NCBI RefSeq assembly: GCF_031769215.1
Contig: NW_026782003.1
Span: 1,178,001-1,242,000 of the forward strand
DNA length: 64,000 nt
Reading direction: 5' to 3'
Source of the DNA: Ylistrum balloti
Taxonomy: Eukaryota
Positions 1-64,000 of this stretch are shown piece by piece. Both the position numbers and the translations under genes were made by a program. The notes below the pieces were generated by a model, which did not search any database, was not told the origin of the DNA, and worked only from the letters and a program-made list of their open reading frames with translations. Each line of letters opens with the position of its first letter. The first letter of the stretch is position 1.

Positions 1-2033
1 ATTCAGTTGTTGGTGTTTATTTGTGATATTTTTCTTACTGGTAATAATGTAATTCTCCTGCCTTTACTTAAAAAGACTGACAGGGTTCATATTATTTATG
101 TAAATTATGTTAGATTCCCTATGTAGATAACTGGGTGCTAACTGTTTGTATTTCACAATTTACTCTTTTAATCAGTTTTTGCATCATGTAGAATTCAGCA
201 TGATGGTGATGTTAATTTTAATTTAGGATTGATGGTTAAATTTGCATTGATAGCAGTTTTTGAAGCCTAAAATTATGAATTCTGGTATTATATAACCATT
301 TTCTAACATTCTACAAATAACTTCTGTTCAATAACCAACATGTCAAGGGTCATGACATGCTTGGATGAAGGGCGTTATAGTTTGTCCAAATGAATGACCT
401 TGACTTTAAACTTTAAAGGTCATCAACAGTCAGGTGTGTAATAACAGCTTCCTCTCAATAATCAAAAGGCCTAAGGTCATGATGTTTTTCTGATAATATG
501 TTGGCATGATAATGACTTTCAAGTTTGTTCAAATTAATAATATTTACCCACTTTCTAGGTCACAGGAGTCCAATGTGTTAAAACCTTCAACCAACTTCTT
601 TTCAATAATCTAAAGGATTGAAGTCATGGTATTTGTCTAGCTACACGCATGCTGGGTGAGGAATTTTCTAGTTTGCCAAAATAAACTTAAAACCTTCTCT
701 TTGTTAGCTGCAGAACAGATGTTAGATACAGACCACTTTGACCTTTTTTCTCAATCATATCCCGTGCATTAATTTTAGAAACATTGTGATTAGGCTGTTA
801 ATCTATGCCCAGACAAAAATAATGAATTTCAAATCAAGTTTACACATAATTCTTAGTCTGGGAAATCAGTTTTATACTAATGTAATCCGAGATTCACTGG
901 GACGTTCAGGTTTTAATTGATGTTTTTATGCCACACATTACTGAGATTTTATGTATGTATGGGAATACATTCCATGTGATGTAACGATGAGGATTTCATT
1001 TACACATTTTATACTGACACTTATACCATTAAAGAAATTCTGATGAAAATTTAAGCATATTTAAACTGTGTGACGTTATAATTACAACATTTGATATGAA
1101 TTTAGTATGATTCAGAACAAGTGGTTCATATTGGTAGACAATGGACACAACAACTTGCACAAATATTCCAGAAAAATATGAATGAAGTAAAAAATACATA
1201 GCTTTAATGAAACCATTTATAATATTTTCATTTGCATTCAATACTAAATACTAGTATTAAAATCAAGCATGTGAACAGATCAGATAAAATACAAGTTTGG
1301 GACAGAATGGCTTAAATTACGTTCAAACAATTCAAAGGATTTAAAACTATAACACATAATGAAGTTGAATCGTAACTGATGATCATTTATTAATTTGAAT
1401 TATATCGTAAGTCCAATAAAAAGAGCTAAAACAATGATAATCACAGATTCATAACAGCTCCCGTAACAAGCATAAGAATCAAACACAATGAAGACCTTAT
1501 AGATGCACCATATCACGTTTACAGCATTGGTCTTTCAGCATGTATTGATCTTACTATCCCACCCTCTACACAAGAATAAATTTACCAATCCCCAACATAA
1601 AAATTTTCCGAAGTCTGGCATTGGTTAGTAATATTGTACAAAACTTTGGATATACTGTATAACATAGTTTTTTTGTGTGCATTTAATTTTTGCCATTTTT
1701 TACAAATTTTGAACATAAACATTATATTGTCAGTCACATTCATGTCCTTTTATACATAGTGTTTGTACATCGTGCAGCGTTTTACATATACATGTAGCGC
1801 CGATGACACACAATCTAGATAAAAACCAATTGATCATGACATCAGTGACCATGTAAACTGACCAGAGTTACATATCACAGCTGAAATAATCTCCACAATG
1901 TTCTGTTATCTATCAGGGAATTAATGATAAATAGCATGAAATATGAACATTAGATTGTCATATAAAATCATGTAATTTAGGTGAATGAAAATAATCTAGT
2001 ATACGGTAAGAGATTCAGTTATGCTTACAAAAT

Positions 2034-2186
2034 CTAAAACTGGTTCGCTATGTCCTGTGCTGCAGTAATTGTGTCCTTTGGCAAGTCACTATACCCCAAT
2101 TGCACCGCAGAGCATGTTGTGGGCCTCTTATACATGACAAAGGAGGCAATTAGTAGGCAGAAGAAGCAGAGGGCTTTCTGCATCAT
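2034..2186 (-). CDS. Putative 50-aa secreted peptide (tentative)
   Basis: ORF MMQKALCFFCLLIASFVMYKRPTTCSAVQLGYSDLPKDTITAAQDIANQF* with a hydrophobic N-terminus. It is preceded by an acceptor (ctgacag at 2201) and a donor CAG|gtaaac at 2358, and local GC is raised. No homolog recognised. Confidence 0.3.
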   Translation of the reverse strand: MMQKALCFFCLLIASFVMYKRPTTCSAVQLGYSDLPKDTITAAQDIANQF

Positions 2187-3698
2187 GCTTAATAAGGTAG
2201 CTGTCAGATACTACAAGGAGACACCTCCCCGTGATCAGTGGCAGTGACTGTTCACAATTAACACAACAAACAAACTAAGATACTAATGAAATGAAGTAAT
2301 GTCACATCAACTGTGGTTATGGATGTTGATGGTCCATTCTTTAATTTCTTACGTTTACCTGTCTCAGTGGAACGCTAGTAAATACCAAGAGGTATCCATA
2401 TAAAATTTCTGCCATGATCAACAACTGAGCAATCTGGATGTTGGTTCTCACACTCCTTTGGGGCTTATTTTCTAAACTTATCAATGGTAAGTTCCAATAT
2501 ATTTTCCATGTATGTGAAACATTTTTCACTTTTACCAATGATAAACTAAAATATTGTATTCAGTGTAGTCTCGCAACAGGTTTTCTGTAACACTTGTGAT
2601 TTACTAACATACAGTACATATAATTAGACCATAATCTCTTCAGAAATAGTAAAGGTGATTGTAGGAATCAAATACCTTTGATCCTTAAAGTATGTATTTT
2701 GTATGGAAAAGAAAAGATTCCAGCTTCACAGTGCAACACAAAAATCATATGAATATGAGAACAATTTATTTCTAAATACACACCACTTTTGGCAAAATAT
2801 GATTGATATAGATTAAAGCAAAAAAAAATATATAGCAGTTGTTGCTTTAAATAAAACTTTAAAGATATCATGTGTCTTTATATCACTTTATGGCAATATC
2901 ATGAACATGTTCATAACAGCTGTATCTTCTGTTTGCATAAATTTATACACTTTCGTATAATAGTTAAGACACTTAACATAATAAATTAAAACCTGAAATG
3001 AGTTTATGATATGAAATAACAAAATAAATAAAGTATCACAGTTAGGTTATAAATCTTTTCATTTGCAAATACCAAAACTTGAATTGTCATTAACTGTTTA
3101 TGTATCAGGATCAGCGACAAGTTAAGTGATAGAATTATATCTCAAGTCCAGGCAAGTTACCAGTAGTATCCAAACCTGTCTATTTTCAAAATGGCTACAT
3201 GAATGCAAATCTATGAAACAGTCTGATTCAGTAGAGGGATAAGTTATAGATAACTAGTCCAGAAGAGGTACCAGTGGACACAATACTGGGACAGGAAACT
3301 TCATGCAAGGCTCTAGTGACACAGGCTGAATATGACAACATACCAATGGAGGAATTTCCTTAACAGCTAGCACAAGCTGCAGAGACAGTCCTATTGTGTC
3401 CATATAGATATCCTTAGACCTAATAAGTATCACACACTGACCACGTGGAGAGGCATGTAAGATGGACATCTCTGGCTATACAGTCATACACGTGTCCTGC
3501 TGATGTGTCCTCAGTAGCACTTGTCTAAATACAATAAAAAGGATCCACAAAGACATACTGCCCACATTAATTAACTGACTGGCTATCTAAACGAGATAAT
3601 AAAGCAGTGTTTGGTTGTGGCTATAGAACTGAGGCTGGCCTGTACATCTAATTTGATAATACTGCAACTGTCCACTGTCCAGAGCATGCATGTCCAGT

Positions 3699-6600
3699 CT
3701 ACATGTCTGGAGAGCTGACTAATACTGGACTAGGTTTGTTGTTTGCCAGTTTCTTTGCACGTGTCTGTGCTATATATCGCTGCCTTTCTTCCTCTGCTTT
3801 GTTCTTAGCCTCCAGATCTCGCTGTCTCTGTCGCTCCTCCTCCTCCATCTCCATCTGAAGCTCCTTCCGCCACTGTCACGAAACATTACAAGATAGTAAA
3901 CACAACACTGGATGACCAAATGGTGATCTTCTTTTCCCACAAACAGATAGCACTGAGTAATTTGAACATTTACAGTTTAATATTATTTATATTAACAGTA
4001 TTATAGTATAAATGATTGCCCAAGCTTGTTAAGTTTACACTGTCTTTCAGGTGTGTACAAACTTTACTTTAAACCATAGGATTAACTGACCAATCATCAC
4101 TGACCAATATTATAGGGTATATACTTTTTGTAAACATTTCTTTTTCTGTCTTGATATAGATACTTGATCAAAGAGTAAAACTTATAATTATGAAGCTAAC
4201 CTGATCTTCTACAATCCTTCTCAAATCAAAGCTGGTCCTCTTTTTAAAGTCTATGGGAGGTTCATACAGGGCAGTAGCTAGCATGATCTCCTCTCTGGTA
4301 ACACAAAACATAGATTATTTACAGTGATTATAAAAATATGATTTTAGCAGAGTTTTGCTAAAAAAAAAAAAGATTTTTTTTTTAATCTAATGAGGAAAAT
4401 TACTTATAGAGAGGGAGTGATCATGATACAAGTTTGATCAACTTAATTAACTACTTGGCCCAGATGCACACTGCTTGTAAGGGCCTTAAAAGTGGTTAAT
4501 GATAAATGACTTTAACTATTGATCATTTCCAACTTCACTGCAAATAACACCTATAGCAGTAAGATTAAATCCACTATCATGAAAATTTTTCTCACCAATT
4601 ACATATGAATAATTAAACAATTTCTATCTGTTTTCTGAGCTTGATTCAGAATGTAAGAAATTGACAGAAGGATCATTCTTTTAGGAATTCTGATAGTCAC
4701 AATACCTAGACAACAAAACTTACTTAAGAGATGTCCTGTTGGGAACAGTCTTTCTTGGGGAGAGGTCCTGTTTGAATTTGAAAGGTGGGGATGAGGCCTT
4801 GGGCTTAGGCACAAAGTGATCTACAGGAGGGGGCAGTGGAGGTAGGTAAATATTGGAGAGCCCAGCAGCCATCTTGGATCCTATCATAACCGGCTGGGTT
4901 TGTGATGCAAATTTCTCAAACATTTGCTCTATATCAGTATGAACCTATAATGAATATAAAGTATCAGTTAAAAATTTCATGTATTCCACAAATTTTGTAG
5001 AAATATGAGAATATTACAAGCTTGATTTCAAATATATATTCTTTCTTTTCTAGTTTTTGCTTCAAAGGTCCCCTTCATAATAAAACTGGGACAGCAAAAT
5101 AGTGTTATCTCAAAAAAATGCTGTCTAGATTTTATGTAACTAAATTCTGTATTAATTTTTTTCATACTTGATTTAGACGAGCCATTGCAGTGTAGCATAC
5201 TTGTACATATAATGATGTGATCAACTGACCTGACCAACTTTGAGTGCCTCTAAGACTCGGTCATCCTTCTCATGAGAGTGGGCCTTCAGGAGGATGTTCC
5301 ATGCAGCAGTTTTCATTCCTTCTTTATTCTTATCTGCACCAAGACAACGCACAATTTTCACCAGAGACTGTATTGCTCCATAGCGTATTCTCCAGCTCCA
5401 GTCGTTCGGCCCTTCAAGGAAAATGGTTTATGATAATTTACTTCATGTTCATTTTTTATTGCCCACATAACTCTTTTCTGTTTTGAAAGTAATATTTTTG
5501 GAGATTTTTATACTATTTTCACTTAATCATTAAAAAACAAATATAAAACAGCAGTGACATATAAGATTCTTTCTAATATCTAAAGTCCTTTGGCACATGT
5601 ATTTCTATTTTGGCATTAGGATGGGTTATATGTTGCAGGAAAGAATGAATATGATGATTCTTTGTTTTTGTTATAACATCATAAAACTATTTAACTTTTC
5701 CATATCCCTTGTTAAATAACAAAGATAGTTTAATTGATACTTTACACAATGAATTGTTGTTCTATTGTTCTTGTTAATTACAAAGAAGAATTTAGATAAA
5801 CATCAAACTAAATGGTAATATGGTAAAGATATTTCTTTAAAACTGTTTTAATTACATAGAAATAGTTGCATAATCTATTAATTTCATATTGAATAAAATT
5901 GATTGTTTATCTCAACCTAATCTATTGATGTTTTTTTCTATTTTTATGAAAAATGAACAACACAATTTCAAATTTTGTAAATATCAATAAATTTCAGTTT
6001 TTTTTATATAAAGGAAAAATGATTAAAATTAAAATGAATTTTATTTGTTTTAAAAACATAATGAATAAAAATGAATATTTTCAATAACAGAACACTTGTG
6101 TTTTTGTTTTATTAGCCTTTACCTAAACAAAAAGCAAGGTGTGAAATTCACAGGTAGGTAATTAATGATTAGACAAAGAGGAAGTAAGGCTTCAATGATC
6201 ACACCTCTACCTGATCTACCACTGGCCCTTTGATCTAACTAGAATGTAACAACACTGTATTTTTATAAAAGGATTAACTTATAATTAGTATAGTGGCTTC
6301 ATTTGTCTGTCCTCACATACTAATAACAACTCAATAATTAGACCATCTTCTAACAGTGGATGTCCTCAGAAAATGAGATATAGTGAGATTGGAGCTGCTC
6401 AAAGCTACTCAAATTAAAATACCACCCTGATAAAACTGGGAGAATTTCCTGTAGTTAATCACATTGATCTAATACCTTCACCAAGAACCTTTCAAGCACC
6501 TGACAAATTTGCGACCATGGACCATAAAGACATTGCTTGTCTAGCCCTGGAGTTAAGGACATTACTGGTTGCTCACGATAAGGCTTTCACACAGATCCAA

Positions 6601-9600
6601 CTCATAGGTAGGTAAACAGTATATATAGGTATCATGTGACTAGTACAATATGTAAATCGAGTGACAAATAAAGAATATATCATAAGATAGGTATTGTAAC
6701 ACAGATCATAAACAAGTACACATTTATCCAAACGAGGACAATTTGTTTCATCTATACTGACCCAAAGTGTTGAACAAATGTTGATTACACTTTTTCACAT
6801 TCTTTTTTCAATTTTTCAGATATCAAGCTCAGTGATCTTGAAGTGAAGGTGTTATCTGCCCATGCAGAGGGACAGCAGGGCCTTCAACTACACCTCCTCA
6901 ACAGGAAGTCTGTCATAGAGGGAGTGAGACATGCTTTCCATCAGTACCGTGTTGACAAATGGAACCAGATTCGTACTTTATCCAAACTGATCATTGATAC
7001 CCTTGCTATAGATGGTACAATGTTGCCACTCCCCCCACAACCTGATCACCAACAGACTGAGGAAGATGACTTGACCACTACACTGACCATTGCTTACTCT
7101 GTGTTCTCTAGGGGTCTGTGATTCAGATGGCGATCATATGACCCTTGTCTACTCTGTGTTCTCCGAGACTCTGTGACAGCGCAAGTCCAGCTTATTCTGT
7201 GTTGTTGGAGACTGATGGTCAGTCATGTTATGGTGACTTGTTGTAACAATGACTTTAGGATATGATTATATAGTGCACTAACATTCAAATGCTGATTCAG
7301 TCTAGCTGATCTATAGTTGTAAATTATTAGTGACCTGCTGTGTACTTCTTAAGGTTTTATACCTACATGTGATGTATACATAGACTAGTGCTTACAGATC
7401 TGTTACTGAAACACCTGTTTCAATTATTTTCTGTACTATAATCACTATTTTAATAAAAAAATGTCAAAAACTCTATGTCCTTTGTCAAATTGTTTTTAAA
7501 TGAAAATGGTTATAATTCTATGCAGGTACATGTATGAGTAAAATACTGACTAAAATCCTTAAACTGGGCACCATCTTATAGACAACCCAACACATTGGTA
7601 ATTCAAAATAACTGTAAATGACTACAAAGCAATGACAACTTCACAGGGCAGAAATTATTGAGTACATTATTCCATATGCTGTCAGTAATGACAACAGCAG
7701 AAGAATAAGAGAAGACTAGAATAAACAAGATGGATGTGATTACTGACGATTTTGTCTAGAAATCATCATATCACATATGCCCTTTACAGACAGGAGAAAT
7801 CAACATTGACTGTCTGGGTTATCATAACTTTATCATTGTTAATTTTGAAGATAGTATAGCACAATAAAAGCCTAGGTACAAAATATCTAAGAAGTAATCA
7901 AAAGTATCAATATATGATCGTGAAATCAGTGTAGAGTTGTTCAGTTATACATCTGGCTAAGCTCTGACTATACCAGACACTGTTCAATCCCGACATTACT
8001 TGTCTGATCCAGGTAATCCGACAATGATTACCATTATTTAGTAGACAATGCTCTGTAAACTGGTCAAATCACATGACAACAGGGGTTAAGACAGAATGCA
8101 TAATTTATATACTTCTAAATAACATTTAAACAAAAAACAAAATCTCACCACCATCCCTGACTTCATTGGTAGCATGGAAGAAAGCCAGATCTAACAGTCC
8201 ACTACTTTTCAGTGGTAAATTGTGGACATGGTATCTAACTGGATTAGTCACATCCTTATTGTTTCCAATAAGAGCCATTTTCTGAATGTTAGCATTAGCT
8301 CCATACAGACAAATGTCTGCTAGGATGTCTGTATAGGTGATGGCCACCTCCCAGTGCCAACCATTTAGACCAGGGGTGTCCGACATCTGAAGAAGAAAGG
8401 AAAAAGCATTGGCTAGGGGTTTTTAAGTTACAAATACTCAAATGTTAATGTCCAATTAATACACAGAGCTTGTCTGTACACAATTTGTCTTGATTTACAA
8501 AAACTGACCTGATGATTACTATTTCCTGTATCTAGGTCATGTAATGTGTCTAACACAAATTCATATTTCAGACTCTGTTCACTTACCGGTAGTACGTGCA
8601 TGTAAGGACTATCAACCTACTGGTAGGTCTTTTTATGTAGGGACTGTAAACTTACTGGTAGGTTTGTAGAGGTAAGAACTGGGACTATTAACTTACTGGT
8701 AGGTCTGTAGATGTTAGAACTGGGACTATTAACTTACTGGTAGGTTCGTGTAGGTTGGGACAGAGCTAGCCTGTGAGTCTCGCCCACTAGCGTCCGATCC
8801 TAGCTCCACTCTGAACCCTGTCTGATCACTCTGTTTTGACTGTCTAGTGTGTGGGTCTATCACATGATCTGATTCTCTTGAATACTTCTTCTCCTTCTTC
8901 TTGCCTTTACCATTACTGTCAGCAAAAGACACCTCTCTCTGTGGACCCTTCACTGGTGACGTAGATGTGTTTTCCTTCAAGGCAGATTTAAGTTTATTAT
9001 CAAATTTCTCAAGGTTTTCTCTGCTTAGTTTGGCTTCTCTTTGGTCGGGAGTAAGTTTATTGGTCAATCTTGAGTCCCGGTCCTCATCACTTCGCTCATA
9101 GATGTCACTGAGAGTTGGTTTAGAACTGAGGTAGCTCTCATCCCCACGGTGAGATTCATCACCATCACTAGAAACACTGTATATATCTGTGGATAAAAAC
9201 AAAGTCAAAAGTTAAGTATATAAAACAGCTGATAGCAAGAGTCAGGGTAAACTAGGAAAAGCCATGTCAATTTGCTTTTATCTGTATAGGGATGATAATG
9301 ATATCAACACTGATATACCATATATTAAGTTTCACTTCAAACAAAATGCATTGGAATTGCCAGAATGATAATATTACATCAAAATCATTGATTGTTATAT
9401 ATGAATTTAACTTATTTTTCATTGTACAGATTTACAAATACACATATGTTTCTTTAGATCAGTATAAATATATTTCAGTTACACACTCAAAGTGACTTTG
9501 TAAAATGTAAACCAATATTCCATGTTAGTCATAAATTATTTTAATAACAACATATAATTTTCTATATGGTTAGCTACACTCAAATCTGGTGAGTATATTT

Positions 9601-12600
9601 AACACCATAGAAAGTAGGATGAAAACACCTGATTAAAGTCTGTAATTCTAGAACTAATCAACAGTTATCATATGACTAATCATGATTATTGTTATACCCA
9701 TATATCATATTTTTCCTAATTATTTTATGATATATATATATTATCTCTGATCTAGTACATAATACTAGTAAAGTGAAACCACTCATGTCTAACTTATAAA
9801 CTATGATGTAACAATGGAAATAATAGATAATATAAATCCAGGATGAATTCAGGAGTGACATAGACATAAAAACATGTTTCAGCCTTTTTCACAATAAAGA
9901 TTTTGATCATGTGATAAATAAATTTATTTATTTGTTCCTATTTGAGTTCATGAATCCCATCACAGTTATTTACTTTACATTTTAGCTTATCATGTTTTTG
10001 CTAAAATGAATTATCTGTCAGACTTGTTTGAAACTTTAAATGTAAGATCCTATTTGTACTCTGAACAAATGTTAATATATCAGAAGAACAGCCAATGTTG
10101 CTGCTTCTATATAGGTAGTGAATCAATGGGTCCTACTACTGTCAAAAAAATGTTAGTATTCTTTCCCAGAATATATACATATATATTGAAGTATGGTAGC
10201 ATGATTTGATGTATACCTTTGTTGGGTTCCCATGAAGCTAAATACAGAGATGTAGAGGATCTCATTAAAACTGATAATAATCTTTATACATCCCTGGTAG
10301 ATATCAACATAATTACTGATTTATATAATAACATGTAGTTTAAGAAATACACAACCAATCTATCTGTAAAATACACACACTGTTCTAATGACATTCAACT
10401 AAATGTGAAGGATTGTATAATAAGTATGTGCAAAATGATATTAACTAAGAAAATGACAGACATTAAAACACTAGGAAAAATAATACAGACATGCTGGGAA
10501 GGATTTCATTCTCTGTTTGAGAGATATTTGATAGAAGGTCCTTGTCACATATATCAATTTCATATATTTGTTTTCATTAATTTTATATATATTACAAGTA
10601 TTATTATTGCTAATTCAGTATTGAATTTTAAATGTGAATCAGATTACTGTAATAACTTGTTTGTCAGATACACCAATTATAACACTGAATTATATTAAAC
10701 ATTTAAGTAACAAGCTTATCAAATAATAAAACGTGCGAAATAATAGTATGGCATAAAAATGCTAATATACAGTTTTACTGGAACTTAGAATGCTAAATCA
10801 GAACTTCAAATAGATAGAACTGGATGTTCATTTTTATTCTCTACCATTAATATCGAAATCCAATTTTGATATGAAAATATAAAAAAACTATTATAGAAGT
10901 ATAAAAGTGCAACAGTGTGTCACAGGCAAGGAAGATGTAATATCCATCTTTTCTTCTCATATCTCCCAAACATAGAATGGTGTATAAAACAATGTGGTGT
11001 ACAACAGTGGGATGTACAGGAGTGCCAGGAAGTGTGGTGTACATAACAGGGATGTACAGGTGTGCCAGGAAGTATGGTGTACAACAGTAGGATGTCCAGG
11101 AGTGCCAGGAAGTGTGGTGTACAACAGTGAGATGTACAGGAGTGCCAGGAAGTGTGGTGTACAACAGTGAGATGTACATGAGTGCCAGGAAGTGTGGTGT
11201 ACATAACAGGGATGTACAGGTGTGCCAGGAAGTATGGTGTACATAAGTGAGATGTAAGGTAGTGCCAAGAAGTGTGGTGTACAACAGTGGGATGTACAGG
11301 AGTGCCAGGAAGTGTGGTGTACATAAGTGAGATGTAAGGTAGTGCCAAGAAGTATGGTGTACATAAGAGAGATGTACAGGTGTGCCAGGAAGTATGGTGT
11401 ACAACAGAAGGATGTAAGACAGTGCCAGGAAGTGTGGTGTACATATGAGAGATGTACAGGTGTGCCAGGAAGTATATGGTGTACGATAGTGGGATGTAAG
11501 GTAGTGCCAGGAAGTGTGGTGTACATAAGTAAGATGTAAGGTAGTGCCAAGAAGTGTGGTGTACAACAGTGGGATGTACAGGAGTGCCAGGAAGTGTGGT
11601 GTACATAAGTAAGATGTAAGGTAGTCCCAGGAAGTGTGGTGTACATAAGTAAGATGTAAGGTAGTGCCAGGAAGTGTGGTGTACATAAGTAAGATGTAAG
11701 GTAGTGCCAGGAAGTGTGGTGTACATAAGTGAGATGTACAGGAGTGCCAGGAAGTGTGGTGTACATAAGAGAGATGTACAGGAGTGCCAGGAAGTGTGGT
11801 GTACATAAGTAAGATGTACAGGAGTGCCAGGAAGTATGGTGTACATAAGTGGGAAGTACAGGAGTGCCGGGAAGTGTGGTGTACAACAGTGGGATGTATA
11901 ATAGTGCCAGGAAGTGTGGTGTTGAGCTAATGTTCATACCATCTTTGTCATCAGCTGAACAACAAAACATCACACACAACATTAATCCCATAATAAAACA
12001 GAATTTGTACAAAAGGGTATTGATGATTGTATCTCAAACCATTACAAATAATCAAACAATGTCAATGTAATCATGAAAGCGATGATTTCCAAGCAGCAAT
12101 CATATAGGTTAAAACATTAAGCAGATGAAATTTTACTGACTCAAGTATATAACACATTATGAATTGGCGCTGTGTATAGCTGAAGGTGGCTGCCACATGT
12201 AATCATTTTCATATAACATTATAATTCTTCTCTGCTTCAGTTAAACTTGGCAAAAATACGTCAGCATACTTTATGCTGTAAAAACTATATGATTTTTATT
12301 CTATTAATAGATAATGTGTTTTATGCATAGTTAGATATGATGTTCTCTAATATTTCAAAATATAAATGATATACCTAAACTGTAAGTCTCCATTACAAAC
12401 ATATCAGAACATAACCTTGGTGAATTTTTTTTCTAATATAAATGAAAGAGTATGTATTAGTCACCTGATCCATCTGTACCGGAGCTTTCCGGAGGTGTAC
12501 CACCTCGGATCTTTGGTTTGCTACCACGAGCCAGACTGTGTAGGGTCTGCATGGCTGCTATGTCTGTCTTTGCTGCCTCAGCTAATATTTTCAGAGCAAT

Positions 12601-15600
12601 CATAGTGTCTATCCTGAGAGAAAAAAATCAAAAACTCCACATCTTATTTCCAATATCAAACAGAAATTCATTACTGATCAATGATAGCTGTATTACAGTG
12701 ACTTTTATAAACTAGTAGTGTAAATAACTGTTACAAAAGTTCAATAATAGTAAAGCAAGTTAAAGTTAGTCATGTCTAGATTTTGGTGCATATTGGACAT
12801 TACGAATTACTCTCATACAAAGAGTTCATGTTAAAGTGGTTATGATAAGTGATTATACAAATAACAGGTATTTTACATGATAAAGATTTAAGTAAAGTGC
12901 ATGTGACTTCATATCATTTGCTTGCATTGTGGCTAAACTCTGAGTAAGCCTCTCTAATCCTGGAAGAGTGTAGCGAAGGGGCATATTTCCAAAAAGGGGG
13001 TATATTTGTGGCAAATACAACATGAGTAAGTATAAAGTGAATGATATTTTGATATTAATGTACAATATAACTACAGCATTACTGACCAGTTTTCATTGGA
13101 AAGCCCCATGCCACAGTGAGCAAGGGCTCTGAGAGCCTCCCCTAGACCTCCTCCTAAATGGTTTGTACAACGCCACACATCCAAAGCATGCCAGAGTGTG
13201 GGGCTGAGGTCATGGACACTGCTACTGATGGCTCCACTGTGTGCAGAGAAGCTGGTGTTATCCCTCGTGTCAGCTTTGGTACTCTCATTACCCACAAATG
13301 ATGCATCCCGACTCAAAGGCTGTAAGGGAGGTAAAGTCAGATCATGTCAAATTTGGTTTATACTAAACAAACAAAGGAGAAATTGAAAGTCAACCATACA
13401 TAACATTCATAAACTGTCATGGATTTCACCATAAAACAAAACCAATCCAGAGGATAGAATCTATTTCATTGGAAAATGAATGGGGAAGAGACTCTATTGT
13501 ATAGAGAAAACACTAAATTTCCTTTACAACTGCAAGTTCATATTTGTTAAAATGCATTCTACCATCTTTTGGTCTTTCATTAGAGATACTAATAATCCAT
13601 TTTTCTGTAACAAGCTTAATGTCTTACTTTGAGTCAGAGTTAATGTTGTGGTTCCCTTGGCCTATAAAAGGCTAATTAAAATATGTAGATCACTGCTAAT
13701 CAAGACATTTAATAAAAAGATGATAGCATACCCGACTAGGTCTACTCAGAGGGGTGCGAGGTTTAGAAAAGATGTCACCCTCCTTGATCTCTCCTGGCTC
13801 CATCTGTGCATCGGCCATGATGATCTTCCCCACAGTGATGATAAATCTTAAGCACAGAAGTGCATTAGGATAGGGGTTGTAAGCCTCCTGGCATTCTCCC
13901 AAACCTACAATATACAATAATGGCAAACTCAGACATAGAAACAGTGGAAGCTTTGTATCCAGATAATCTTACAAATTTTCCTAAAAAATTGTAGTATACA
14001 GCAGGGAAATGAATCCTAGATCAGTGACATAGGGGCAGTGCTGGGTACAAAGTGAACACCATTTGACACAATCTCTGGTTCTACTACAAGTTTACATTGC
14101 ACATCTCACATATTTTTCCTTCTCTTAAAAATGGTACCAAATTGACATTAATACCAACCAATGAAATTTCGTATCAAGACAGGGTCTTCTTGTAATAACT
14201 TTCTCACTGGACAGCATGCAGGAGGCAAGTTACATGCTTTTAAAAGCAAATGGGGCAGACTAAATGTGTCTTATCAAAGGACACATTCATAAGTGCACAA
14301 GTTTGTCTGTGATCTCCACTTTCTGAGAAACACAAACTGTAATTAGAGAGTAGGGATTGTACTGCCCTCTATAAGCTCAGCCAGCTCAGTCCCAAATTCA
14401 AACAAGAATACAAATGAACTGTAATACATAGAGATTACCAAGTTACAGACCATCAAGGTAGGTGAACAGTCGACTTTTGAATTCATTCTGTCCCTGAAGT
14501 TGTCCAGCCATGTGATGGTAAAACAGCCTAGTGAAGGTCAGCTCACCCATCTGTAAGTAAAGAAATACACTGCTATAGCTACTGTCCATACGCTATGTAA
14601 CACCCATGTGAAGACAGATTTAAAAGAAAGATATGATTCACTAGGGTGTAGATGAAATATTTCAAGTTAAATTTGGGACTCTGTGATACAAATTATGATA
14701 CAAGGAAGGGTTATATTGCAATTGTTTCATTTTGAAAGTTATGGCAGAGAACAAATTCTAACAATTATCTTACACACATTATCTATACAATTACCTGTGT
14801 TAAAATCTGCTTTATCTCAATCAAATTTAACCTGACATTTATGTTTTGTACATCTTTCATATATCATTTACATAAACAACTTCCAAATTTAATAGAAAAG
14901 TTACACAAAGTATTTCCTAAGAAAGCCTGACATAAGTGATAATTAAAAGTAAAGACTGTCATAATGTGGGAATCAGCAAGAAAACTATCTATCCCATGTG
15001 GTTTTAAGTTGATTACAAAGTACATGAGATTGGAATGAGAGATTAAACACAAAAATGATTGATTTTCAGAAACATTACCAACAAACTCATGTTTGTGAAA
15101 CCCACAGTCCTGACACTCATGTGTGAGCATCAAAACCATTGGTTACCAATGATGTTGAAAATGGAGTCCTAGATCTAGAATCCCCTTTTGTTTTGTTGGT
15201 GCCAAATTAGGTTATGATTAAAATGATTAAGACAAGTAGGATTTATCACAGAGACTGAATTGTCTACTTCACTTGATACTCACCTTGAGCAGTTTGATTT
15301 CTCCTGTTCTGAGATAGGGTTGGTGTACAGAGTCTGTCCTCAGCCAGTATAACATGGTCTCAGCCAGGAAAAACAGAGCTGGGATGTGATACTTCTCAAG
15401 TGGGGACTGGTCAAGGGAGATAATCAATACATCCAAACACTCTGTTGGTAAAAATGTATAATGGGATTTAATTACACTAAGTATTTAAAGCAAATTTCAT
15501 CATACTGTTTTATCAAATGAAGAAAACATTCAAGATTTATATACTGCATTGTATTTAATCAAACATTGTTCATCTACCAGTCATTTATTTCATTATTCAC

Positions 15601-17016
15601 TATCACCAATAGAACTTGATCAATTTCCTCTTCATCTTGTTTTGAATTGCCTATAAATGGATGAAGATGTCTATAGAAGTCATATTGTTACTCCTTGGGT
15701 AATTGTGCGAAACACCAAACAGATACAAACATCAGTACCAGTAATGATTTTCCATTGGATCCATATCAAATGTCTACTTACCATCCTGAATCTTGCCTTT
15801 ACACTGTGCCAGCTGAGCTAACTCTGTCCATGCCATCGGCAGATTGACATGTTGTCCATTTCCTTTATCTCGTAGTCCTGCTCTCCTCTGTAGAAATAGG
15901 GATCATTATAGCTAACCAAAATCTTCATGTGGATACAGTATATACATATGGCTCAGTACCACGACAGGGTGTATTCAAGAGCTGAATATTTTTTCTCATT
16001 TGTGGTAAGGCATACTTTTAAGTTAGAATGACTGACCTTTATACCGTTAACATAAAATGACTGACCTTTGCCCTTTCTAGCATCTTCTGTGCAGTGGTTT
16101 CTAATTGTTGTTTTTCTTCCAATCCTTTAACCTCATTGTATTGTTTGATGAATTCTTCTGTCACTTCCAGTGGATTTCGGCTTGTTAGAATAAGAGAGAA
16201 GTTATTTTATAAAAGTTGTAATAGATTACATAATATCAAATGGGCATTTCTGAAGGTAACATCTGTCATTGTGACATGATTGCTTTTTCAATCAATTTAT
16301 CAAGCATAATTGTTAGAAATAAGATAGATATAGATATCAACCTTACTTTTCAGCTAGAAGCATAAAATATTTAATCTATATTGTTAGAATATTTGTTAAA
16401 ATTTTTATTGGGAATGGTACTAACTCATACAGTAAGATATAAATTTTAGTGAAAATACATTGTTGGTTTCTTTTTTCCAGTGAGAAATCAGTCACAATCA
16501 CAAATGCTTCATTTATAATATGCAATAATACACCTAAAAACTGTGTGATGTACCTAAGTAAAAATCTGTGAAAAAATGTATTTTTAGCTTTAGGAATTGT
16601 CGTATTGTCGACAGGTAAAATCTATAAATGAGAAAATGAGAAACAAATTAGAAGAATTTACAAGTAAAGGTTTAGCTCATTGTGATGATTTATTCAATTC
16701 TTTTCATAGTTATCATTACCGTTATAGAAGCAAATTCTCTCACTTACATTATTGTAAAGGCTGTCTGATTTCACGTAATAAACAGGTAACATAGTCTATA
16801 AAGAAAAGTCTTTTTGGGTGATATTAACAAAATTTATCAAATTTGGACAACTGAAATCTTTACAAATCTAACTCTTTACCTTGTCTGTACTACAACTTTC
16901 TGGCTCTGGACACTCTGGAGGTAGGTTTGTTTGAGAAGTCTTTCCTGAAGCTCCAGGCGCTGACTATGGGAGATGATCCCAAACTTGTGGGAGATTGGAA
17001 TTTTTGTGATTGGCAT
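3699..17016 (-). CDS. TMEM232: Transmembrane protein 232 (TMEM232), 14 coding exons, about 842 aa
   Basis: Exons 16880-17016, 16066-16180, 15782-15887, 15284-15441, 14451-14550, 13732-13904, 13087-13319, 12465-12613, 8738-9186, 8149-8386, 5230-5411, 4724-4944, 4201-4294, 3699-3872. All are GT-AG and phase-consistent (2529 nt). Peptides match recalled human TMEM232 blocks: [95 protein letters not shown]. Confidence 0.93.
6517..7121 (+). CDS. Uncharacterised 130-aa helical protein, 2 exons, nested antisense in a TMEM232 intron
   Basis: Exons 6517-6607 and 6820-7121. Strong Kozak context (accATGG), donor G|gtaggt, pyrimidine-rich acceptor ttttcag, phase 1/2 consistent, AATAAA at 7452. Product MDHKDIACLALELRTLLVAHDKAFTQIQLIDIKLSDLEVKVLSAHAEGQQGLQLHLLNRKSVIEGVRHAFHQYRVDKWNQIRTLSKLII... 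Confidence 0.72.
8575..8745. repeat. Degenerate 41-bp tandem repeat spanning a TMEM232 splice donor
   Basis: acttactggtaggt recurs with donor G at 8737, 8696 and 8655 (41-bp period), with weaker copies toward 8580. Confidence 0.75.
10990..11922. repeat. 40-bp minisatellite, about 23 copies, intronic
   Basis: Unit agtgccaggaagtgtggtgtacaacagtgagatgtacagg with variant subtypes; period 40 read directly at 11101/11141. Confidence 0.97.
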
Positions 17017-17484
17017 GGTGTCCTGTTAGCTATTTCACTAAAAATGAGACATGTTTTAACAGGTGAAAAAAGTTTCGTGAGATGGTTTAAGATAAGTGTT
17101 CTTACACATTTTAGGCAAAAAAAAAAAAAAAAAATGTCTAGTTGATATGATTGAATGTAAGAAAATTTACTGATGAAATCATGGCAAGATAACACATCAA
17201 TTATGCATAAATGAACCATATTGCTGACAAATAAACTTAACATGTTTTGACATATAATTTCCAAAATCATGATTTATGTTCTGGCTTATTGAGCTACTAG
17301 TTTGATTTCGCTTAACTTTGATTTATGTTCACATATTGGTATTTTCTTGATGTTTTTAGTGTCCTGTCAACACATTTAGTACATTTACACTTATACGGGT
17401 CATTTTATAGTTCCATCCCAATGAAATGTTATGTTAAAAGTATATTAGGATGGCAGCCTCTTAATCCATTGATTTTTGTATCTT

Positions 17485-17740
17485 CATCCTCAATAACCAA
17501 GGGGTTAAGATCACATTCACTCTCTGTACCCCTGGAACATGTCTTGGTGAAATTGAAGGTTCCATGTGTAACACCCTGTGAACAACATGAAAAGACTAGT
17601 TTCTTGAGGTCACATAACCTTATATTGTAATGGCTTTGAAGTTAGATGTCGCTTCTCTGTAATCTTCAAAAATTTTGCCAAAACATGTCCCAGGGGATCA
17701 GAGTGCGAAATTGACTGTAACCCCTGGAGTATCCAGGATG
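17485..17740. repeat. Imperfect inverted repeat (about 70-bp arms, about 115-bp spacer)
   Basis: The reverse complement of 17485-17553 aligns to 17671-17739 with 51 of 69 identities by hand count. Confidence 0.7.
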
Positions 17741-19020
17741 GTCAATCTTGGGACAGCTTTACCCGCATAAGTCATCTCTTGCAATCATGTATTGGACATT
17801 AAATAATGCAATTCTTAAATGCCAAACATACAGTACAATGAGCCACTGGGAGTCAACTGGCTGCATGGTCCAATTCCCTTATACTCCTCCCACCTTTTCT
17901 GTGTCTTGTTCCCACATGGATATTGTAATTACCGATAACATTGTTTACAACTCAAGTTTGGATGTTTTTTGACTAAATGAACACAAGGAATTGTGGTAGG
18001 GTCCACTGCATTGGGATTTAGGGAAAGCTTCAAGACTGGATTTTTACCACAAATGCTTTGTTAGATTCTAGATATATGCAAATTTTGTGAAATGAGGTTC
18101 TTTGACAAAAGCATAAAAGAACAGAGGAAAATACACATTCCTGCCTAGTACCCTAACAAAAAATGAACTCAGGTCTCCGACATGATAATCCTTTTACACC
18201 AGTATAGTTAGCTGGCCAGGTCCAACAATGATATCATGCATATAGCAACAACTGTATTATATTGTTCTGTGATTGTCCAGTGGTATTCTAACTACATTTT
18301 TGTAATTCTAATGTCATATATATCGCCATTTTATTACTTATGTGTACATATTAGTAATTTCCAGAAGAGTGCTCTCCAATTTATACGAAATTTATAAAAG
18401 AAAGAAAGAAAATGAAGCGCTATATATATAATGCCCATTTATGATCGTAATAAAAACCAGACTACATTTTATCAGTTACCTGTATCACAGTAAAAAAGTA
18501 ATGTCACTCCGGATGAGATCGGCCATGCGACCTCTAGCTTATCAGTAAAGGAGTCCGGTCTCTATCAATAAAGCTAACGGGAAAACCCTCTATTACCACT
18601 AGTACAATCAAAACAACCCGTCACATCTGTCTAAGATAATTATTTTAACACATGCCCAAGGTAAGGCCTCTATTGCCAACCTCCCACGCAGTGATAATTT
18701 ATTTCATATAGGAGAATGACCAACAATGCATCTTAAATTCAATTTAGGAGCATTGCGATACTTGATTATCCTGTGAACTGGACGTGCGGTTTACCAGTTG
18801 TTTACAGGTCAGGTGCACGTAAAATCGAATTTACCGCAATCCTCCTTTATGTTCAGGAGAAGATGACAGGAAACTTATACTACACTTTCAATAAACTATA
18901 TTACACATCATGTAAAATGAAAATATGAAACGGCGAAACAGAGTTTTGTACATGGCATTTTACCTGTAAAGTTTTGATGCGTAAAAAGTGCATAACACTT
19001 AGCAAATTCTCAACCCACGT

Positions 19021-19121
19021 CCGCCATATTGTTTGTTTCCTTGGATTTTCTTATTTGCGCATGCCTCTGAATCCGGAAGTACACCTGTCTTTCTAAACTA
19101 CCAACCGAAACACGTGCGGCG
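19021..19121. promoter_or_regulatory. Bidirectional promoter TMEM232/LYRM7
   Basis: CpG-enriched. YY1-like CCGCCATATT at 19021, NRF1-like GCGCATGC at 19057, ETS CCGGAAGT at 19073, E-box CACGTG at 19111. LYRM7 ATG at 19122; minus-strand donors near 18964 and 18479 are probable TMEM232 5-prime UTR exon ends. Confidence 0.65.
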
Positions 19122-22100
19122 ATGTCTGTTGCAACCAGATACAGGGTAAGATTTGTTGTCATATATACATGTCCAGATAATACTGTGACATTTTTGCTTA
19201 GTATCAAGTATGGTACCTTCTCGCTTACGTTATGAAGTGCATATCAGACCTATTTTTTTTTCCAGCGTACAGACCAAGGTCAGAAAATAAGTTTCATAAA
19301 TGACCATGAACAACACAGATGCAGAGGTTATCATGTCATGATAGTATTGACCGACGAGGTTGGTACACGTGCTGATACTGTACTGTTGTATTTGTATTAG
19401 GAAGTAGTGATGAAAAATACCCTGCACCCGGAAGGCCTCTCTGTCTTTAGCCAGACAATCTACCTCTCGATTAAAGGGCAAATTCCTTTTAACCAACGCT
19501 AGTAGTAGTAAGGAGACCAGTACTTTCCAACTCCTCACTTCTACCTTCTTCACAAAGTCTTTTATTCCGAAGACAACAATTCTGGTTCAATATCTCCAAG
19601 AGCATCTCAGTCTTCCAGCTTCTACCCTAGGCCTTGTAGTCAAAATTATTCTGATGTTCCGTTGACTTTTTATATCGGTCAGGAGTCCGTGCACATCAGA
19701 TATAAATACAGATGATAGAATGGCTCAATAATAGAGACTTCTACATTGAAAGTGGTTATCAACACCAAATTGATAACAGGAATGCGTAATGAAAAAAAAC
19801 ATGCACCCGACAGGGTTTGAACTAGTGACCCTTTAGTCTCTAGCCGGACACTCTACCACACAACTAATTTTTTTATGTCAACCTGAAACTGTACAGCAGA
19901 AAAGTATAGAGTATGATTGTTGATCAAGCTGTACTTGTAATCGGTTGTGATTTCTCATTTTAAATTAATATTATCACAAAAAAGTAAAATTTGAGTGCAC
20001 TTTCTTCCCTAATCACCCTGGCTTAATCATATAAACACAAATAACAAAAAAATAGGTCTGCTGCAAAGTAGCCATTTTAAGCTTAGATAGCTTGAGAATT
20101 TTATTCACATTGATCAAAGAAAACCAGGTTAATCTATTCAAATTTTATATGTAATATCAATTTGGTTTTAACTTGTTCAGAAGGATCTACAGGATGGGAC
20201 ACCCTAAATTTCAATGTTTGATAAGGAGCCTATATTTCATGAATACCAAATGGATCATTAGGTTTTCCTCACTCCTTGTTTTTTAAATCTATTTCAGATT
20301 AGAAACAACTATTGGTAAATGCAAGCAGTAATAGATATATTTCTCAGCTTACATCTGATTTTTAAGTTTTATGAGAAATCAAAAGCTTTTTGCATGCTCC
20401 CTTACTTTGTATACCAGATTACCAGATAACAATTTTGGCTGACAGAAATCAGAAATCATTTTTGATGTTCATTTTTTTTTTCATACTACTTGTCTAGTCT
20501 GAAGATTTGGTGATGAAATGTCTTTTTACCATATTTATGTAACAGAAAAGGCAACAAGATTAACTGCCAATAATTTTGGGACATTTACCAGGTAGTTCTT
20601 TACTTCAATTCCTGTTTTATCATCACACAGGTAAGTATTTATATCAATTCCTGTTTTATCATCACACAGGTAAGTATTTATATCAATTCCTGCACAATAC
20701 TATAGATCAGTATCAAACCTTGGAACTTTGGCTTACTATGGACTATTGCTGAACCATTGAAGCTGAAAAGTTCTTTCTAGCCATGTCAATCAAAACTCCT
20801 ATGTTGGACCTAGATTGCTTGACCAGTTGAGCTATGTTAAAAGTTCTCTGTAACCAAGCATAATATTGTGGCTAATACATCATGTACTGGGATTAAAAAA
20901 ATTAATGCATTTGTTTTATATACTGGTATCATTTCAGGTTTTGCAGTGCTTTCGAAAACTACATAAAACAAAGTATGCTGTCTTCCAAGATGATGATTTT
21001 GCAATAAAAGGTATCAACAATTGTAAATGCATGTACTGTATCTTGGATCTGGGAAAATCGTGCACCACAGTTTAAATTTCACCTGTTTTATCCTTTAACA
21101 AATGGGACAAAAATAAAAAGGGATTATATTTCAAGGGAATTTGAAACTGAAAAAATGAAAAGTTCAAGTCAAAGATGAAAACAACCTTGAGCAAATGTTT
21201 TAGGTATACAGTTTATATAGAATATTTCACATGTTAAATATTGAACAAATACCTTAACATAAATATTTACTTTGATAATCTACAAGTTTTTTTTAACTGA
21301 TTCGCAAAGTGAGATAAATTACTGATCATGCAGAGTACAAACAGAATATTTCCTGTCGAGAAATTCCAACCTCTTGCATATGATTCAAAGGTAAATTGAT
21401 GGATCTGAAAGTTATATAAATATTAGATAATATATTTGTAGTATTGGAACTTGTGTTAAATTCTATACATAGTTTATAAATGTGTGGACTGAAGATTTTA
21501 TCAATAATCTTATGTTTCAGAGACCAGAAAGAGGATCAATGATGAATTCAGAAAGGGAAAAAATGAAACAGATCCAGAAAAGATCGAAGAGGTAATGTCA
21601 TGATATAAATTATTTATGCGTGTGCTGTCCCTGTTGGTTGCATATTAAATTTACTCATTTCGTATTTATGAATAAGACTGTCATCTCAGAGAGATTTGTA
21701 GTTAACAGTGTTATTTGTTCCTGCATTGAAATGAACTTTTAACACAAAAATTCATTCAACACTTTATCCACAATACAGCTGTATTTAAAGGAGGCTACAT
21801 GGTTTTGTTTTAAAAGTTTGATTAACTAAGATATTGTGTGATATCAAAGTTCTACTTGTAAAACTCCTTTTGATGATCAAATTTGAATTTATTTGTTAAA
21901 GCTGATAAAAGTTGCTGAGGATGCTGATTTGATACTCAGGAAAACTGTCATACAAGCCAGACTAGTAGGAGAGAACAGATACAGTGAGTAGATGCGTTGC
22001 CGATACAATTTTGCCACATTTTAATGATTTTCTGAAAAATACTACATTGTTCCTTATTCAAACATTGTTCTGATAGCTCCTCTTTTTGATTGGTTGGGAG

Positions 22101-22460
22101 GTGCTGTACTTATACTCTTGCCTTTCATCAAGGCGTCCGGGTATGGGTCCGTAACCTGCCTGATCATGTGGGTTTTCTTCAGGTATGCAGGTTTCCCTTA
22201 TCTATATATTGTTGACTTGTTGTTTCTGTTAGTATTACCAGCTCCTGGTTATGTAATATTATGTTGGATTTTATTAGTTAACATTACCTTTACCTTTTCC
22301 TTCAGGATTACGGATAACAAAAGATACACACCTTGATGATACTTACCCCTTCGATCCAAATGCCGTTCTTCCTGAACCATTGTCAAAACGAAAAGGGAAA
22401 CGTGCTCAAAAGACTTGTGAGGAAATTCAAAAAGAACTTGATGAAAAACCACCATCTTGA
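19122..22460 (+). CDS. LYRM7: Complex III assembly factor LYRM7 (LYR motif protein 7), 5 exons, 134 aa
   Basis: Exons 19122-19145, 20938-21010, 21521-21591, 21902-21983, 22306-22460, phase-consistent (405 nt). MSVATRYRVLQCFRKLHKTKYAVFQDDDFAIKETRKRINDEFRKGKNETDPEKIEELIKVAEDADLILRKTVIQA matches recalled human LYRM7 (VLQLFKTLHRTRQQVFKND...KINEEF...[23 protein letters not shown]). AATAAA at 22967. Confidence 0.92.
19380..19680 (-). mobile_element. Degenerate L1/Tx1-like LINE ORF2 C-terminal fragment
   Basis: Shares ggttcaatatctccaag-agcatctc with the copy at 31460. Broken translation (GRLRCSWRY, KDFVK, NLPFNREVDCL) resembles the post-RT region of L1/Tx1 elements. Confidence 0.45.
19801..19867 (-). 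mobile_element. tRNA-derived SINE head or tRNA pseudogene remnant
   Basis: Minus strand reads TAGTTGTGTGGTAGAGTG...AGTTCAAACCC, with A-box-like and B-box-like motifs at tRNA spacing. The cloverleaf is degenerate. Confidence 0.45.
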
Positions 22461-23089
22461 TGATGTTCATGAATGAAATCTTTACATTGAAAAAAGAAAA
22501 TGTTTTTATTTTACAAAGAATAAGATATGCTTAACAAGCTGGTTGAAAACCGATTAAAGATTTGTATCAAACTTAACCAAATTCAGTATGGCAGATCATC
22601 AAGAAACAGCCCTGTGTTGAAGTATGATACCATTATATGTTATCTTTGTGAGTTCTGATGAATGACGTTAAGACTAAAAATCATCTTTTTGTGTCTTAAT
22701 GACAGTAGGTTTGTTCATATCCAGCATGACCAAATTGTTGTTATTATTTCCTTGAGAAAAGAAGAAATGATTGAATTTTGACAATTTTGATAAGTGTGTT
22801 TGTCTACACTATATAAATATTTCCGAAAGGTTATTGCAATTGTATTTAGAATTACTAAGTGTTGAATATTTTGAAGTGAACAAATTCACTAAATGCTTTA
22901 TATTTATTGTATGTGTAAATATTGACCTGTATCATCTTGTATATCAACATCTTGTCATGAATTTACAATAAAATATTTGTTTGTTTTTTTTTGTCTTTTA
23001 TCATTTATCAAAGTAAACAAATCTAAGGATCATCAACTGGTGAATGTTTTCTTGAAAAGTAAGTGTTGAATATGAAGGTGTAATGAACC

Positions 23090-23175
23090 ATGTCCTGCCC
23101 CGTAGGGACTCAAACTGGAAACCTTTTGCTATCAGAACACACACCATACTATTTGGCTCAAAGGAATCCTGCTAG
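23090..23175 (-). mobile_element. tRNA-derived SINE head remnant
   Basis: Minus strand reads GAGCCAAATAGT...CAGTTTGAGTCCC, with degenerate A and B boxes. Confidence 0.3.
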
Positions 23176-25821
23176 TCAAGATTGGTAAAGTGACCCGTAC
23201 TCCCTTTTCCACGAGTCTTATCCCCTGAAGACAACCATAACCCAACTTTATATCTGCAGTGATCAATGCACCAAATCTGTCATAAAACAGAGTTTAAATA
23301 AATGTGTTTCACCACTAGTGATGACTAGTAAGGAAACCCGTACTCTTCACTTCCACAATTGCAGGTGGAATGTATATTGTAAGCATAATTAATTTTCTTC
23401 CGTTACCACATCTGATTTAGAGGTTAAGCCTCAAATCATATTGACCTTTATATGTAACACAACCTTGACTTTAGGTACTTGCTTGAATGTAATACACAAC
23501 AGTGTCTGTTTATTGTTCATCCATACATTTCATTAATATGCCTTCTGGAGTCTAAAGTAATGGACCAGCTGAAGGAAAAAAATTAGATTATTAATTTTAA
23601 TGTGACTGACCTTTGAGGTATCAACCAAAAATGGTTTGCTACACACAACCTTGTCATCATACTTACAGATATGTTATATACCCATATTACTTCTATTTGG
23701 TCTACTATCAATGAAAATGGCCTTAAACCTCAGGATAACTTTGAAAATGGACATGGGGACAGCAAATAGGTATACCCTGGAACCTTCTTACCTCTCTGTA
23801 TTTATTTCTATATAATATCATTGATTTATCTTCACAAAGTTTAAAATCAAGGCCTGAACAATGGATTTGATATCTAACCTCAATGAAGCCTTGACCTACC
23901 CACAGTAAGACATTGTAGTCCTGAAATTGAATTTGACCTTGATACCAATCTGACCTTGGACTTGCTGATACTACATAGTTATGCAGTTTTATTTCAAATT
24001 ATTATCATCAGTGTTTACAACGTTATGGTCTAGACAGCTTCTTGGATGGACTGAAAGAGTGCAAACTATACAACAGTGAAACAAAAGCAAACAACAGTAT
24101 GCTCAACCAAATTTTTTCCTGCAAGGTGATATTATGTACAAGTAGATATCATTTTTTAAATCATTTTATTTCTTGTAATTCTAATAATAGTGAATTTCTA
24201 TCAAAGATCACCCATAAAGGATACACATATAATGGCCATGGATAACACACATACTGAACATTCACTTTTCATTGCATGTTTAATGACAAATTCATAGGTC
24301 TTTTTATGTCTTTAATGTAGCCTTTCTTACATTTCTCTTCTGTCAGTTTTCCTGGATTTTCTTGACATAGTGCATATGTACTTGTGATATTTCTATTATT
24401 ATAGCATTGGACAGAGGTTAAATGATTTCAGCTTAAATTATTTCCAGTAGTTGATTCTTTAGAGTTCCAGTTATTTAGTTTTAAAACTGTTTGAAATTCA
24501 TGAATGTTGATGATGTGAACGTACAAAGGGTATTATACTACAGGCACACTTAAAAAAATATCTTAAAGCCAAGTATTTTGATATTTGTACAATACATGGA
24601 CAAGTGATATTACTTGACCATGGGGACCTGAATACTGATATTTGTTGAAAGGATTACTTGTGATCAGTCCCAATTACAATGACGGTAACTATACATTGAT
24701 TTATCTCCGTTTACAACTTGGAAAGTTTTTTGTAATGACAAACAAAAGTATCATAAACAACAGTATCATTATTATTTTCCTTTATTACAAAAATCAGGTT
24801 AAAAATTAACGTTATTTTACACTAAAAATACATGAAGAATATTTACATGACTGACTTCATAATATTTACAATAATTGTGAACAACAGGAAAATGGAATAC
24901 AAATGAATGGAATGCACATTTGAAATGAAATTTTGAATTCATGGTTACACAAGTTTTGATATCACTGAAAAAATATAAATTTATTCTGATGATATTTTAA
25001 AATGAAAATCATGATTCATTTCTCATGATGATAAAAAGAGGTATTTCAGAAGAAATATTTGTTCACAAACAGATTTACCTAGTATTTCAATTCATCACAT
25101 TTAACTTCTTGGGTCTTAAATATTCTTGAAGAAAAATTCAAATGAAATGTAATGAAAAAAATAATTTTTGATTTAAAAGATTATAAAATGAATCATTCTT
25201 AAGAAGGTCTTTCAGAATTTTGTGAGGACCAGCGTTCTATTTGTACATCATCATATCTTGAGATTCACATGCTGGTAACAAAAGCGTAGTTTCACCTTTT
25301 AAAACAGAAGTCAATTACATACCGTAGATGTGTTTTTCTACAATGATGACCTAAGCACAGTACATTGTAGAACTACAATGAATTATAAGATGAAATCTGT
25401 GATGATTATTTACACATGTACTTTAGAGAACTATATATTGCCATAAACATAAATGTTTCACATTCTTTCTTCCATGTAAAATTATTATATAATCAAACTC
25501 TTGATTTCTGTATGATATACATTTCTTTTTCAAAATTAAGTATGATTTCCTGAAATTAGGCCAAAGTATTTAAGTACAGGCTATGATAACTAAAACTACA
25601 TTATTTCAGAATGCAAAACATGTACCTTATTTTTAGTACTATAAATGTTATATCTGGTAAATATATCCTGATACTTCCATTTATATCTTCTCTTTTTGAA
25701 CAGCTATACTTCCTTGTGTGTTTCTTCCATTTCTAGAAATGGCATAATGTTAAAAGATCTTGTTTATCTTGTAGTTTACAAAGTAAGTACAGAGAAGACA
25801 AAAATTTGGCATGGGAGGTCT

Positions 25822-28800
25822 CTAATATCCAAAACCAGGTCGTTTCCGTTCTCCGGCAAACCGCAGTTCCATATCCATCTGTTCTCCCATTTCTTGCTTT
25901 CTGGCAATCAGTATAACAAAGAAAACTCCCTGTAATGAGGATCAAAGTAAATTACAACACAAAAGTAATTTGTTTTTCATCTCGTGCCTTTAAATACCTG
26001 TATAGTGTTTGTGTATACTAGCTCCTAAACCAGACAATAGACATTTTGGTGTGGAAGCCTTTGAACAAAATATTAGCTTTTATATGTACAGTGGATTAAA
26101 GAAACCAACTTGAAAAAATTAAGAGATTCTCTTACAACTTTTTTATTTAATACCAGGTATGTGATGAAAATACTTGAGAGCAAATTTTGAAGTCATTGTA
26201 AATAATTCTTCTCATTTGAAAAAAATCTCTACACCAATTACATCATCTCAATTAGCAACTGATACAATATATAAAACCTCAGTGAAATATAAAAAAAATC
26301 AAAGTTCTGCAGGAATCCATTTTTCAATTCATAATACAACTTTTAAAAAGATACAGCATTTTGAAAATAACTGCAGCGTAAATTCAAATGCCATCGAGAT
26401 GGTCAGAATGATGTTTTGCACAATCCTTAATTTACTTACATTAACAAGAGTCCTGAACACCCAGAAGAGCCATGTCCACACTATGTACTTCAGTCTCTGT
26501 CAAGAAAGAGATAAATACATGGTCAACAGCAAATTCATGGAATTTGTATCCCCCACAGTTTGATTTAAACGGTAAATTCATAAGGTTGCTTAAGTCGGGC
26601 TTAAGCATGATAAAATGGGTCTGTTAACAAAATTTCTTAGAAATACATTGGCATTTAGCTATAGTGAAGCAACACTCAATTGGCCCATCAGAAGTGAAAC
26701 CCAAATGAATAACTGGGGATGTGCATAAATGTCAACAAACAATCTTGGTAGTAAACCTCAGACAAAGGATAATCAGATATACCTTTAACCAAGTTGTGGT
26801 TATCTAACATGTCCTAACTATCGCATCCTCAATATTCATTAGTAACTATCAATTTTGCTTTCTACACCCCTGGATAATGTATGTAGGACTACTGAAGGCA
26901 CAAGCGAAGCAATGTGATTGGTTCCAGGAGAAAAAAACTGACCAGTCACAGGCTAATATGCTCCTTTTGAAGATTACAAAAGAGTGACATCCAACTTCAA
27001 AGCCATTACAATAAACCATTATGTGACTTAGAGATTTGTTTGACGTACATCAAGATACTGTTTCTGTAATTTCATATAGATAAAGGACCATAACACTGTG
27101 GATTATGGTTTGAAAATTACTGCGATCATCCTTGTCCAAGTTATCATGGTAAGGCACCTCCATACAAAGTTTGAAGTTGATCCATCAAAAACTACTCATG
27201 CTATCAAACAGACACTGCCTATGCCAGCCCAGCCATGTGCCCACTCACATGATAATATAATATTCTTTCAACAAGCCTATATTAAGATTGGATAAAAACT
27301 AGGAGATCACCTGATAAGTAAAAGATTACAAAGGGCTGACAATGCCGTACCATGATAATATAAAAAATTTCTGACTGGCATATAAAAATGAATCACATAA
27401 GTAATTAAATATTATTTCCAGAAGTCTGTTTTTTTTCTAATATATCTTATCTGATGGCAATTCTCACATGGCAATGACAGGACAGGAGTTGAATCATTAT
27501 GAACATTTGCTTGTGTAAGTCTGGTAATAAGTGATGAATTTTCAATAAGACAAAAAGATTTACTTACAAAGGTGTTCATGCCATAGTATGAAAATTCAAA
27601 AATTGAGAAGCAGATTTCTACAAACTGGTAGATGAAGAAACAGACAATGTACCATCGATGAGCACCCATGTACATCACAAAATGCTGCAAAAATAAGCAT
27701 CACATTATTAAACATTACAGTCTTAATTAGCAGTCAAGCATTCAGATACTAGTTTTTAAATTATACTATGCATCTGACACAAAAATAGTACATGAATTTT
27801 TACTGTCGGATATTGTGACTAAATACCATAACTAGGTGTGGTAAGTGTGGTGAACAAAATACAGAACTCATCAGAGGCTTACAGAGTATACATCAACTTA
27901 CCTTATCTCAAAATAAATTCAGACATGAAAAATCATAACACATAATTTAGACTTCAAATATTAATCATAAAAATTTCGACTTGAAATACTGATTTCACAT
28001 CCATCTGATGTCATACTACTGTTTAGAGTTTATTTTATTCAATAAACTCAGTACAGCAACATTCAATATTATTTGTGTTAAAGTTGTGATTCTATACATA
28101 CAGGGCACTGATCACAAAAGGGGAACTTTTGCATTCAAGGACATTTCTAAACATTATTTAAGATAATTCAAATGCAGAACATGTTCTAGATGTCAGCGAT
28201 GGCTTGGACTATCAAAAATATTAAATGAAACTTTTTTACTTAATGTATAAAGTCCAAATGTTTTAAACTGAAGAGGTAGAACAGTTTTGAATTATCTAAT
28301 ATGCTTAAAGACATGTAAATTAGCATTGAGTACATACCCGTTCTCTGACTTGAAGTAACATGAAGGCACTGAACAGTATCATAACCACGTAATCAAATGT
28401 CAGTACCACATCACTGGCTAAAAATGCTGCAAACAAATATGGTATTATATAAATAATTCATTAATCACATTCTGAGGATTGTTTGTAGATATTGGCATCA
28501 TATTTGATAATGTCAAATTAATAATAAAAGTTTTAATTGTTGAAACATACAACCACATCATAGTAATTTAACATGATCTTTGAGGATTTAAAATATAAAC
28601 TGTGAAAGTGAACTACTGCAATACACTTTACAACTATAATTTTTTTTTCTTATAAGAAATTTCATTCAATATCCTATTGGTATCATTTTTATGCAACTCA
28701 CACCTTGTCACACCTGTATCAATATTAGCCTGTCTCATCTTGTCACACCTGTATATCTATAACACTCAGTCTCACATTGTCACACATGTATCCATACTTT

Positions 28801-30433
28801 TGTCTCACCTCGTCACACATATCTCTATACCAGTTTCACACTGTCACACCTGTATCTATACCTGTTAGCCTCACTTTGTCACACATGTATCTATACTTTT
28901 CAGTGTCACATTGTCACACCTGTATCTTAACTATCCTGTCTCACCTCGTCACATATATCTCTATACCAGTTTCACCTTGTCATACTTGTATCTATACCTG
29001 TCAGTCACTTTCTTTTTTGGTGGGGGGATGGGGCTTAACATCCTTGTTTCGGTTATAACCATGGCTCGGACACTATTAGTCAGTCTCATCATGTCATACC
29101 TTTATCAATACTAGTCAGTCTCATTTTGTAAAGCCTGTATATCTATACCAATCAGTCTCACCTTGTCACACATGTATCTGTACAGGTTAGTCTCAATTTG
29201 TCACACCTGTACACATGTATCCATACTAAAGTTAGTCTCACCTTGCCAGAAATGTGATCTCCATGGTGTTTGGAATCCTTGGCTGATTTCGAAATCTGTT
29301 CCTGTGGCGATCAAATCAATTAATCGCATCACGAGGGAAAACACACCAGTTATCTGGAAATAACAAGATTGAACATATGTGTCAATATTTAATCACCAGT
29401 ATGGCAATCCTTTAACACATTTAATGTATACGTTAGTTTTGGCATTGATGATAAAGAAAATAACAGTCCTATTGATATTCTGTTTTACAGAAAGCAATAT
29501 CTAGTAATTTAACCAATCAAATAAAGGATGTTGTTAATGTCACCATTGTTGAACGGTAAAATAACCATGTCCGAATGCTCTGTTTCTGTATGTGACTACT
29601 AGCAACATATAGAACCCGCAACTATGATATGCTACAATACTTAATGGGCATTTTGATAAAATCTCTATTCTGGTGTAATATAGTTTTAAAGTTTTATGAT
29701 TTCCAACAAAATTACCCAATCGATTAATGATACCTTGTTCAATACTTTAAGTCCCTGTACATATATAAGTTAGCCATTTGCTTTGTAAATGTACATCAAC
29801 AGTTGTCGAAGTCTTCGAAAGTATCTGAACTATTAATAGTAACAGTAGGTTTGAAATTGTGGTCTACTCCTAACATATTGAAATAAACACACATAATTAT
29901 TCCAGTATTAGATAATCATTTATACCAACAACCATCAAAATTATATCGATGCTATATAGTTATCAAAATCGCATGTTGTTTATAGATGTTCACTTGAAGA
30001 TGTAGTTGATATAAATGTTGTGATTTTCAAAATCGGTGACAATACCGCTCTAGTCTTGCAATTTGATTGTCTTGCGTTGTTGTGCATTTTCTATTCAAGT
30101 TCTAGAATTTAGACAAAGAAAGATTGCAATGACTTGTTTTTGTCAATATCAAAGCATGGATATTTTTGCAATCAAAAAGTATACGTTATTCTGATGTTCT
30201 GTCCAATGTGTTGACAATTTCCAAATGTCCTAGATTGTATGGCGTCAAAAGTTTCAGGAAGTAGCCTGTACATGTTGTATCTGCATGTGCGTAATACACT
30301 AAACAGGTATACAAAGGTAGATATCATTAAAACTGAACAAGACACACGACGTTTTACTCACGATCACGAAGCCATAGCCCACCAGCACAGACGTTCGGAG
30401 GTTCCAGCACAGGAACCTGTTAATCACCGCCAT
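25822..30433 (-). CDS. Small four-TM membrane protein, TMEM217/LAPTM(DUF7027)-like, 6 exons, 184 aa
   Basis: Exons 30362-30433, 29242-29353, 28338-28426, 27568-27684, 26440-26496, 25822-25929, all GT-AG and phase-consistent (555 nt). MAVINRFLCWNLRTSVLVGYGFVIITGVFSLVMRL...RWYIVCFFIYQFVEICF...WTWLFWVFRTLVNGVFFVILIARKQEM has four hydrophobic segments and an N-terminal C-x-x-LRT motif. The family name is tentative. Confidence 0.85.
28695..29245. repeat. Degenerate 30-35 bp minisatellite abutting an exon donor
   Basis: Recurring cagtctcaccttgtcacacctgtatctata variants, about 15 units. Confidence 0.85.
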
Positions 30434-31279
30434 TTTGGACTAATTGCATTTGTATTGATGACCTCGCTTTGAAATACGAAAACACACCTGGAGGGAGCAT
30501 TAATTTATTCACTCGCATTTTCCTTTTAAAACAACTAATAGAAAAAAATGAAAGAAGCAAAGTCTCTACAACATATCAACTAACTTTTTAGATTTCACCA
30601 TCGTATAATTTCAAAATGGAACTTGAGAAAAACAAAAACTTCAGGTGTAAATCAAACAATTCAAAAATGACTTCTCCCTCTTGTCCCAACTGTGTGTCAC
30701 CCTTCAGGTATTTTCCTGCAATACGATATTCTGGTAATATATTTTACTTGATTCATCTAGTATATGCGTAAGATAACATAACTCTCAATTTGTACAGACT
30801 ATAATGGCTTGTTATTTGAGGTATCTGCGATTACCGTCGCTTCGATTTTGCAAGAGGAGATAACTCTTCAAAATCCAGGTTGTATACCACTATTTCAAAT
30901 GATGACCATATGTTATACATATCTGATTTAGCTATGCCTTTTGGGAAAATGAGGGTGTTACTACTTGTTTTTCTTTATCTTTTAAATTAACATTTTCAAA
31001 TCATAACATACCACACCGTTTCCATGTAAATTATCACAAAAAGATCTTGCTGTTGTAAATGGTTATTCCAATCTTTGGCGCCAGACATTTAGTGATCAGA
31101 GACGTTATACGAGTCTGTGCTTTGATCTTTACTTAGTCTTTAAATCGGATATTTTCCCTTCGTTTTTTTTCTGTTGTTTTTGTATTATATAAAAATTATT
31201 GTTTTTCTTTAAAAATAATGATAGTTAATTCCTTTACTATTTTACATTTTTTTTATATATATAATTGTAAAACTTTTAT

Positions 31280-31830
31280 ATTGCTATTTCTAAAATGCTC
31301 TTTTGTAATGGGAATGCCTGAGTAATGAGAAACACCCTGCAATCGTTAGGGATTCGAACTGGTGGTCTATGGGCGAACACTCTACTGCTCGGTAAAAGAC
31401 AGATTTCCACTAGCTGTGTCTCGCAAGGCGATCTGTCCTTAACAAAATCTCGACAACAACTTAGGTTCAATATCTCCAAGGAAGCATCTCAATCTCGTAT
31501 CGCTTCTACACTTGGATTGGTCAACGGCACCAAATCCGTAATAGGAAAGGGTAACGAAAAACAGTAAAACACCATGCCACCATCGGGGAGAAATACGAAC
31601 ATTCTCCGACTCTTTTTTTTTCAACTGAAAATAGAATGGTAAAATGGGTTTTTCCCGTTCCATTTTACTTGTAAACATTAGCCAGAAGAATTATCACCAC
31701 TCTACTTGACATTTTTCTAGATTCTCTATTTAGACATCTCAGGCCTATAGCCCCATAGTCCAGAGAAAAAAATTATATGGATTCTTAATTCTACTGAGTG
31801 TTTCGAGGACTTAAGAATTCGCTTCTTTAA
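31280..31830 (-). mobile_element. Degenerate L1/Tx1-like LINE ORF2 fragment
   Basis: Frameshifted translation KWNGK...LSYYGFGAVD...RLRCFL...RDFVKD resembles the LWNGK...GGLG-D...LRL-W region after the RT domain. Paralogous to 19380-19680. Confidence 0.5.
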
Positions 31831-32617
31831 TGGTAGGAGATGAGGAAGGTGAGATTCTTGGAAATAGAGGATGGCTTACTCTGAGGTAAAACGCCAAAGA
31901 CACTTGAAATATTACTGCAACACTCTGATTGAAAATACAGGAATTCACACTGGATGGCGATGATATATATATATATATACAATGTGTTCAAGTTGTAGAT
32001 GGACAATTTCGCTGATGTACTAGCTGAAAAAATAATTTTCATCGAAGATGGGGTATGAATGACCCCCTAGCTTATCATACATAGGTCGACTGAGAGCAGA
32101 TCGGTTGTGCGATACATCTAACGGTAGAGATCAGAACACGAAAAGGATTAATTATGGTCGGAACAACGAGAATGGTACCCAATCGATCCTACGTCGGTAA
32201 ACAGTATTGATCTGGACATGAAATAGTAAGCTCGGAATACTTCTGATAGGAGATTGTTTTGAATCCGAAGCGGTTGACAAGGTCAGAGACATCCTATGGT
32301 GCTCATGATGATCGATGGGAGATAACTCTTACATTTTATCGGGCAAACGTCTGTCAAACGAGTAGATTTCTGTCACTTCACTGTATCTATTAAATAGATT
32401 TCATTCTTCTCATTCTATCCTATATATTGTATTCGTTTCTTTAGTCTATGGAATGCTTAATACCCATCATTTCTCAATACGATAATTGATAAATAATCGA
32501 CAAGATTTCCATCATCTGTACGGTAAGTACTGGCTACCAGTCACGTGACATTGATTTGATTAAATTGTTGAGTTTAGATAAACTTATTAGCGATATCCAA
32601 TATGCAAAACCAGTCAA

Positions 32618-34455
32618 AATTTATCAAATAAACTTGAGTACCTGTATGTTTCCAGAACAAAATCTTCTTCTGCTTTCTAAATAAGTTTGTATAACATTAC
32701 ATCTTATGTTTTATGCTGTTATATGGTTAGTAACATTATAACAGAGACATAAATAGCAGGAAAAGTGTAAAATCAGACTATAGAGATGTGTTTCATAAAT
32801 AAGTACTTTGGAGTTTTTCCTGTACATATTACTACGCTTAACTCAAGTATTAGGGTAACGATAGACAAGGGAAGCCTACCTCTTGACGAGTTATTTTAGA
32901 ATATCTTTATACTTGAAGTTCTAAATGTTCCAATTTGTGGGCGGTAAACTTTACATGCACCCTTTATGAGACCTGAAAACTTTCCCTCGACCTCTCCATT
33001 TGTATATTTCATCTCCGTTATTTTTACTGTCACATATTGACCAGCAGTATGGAGGCAGCCAAATCTGACCAGTGCTCAAACATGTATATGTATCTTTTTT
33101 GTGTTCTCATTATACTAAGCAACATATTTGTCCCCTCGTGGTTCATGATAACTATTGGATACCGATACTTTTCTATCTCTGAAAAAAAGTCCTCAAAGCG
33201 TTGACAATATAACCTGAATTCAAGTAGAAACCACGCAGCCGACCCTCTTGCTCTCGATATATGTCAAAATACTCGCCAACTGTTTCTTCTTCTAAAAAAC
33301 AAGCAAATTATCTTACTTAAAAGAAAAATGTTGCATCAAAAGTGGATTTTACAAAATACATTACAAACCAAAATATTGGTCCATGTTTTCTCCCATAGAA
33401 ATGCAAACTGGTCCGTGATTTCAGGAATCAATCAATGATAAAAAAGAATTAATTGATGTCGAGTATTTCAACCATAATATTGGCCAAGAAATTAGATGTA
33501 ATTTGTGTAGAAGAGATTCGAATATCATTACATTAAACGACATAACAATGTATATATTTGATATTTCATGAATTGTGCGCCATTACAACGGTGGCGTATA
33601 AACTATTGTGGAAGAAACATAGCAACGAAAGCATTTGATTTGATATAGTTTGAAATGTCTCCTACTGTTTTAGGACTTGTCGTAAGTAGCCTTCTGGTGA
33701 TATACGTTGTTAAAGTTTAGACAGCAGTTTGAAATGTTAACATTTCTAGTGGTAAGTCTTAACAGTGAAAAAAATGTAAGTGTAAGAAGTGTGCCATAGA
33801 GGCAATGAACTACAACTATCAACATGTTACATTTTCACTGATTTGTGAGTGTGTTGTGTATGTAAGTAAAGGTTAAGCTTCTTGAATTGATCGCGATCGA
33901 TATTCTGACATTACAGATGTTTGTCACTGTTTGTACATTGTTTATGTTGAGACTGATTAAAACACCTTTTTGTTATGTGCTTTTTTGTAAATACTGGCTA
34001 ACAACAGGCCGAATTCGTGGCTTTTGACGGTTATAATTTGTTTTATCTTTCTTACATTGAGAATTACTGGATACATATTTCTCATGTTTTTATGTATGAC
34101 ATGTTTATTTTTCTTTGTCTCTAGATGTGTACACATTGATCCCGAGATGTCTGTATTTGATTTTGAAACCAATTTCAAAGAACAAAAATATTGCCCAGCT
34201 GTATCTCGAGTGGATCTATTGTACATCATCCGACTCTCAACTCGTTCTACTAGAACATACACTAGTTACTGTTCGTTTTTTAGTTACCTTTACTCTGCAT
34301 TTAGACCTACCTACCTAAGACAAGTTTCTTGTAATAAAGGCCTCATCCAAATTTTGCATAATTGCAAGTTTAATGTCATCGGTCAAGATATTCTGATAAC
34401 CACTTGCTTTACTCCTTTATTTCGATGCATCATATACAGCATCTTTAAGTGACCT
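32618..34455 (+). repeat. Left arm of a large diverged inverted duplication
   Basis: Colinear with the reverse complement of 37805-39305 in many blocks (32930-33090 vs 38810-38970; 33620-33780 vs 38545-38700; 34110-34290 vs 37945-38120; 34386-34452 vs 37807-37870). Contains an extra segment of about 420 bp at 33185-33605. Confidence 0.9.
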
Positions 34456-34554
34456 TAACATATCACAACTGACTAAATTGTTTCATAATAAACATTTATA
34501 TATAGAGTACTAGTATTTGAATATATTAAGGTTTTATGATTTGTAAATATTGAA

Positions 34555-35690
34555 ACTGTGTAAATGATGAAGATGTATGTGATAATGTGTAAATGATAAA
34601 GATGTATGTGATAATGTGTAAATGATGAAGATGTATGTGATAATGTGTAAATGATAAAGATGTATGTGATAATGTGTAAATGATGAAGCTCTATGTGATA
34701 ATGTGTAAATGATGAAAGATGATAATGTGTAAATGATGAAATGTGTAAATGTGATGAAGATGTATGTGATAATGTGTAAATGATGAAGATGTATGTGATA
34801 ATGTGTAAATGATGAAGATGTATGTGATAATGTGTAAATGATAAAGATGTATGTGATAATGTGTAAATGATGAAGATGTATGTGATAATGTGTAAATGAT
34901 GAAGCTCTATGTGATAATGTGTAAATGATGAAGATGTATGTGATAATGTGTAAATGATAAAGATGTATGTGATAATGTGTAAATGGTGAAGATGTATGTG
35001 ATAATGTGTAAATGATGAAGATGTATGTGATAATGTGTAAATGATAAAGATGTATGTGATAATGTGTAAATGATGAAGATGTATGTGATAATGTGTAAAT
35101 GATAAAGATGTATGTGATAATGTGTAAATGATAAAGATGTATGTGATAATGTGTGTAAATGATAAAGATGTATGTGATAATGTGTAAATGGTGAAGATGT
35201 ATGTGATAATGTGTAAATGATGAAGATGTATGTGATAATGTGTAAATGATGAAGATGTATGTGATAATGTGTAAATGATGAAGATGTATGTGATAATGTG
35301 TAAATGATGAAGATGTATGTGATAATGTGTAAATGATGAAGATGTATGTGATAATGTGTAAATGATGAAGATGTATGTGATAATGTGTAAATGATAAAGA
35401 TGTATGTGATAATGTGTAAATGATAAAGATGTATGTGATAATGTGTAAATGGTGAAGATGTATGTGATAATGTGTGAAAATGTGATAATGTGTAAATGAT
35501 AAAGATGTATGATAATGTGATAATGTAAATGTAAATGTGTGAAGATGTATGTGATAATGTGTAAATGGTGAAGATGTATGCGATAATGTGTAAATGGTGA
35601 AGCTTTATGTGATAATGTGTAAATGGTGAAGATGTATGCGATAATGTGTAAATGATGAAGATGTATGTGATAATGTATAAATAATGCAGT
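34555..35690. repeat. 29-bp minisatellite, about 39 copies
   Basis: Unit taaatgatgaagatgtatgtgataatgtg; period 29 read at 34561/34590. Confidence 0.97.
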
Positions 35691-35877
35691 CGTATATGAT
35701 AACGTGTAATAACATGATCCAGTACACGTGTTGATTCACAGTACAAACCTAGCCGACAAGTAGTTGACACGAGCAATTCATAATGAATACACTGTTAACA
35801 TTTTGGCCTAACTACACACACACGACTGAACACGTGAATGGTGTTTGTTTGTTTGTGTAGATCTATTAATGGAACAT

Positions 35878-35952
35878 TTCGGAAATTCTATTGAGAAAGC
35901 ACTTGGTGAAAATTCACGTGTTATCATAGTTGGTGATATAAATGTTGACTAA
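35878..35952 (+). mobile_element. LINE APE-endonuclease fragment
   Basis: FGNSIEKALGENSRVIIVGDINVD* matches the IIVGD-N motif of non-LTR retrotransposon endonucleases. Confidence 0.5.
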
Positions 35953-37165
35953 CTAGTTAAAACTATCATAAACCTGACATTTATGACAACGTCGAAAAGT
36001 TGCACATTTAAGTCCAATTGAAACATGGGTTGTCAGGGATATCCATAAGGCTACTTAATTTGTATCAATAATTACCGGCGATAATATGTTCAGTGTTTCA
36101 TTCTGAGATAAGATCAATGACCACGTTCGTGGTAAAAGTGAGGATAGCGTTGGCGTAAACGTCACATGTTCCGTCCGGTCTCTGCGGTTGGTTAGAATAA
36201 CATTCACATGTTCTGTCATGTGCAGGTGGTTATGTCAATCTGTTCACAGTGTAGAAAGTATTGGTAGCCCGCCTCAACTTCTTGTCGGCTAGGTGTGTAC
36301 TGTGAATCCACACGTGTCATTGTTACTGGCAGGACGTGATTTCACGGCTCTGGTAAACGATCGAGTAGGCTTGATGTATGTTATTTCGGTTCATTGTCAA
36401 TTATTTAATTGAAATGGCTTCACAGGTTTTCAGAAATCTCTCTTTACAAATGTCTTGTTCAAAATTTAAACAATGAAATTTGAACCAATGGTACAAATAG
36501 ATCGTATAGGTTGCTATAGAATGATCTGTATTACTACATTGTTGTTTCTCGATTTGTCCAATTTTCAAAATAACATGGACAGAGGAATGTTATTAGAAGG
36601 ATTATAAGCTATTTAAGATGATGAGGTTACCTATGTTCACCTGTGTCTGTGTGATATATACGTCCCTGGTCTGTATTCGAAGTTGATGGTAGGAATCTGA
36701 TTGAGCTGATAATTTGTTTACGTTTTACATATTTTTACTTCGTGTTAATTTACATGTTTTATCGTAATTGATTTATTGGTGGTACATTTAATTCAAATTT
36801 CACAATTTCTTTATCAATAGCATGTCTAAATTTGAAAAAAATAGATAATGATGTTATACCTTAATTGTATAAACTAGACTTGTTTAATGTTTTTTCATAA
36901 CGTTGTTAACAGGAACATTTGATATATGATGTACATTCAGGAGAGTTTACATTTGTACATTTATATATATACGTCGTTAATAAAAACGGCCAATTTCAAT
37001 TCATATTGAGTCCTTGTTGGTTTATTTACAAGTCTAACTAGCTTGCCATGTTAGCTGTTCATAGTGGAATCATTTATAAAAAAAACTATTATACATTTTC
37101 TTTATTATTAACAAATAATTTGTGTCAAATCACAGTATCATCACTAGCTAATGGAAATGAAGGTA

Positions 37166-37366
37166 TGCCATTCACACCCCGACATATACGCCATTGTCAA
37201 AGTGTCTCAGGAGATTCAGGCCTCCAACTGAAACAACACGAGACAACGTCAACCCGTTACAAGGGAAGCAACCAGACCACGTGGGAAGCGATACCGAAAC
37301 ATCGACAGTAGAATGACCCATCTAAAGGAGAGCATTCATAAACAGAGGATCGACATCTTGGAATAG
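37166..37366 (+). mobile_element. Degenerate MULE-like transposase C-terminal fragment
   Basis: HPDIYAIVKVSQEIQA*...RGKRYRNIDSRMTHLKESI resembles the HPNI...RKKYR-ID-RI tail of Mutator-like transposases. Contains an internal stop. Confidence 0.4.
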
Positions 37367-37804
37367 GAAAAAAAAAAAAAAAAAAGCAGCGTTATATCTT
37401 CTTCACTTGGGATAAAGTCTCTAAAAGTGTTTACTAGAATGTGCAATGTGCTAGTAGACAGTTACATCAAACCACGTGTTTGTACCTGTATTGTATATCA
37501 CGCCAACAAATGAAATATCCACCATGACATGTAATGTTAAATTGTAGTATTTCATGTCACCAAATGTAATACTATTTGAAATGTGTATCATATCAATTTC
37601 TTAATCTACAAGAATTCATCTACAGTAACTCAACTATCTCTCCTCATTTACATATTGTTACATAGAATTTCATCATTTATACGTTCAAACACCTTCATCA
37701 TTAACTCATTATCACATACAGCCTCATCAATTACATATTATCACATACAGTTTCATCATTCACACGTCATAAAACTTTAAGCATAAACTTAAAATGCTGA
37801 TATC

Positions 37805-39305
37805 ACTAAAGATGCTGTGTATGATGCATCGAAATAAAGGAATAAAGCGAGTGGATATCAAAATATCATATATTGTCTAAGGAAGTTAGGGCTAAGAGAA
37901 CACACATATGAACTGAAATGTCGAAACATTGGTTGATTTAAGCCAACTCAAAAAACGAACAGTGACTAGGATATGTTCTAGTAGAACAAGTTGAGAGTCG
38001 GATGATGTACAATTGATCCTCCCGAGATATTTGCAACATAACTGTGCAATATTTCATTTCTTTAAAATTTAAAATTATACACATCTCGGGATCAACGTAG
38101 CCGCATCTAGAGACAAAGGAAAACATACATATCATGCATAGAAACTTGAGAAATATTTATCCAGTAACTTTCAATGTAAGAAAGAAATGAAACAAATTAT
38201 AACCGTCAAAAGCCATGAATTAGGCCTGTTGTTAGCCAGTATTAGTATTGGTCTCAACAAACATAATGTATAACAAGTGACAAACATCTGTAATGTAAGA
38301 ATATTGATTGCGATCAATTCAGAACTTCTCAAGAAGTTGCAATAAGCTTTACATTTACATACATACATAACACACTCACAAATCAGAGAACATTTAACAT
38401 CTTGATAGTTATACAAGTAATCAACAGTCACTGAGGACAATAACTGCAGGTTTCACTAGGCCAACTTATAGAAATCCTTACCATAGATTTGAGGATATGG
38501 ACGATAAAACAAGTAGTTCATGGCCTCTATCGTACACTTCTTAAAGCATTTTTTCACTGTTAAGACTTACCACTAGAAATATGTTCATTTCAAACTGCTG
38601 TCTAAATTTTAACAACGTATATCATCTGAAGAAGGCTACTTACGACAAGTCCTAAAACAGTAGGAGACATTTCAGACTATATCAAATCAAATGCAGTCGT
38701 TACTATGTTTCTTTCTTATTAGAGGTATGAAAGTGTCTGCATCTCATAGTTATCAAGTTCCACGAGGGGACAAATCGACAGAATGAGAACCGAAAATAAG
38801 ATACATGTACATGTTTGAGCACTGGTCAGATTTGGCTGCTTCCGTACTGCTGGCCAACATGTGACAGTAAAAATAACGGAGATGAAATATACAAATGGAG
38901 AGGTAGAGTAAAAGCTATGGGGTCTCATAAAGGGTGCATGTAAAGTTTACCGCCCACAAATTGGAATATTTAGTACATTTAGTATGAAAATATTCTAGAA
39001 TAACTCACCAAGAGGTAGTCTCCCCTTGTCTATCATTAAACGAATACTTGAGTTTAGCCTAGTAATAATATGTACAGAAAAAAATCCGAAGTACTTGTTT
39101 ATAAAACACATCGTAATTGTCTGATTTTACACTTTTCCTATTATTTATCTATCTCATTATAATGTTACTAACCATATAACATATGATATAATGTTAAACA
39201 AACTTATTTACATAGTAACCATATAACATATGATATAATGTTAAACACAAACATCCATTAAATTTTCTGGGAAACACACAAGTACTCTAGTTGATTTGAT
39301 AAATT
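37805..39305 (-). repeat. Right arm of the large diverged inverted duplication
   Basis: Reverse-complement match to 32618-34455 (see left arm). Confidence 0.9.
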
Positions 39306-41655
39306 CTTTATTAAGTTACTCTTGTTTCCGTATCCAATTTCAATCACGTGTTTGATGTTACCACTGATGCTATGTAAAGAGAAACGAAATAAAAGTTTAT
39401 CATATGAATAATAAGTGAATTTAAAGTCAACAATTAAGTGAAATTAATATGGCTTGTTATGATCTTTTTACTTAAATCGTTCTGTCTCTTACTTAAATTG
39501 GAAAAATAAGTTTTGGAAACACACAAGTGGTCTAGGAAGTTAGTTGAGAGATTTGATAAAATTCTAATATTTGTTGTAGTTGAATTCATTTTGTTTAGTT
39601 TTATTGATATGTGTATACACAGTTAAGTGATCCACCATCATGAAAAAGTCGGGGTTTTTTTTCGTGCGGTAACTTTGATGTTTTGAATTAGATTTGGATG
39701 GAAAAATAAATGACGTCAAATAATTATCACTGCGTAACTTGAAAGTACAGATATCACGTGGTATCCAGGTACGTTTGATATGTCTATTATTTACCTTATG
39801 CACGGCACCACCGATTTGTCCGCATAATCTACCAACCCTTTTCTCTCTGAAGAGTGATAATTAAATTTACATCTAATTCATAAGTGCCCCCATACAGCTT
39901 ACTGAAAACGACAAAAAAACAAGTTGCAATCACGTGTATGATAAAGCTGACTGGCAAAAATTCTTTGGGAGCGGTGGATAGTAATACGTCATCTCGGTTA
40001 TTTGAAAAAAAAAATGACAAAATCGTCGTCTCGTCGATGTGGGGTCATGGACGTGACGCATCTTTTCATTTGCTGTAGAATTCACGAAATATGTGTTCAT
40101 CAAACATTTTGTCCTTTACGTTTATCAAAATGTGTTGTGTTCCTATCTTTTTAATCCAACTTTTAATTGTAAGGGAAATCGCTGGATCGCTGGGCTATTT
40201 TAGCATCGAAGTAATAATCATGACCACCGTCTCGCTCATTACATCTGTTGTCGATGATTCAACCGAGAAAATGCAGTTTTATTTTTTATTATTAATTATT
40301 TTTAATACATTAAAACCCTTCAAAGAAAATTAAGATAAGAACAAATGTATCTAAATCCCCTACATCCAGGTGGGTATTCATGTATCTACTTTCAATAGCT
40401 TATGAGAAAGTCACACGACGTAATAGACTTGTTGGAAGTTCTTTTATAAAAGAAAACTCGTAAACCTGAAATAATCAATTTATTTTATTTTTTAATTTGC
40501 AAACAGTTTCACAGCATTAATTTATGTTCACTATAATTTGTTTTAGGTGGAAACTCACAGATAATGCCAACACGAGAACAAAAAAGCAAAAATGTTCTGA
40601 AGATATGCCGTTTTATTTATCACATAACGTTATTTGTATAAGTTAATGAAAATCTATGTTTTAATCAATTATTGAGAATATCTTGACAGCGAAAATTACT
40701 TCTTGTCAAATACAAACATTCTTTTCTTCTGATCCTTCCTCTTATTTTCACAACACAAATGCCATTACTCTGACATATTGCTTGTTGACAAGGCATGCTA
40801 CATGCCCAGTAACAAGACACTTGCCCCTTTGGTTATTAAGATGAAGCTGCTTACACTTTTCAAAATATTTCATCCCTGTGCCATCCGCCACCATGAGACA
40901 TGAGACAATGGTGGCAGGTGCTTTTACGGTCATGAACTTTAAATTCATCACCTCCACAACGTAGGCGTAGAATACAAAAATAACTTTGTCTGATAGGTAT
41001 TGATGTGTATGTGATGTAATGATATCAATTTGATCAATTTTGATAATATATATATATATTGCTTTTGTTTTCTCTATTTCAGTTTATAATCTGCAAAATG
41101 CACTAAAAAGGAAAAGTAGTTAATATAAGCTTATAATCATTTCTAATTTTTAATTACCCATATACTATCAGTTTCACTGGAAATTGATGCAGCAATAATT
41201 TCACAATAAAAAAAAATGTTTAAACTTTGATCAGTTAGATATAAACAATTTTATACATTAAAACAAGAATTCTTATTCTATGGCACAATTTATTGATAAT
41301 GAAAAAAATAAATAATTGTCACATCTCAACATGCCAAACATATACGAAATAAAATCATGCATACATTCATAAATATACATATCTATATGCAATACAATCT
41401 CATCATGCCAATTTAGAGTGTTGTGTTTGACATTTTTTCTCACAGAAATAAAAATAAACAAAATACATATGATATATGTACATTAAATGTGACATTCCAT
41501 TACATAAACTTAAATATAACAAAGGATGGATGGATGAGTAATTGAAAAGGCACTTGGGGTTTTATAATATATAATAAAGTACATCAAAATTAAGGGCAAA
41601 TCTGGCCCTCAAACCACAGCTAAAGGAATGGAGCTAAAACATTAACATGGAATAG

Positions 41656-41725
41656 AAGTTTTTATAACACAACCAATAGAAGATTAGAGTTTTGGTGACT
41701 ACACGGTCACCTTCATCAGACAAAT
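41656..41725 (-). ncRNA. Decayed type I hammerhead ribozyme motif (Penelope-like element type), probably inactive
   Basis: Minus strand: UUUGU CUGAUGA A GGUGAC cgugua GUCACC AAAA C...GUU AUAAA. Stem I is 5 bp and stem II is 6 bp. The core GAAA reads AAAA and stem III is degenerate. Confidence 0.45.
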
Positions 41726-42078
41726 GACCAGTGTGGAGCATACTAGCACTGACCTACATAGTGTATGAGATGGTAAGGAATTTGCCAATGTTTTAGGTTG
41801 TACTACAGTCCTGTGTACATAAAGGTCAAAATAGTATGACGAGATGGTATATGACAGATTATAGACCAAAGAATACACAAGATGGTAACAATATGGCTAT
41901 GCTCCACACTCATAGATCAGTAAAACATGATAATCAAGATATAATTTAACTTGACAATATAATTACCTCCCTTTGTATATCATATACCTATAAATACAAA
42001 TTACCAACTACTGGACAGCTGATTCAAGTGTCCAGTTTTGGACTGATATGGTTTATTTCATTAAATTTGGCGCTCTAG

Positions 42079-42228
42079 GTGTGTATGTTAGGGTGTGTGT
42101 GTTAGGGTGTGTGTGTGTGAGGGGGTGTGTGTGTGAGGGGGTGTGTGTGTGAGTGAGGTTGTGTGAGTTAGGGTGTGTGTGAGTTAGGGTGTGTGTGTGA
42201 GTGAGAGTGTGTGTGAGGGTGTGTGTGT
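42079..42228. repeat. Interrupted (GT)n microsatellite
   Basis: GT runs punctuated by gaggggg and tagg. Confidence 0.95.
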
Positions 42229-42244
42229 ATGATGGATGTTTCTG

Positions 42245-43075
42245 ATAAGAGGCCTACGGGCCTTGATGGTCACCCGAAATAAGCAACATAGAATATAAAG
42301 GTTAAAGGGTAAGTAGTTATCCAGTGTTATGGAAAAGAAACTGTGACAATGATGAGAGTTAGCTAGTGTCAATACATGCATACCAGCAAAACTGCCATCC
42401 TATACTAGTGATTCTGACAAAAATACTTCCAGTGGGAAATGCACAACAATCTGCTCAAAACTGCTATTTTTCTACAGAAATTAAAGTAAAGAAGAAATGT
42501 GAGATCAATTTTTGGATTAAAGCCCATTAAAACGCTTCCATACATGAAGAGCATTTTGATTTTACCATACCTTCGTGTTGAGAAGAAGATTTTTGAAATT
42601 AATGTAATTTTAACCGCTTTTGGCCCGTTAAACAGCCTCTGGGTCAGCCAGGATTAGGGCATATCATCAAGCTATCGTCCTTTGCTAATAATTCTAACCA
42701 AGTCTGAAATATTTCCAATGGAAATTAAACAAATTATGTCCAAAATGTACTTCCCCTATATCAACTATAGTTTATACCTTACTTTTACCTCCTCCCCAGG
42801 GGGAAATTTTAGATCCTTCCATCCATGAAGAGCATTTTATTCTACCATATATAGGTGTTGACAGGAAGATTTCAGAAATTTGAGTCAATTTGACCTCTTT
42901 TGGCCCAAGCCATCAGGCCCCTGGAGTGTGGGGACCATATAACTAATTCCTTTTGTTTCTCTTTAACCAGGAAAAGTTTATGAAAAATTTCACTGAAATT
43001 AGATGAAGGGTTTCTGAGAAGTCAAACATGTTGGAAAATTACAGATGCATGATGCCAGACAAACAGTGGCAGTAA
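42245..43075 (+). mobile_element. Non-autonomous bivalve-type interspersed repeat (HINE/pearl-like), degenerate
   Basis: 5-prime end aagaggcctacgggccttgatggtcacc resembles the starts at 46780, 48977 and 60803, followed by internal subrepeats. Confidence 0.45.
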
Positions 43076-45001
43076 AAATTATACAAAACAAATTTTGAAA
43101 TTAGCAAGATTGAGGTAAAAAGCTGGGAAATTATTTGGACAAAACCTTAATACACTGAAACCCCTCAAAAACATGAAACTGAATTATTTATACAGCAACA
43201 TAGCTACAATTAATGAAGAGAGCTGATGGTAAATGTCTTTTTTGTGAATATAGCCAGTCACTTTGTCATTGATTTCATAACTGTTACTATGTACAACAGT
43301 TTTTTATCATATGATGAATTAGGTCTGCCATGGAAACACAAACTTCTGCATATCTTAAGAAATGAAGAGAAATATCTCCTTGGGAATTATGTAGATGAAC
43401 AGAAAGATTCAATATGATAAGCATGAAATATACAATAAGGAAAGTAAGAAACAACGTGAAATAACGTATATACAAAGACTTACTGTTGAATGATATAAGA
43501 ATACTAATAAAAAAAGCAATTTACAGTGCTTTCCAAAACACATTATAAGATATGTAATATCCATGCTGTCAAAAATGTGATACATGTACTTAATACAAAT
43601 ACATACTATGTTTGAGAAAACTCTTGAATACACAGTATTTGGTAAAAAAACTTATTTTTTCTGTTACTTTATACTGATTACAAACAGCAGTTGATATGGT
43701 TGCACTAATTAGTTATTGTAATAATTTTACAAGATATGGTAATAGGCTCAGAATTTCAATACACCACAATATATATGCTATAATGTTTTGTAGGTTAATG
43801 TTGCTTTCATTTAGAAACAAATGCCCATGGACCCTCTAAACACTTTTGGTCAATATAAATGAAACTATAGTGCACTGCTAGACCATTTTGACATTGCTCA
43901 GAAGCACGAGGGTATTCGGCTGAACCTTTTGCTATCTATGATAATTGTTTCTTTGTAATTTGAACTATATAATTAGTTACACTCATACTTATGTATACAA
44001 ATAAAACAGGATTATTTGTAATAATTAATTTCCAGATATAAATGTGTGTAAGATTTGCTGTTACCTGGTATATCACCTATAATTTTTTTTTTTTTTTATT
44101 ATCTGTACTTTTTAAAAATAACATGAGTACCTTAACAAAAAGAAATTTGCATGTTGGATAATTTCCCATGTCATGGAAGTGTCACAAACATTATATTTCT
44201 AGCTGGTTAATTACCGATTTTTATCAAATCAGCTTGATCATATTAAATGGATGTCTGAAAAAATGTAAACAAATTGATTTCTTTACTTGCTACTATTTGT
44301 GCTACATTAAAAAAGTCTACAATGCATCTTTATTTTTAAGTTAGGAACCTTGTATGTAAGGCTCCTATATACCTGAATCTCATATCAAACTTATCTCATA
44401 TTTACCTTATCTTATATATACTTATATTTACACCACTTAGTTGAATACTGTCAATGTTCATTTATCTGTGAAAAAATTTAATATTTTGGCTCCTTCAGAA
44501 TGAATTCCATATTTCCAAACACCATTGATTTCATGTTTATGTTGTTTCGGTTCACTAGTAGAAGCGAGGTAAATGGTAACTTAAGATATTATTGTTAGGA
44601 TTATAAGTTTTTATTTGAATGTTTCCTTGTACTTTATATATATTAAATAAAATAATGATATTTGCTAGTTAATATAGTGACATGTGAATTGTGTACGAAA
44701 AAAACAATATTCATGTTTGGATATTAATTACTTTACATGTCTTTGCCTTTGTCAATAAAACATTTTGAAAAAAAAAAAAAAAAAAATGAAAATAGTTACT
44801 GTATACTGCATGTTGACTGAACACCTAGTAGTACACCTACTAACATGGTTGGAGCACAATGAAAATTGTTGACAACAAGCATTTTCCTTGTTTTGCAAAC
44901 AACTTTTATCCAGAATTTCTTTGTTGGCCTGCTGGATTTGCTGTAGTAGAAGTAAGTATCAGAACAAACCACTGGTCATCTCCATACAATACACACAGAC
45001 C

Positions 45002-48000
45002 TCAAACCCTTTTGTAGGTGATCAAGTATTCTGGATAACATCGGTCCTTTTCAAACACAACAAATTCCCGAAAGATCCAGAAATCCTCCACAACAATCGA
45101 GTCATAATTTCCTGCATGTGACAGATCAGCACACATATCTTTCTTGCATGTTTTACATGGAGGACGTTTGAAAGCAGCTGCTGGTTTTTTATTTAATATA
45201 TACGGCTCTCCTAGACATATTCGGGTCAAGAACATCTTCTTGTCACTTGTCTTGTCACGCTTTGTCACATAATCTGTAAAGTGAAACATCAGAAATTTCA
45301 TTGATGAATTAAGCATGCAGTTTCATCTTGTGAAGATGTCGATGTTCACTACGTTTAGTTTTCAAAATTAGTATATATGATTACTAGAACTGTCATCCTA
45401 AGGATACCGTATGGAGACCCCAGTCCCCAAACCCCAGATACAAAGGGTATGTATATCAACTGTTTCAGTTTCAGTCCCAGTGACCTCAGGGGCAAGGTGC
45501 TTCACTTTACCATTATAGTAGTGAAATATTTCAATATTTTCTTATTAATTCACATTTTTTCACTAGATACATTTTCAAGGTAATCTAGAAAAGAGTTGGT
45601 GAAATTAGTGAATTTTTTCTCTTTACCATTAACAGTAACATGAGACTCCTGCCCCACCCTACATTTCCCTACCCTTGTTATTTTTTGAGGGTTTTATCCT
45701 ATATGTAGGTACAAAATTAAGCAAACTGATACAAATTGAGCAAAAACAAATTAATTGAAAACAAAATATAAGGCTGTTACACCATTGTGGTATTTTGACC
45801 CTTCGTCATGGTTCACAATCCCATGTCACATTGGTCAAGCATTTGTGTTGTTAGTGTTTGCCTTCTTACACACTGAACCTTAAATCTCCAGAATGCTATT
45901 TGAAATTACTGATTCAACCTACATTCCGGCATGTGTTAAGAGTGTGAAGCTGACCATGTTGATTTTTTATATTCTCTCCTAAAATTGTAAATAAGGAAAC
46001 TTGATAGCCAATATTTCCCTATATCATCAAACTTGCCTAAATAACTTGATGAAGTCACTTCCTGTCATATGTGAATATACTTTTTCTTCTCAATGTAATT
46101 TTCTAAACAATTGATCTAAAATAACAGAAAAACTGTCTGATGTTGGCAACAACCATCATTTCTGTGTCCAAAATACCAAAAACTGCCTTTTTTTGTGACT
46201 TTCTGAAAGTTCATCCAGGCTCCAGTACATGTCAGTACCATTTTGACGCATGAAACACTAAGATGATCACATGACAATCACATGTTCCAGAGAGGTGCTA
46301 CTCAAGCAGATCATTTACAAATAAAATACCATTATTCTCCAATTTTATCTGAATAACTAGTTCGCCTGTAAATGTATTGATCTGAAAGAAAACATCATAT
46401 ACACAGCAAACAGATCACTACAAATTGGTAAACACAATATCAGTGTGCAGATATTTTTTGCACCATGCTATTGTGGCGAGAACAGGAAATGTTGAATGGT
46501 TATAAAAGCACAACACTTGATCAGATAAGCCATGTCTTCTAACAAAATCTTTGAACATTCACAAAATTACAGCTGGACCCATTTCAAAGTGACAGAAAAT
46601 GGCTGTGATAAACACAATCTGTTGTCACTTCTACAATTGGAACAAACTGTAAAGATTTTCTTTAGCATGGACCGGAAAAAGATAGGTCATGACTTGGAAT
46701 CTATAAATGTTGAGACTTGTAAAAGGCTTAGGTGGGATCTGATATATAGGAATGTCTTAGATGATAATTAGTGTTAAGACAAGAGGCCTAGCAGCCTTCA
46801 TGGTCACCTGCAATAAGTAATATTGAACACAAACATTAAAGGGTATACCTTTGAAGTGTCATGAAAAAAAAATTGTGACACTGATGCTAGTAAACCAGTG
46901 TAAACACATGCATACCATCAAATCTATCATCCTATGCTAATAATCCTTATAAAGTTATTCTAAATAAAAAAATATCAAGAAAATACTAACATGTCAACAT
47001 AATCATAATCTAAACTCAAATTTCATAAAACAAGTGCAAAATACAAACAAAACAAAGATTTACATGGAGACTCCTGATCAAGTACAAGAAGAATAAGACC
47101 AGGTGTTTCGGAAAAGTAAGCACCTTCTGCTTCGGAATCAACAGGCAAATTAACAGAGCATCAAACATGTTCAGCTTCAGATCACACTACGAAATTGAAT
47201 ATTTCTCAATGACATCACTATGTTTATCCCCAACCCGATCCCACCCCATTCATTATCTAATAATATTAGATGGCATCACGTTTAAATAGAATCAGTCATC
47301 CCTGTCACAAGTTATCATCTTGAAGCCAAAATATGATGAAAGTCTATTTTTATAAATAGTGCTCTTTGAAGTTGACCTTTTGACCCAAACCACAATTCCA
47401 CTAAGTAATACCTCATAAGCTAACATTGTATGAAATTTCAACCAAATTTATCAATCCTTTCTGAAGTGAGCTGGAAACTAAAATTTGACAAAAAAAAAAA
47501 ATTTTTTAGCAACAATGACCTTCATAGTTGATTTTTTGACCCCAAACTCGATCGCACTCATTATTACCTTATAAGTTAACATCGTATGAAGTTTCAATAA
47601 AGTCAATCTATCCTTTCTAAAGTTTTCATATGGAAACCAAAATTTGACGAAAAATATCTTTTTGTAGGAACAGTAAGGTTTGTGGTTGATCTTTTGACCC
47701 CAAACTCATTTCCACTTTGCATTACCTCATAAGCTAACAATGTATGAAGTTTCAACTAAATCCATTCATTCTTTCTGAAGTTATCATCTGGAAACCGATA
47801 TTCTGACAGACAGAAGGCGACAAACACTATAGTCCCCGCCAGTTTCTGCGGCAGGGGTCTGAAAAACATTGATCAAAATCTATGACTGCCAAAGATGAGT
47901 CTGATGATGGTGCGCTAAAAAAGTTACCTGCATATTGGTCTGACTTTGTGGAGCTCTCTGCTGTGTATACCCCCTGTCCGATGACTGTATTACCAGCCAA

Positions 48001-51000
48001 TCTATTGTCCAAACCCTGGGCAGTAATGATCGCTACTCTGTCCTCAGGTGTTCCATGAAATGTGTAATGCTCATTAATCTCCGGATAGATGTCCTGCATC
48101 AGAGTAGCATCACACAACTTTGTAGTCAGCACCGGCGTATTAGAGGAAACAGCAATTTTTTCAATTGGAGTCAATGGCTTTCCATATTTGGCAGCCTTGA
48201 GAAAAAAATGGGATCTACTTTGAGCATATTTTTCATATAAAACAGGATTTTCTATACGTTCAATATTTGTAACTTGGAGGTTACTGTATCCAATCTGTGC
48301 CAAGCCTTTAGCATCGTTTCCATGTCCAAAATGGGCTGCATTCCAGGACTTTTTGACAAGTGTTTCTATGGCTCTGTACACATTTCTAGTCACTGGTAAA
48401 TACACAGCATGGCTGGATGCTGTAGGAGCCAGGGTCAAGTTCCAGACCTTGAGAGGTTTACTGTTGTCATACTTAGTCCAATATGATGGAGATATTGGAG
48501 ATTGTTCATACATATAGTTGAAATAAGCTTGAGTTCCCTTTGTTGGAGGTGGCCGTTTCTGCAGTGATGGAGTCTTCATGTCTCCTGACGAAGCATCAGG
48601 ATTATGTACATTGGGTTGACGGGCAGGGAGTGGTGGAGGAGTCACAGGCTGACGGAAAGGGAGTGGTGGAGGAGTCACAGGCACTGAAAAGGGTTTGAAA
48701 AGATTGTAAATGTACTACTTATGAAATCACAATCGTACTTTTAAAGACATTGCCTGGAAAAGTATTTTCATAAGTTGTTTCTAAAGTTTCTTACCACATA
48801 ACTGGTGGCTTTGTGGTTCTGATTCATCCATTTTACTATCAAGCTTATATTTCTTAACATAATTCAGTATTTCAAAGTTTGATTTACGTAGCTATTTGTT
48901 TCAGTAGGTCTAGATATATAATCAACACTGATGATCAATCATGTATTTTGGAGCAATTAAAAAAGCCTGCTGATTCAAGGGGCTCAACGGGCCTGTACTG
49001 CTCACATGGTATTCAATGCTCACCAAAAGTAGAATCAGTGTTTATCACCAATTTATTGACATTCAAAGCGAGCACATCCAATCAATTTTAACCAACACAA
49101 GAAGGAGCTTCTAATACTTCATTCTTTTTGTAAACATTGTTGGGCTTCATCCTAGGAACCTGTCAGCTAAATTCTTTTGCATCTTTGGTTCATAAGAGGA
49201 AGTTGTTTTAAGGTTTTCAACAAATTCAACCCCTGTGACCTTGAAGAAAAACTTCAAGGTCATTTCTTTGTGCAGACTTTTTTGGGCTTCATCGAAGGAA
49301 CCTGCGAGCCAAATACCTTTTATTTGTTTATCAATTCATTAATTTATTCGATTAGACTTAAATCCACTATTGAGGTCCTTTGGCCTTTCAGTAGACCAGT
49401 ATATTGTATAGCCAAATACCACACTGTTGGACCATTTGGTTAGTGAGAAGAAGCAGTTCTAAGGTTTTAACAAATGTCAAAAGGTCATTTCTATTTGCAA
49501 ACTTTGTCATGTTTCATCCTTGAACCTATCAGCCAAATACCATGCTTCTGCACCTTTTGGCTATTTCAGATGTAGTTGTTTTAAGTTTTAAAAAAAATTG
49601 TACCCTGTGACCTTAAATGTTTGTCACATTTCTTTTTCTTTCTTTTTTTCCAAACTTTGTCAAGCTTCATCACTGAAACCTATTAGCTTAATACCATGTT
49701 TCTGCAACTTTTTGTAATTCAGTATAAGTAATTTTACAGGTTTTAACAAATTGACCCACTGTGACCTAAAATAAGGTCAAGGTCATTTGTTTTAGCAAAC
49801 GTTGGGCTTCACCTAGCAACAAATGCTGTGAAATCTGGTCTATTAATGATTTAGAAGTTGTTTGAATGTAAAAGTTGATGATGGTGGATGGATGGCAGAT
49901 GCCACAACACAGCATAAACTCACTAATGGTCCTTTGGGTTAAATGAGCTAAAAATGACACTTTTCATTGCTATGGAAATTTTAGTATAGGACACTCAGCT
50001 CTCAACAGTGAATTAATAACTTTCTTTGTGCATACCTGAAGATATGAAAGGCTGACATTCACTTTTGAAAGCCTGAAATATATAAACAAAAAACAAAAAA
50101 ATCATTAATATTCAATTTGCCACATAACTGTGTGTAGCACGCATATATCATTTTCTGAATTTGTGATCATGCGCAAGAACAAAAAGTAGACGTTCAAAAG
50201 TTTTAGCTTATCATCAAAAAGTACAGTAAGATGCACTTGCTCTTTGACTTTGATATACCTTCTGTAAAGCTCCCACACCCTGGCCCTTGTTGAAGATCAC
50301 GATGCGGATATCAGTCAGTGTGGTTTGGGGATTGTCATCACTAAACTCCTTTACACAATTGATCATTTCCTTTGCTACAACATTAGCAGGATAGCCGAGA
50401 CTACCTATTCCTAAGGTTGGAAAGGCTATAGATGTTGTACTGTAGCTGGTTGCTTCCTCTAGACAGCCCATCATGAATCCAAATAGGTCCTGTAAAACAT
50501 CAGACATGGCATTTGTAATAGAAAAACCTAGTGTCTGTTGTTTCTGAATCAGGATAAATAGAATTGCATGGCCTATGACCTTTATGAAATAACTTTCAGA
50601 CACTTTTGAAATTTTCTTGCAGACTGGCACGATCACTTTATATATCATATGGATTCAAACATGTATCCCACAATGCACTGACCTCTTTCGCCTCCTCAGA
50701 GTTAGTGTTTGACCAGTCTGGTAGACAGCCATGGTAGACGTAGTTACAGGCAAGGCCGTATCCTTTTGTCGTCAGTATCTGTCCTGTGGAGATGCCGTTA
50801 GGGTAACTTTTGATGCATTCATCCTGAAGGCTTTGACCTGCGACCTTGAGCAAGGCCTCTGACAGGCCTCCATTTGATAAATCAAGATCAAATGGTACAC
50901 TGTTCACTATTACTTCCACCTAAAAAAAATCAGTTTATTGTTTTGTGATTTTGTTTCTGTTTCTGGTTCCCACTGGTAGTTGCATTAATCATCTTTGCCC

Positions 51001-54000
51001 ATGTTATATTACCCACCCTTGCCCTGTGTGATATTACTCATCTTTGCCCTGTGTGATATTACTCATCCTTGCCCTGTGTTATATAACCCACCCTTGCCTG
51101 TGTGATATTACTCATCTTTGACCATGTTATATAACCCACCCTTGCCTGTGTTATATTACTCATCCTTGCCCTGTGTTATATTACCCACCCTTGCCTGTGT
51201 GATATTACTCATCTTTGCCCTGTGTTATATTACCCACCCTTGCCTGCATTATATTACCCATTTTTGTCCATGTTATATTACCCACCCTTGCCCATGTTAT
51301 ATTACCCACCCTTGTCCTGTGTTATATTACTCACCCTTGTCCTGTGTTATATTACCCACCCTTGTCCTGTGTTATATTACTCACCCTTGTCCTGTGTTAT
51401 ATTACCCACCCTTGTCCTGTGTTATATTACTCATCTTTGCCCATCTTATATTACCCACCCTTGCCCTGTGTTATATTACCCACCCTTGTCCAGTGTTATA
51501 TTACTCATCTTTGCCCATCTTATATTACCCACCCTTGCCCTGTGTTATATAACCCACCCTTGTCCTGTGTTATATTACTCACCCTTGTCCTGTGTTATGT
51601 TACTCATCTATGCCCATGTCATATTACCCACCCTTGCCTGGTGTTATATTACTCATCTTTGTCCTGTGTTATATTACTCATCTTTGCCTATCTTATATTA
51701 CCCACCCTTGTTATATTACCCACCCTTGTTATATTACCCACCCTTGCCTGCGTAATAATAACCATCTTTGCCCATGTTATATTACCCACCCTTGCCTGCG
51801 TTATAATAACCATCTTTGCCCATGTTATATTACCCGCCCTTGCCTGCATTATAATAACCATCTTTGCCCATGTTATATTACCCACCCTTGCCTGCATTAT
51901 AATACCGATCTTTGCCCATGTTATATTACCCACCCTTGCCTGCATTATATTACCCATTTTTGTCCATGTTATATTACCCACCCTTGCCCATGTTATATTA
52001 CCCGCCCTTGTCCATGTTATATTACCCACCCTTGCCTGCATTACAATACCCACCCTTGTCCCATTTTATATTACCTGTTGTTGTGGTAGTGCTCCCATCA
52101 CAACCTCCAAATTTATCTGACCAAACTGTACAGATACATAAGTACTGTTTGCCGTTGCTCCAGCTGTAACATAACAGTGTCCTTAATACAATGTCAAAAA
52201 TATTGAAAAGTTATGATGTAAAAACTGCAAAATCTGGACCAAAAAGTCACAGACAAAAACAAGACAGAGAGGCAGATAGTCATAAACACTCAGACTTCTG
52301 TATAGCTGAAATAAACCTACAATCTTATTACCAAATTGCAGGACACTTTACATACTAGTGAGCATGTGCTTTACTGGCTGGTGACCTATTCTGGCCAAGA
52401 AGGTGACAGAAATGTACCAATTGGTACATAAATAACAAACATTCTATTTACACAATAGCAATTTAACATCTCATCAACATACAAGTTAATGTACATGAAG
52501 AAATTTCATTTTAACATAAATTTAGAAATTTGATAATACAAGCATTATACAATAACTGGGTGCTTATCAATATATACAACAGTATTCATATAATGTTCTA
52601 ATCATACCTATATGATTTCATGGAAACTATTTTTTTTCACAGACATTACAACATCTCTAGGTTTTATATACCTGTATTGCCTGATCCAGAAGACCGGTGT
52701 CTTGAAGATTGTGACCCAGGCCTGAACTGTCGGATTTCGTTTTGAAACACCTTGATACAAACAATAAGTAATATTGACAGCTCATCACTTTTAATGAGTT
52801 ATTTTCATCTATGAACTCAAACTCTTTCAAACTCAAATTCTTTCATTCATAGTTTAAAGTAAATGTGATTTTGTCTGTCTCACTAATGTTGTGTTTAAAC
52901 CTCAAACTTAAGTCTAAATTACTATAGCTTCTAGCTTCATAGCTTTTTTTTATTTACAGTCCTCATTATATTTTGTAATACAAATCCTGTAATATCTAAA
53001 TCATGCAAATGAGATATTCTAAATATGGCCTGATAAAAAAATCTTCATAGGAAAAAATAACTTAATTTTCATCTATGATATCACTCATGTTTCTATTTCA
53101 ATAGCTGTGAAATGAAGTAACTGATGCTGTTTTTCTGTCTCACTTTTTTTGATGGTTGGATAAAATAACAAAGATCTATTTTACTTTCATAATTCCCATT
53201 AAAATTACAATCTTCTGGGTTTTGTACTTCTGGTAAAGCCGCACAATTTTTAAACAATGAAAATATCATTTACAGTAATTAGTTTAAAAAGAAAATTTGA
53301 CATGTATTTTTCTACCATATTTCACTGCAAATAAGCCCTCTCCCTGAGTGGAAAAATATTTACTAACAGTCGGGAGGGGGCACACTTGTGAGCATCCCCA
53401 CCTCCTTGTACGCTAGTGTCCACCATCTTGGATAATTGCTGTACCATAATTTAACAATGGATACCTTCTATTACTGATAATTTTTACATTCAAGTAATCA
53501 ATATCACTATCAAAATTACAATAATGCTGACAATGTTATGAAAATAGAAATAATGTGCAAGTTTAATTATGATCAAACTCACCTGGTATGTTTCAGTGTC
53601 ATATACGGCAAACGTGACTGTCTCTATAGATGAAGAGCTATGAGCTCGTGAGAATGCTTCTAGAGCATCAAAGCCTGTCTTGATGACTTTATCATAAGGA
53701 TACCTCAAATATCCTGTCCCTAGACTGGGAAACACAATGCTTTTCACCTTGAAATTGTCTGCCAGCAACAAGCAGTTTGTAATGACCTTGTACAAACCCT
53801 ACAATGATCAAAATGCATTTATATGTAATAGTCAGTTTACACACATTATAAAACTGTATGTAGTAAGACAGGCTCTCTTTTGCAGAAACAAGTTAAAATA
53901 AAGCAACATGTCACACCATAGAATGTAAAAGAAAGGATACTAACATGATCTAAACTATTAGTGAAACACAATATGTAGACATATATCTCATCAAAATATT

Positions 54001-57000
54001 TAACACTACGGTAAAAGAATAACTGTTCGTGCATAATTGGAAGTGATGACAAATTGCTGTGTTTATTTCAACTTTTCTAAATATTCTTTGTAATGCAAGA
54101 GCAGAATGATAAAGCCTGTTAACACAATTATTATTACTATGACATTCTTAATGACCCGTCAACACATAAAAAGGTCATTAGGGCCATCAACATGTAAAAC
54201 ATACAGTGGTCCTGTTAGTAGAAGTTTACAAAATGATAATTAAAGTGTATACTACAAGACTATAAACTAACACTAATATACATGAATCATGATGGTGAAT
54301 GTTGAATACTATCAATTATACAGAATTACAAGCCTCATTGAATACTGGTCAACTTTTAGCATTAAGGTCCAATATTACTCACTATATCAAGCATTTAAAT
54401 AATATATGGACATGTATGTAATACATGAAATCTAATATTGATGAATTTTCTTTCAATAATTCAATATTTAAGCCTATGACATCTATTTTGTAGACAGACC
54501 CCTATTTTCTTACCCTTGTGTCATTATTCCACTTAGTCAGGTACACATGGTAGATTTTTCGACACCTCAAATTGCCTGGGACAGAAACTGCCACATCCCC
54601 TTCATTTATATTTTGGCTGTAATTATTATTCAAATCATTTTGTACATCTGGGCCTGCAGTTTGAGCGAGGGCCATCGCACCACGACCTTTGGTGAGGTCA
54701 AGGTCTGCTGAAGCACAGTTGACAATGACATCTGCCTGTGAAGTTAGAGTAAGTTCAAGTTGTTCAATTACAACTGCTCTCCTGGGTCACTGAATAATAT
54801 CATTTCAATGCTCTATACAAGCTGCTGTACTAGCAAAACTATATCACATGAAGCTTCTGTTTCATCAAAAATATTCATACATGATAGAATGAACAATCAT
54901 CTCTATTTTTTTGTACCTGAAAAGAACTTGCCTTTTCTATAGCTATAACTTTCCCCAAGACAAGAAATGACTTCAGGTAAACTGCTTTACCTTGTTGTAT
55001 ACAATCAGTGAAAATTAGTTTATCATTATGATTAACAATCACATGTATATAGATAATTGTACTCTCAGTAGGCAATTCTAGATGTCTTAATTCTGTATAA
55101 GATTTGTCTAATGATGTTTTGATGAAAAGCTTTCATGTTATTTTTAAAGTCAATTAACTGAAAAAAAGTCAAAATTAATCTTCTGTCAAGTACATAGGAA
55201 TTCTTGGCTCTGAAAGGATAGTATGTTTGTTTGTTTATTTTGGTTTTAACATGAGACGCAATCAAGTGCAAGCATACTATCTCCGTTCTGAAATATTTTG
55301 ATTCTAAAACAGAAGTGTTGTAATTATCGCAATATCAATAAAAATTTAACAAAAACTAAAACCAGCAGTGCATGATTTTGTTTGAAACGGTCCCTCACAT
55401 TATCTTAGCCAATCAAAACACTCCTTTCAACTACTGATGTCATAGGAAGAAGCTCCACTCACTTTCCTGGTAAGTTGTCAATAGATTGGGGTCAAGATAT
55501 AGGTTGAGGTATTTGGAAAAAAAATTCAAAATGTTTCTCTCCATAGATTATTAGTGTACCAGTAAATTGTTATTTAAAAGTAGATAAATAAAACAACTTG
55601 AAGTGTGGAGAGGCATTGACATGACATTATGACAGAACATTCATCTAAAATTGTTAGAGCATTTTTGTCAAATGAAAATGGATTTAATGTATTAATTTGT
55701 ATATCAATATTCAGTAAAGGTTGAAGACAATACCAAGTAACATGATTTTATTCAGTTGTTATATTAAGTTAATCCCTGGATTGAGAATATCACCTACTTC
55801 ACAATTACAGTGTATTGACAATCACTGACTGTTGCCTAATTTCCACAATTATTGACAATCACTGACTGTGGCCTAATTTCCACAATTATTGACAATCACT
55901 GACTGTGGCCTAATTTCCACAATTATTGACAATCACTGACTGTGGCCTAATTTCCACAATTATTGACAATCACTGACTGTGGCCTAATTTCCACAATTAT
56001 TGACAATCACTGACTGTTGCCTAATTTCCACAATTATTGACAATCACTGACTGTGGCCTAATTTCCACAATTATTGACAATCACTGCCTGTGGCCTAATT
56101 TCCACAATTATTGACAATCACTGACTGTGGCCTAATTTCCACAATTATTGACAATCACTGACTGTGGCCTAATTTCCACAATTATTGACAATCACTGACT
56201 GTGGCCTAATTTCCACAATTATTGACAATCACTGACTGTGGCCTAATTTCCACAATTATTGACAATCACTGACTGTGGCCTAATTTCCACAATTATTGAC
56301 AATCACTGACTGTGGCCTAATTTCCACAATTATTGACAATCACTGACTGTGGCCTAATTTCCACAATTATTGACAATCACTGACTGTGGCCTAATTTCCA
56401 CAATTATTGACAATCACTGACTGTGGCCTAATTTCCACAATTATTGACAATCACTGACTGTGGCCTAATTTCCACAATTATTGACAATCACTGACTGTGG
56501 CCTAATTTCCACAATTATTGACAATCACTGACTGTGGCCTAATTTCCACAATTATTGACAATCACTGACTGTGGCCTAATTTCCACAATTATTGACAATC
56601 ACTGACTGTGGCCTAATTTCCACAATTATTGACAATCACTGACTGTGGCCTAATTTCCACAATTATTGACAATCACTGACTGTGGCCTAATTTCCACAAT
56701 TATTGACAATCACTGACTGTGGCCTAATTTCCACAATTATTGACAATCACTGACTGTGGCCTAATTTCCACAATTATTGACAATCACTGACTGTGGCCTA
56801 ATTTCCACAATTATTGACAATCACTGACTGTGGCCTAATTTCCACAATTATTGACAATCACTGACTGTGGCCTAATTTCCACAATTATTGACAATCACTG
56901 ACTGTGGCCTAATTTCCACAATTATTGACAATCACTGACTGTGGCCTAATTTCCACAATTATTGACAATCACTGACTGTGGCCTAATTTCCACAATTATT

Positions 57001-60000
57001 GACAATCACTGACTGTGGCCTAATTTCCACAATTATTGAATGAAATGGACTGATATTGACAACATTAAGGAATTTGGAAAACAATTTAAAATCCTTTTAC
57101 CTTCTGCTGAACAAAACTTTCATTAACGATGGTTACTTTAACATTGCCGATGGTCCTGAACCTTCTGCCAGAACCCGAGGCTGCTGTCATAGCTCTCTTC
57201 ACTCTCGTAGCTTGTGAAGCAGATGGCTCATCTGTAGGATTTCTAGCTGAATTAAAAGCTATCAGCCAAAAAAAACATACATTCATATAACACAAACCCA
57301 CATAAGATGGTAAACATGTGGTATTTATAGTAACGATAAAACCCTGGTATTTATAGAAATGATAAACAATTGATATCTATAGTAACGGTATACAACTGGT
57401 ATCTATAGTAACGGTAAACACCTGGTATCTATAGCAATGGTTTACACCTGGTATCTATAGCAATGGTAAACACCTGGTATCTATAGTAACGGTAAACATC
57501 TGGTATCTATAGTAACGGTAAACATCTGGTATCTAAAGTAATGGTAAACACCTGGTATCTATAGTAACAGTAAACATTTTGTATCTATAGTAATGGTAAA
57601 CACCTGGTATCTATAGTAATGGTAAACACCTGGTATCTATAGTAATGGTAAACACCTGGTATCTATAGTAACAGTAAACACCTGGTATCTAAAGTAACGG
57701 TAAACACCTGGTATCTATAGTAACGGTAAACACCTGGTATCTATAGTAACGGTAAACACCTGGTATCTATAGTAACGGTAAACACTTGGTATCTATAGTA
57801 ACAGTAAACACTTGGTATTTTTAGTAGAAATATAACAATAGGTTGACTTTTTGATGTATTGCGATAGTTTTGCTCTTGATGGCAATAGGTCAATAACATG
57901 TTTTCAAGTCGATGCTTATCGCAAGAGCTTACTCAATTATAAAATGTTTTATAACTAAACAAAAAAGCTACTTGAAAGCAAGATTTTTCATAGAGTTATA
58001 AATGGATTCAAGCATTCATTTTTTTTTTAAAGCATCTTTGGGACTTGGATAAGGGCTAGATACAAGAACGGCACAATCATCAACTTCGAATGGAAACAGA
58101 ATGTTAAGCACAGAATGTTAAGCACATTGATGAGAGTTTGTATCTTAAATACGTGTAATATCGTTATTGTTTCCAATGTGATCTAATTAAATCTACAACA
58201 TATGGTAGGGGAGATGGTGACTTCTTTTGACTTCAGGTCTATGTTTTAAACCCATCCTAGAAATTATCCATTTTGATAAACGACATGGCAGACAGTAGCA
58301 GCATTTTTGTTATGTGAAAATTAAGAACAACACTAATCAAATTATACACGTGGTGAGGAAATTACAGGTACCTGAATTTGGTAATTACCTATATGATCCT
58401 ATCTTTACTAGACCTATACTGTACTATATTATTCAACATGGCTCTCCCAACAATGTGTCAAACTTACTGTCAAAACAAAACAATAATATGATTGTTGAAT
58501 TGATTAAACACCTTTTAAAATATAAAACAAGTTTGAAATAATGAGGAATTCTACTAAATCTATTGTATAACTAAGACTTACATGAAAATAATAGTCTTGA
58601 GTCGAGCTGTGTATGAGTTTCGCGACGAATATCGCCGAATAGCATGTTTACGTATGAAATGATTATAACGTTTGCTGAATTAAGCATTCTGATACATTTA
58701 AATGGTTAGAGACCTCTGTTTATTTCTGGGTAAGATAACATATTTTAAAAGTAAAAACAAAAACTATCACTTTAGCATAGCAATAGTCACTTAACTATCA
58801 GAATAATATCACAACAGTAATTTCACTATTGCAATACTGTCGTGCAATACTTTTGGGAGAAGACTTATAAAGACTCTAGCCTGTCTAACCCTATTGATTG
58901 TTTATATCAATAAGATATCCTGAAATGAAATGAAATACTGTCGTGATACCTATTTCAGCCTCAATAGTCACCCCTACTTATACTACACCTAAACAATGGA
59001 AACATATATCCAGACGTTGGGTTTCTTTTTCATTGGACATCTTGCATCTGTTGGTTTTGAAATAAGCAAACTATAATTATACTTATCTTACAAACCTGGA
59101 AACCAAATACCAATATCATTACAGGGATGCCCTTTTTGTTGGGCTTTTTTTTGTGTTTTTGCTTTTGTTTTTGATGTAATCACAGTTAACCCCATCACTT
59201 ATCTGAGTACACCAGTTCAGTGATATGGTTAACTGTATTGATGAATCTAGTAGCTCTAACCCCCTACAAACATAAAGTGTATCTTGTTGTTTGATCTCCT
59301 GGACAATTAATGGAAGAATTTGTTATTTTTCAATACAAGAGGACAATACATCCATCTTTGATTTTTTTCTCAGTCTGGAGATCTGCAGAATCTGCCACTT
59401 TCACATGCTCAACACAAACCAAAACCAGAGTTTGATCCATGTAAAACATTTGGGATGTTAATGGTTTGTGAGAAAGTCCTAAGAGGTCCCAAATGACAGA
59501 ATAACATACTGCTGATGTTGCTTTATGAAGACTTGAAAAGAAAAAAATCAAAGGAAATATTAACAAATTTAATCACCAGCATGAGATGCTATTGAAAGTT
59601 TAAATAATGGATCTTAAAATAATACAGTTTACAGTTGAGAAAGCGGTTAATTCCAGACAGGCCAGAAATAGCAATATCCAAGTCTAAAACCATGACAACA
59701 CAGTACTCATAAGAAACTATTACCTCAGCAAAACTTCCATGTGCTATAATTAGTGTCTCAGTTAAATGAGCACAAAAACATTTACCTACATCTAAATCAA
59801 ACCAATAACTTACAGGCATGAATCGTATATATAGGGAGTACAGTGTATGTACTTTTACCGTGAGTAGGAACTTTTAAGTAATATATAAAAAAGGCAGTTG
59901 CAGATATCCCCTTTTTGATAAAAAATAGAAATACTGACCACTCACTAGTGATGTCCATCTGTAAATGTAGTGTACAATAACTATGTAAGAGTGATTGCAC

Positions 60001-60612
60001 ATTATTCTGTGGGAAAATACAATTGAACTCTTGATGATTGTCAATTCCGTTCTCTCTCATGCAGTTATATATCACATATTTAGATATGAAGATTCCTTCC
60101 CTTGTCATATTCAGATTTTCAGGGCTTTTTGGGACCAATAATGAACCCCATTTCCAATCAGAATTATTTCATATTCGAGCCAAATTCCCAAAATTTCTTA
60201 TTTATCAAATTTCTTCACAAAATGAGGAAACAATGCCTAATCATAAACTTATGTTTGTAACTGCCAGTATATACATAGGTCATTTTCGTGATGTGTTGGT
60301 CAGCTGGACTTTCCACTGGCTTTACACTAGCTTTACGCATGGTTTGTACTGTTTACATCACATATTTTGTACTAATGCAGTACAATTATATTTTCATCGT
60401 TCTTATGTTAAAACTGTATATATGCATTTATTTGACATCAAATATCAACTTACAGGTAAGACACATTTAATTTAATGATAATTTCCTTTAAGTATTCAGC
60501 AAAATATCTGAAGTAGGCTATTAACATTACGAAAGCCCTAATACCTAAGGTAGCATCAAACATCTGTATATATACCTGGTCATGTGTACTTACTTGAGTT
60601 AATACTTCCCAT
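45002..60612 (-). CDS. Macrodomain-containing poly(ADP-ribose) polymerase (PARP9/14/15-like; 2 macrodomains + catalytic domain), 11 coding exons, about 767 aa
   Basis: Exons 60594-60612, 57101-57246, 54514-54735, 53583-53798, 52672-52750, 52075-52163, 50683-50919, 50259-50489, 50036-50072, 47928-48683, 45002-45273, phase-consistent (2304 nt). Macro motifs ADVIVN/FPSLGTG and EVIVNSVPFDLDLSNG/FPTLGIG. PARP motifs FHGT, GQGVY, FREFVVF, YPEYLITY. The first coding exon is less certain than the rest; an alternative acceptor exists at 57258. Confidence 0.9.
47305..47866 (+). mobile_element. Non-autonomous HINE/Helentron-like element with about 3 internal subrepeats of about 150 bp
   Basis: Three ttgaccc(c)aaac...tacct(c/t)ataag...tgaagtttcaa units, a gacagacag microsatellite seed, and a 3-prime hairpin ccccgcc...ggcagggg at 47834-47857. 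Confidence 0.6.
48968..49935 (+). mobile_element. Non-autonomous HINE/pearl-like element with internal tandem subrepeats
   Basis: Start aaggggctcaacgggcctgtactgctcac; repeated tgtgacct...aaggtca...gggcttcatc...aacct units; gatggatgg seed; end atgagctaaaa. Confidence 0.6.
50995..52072. repeat. 25-bp minisatellite, about 43 degenerate units
   Basis: Unit tgtgttatattacccacccttgtcc; period 25 read at 51301/51326/51351. Confidence 0.96.
55815..57040. repeat. Near-perfect 37-bp minisatellite, about 33 copies
   Basis: Unit actgactgtggcctaatttccacaattattgacaatc, contiguous with no spacers. Confidence 0.98.
57335..57812. repeat. 26-bp minisatellite, about 18 copies
   Basis: Unit ggtaaacacctggtatctatagtaac; period 26 read at 57721/57747. 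Confidence 0.95.
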
Positions 60613-60799
60613 AGTTCATGGAGAAAGCAATGGTAATACTTTCAATTCTGAAATGATTAAACAAGGGAGCAAGTTTTTGTTAGTATGAAAGGTTGATGAA
60701 ATAAATAATCAAAACCGATTGATTGGTTAATCGACACAAAATCAATAGCTATGAAACAGCATTAATTGATAAACACTACTGATATCATATATATTATCA

Positions 60800-61850
60800 A
60801 ACAAGATCCCATGGGGCCTGTATCCCTTACCTGGTTTAGTTTGGTCCTAATTGTTTGTTCTAATCAGAAGGGGAAGGATTTTAGATATCTTATTTACTGA
60901 AGAAGACAGATTTTCCAGATATTCCTCTATCACAATTACTTGACTCCATCCATATGGCACCAAAGGGGTGTGATCCTTCATTTATACAAGGACTGAGTTC
61001 CCTTTACAAAAAAAATGTTTCAAATAAAATTTGGACAAAATCCCATCATTTTTGAAAAAGGGAAGACTTTGCACTATTTCCCTTACTGGGCCACATCCCT
61101 CCCAGCCCAGTGGGTTGATATCAACAATTGGTACAAAACTGACATCTTCAACTAAGAGTGCTTTGAGACCCTATTTGGATGGTGTCCTGTGATTGCAACA
61201 GAAGAATAAGGGTTTTAAAGAATTGGCACTATTTCCCCTATCAGACAACTCCTCTCCTGTGTAAAGGAGTCCAGACCCATGGTTTATACTAAATAAATTT
61301 CCCTATATCCAAGAACGCTTCAGACCAAATCTTGGCAAAATCCAACCATTCATACAGGAGGAGAAGGATCCATTACCTTATAGAAAGTGAATTCCATTCG
61401 TCCAAGAATGCTTTCCCTCTTGGGTCCCACCTCTCCCACTCCAAGAGCCCAAAACCACAGTATATACAAAACTGATTTCTGTTCACCCAAGGATACTTCT
61501 GACCAAACTAGGGCGAAATCCGGGCATTCCTACATAAGAAGAATGAATTTAAATAATTTGCTCTATTTCCCCATCGAACCCCACCCCTCCTGCCCAAATG
61601 AGCCAATAAACTAAGACCCATTATTTATACAAACTAATACCTTCACCTTAGGATTTTTCTGACCAAATATGTATAAAATCTAATAATTTCTATAGGAGAA
61701 GTAGGATTTTAAAGAATTTGCTTTATTTCCTCTATTGAGTCCCACCTCTCCCAATCTAGGGAGAAGAGACCAACCATTTAAAGAAAATTTGTTTCCCTTC
61801 ACCTAAGGATACTGCTGAAAATTTGTAAATAATGTCCTTGTTCTAAAAGG
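60800..61850 (+). mobile_element. Non-autonomous HINE/pearl-like element, degenerate
   Basis: Start aaacaagatcccatggggcctgtatcccttacctg; repeated atttgcactatttccc...caccta(a)ggat...gaccaaa units. Confidence 0.55.
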
Positions 61851-62639
61851 AAATTAATACACACACACACAAGTATTATGAAAAAAGGGAAGTTGATACA
61901 CACAATAGTATTATGCAAACAGGTAAAAGGAAGTTGATACACACACAAAAAAGGAAGTTAATATATATTGACCCATCATTCTGTCCTGAATCTCAAATTG
62001 TTGACTGTTAATCATACTTTGTTGGTGAGTTTATATTTTCAGCAATCGAAAATCTTACAATTTTTTCACACAATTACATTTACGTATCAGTATTTATTTA
62101 GAAAACTGATATCTGGATGTATTTTCGTTTAGTTTGAATATGAAACCAAACAGTATACGCCTCACAAGTTTAAAGAGCTTATTTAAGAAAAACTTCAATT
62201 GGGTATTGTTTTAATGAATATACTTGATTACCACAGGTACTTATATAAGGCTGTTGCGTGTTTTGTTATTTTTAAGTGCTATTGAAATTGAGTCCACAAG
62301 TACCTGTGCGAATCGCAAGTTTTGTTTTTTTGTTTCAAACATTTTGTTTGTACATAAAGATTTCAGTTTTGAGAAATATACTTCTAGCAAACAACTACAT
62401 ATATGACTGAAAAAAGTTGAGAAAATCCTAAATTATTGCTTTGTATTTTTCATATCATTTCACTTCAAACATAAATGTGACAGGCAATATACTTCTTGGT
62501 TAAATGACTCAGTCAGTTACTTTAGCGGAATATAAAATATGCACACGTTCATGACGGCTTCTTAGAACTTACCACATGTCTCGTTTAATTAATAATCATT
62601 TTAAGTTTACATTTCCATAGATTAATTAATAATGACATC

Positions 62640-62785
62640 AAATTAATTCTTCGTGGTGATAGATTCGTTTATCCAGTCGAGTAAAACGAAAGTGGAATTT
62701 CCGCCAACGTTCGGTTATTTCCGACGTTTTCCGGACCATCGTAACTCTTCGTGACTTTTCTACCGTCATATTCCGATCGAACAAC
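62640..62785. promoter_or_regulatory. CpG-rich bidirectional promoter with adjacent IRF-like and NF-kB-like sites
   Basis: AAAACGAAAGT at 62683-62693 is immediately followed by GGAATTTCC at 62694-62702. It lies between a minus-strand donor GTG|gtaagt at 62572 (probable PARP non-coding exon 1) and a plus-strand ATG at 62786. Confidence 0.55.
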
Positions 62786-62872
62786 ATGGCGGGCGATTTG
62801 AAAAGATTTGTTTTAGAAGAAAGGGAAAACATCCGACGTTATAATGCCAACATTGATGCCATCATAGAAAAG
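62786..62872 (+). CDS. First coding exon of an unidentified gene (partial)
   Basis: Kozak aacATGG; MAGDLKRFVLEERENIRRYNANIDAIIEK then AAG|gtaaat (phase 0), in a CpG-rich region. Downstream exons not resolved. Confidence 0.6.
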
Positions 62873-64000
62873 GTAAATAGAATTATGATTAAATGTATGA
62901 TATGATACCTCCTTTCAGATCCGGATTCCATCATAGATAAGCGTAATGTCTGAGCTCCATCTATTACTCTATGAAATATACATTTATAAGATTAACCATT
63001 ACAGTATATGCCTACCCTACTAAAACAGCAGACTGTATCATCCCTGTCATTTTGATAATATTATATTTATACAGCTCCTGCTATTTCAGCAGTATACTAA
63101 TATCCATAACTTACAGAATGTGCGATTCCTGTGGGATACCGATGAAATTCACAAATGGGCCGGATGCTACTAGTATTAGTAACTATCTACCTACATATAA
63201 TGTCCCAGAGCCAGGTTGATGTTGGTGATGGGTTGCTTTATCAGTTAATTGTGCTGCACCAAAATCATTTCTAACATTTGTTGTATTTCAGAAAACCTTA
63301 TAATGTAACCAAAGTCAGAATATTGTAATCTGAAATCCAAAGCAGAAACCCCAAATAATCATTATCAATGTTTACAGCAACGTACCCGACATCTTAGGAG
63401 ACAATCACAGAGTTTAATATACGAAGTGTTAGATGACCCATTCATTGATAAAAATATAACCTCATAAAGTTGAAACAGCATTAGTGGGTGACTTGGTCAA
63501 AAAACAATCCACATGATTGCTTGTAACATGATTTCCACGAATATGCTCTATTTATAGTATGATTAAATCTACATCCTTGCATATCATCCGGCAAAATAAA
63601 TCCAACTGGGTATATGATGTATCATCTTTGTCTATAACAGATCAAGTCCCTTGGCAGACCTCTTGATGACAATACTAGATTACTATCCTTGTAGATTGGG
63701 GTGATTTCTTGGACACCTTTTGTTTAAGTAACATTGATATTGGTGAACCCAGAATTTAGTCTGCTGCATTCCACTGTAATTTCAGAGGGCGGGTCCCCTG
63801 CAGAATCAGATTTTCTCTGTCTTCCAAGGGAATTGAAGGAGACCAAAATATATCTGCTACCCCACTTAGGATCTTGATATTTTGCTCTCTTTTATTTCCT
63901 GCTTTGCCCCTTAAACTCTTTCATTGTATACTTTATACATGTTTAGCGTTAAATATACAATGTAGTTATATGTCTCCTTCTTGACATCCATCCTTATAAG

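Follow-up and report, generated by a model that had tools for sequence, protein, structure and literature searches.

A micro-exon supplies the start codon and a conserved, predicted N-myristoylation signal of a scallop macro-macro-PARP

Introduction

PARP15, PARP14 and PARP9 (ARTD7, ARTD8 and ARTD9) carry tandem macro domains N-terminal to a PARP catalytic domain, a layout shared by the scallop gene described here. The triad of mono-ADP-ribosyltransferases such as PARP14 and PARP15 is H-Y-(L/I/Y), the triad of PARP9 is degenerate, and a WWE domain precedes the catalytic domain in PARP14 only. To our knowledge, the human PARP9, PARP14 and PARP15 proteins do not start with MG and no PARP is known as N-myristoylated; a literature search for myristoylated, lipidated or palmitoylated PARPs found no relevant paper. 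Membrane targeting of ADP-ribosylation is thus far an open theme.

N-myristoylated proteins include the Src-family kinases, MARCKS, the innate-immune adaptor TRAM/TICAM2 and FSP1. These classical examples have a Met-Gly start, a small residue 6 and a disordered N-terminus, in which they resemble the scallop protein, but their lipid is proven and they usually possess a palmitoylated Cys or a polybasic stretch as a second signal, whereas the lipid of the scallop protein is predicted and its second signal is weak. Myristate alone binds membranes weakly. In PMC4736023, MGXXXS/T is given as the classical substrate consensus of N-myristoyltransferase (NMT; citing Resh 1999), Gly2 as an absolute requirement of the enzyme and Asn or Gln at position 3 as favouring modification, and the motif is described as neither sufficient nor strictly necessary for myristoylation. 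A myristoylated ADP-ribosyltransferase has a working precedent in HopF2 of Pseudomonas syringae, which depends on its N-terminal myristoylation sequence to localise at the membrane (PMC4263708, citing Robert-Seilaniantz 2006). Its likeness to the scallop protein lies in the mode of action only, as HopF2 is a bacterial effector from an unrelated ART clade, is not a PARP, lacks macro domains and is modified by the NMT of the host.

The closest described proteins are the PARP14-like orthologues of two other scallops, Pecten maximus (XP_033742533 and XP_033742532) and Mizuhopecten yessoensis (XP_021359151 and XP_021359150). They have the same architecture, measure 726 to 756 aa, are about 60 to 80% identical and have an MG-x-x-x-S/T start in common, and the 19-nt coding micro-exon of the Pecten gene and its splice sites are the same as in Ylistrum balloti. 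The difference between these orthologues and the Y. balloti gene is one of annotation only, the Y. balloti model being 5'-partial, and their MG motif has apparently drawn no comment in the literature. What appears to be new here is the corrected gene model and a conserved putative lipidation signal on an H-Y-E macro-PARP.

Results

We analysed a window of 64,000 nucleotides of the Y. balloti genome (contig NW_026782003.1, positions 1,178,001 to 1,242,000). A protein search with a 295-aa exon of the window returned XP_060065166.1 (98% identical), the NCBI protein of the minus-strand gene LOC132545501, which is marked 'partial'. This protein could be placed exactly on ten window exons (Table 1), beginning at 57184, within the exon whose acceptor is at 57246, and reaching its stop at 45002. 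The nine exons downstream of the first encode two macro domains, a PxxP linker and a PARP catalytic domain with an H-Y-E triad. Pfam searches of the window exons and of XP_060065166.1 identified the gene as a macro-PARP (two Macro matches and one PARP match), with the two macro domains and the split catalytic domain falling on minus-strand exons at 45002-54786. The best solved-structure matches included the catalytic domains of PARP15 and PARP12, and in the structure alignment the Glu of FREFVVFE stands opposite Ile in PARP12 and Leu in PARP15, which bears out the H-Y-E triad assigned to this gene in an earlier reading of the DNA letters (the sequence-only reading). Two macro domains followed by a catalytic domain make the scallop protein similar to PARP15 and PARP9. 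In contrast to the vertebrate macro-PARPs, it has H-Y-E instead of H-Y-L or H-Y-I, and so does not carry the H-Y-(L/I/Y) triad of PARP14 and PARP15; it has no WWE, RRM or KH matches (for WWE, none in Pfam at E ≤0.1 on XP_060065166.1 or P0152), and it possesses a CxxC-x4-C-x4-H insert in the catalytic domain as well as the N-terminal MGxxxS/T. Because this genome is that of a bivalve mollusc, the comparison with vertebrate PARP9, PARP14 and PARP15 is by analogy only.

Table 1. Features of LOC132545501 and its upstream neighbour, in window positions.
Feature	Position	Strand	Details or basis
Neighbour's first coding exon (MAGDLKRFVLEERENIRRYNANIDAIIEK), head-to-head	62786..62872	plus	Pecten block
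Micro-exon, internal, 54 nt	60594..60647	minus	LOC132545501; 35 nt of 5' UTR and first 19 nt of CDS
uORF, 6 codons, out of frame (ATGAACTATGGGAAGTATTAA)	60601..60621	minus	Overlaps main ATG; weak context
Intron, phase 1, 3347 nt	57247..60593	minus	Sequence
Next coding exon	57101..57246	minus	Ser/Thr-rich N-terminal linker (TRNPTDEPSASQATRVKRAMTAASGSGRRFRT) and start of macro domain 1
Remaining nine coding exons	45002..54735	minus	Exact mapping of XP_060065166
Coding exon	54735-54514	minus	XP_060065166 mapping
Coding exon	53798-53583	minus	XP_060065166 mapping
Coding exon, GC donor	52750-52681	minus	XP_060065166 mapping
Coding exon	52163-52075	minus	XP_060065166 mapping
Coding exon	50919-50683	minus	XP_060065166 mapping
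Coding exon	50489-50259	minus	XP_060065166 mapping
Coding exon	50072-50036	minus	XP_060065166 mapping
Coding exon	48683-47928	minus	XP_060065166 mapping
Coding exon, stop included	45273-45002	minus	XP_060065166 mapping

The sequence-only reading had proposed that a hidden 54-nt exon with a strong acceptor, a GTAAGT donor and the start motif aactATGG encodes MGSINS plus one base, and all of these elements were present as described. On the minus strand the exon reads ...cccttgtttaatcatttcag/AATTGAAAG...CTCCATGAACTATGGGAAGTATTAACTCAA/gtaagtac, and its donor is in phase 1 (CAA/gtaagt). The ATG lies at 60612-60610 in a strong context, with A at -3 and G at +4, and ATG GGA occupies 60612-60607. An in-frame TGA is located 6 nt 5' of this ATG, and therefore no longer CDS is possible, which rules out an upstream extension and leaves Gly at position 2 of the primary product. 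The letters of the overlapping uORF, read in the main frame, give this TGA upstream of the ATG, and alignment with Pecten revealed no conservation of the uORF. As for the word hidden, it holds for the partial NCBI model of Y. balloti, but the exon is annotated in Pecten and Mizuhopecten; the earlier reading stood as to the exon, its phase and the start.

The acceptor at 57246 reads ttttaattcag/CT (cag/CTAGAAATCC), and the last base of the micro-exon together with this CT forms a Thr codon, yielding a product that begins MGSINSTRNPTDEPS... and whose frame continues after Thr as RNPTDEPSASQATRVKRAMTAASGSGRRFRTIGNVKVTIVNESFVQQK into the first macro domain. The exons join in phase, as had been proposed, and the acceptor at 57258 that had been named as an alternative, 12 nt upstream of 57246, is likewise in frame and leaves the motif the same. 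Within the intervening intron, a 26-bp unit is repeated in tandem about 20 times (57309-57826). Compared with this structure, the Y. balloti model lacks the micro-exon and 62 nt of the next exon. Once the micro-exon is added and the 57246 acceptor used, the completed CDS measures 2295 nt, or about 764 aa (726 to 756 aa in the orthologues); the truncated model is thereby repaired by 27 residues and its true start codon. The exon that begins at 57246 has a conserved internal Met at 57190-57188, and the segment upstream of this Met aligns as protein with Mizuhopecten and Pecten (DEPS, and VKRAM versus VRKAM). This conservation indicated that the segment is coding and that the start lies in an upstream exon.

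The micro-exon can be aligned, together with its acceptor and donor, to the exon annotated as the first coding one of Pecten XP_033742533 (L005:4001), while the introns flanking it gave no alignment with Pecten. The Pecten exon reads cag/AATTTAAACC...GCTATGGGAAATTACATCACAA/GTAAGTA, with the ATG plus 19 nt and a phase-1 end, and it matches the window at the acceptor (cag/AATT...), a UTR block (CATTGCTTTCT), ATGGGAA and the donor GTAAGTA. Short first coding exons that end in phase 1 were also found in Sinanodonta woodiana (22 nt, then gtaggt) and Saccostrea echinata (40 nt, then gtaagc), and the first coding intron is accordingly in phase 1 in the window gene, Pecten, Sinanodonta and Saccostrea.

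The homologous exon is present, in spliced form, in RNA contigs from two other scallop species (L001 and L006). These contigs, as well as L002 from a venerid-like clam, are assembled sequences whose lengths and layout fit transcripts. L001 matches the exon start AATTTAAACC, its letters upstream differ from the genomic ones in a manner that fits another, untranslated, exon spliced on, and an in-frame TGA precedes its MG start by 9 nt; L002 has an in-frame stop just upstream of MGGSPSSK. In L006, ATGGGAAGTAACAACACAA is followed by letters that are not those of the intron, which indicated that the same donor is in use. When the cDNA 5' ends were compared with the window by blastn-short, L006 matched in the ATGGGAAGT core only and L001 and L002 gave no match, the divergence being too high for such a comparison. 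A search of sequencing runs with the 885-nt exon gave a single match, X1, which consists of genomic contigs of another individual that run through the introns. In this individual the ATG, Gly2, Ser6 and both splice sites are intact; residue 4 is Ser versus Ile, and the next exon carries two replacements (R24T and Q53K).

The 6.75 kb upstream of 57246 contain 150 in-phase ATG..GT candidates, among which the one at 60612 ties for the best donor (8/9). Two further MG candidates, at 59195 (MGLTVIT) and 61621 (MGLSLL), were rejected, as each has the wrong residue 6, a weaker donor and no conservation. For a chance control, 1500 first-order Markov simulations of the 6.75-kb stretch were searched for a start of the form G-{EDRKHPFYW}-x-x-(STAGCN) that has a purine at -3 and is followed within 60 nt by an in-phase donor; such a start occurred in 0.13% of the simulated stretches with a donor of at least 8/9 and in 0.9% with a donor of at least 7/9. 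Since the criteria were picked after the fact, we count this result only as supporting evidence.

Further upstream, a conserved block of 98 nt (window 62780-62877) is 88% identical to Pecten L005:1721-1818, within which the CDS of a Pecten minus-strand gene ends, at 1812. The block contains the first coding exon of the head-to-head neighbour and, in Pecten as in the window, lies some 2.1 kb upstream of the micro-exon. Taking this exon as the boundary, the untranslated first exon and the promoter of the macro-PARP gene should be situated within 60648-62780. Comparison with the Pecten upstream region did not locate the untranslated first exon, as window and Pecten have only three conserved blocks in common there: the neighbour exon, the micro-exon and the exon at 57246.

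Conservation of Gly2 and Ser6 had been named as a check on the proposed signal, and Gly2 with Ser/Thr6 proved to be kept in scallop orthologues and in other bivalves. Among scallops, Mizuhopecten XP_021359151 starts MGNTTSS (MGNTTSSSSDEPS...), Pecten XP_033742533 starts MGNYITNPQ... and Pecten XP_033742532 starts MGNNNTT (MGNNNTTSSSVDEPS...), while the scallop RNA contigs gave MGGSSSST... (L001) and MGSNNT. The starts in Saccostrea are MGQNSSK and MGHKASK, that in Sinanodonta is MGLQVSK, and Ruditapes philippinarum (MGAEQSK) adds the Venerida, to which the start of the venerid-like contig L002 may be compared. Gly2 with Ser/Thr6 therefore occurs in one bivalve macro-macro-PARP group in Pectinida, Ostreida, Unionida and Venerida. 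The MG start is kept while the next 30 to 40 residues vary in sequence and length. Some isoforms of relatives start without MG (Mercenaria X2, Mya X2 and Crassostrea virginica).

To place these proteins we used a tree built from the C-terminal 330 residues (the catalytic region), on which the N-terminus has no influence. The window gene falls in a fully supported scallop clade, every member of which has the MG exon, and Saccostrea, Sinanodonta and L002 belong to the same unresolved group of the tree as this clade. All MG-starting proteins lie outside a separate paralogue clade of 13 members, two of which are other Y. balloti macro-PARPs (XP_060082609 and XP_060082610), and none of these 13 starts with MG. 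We conclude that the MG signal is a feature of one orthogroup, which arose before the main bivalve lineages parted.

Motif frequencies were taken from 78 collected proteins of at least 400 aa that start with Met, isoforms of the same gene included. An MG start was found in 15/78, and a fit to PROSITE PS00008, whose pattern is G-{EDRKHPFYW}-x-x-(STAGCN)-{P}, at position 2 in 12/78; among the Met-starting proteins of 550 to 1000 aa, isoforms again included, 10 of 36 fit at this position. Both the GSINST of the window and GSSNST of the X1 allele fit the pattern, and the window sequence and all MG-type orthologues fit the NMT signature. The statement of the sequence-only reading that MGxxxS is the NMT consensus agrees with PMC4736023.

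The predicted N-terminus of the Y. balloti protein carries a loose set of basic residues (R8, R21, K23, R24, R33, R34 and R36), and neither a Cys for palmitoylation nor a dense polybasic cluster was found near it.

Discussion

We estimate a probability of about 0.7 that the micro-exon of LOC132545501 gives the true start and that its conserved Gly2/Ser6 leads to a myristoylated macro-macro-PARP, the lipidation being the predicted part of this reading. The exon itself is almost certainly genuine and used in Y. balloti. The events would run as follows: an untranslated upstream exon would be spliced onto the micro-exon acceptor, the micro-exon would provide the start codon, six codons and one base, and a phase-1 join across the 3.35-kb intron to 57246 (or possibly 57258) would give a protein in the order MGSINS-T-RNPTDEPS..., macro, macro, PxxP linker and H-Y-E PARP domain. 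Met1 would then be removed and the conserved Gly2, with Ser6, would be taken as a substrate by N-myristoyltransferase, so that the enzyme would be myristoylated co-translationally. The myristate would let the enzyme bind weakly and reversibly to membranes or to a partner that binds lipid. Basic side chains between positions 8 and 36 may add to this binding, and it may be tuned by splice variants in which the MG frame is skipped. From the sequence, a fatty-acid-anchored ADP-ribosylating enzyme is a fair prediction. Its lipid anchoring at membranes is plausible but stable anchoring is not assured, because there is no Cys for palmitoylation and the basic patch is modest.

The number of in-phase ATG..GT candidates upstream and the fact that the NCBI pipeline did not call the micro-exon could be taken to mean that the 54-nt stretch is a chance pseudo-exon and that the real start of translation is the Met within the 57246 exon or lies outside the window. 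We consider this very improbable, given exon-specific DNA conservation with Pecten that includes both splice sites, the homologous exon in RNA contigs of relatives, coding conservation upstream of the internal Met that needs a start further upstream, a chance expectation of 0.1-0.9%, and a head-to-head neighbour 2.1 kb upstream that leaves little room for another start exon. It is less far-fetched, yet still unlikely, that the exon and its MG start are real and the protein is little or not myristoylated, Gly2 being kept for another reason, such as the +4 G context, N-terminal processing or stability (for example a Gly N-degron) or inheritance. Start codons favour G at +4, which limits residue 2 to Gly, Ala, Val, Asp or Glu, and Ser/Thr6 is partly compositional and comes cheap in an N-terminal region with so many Ser and Thr residues; a second membrane signal is not visible in the N-terminal sequence, and the consensus is insufficient by itself (PMC4736023). 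Against this, all MG-type orthologues from the four bivalve orders retain Gly2 despite drift in its neighbours, in length and in intron position. Apart from His in Saccostrea cucullata, only amino acids that NMT accepts or prefers (S, N, G, Q, L or A) occur at residue 3, and Pro never occurs at residue 7. Drift of the N-terminus around a kept Gly2 fits selection for N-myristoylation.

A different question is whether the gene makes two forms, a myristoylated one from the MG exon and a soluble one from the internal Met at 57190-57188, which would turn the anchor into a regulated option; the soluble form could come about through leaky scanning, through alternative first exons or through the use of another 3' splice site. 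The L006 transcript joins its MG exon to a point 119 nt upstream of the exon-2 homologue, after which the reading frame opened at MG closes within 20 codons, and the long ORF called in this contig begins at the internal Met; judged by this out-of-frame splicing, the lipid anchor may be optional. The internal Met is conserved in the window gene, Mizuhopecten, the Pecten b gene, L001 and L006, relatives have annotated isoforms with other N-termini, and the uORF on the window micro-exon overlaps the start. Nevertheless, L006 is a single assembled contig from another species and may represent an unproductive or partly processed transcript, and the Pecten a gene lacks the whole region of the internal Met, and we regard two forms as possible but on the doubtful side. 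Only tentatively, then, would we extend the preferred reading, that of a myristoylated macro-macro-PARP, to an ancient bivalve orthogroup of lipid-anchored H-Y-E ADP-ribose writers in which splicing of, or initiation at, the MG micro-exon switches between anchored and soluble enzyme.

If this extended reading is correct, N-myristoylation would put the enzyme and both of its macro domains at the membrane, where an anchored ADP-ribose writer with its H-Y-E triad kept may be capable of chain building. It would be the first member of the PARP family with lipidation, and the lipid-anchored group would predate the split of scallops, oysters, unionids and venerids. The retention of a Gly2 signal by an H-Y-E macro-PARP over several hundred million years offers a concrete and cheaply testable hypothesis. 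The gene is also a case of an annotation pipeline losing a micro-exon with 19 nt of coding sequence. Members of the expanded bivalve macro-PARP family are reportedly mentioned in studies of infection in oysters, and this context, together with the family expansion in bivalves, gives the question of myristoylation some added interest. A RING-plus-macro protein recovered from an RNA run likewise starts with an MG, in the form MGASASD.

Possible alternative start and upstream ORF of the macro-PARP

Inspection of L006, an RNA contig from another scallop species that carries the homologous MG exon, revealed a transcript form (L006:1-190) in which the splice from this micro-exon lands 119 nt ahead of the counterpart of exon 2, and the MG frame encountered a stop after 20 codons. 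The ORF called in L006 begins at an internal Met, which corresponds to positions 57188-57190 (-) of the window and is kept in several scallop sequences. This transcript form may yield a protein version without the predicted lipid signal.

The uORF at the macro-PARP start (listed below with the other features) was found in the window sequence, and the Pecten exon contained no such six-codon uORF. In the allele of X1, genomic DNA contigs of a second Y. balloti individual, the uORF stop TAA was changed to TGA, and Ile4 of the macro-PARP N-terminus was replaced by Ser.

Separately, P0161, a protein of 513 aa from an RNA contig, has a RING finger in addition to its macro domain and begins with the myristoylation-type motif MGASASD.

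Features of the window and their coordinates
Feature	Position	Strand	Basis or remark
Head-to-head neighbour gene, first coding exon (MAGDLKRFVLEERENIRRYNANIDAIIEK)	62786-62872	+	88% DNA identity to Pecten maximus
uORF, six codons, out of frame, overlapping main ATG	60601-60621	-	window sequence
Tandem array, 26 bp x 20 copies	57309-57826		intronic
Tandem array, 37 bp x 33 copies, 99% identity	55813-57039		intronic
70-nt exon of NCBI model	52681-52750	-	GC donor (GATCAG/gcaata)
Tandem array, 24 bp x 45 copies	50995-52075		intronic
33-nt tandem duplication, PVTPPPLPxRQP encoded twice	48617-48682	-	
Catalytic domain, H-Y-E triad kept	45002-45273 + 47928-48683	-	alignment to PARP12, PARP15
LOC132545626, 184-aa membrane-type protein	25825-30433	-	downstream neighbour

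Catalytic domain and linker

In the catalytic-domain alignment, the Glu of FREFVVFE occupied the position that is Ile in PARP12 and Leu in PARP15. The domain also holds a conserved insert, RPPCKTCKKDMCADLSH (CxxC-x4-C-x4-H), in place of the short loop present in PARP12 and PARP15, and this insert may constitute a zinc site. The duplicated PVTPPPLPxRQP segment is SH3-ligand-like (PxxPxR), and Mizuhopecten has a single PPLPKK.

Introns and neighbouring genes

The macro-PARP introns contain the long tandem arrays listed, and depth spikes in X1 at 58632-58830 and 61617-61815 represented high-copy repeats. A stretch of about 2 kb may serve as a common bidirectional promoter for the macro-PARP and its head-to-head neighbour, whose Pecten maximus counterpart encodes a product of 1179 aa. 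Downstream, the LOC132545626 product showed strong conservation across scallops; it fell into one protein cluster with the macro-PARP because OWF47652.1, an older Mizuhopecten model of 980 aa, merges its homologue and the macro-PARP.
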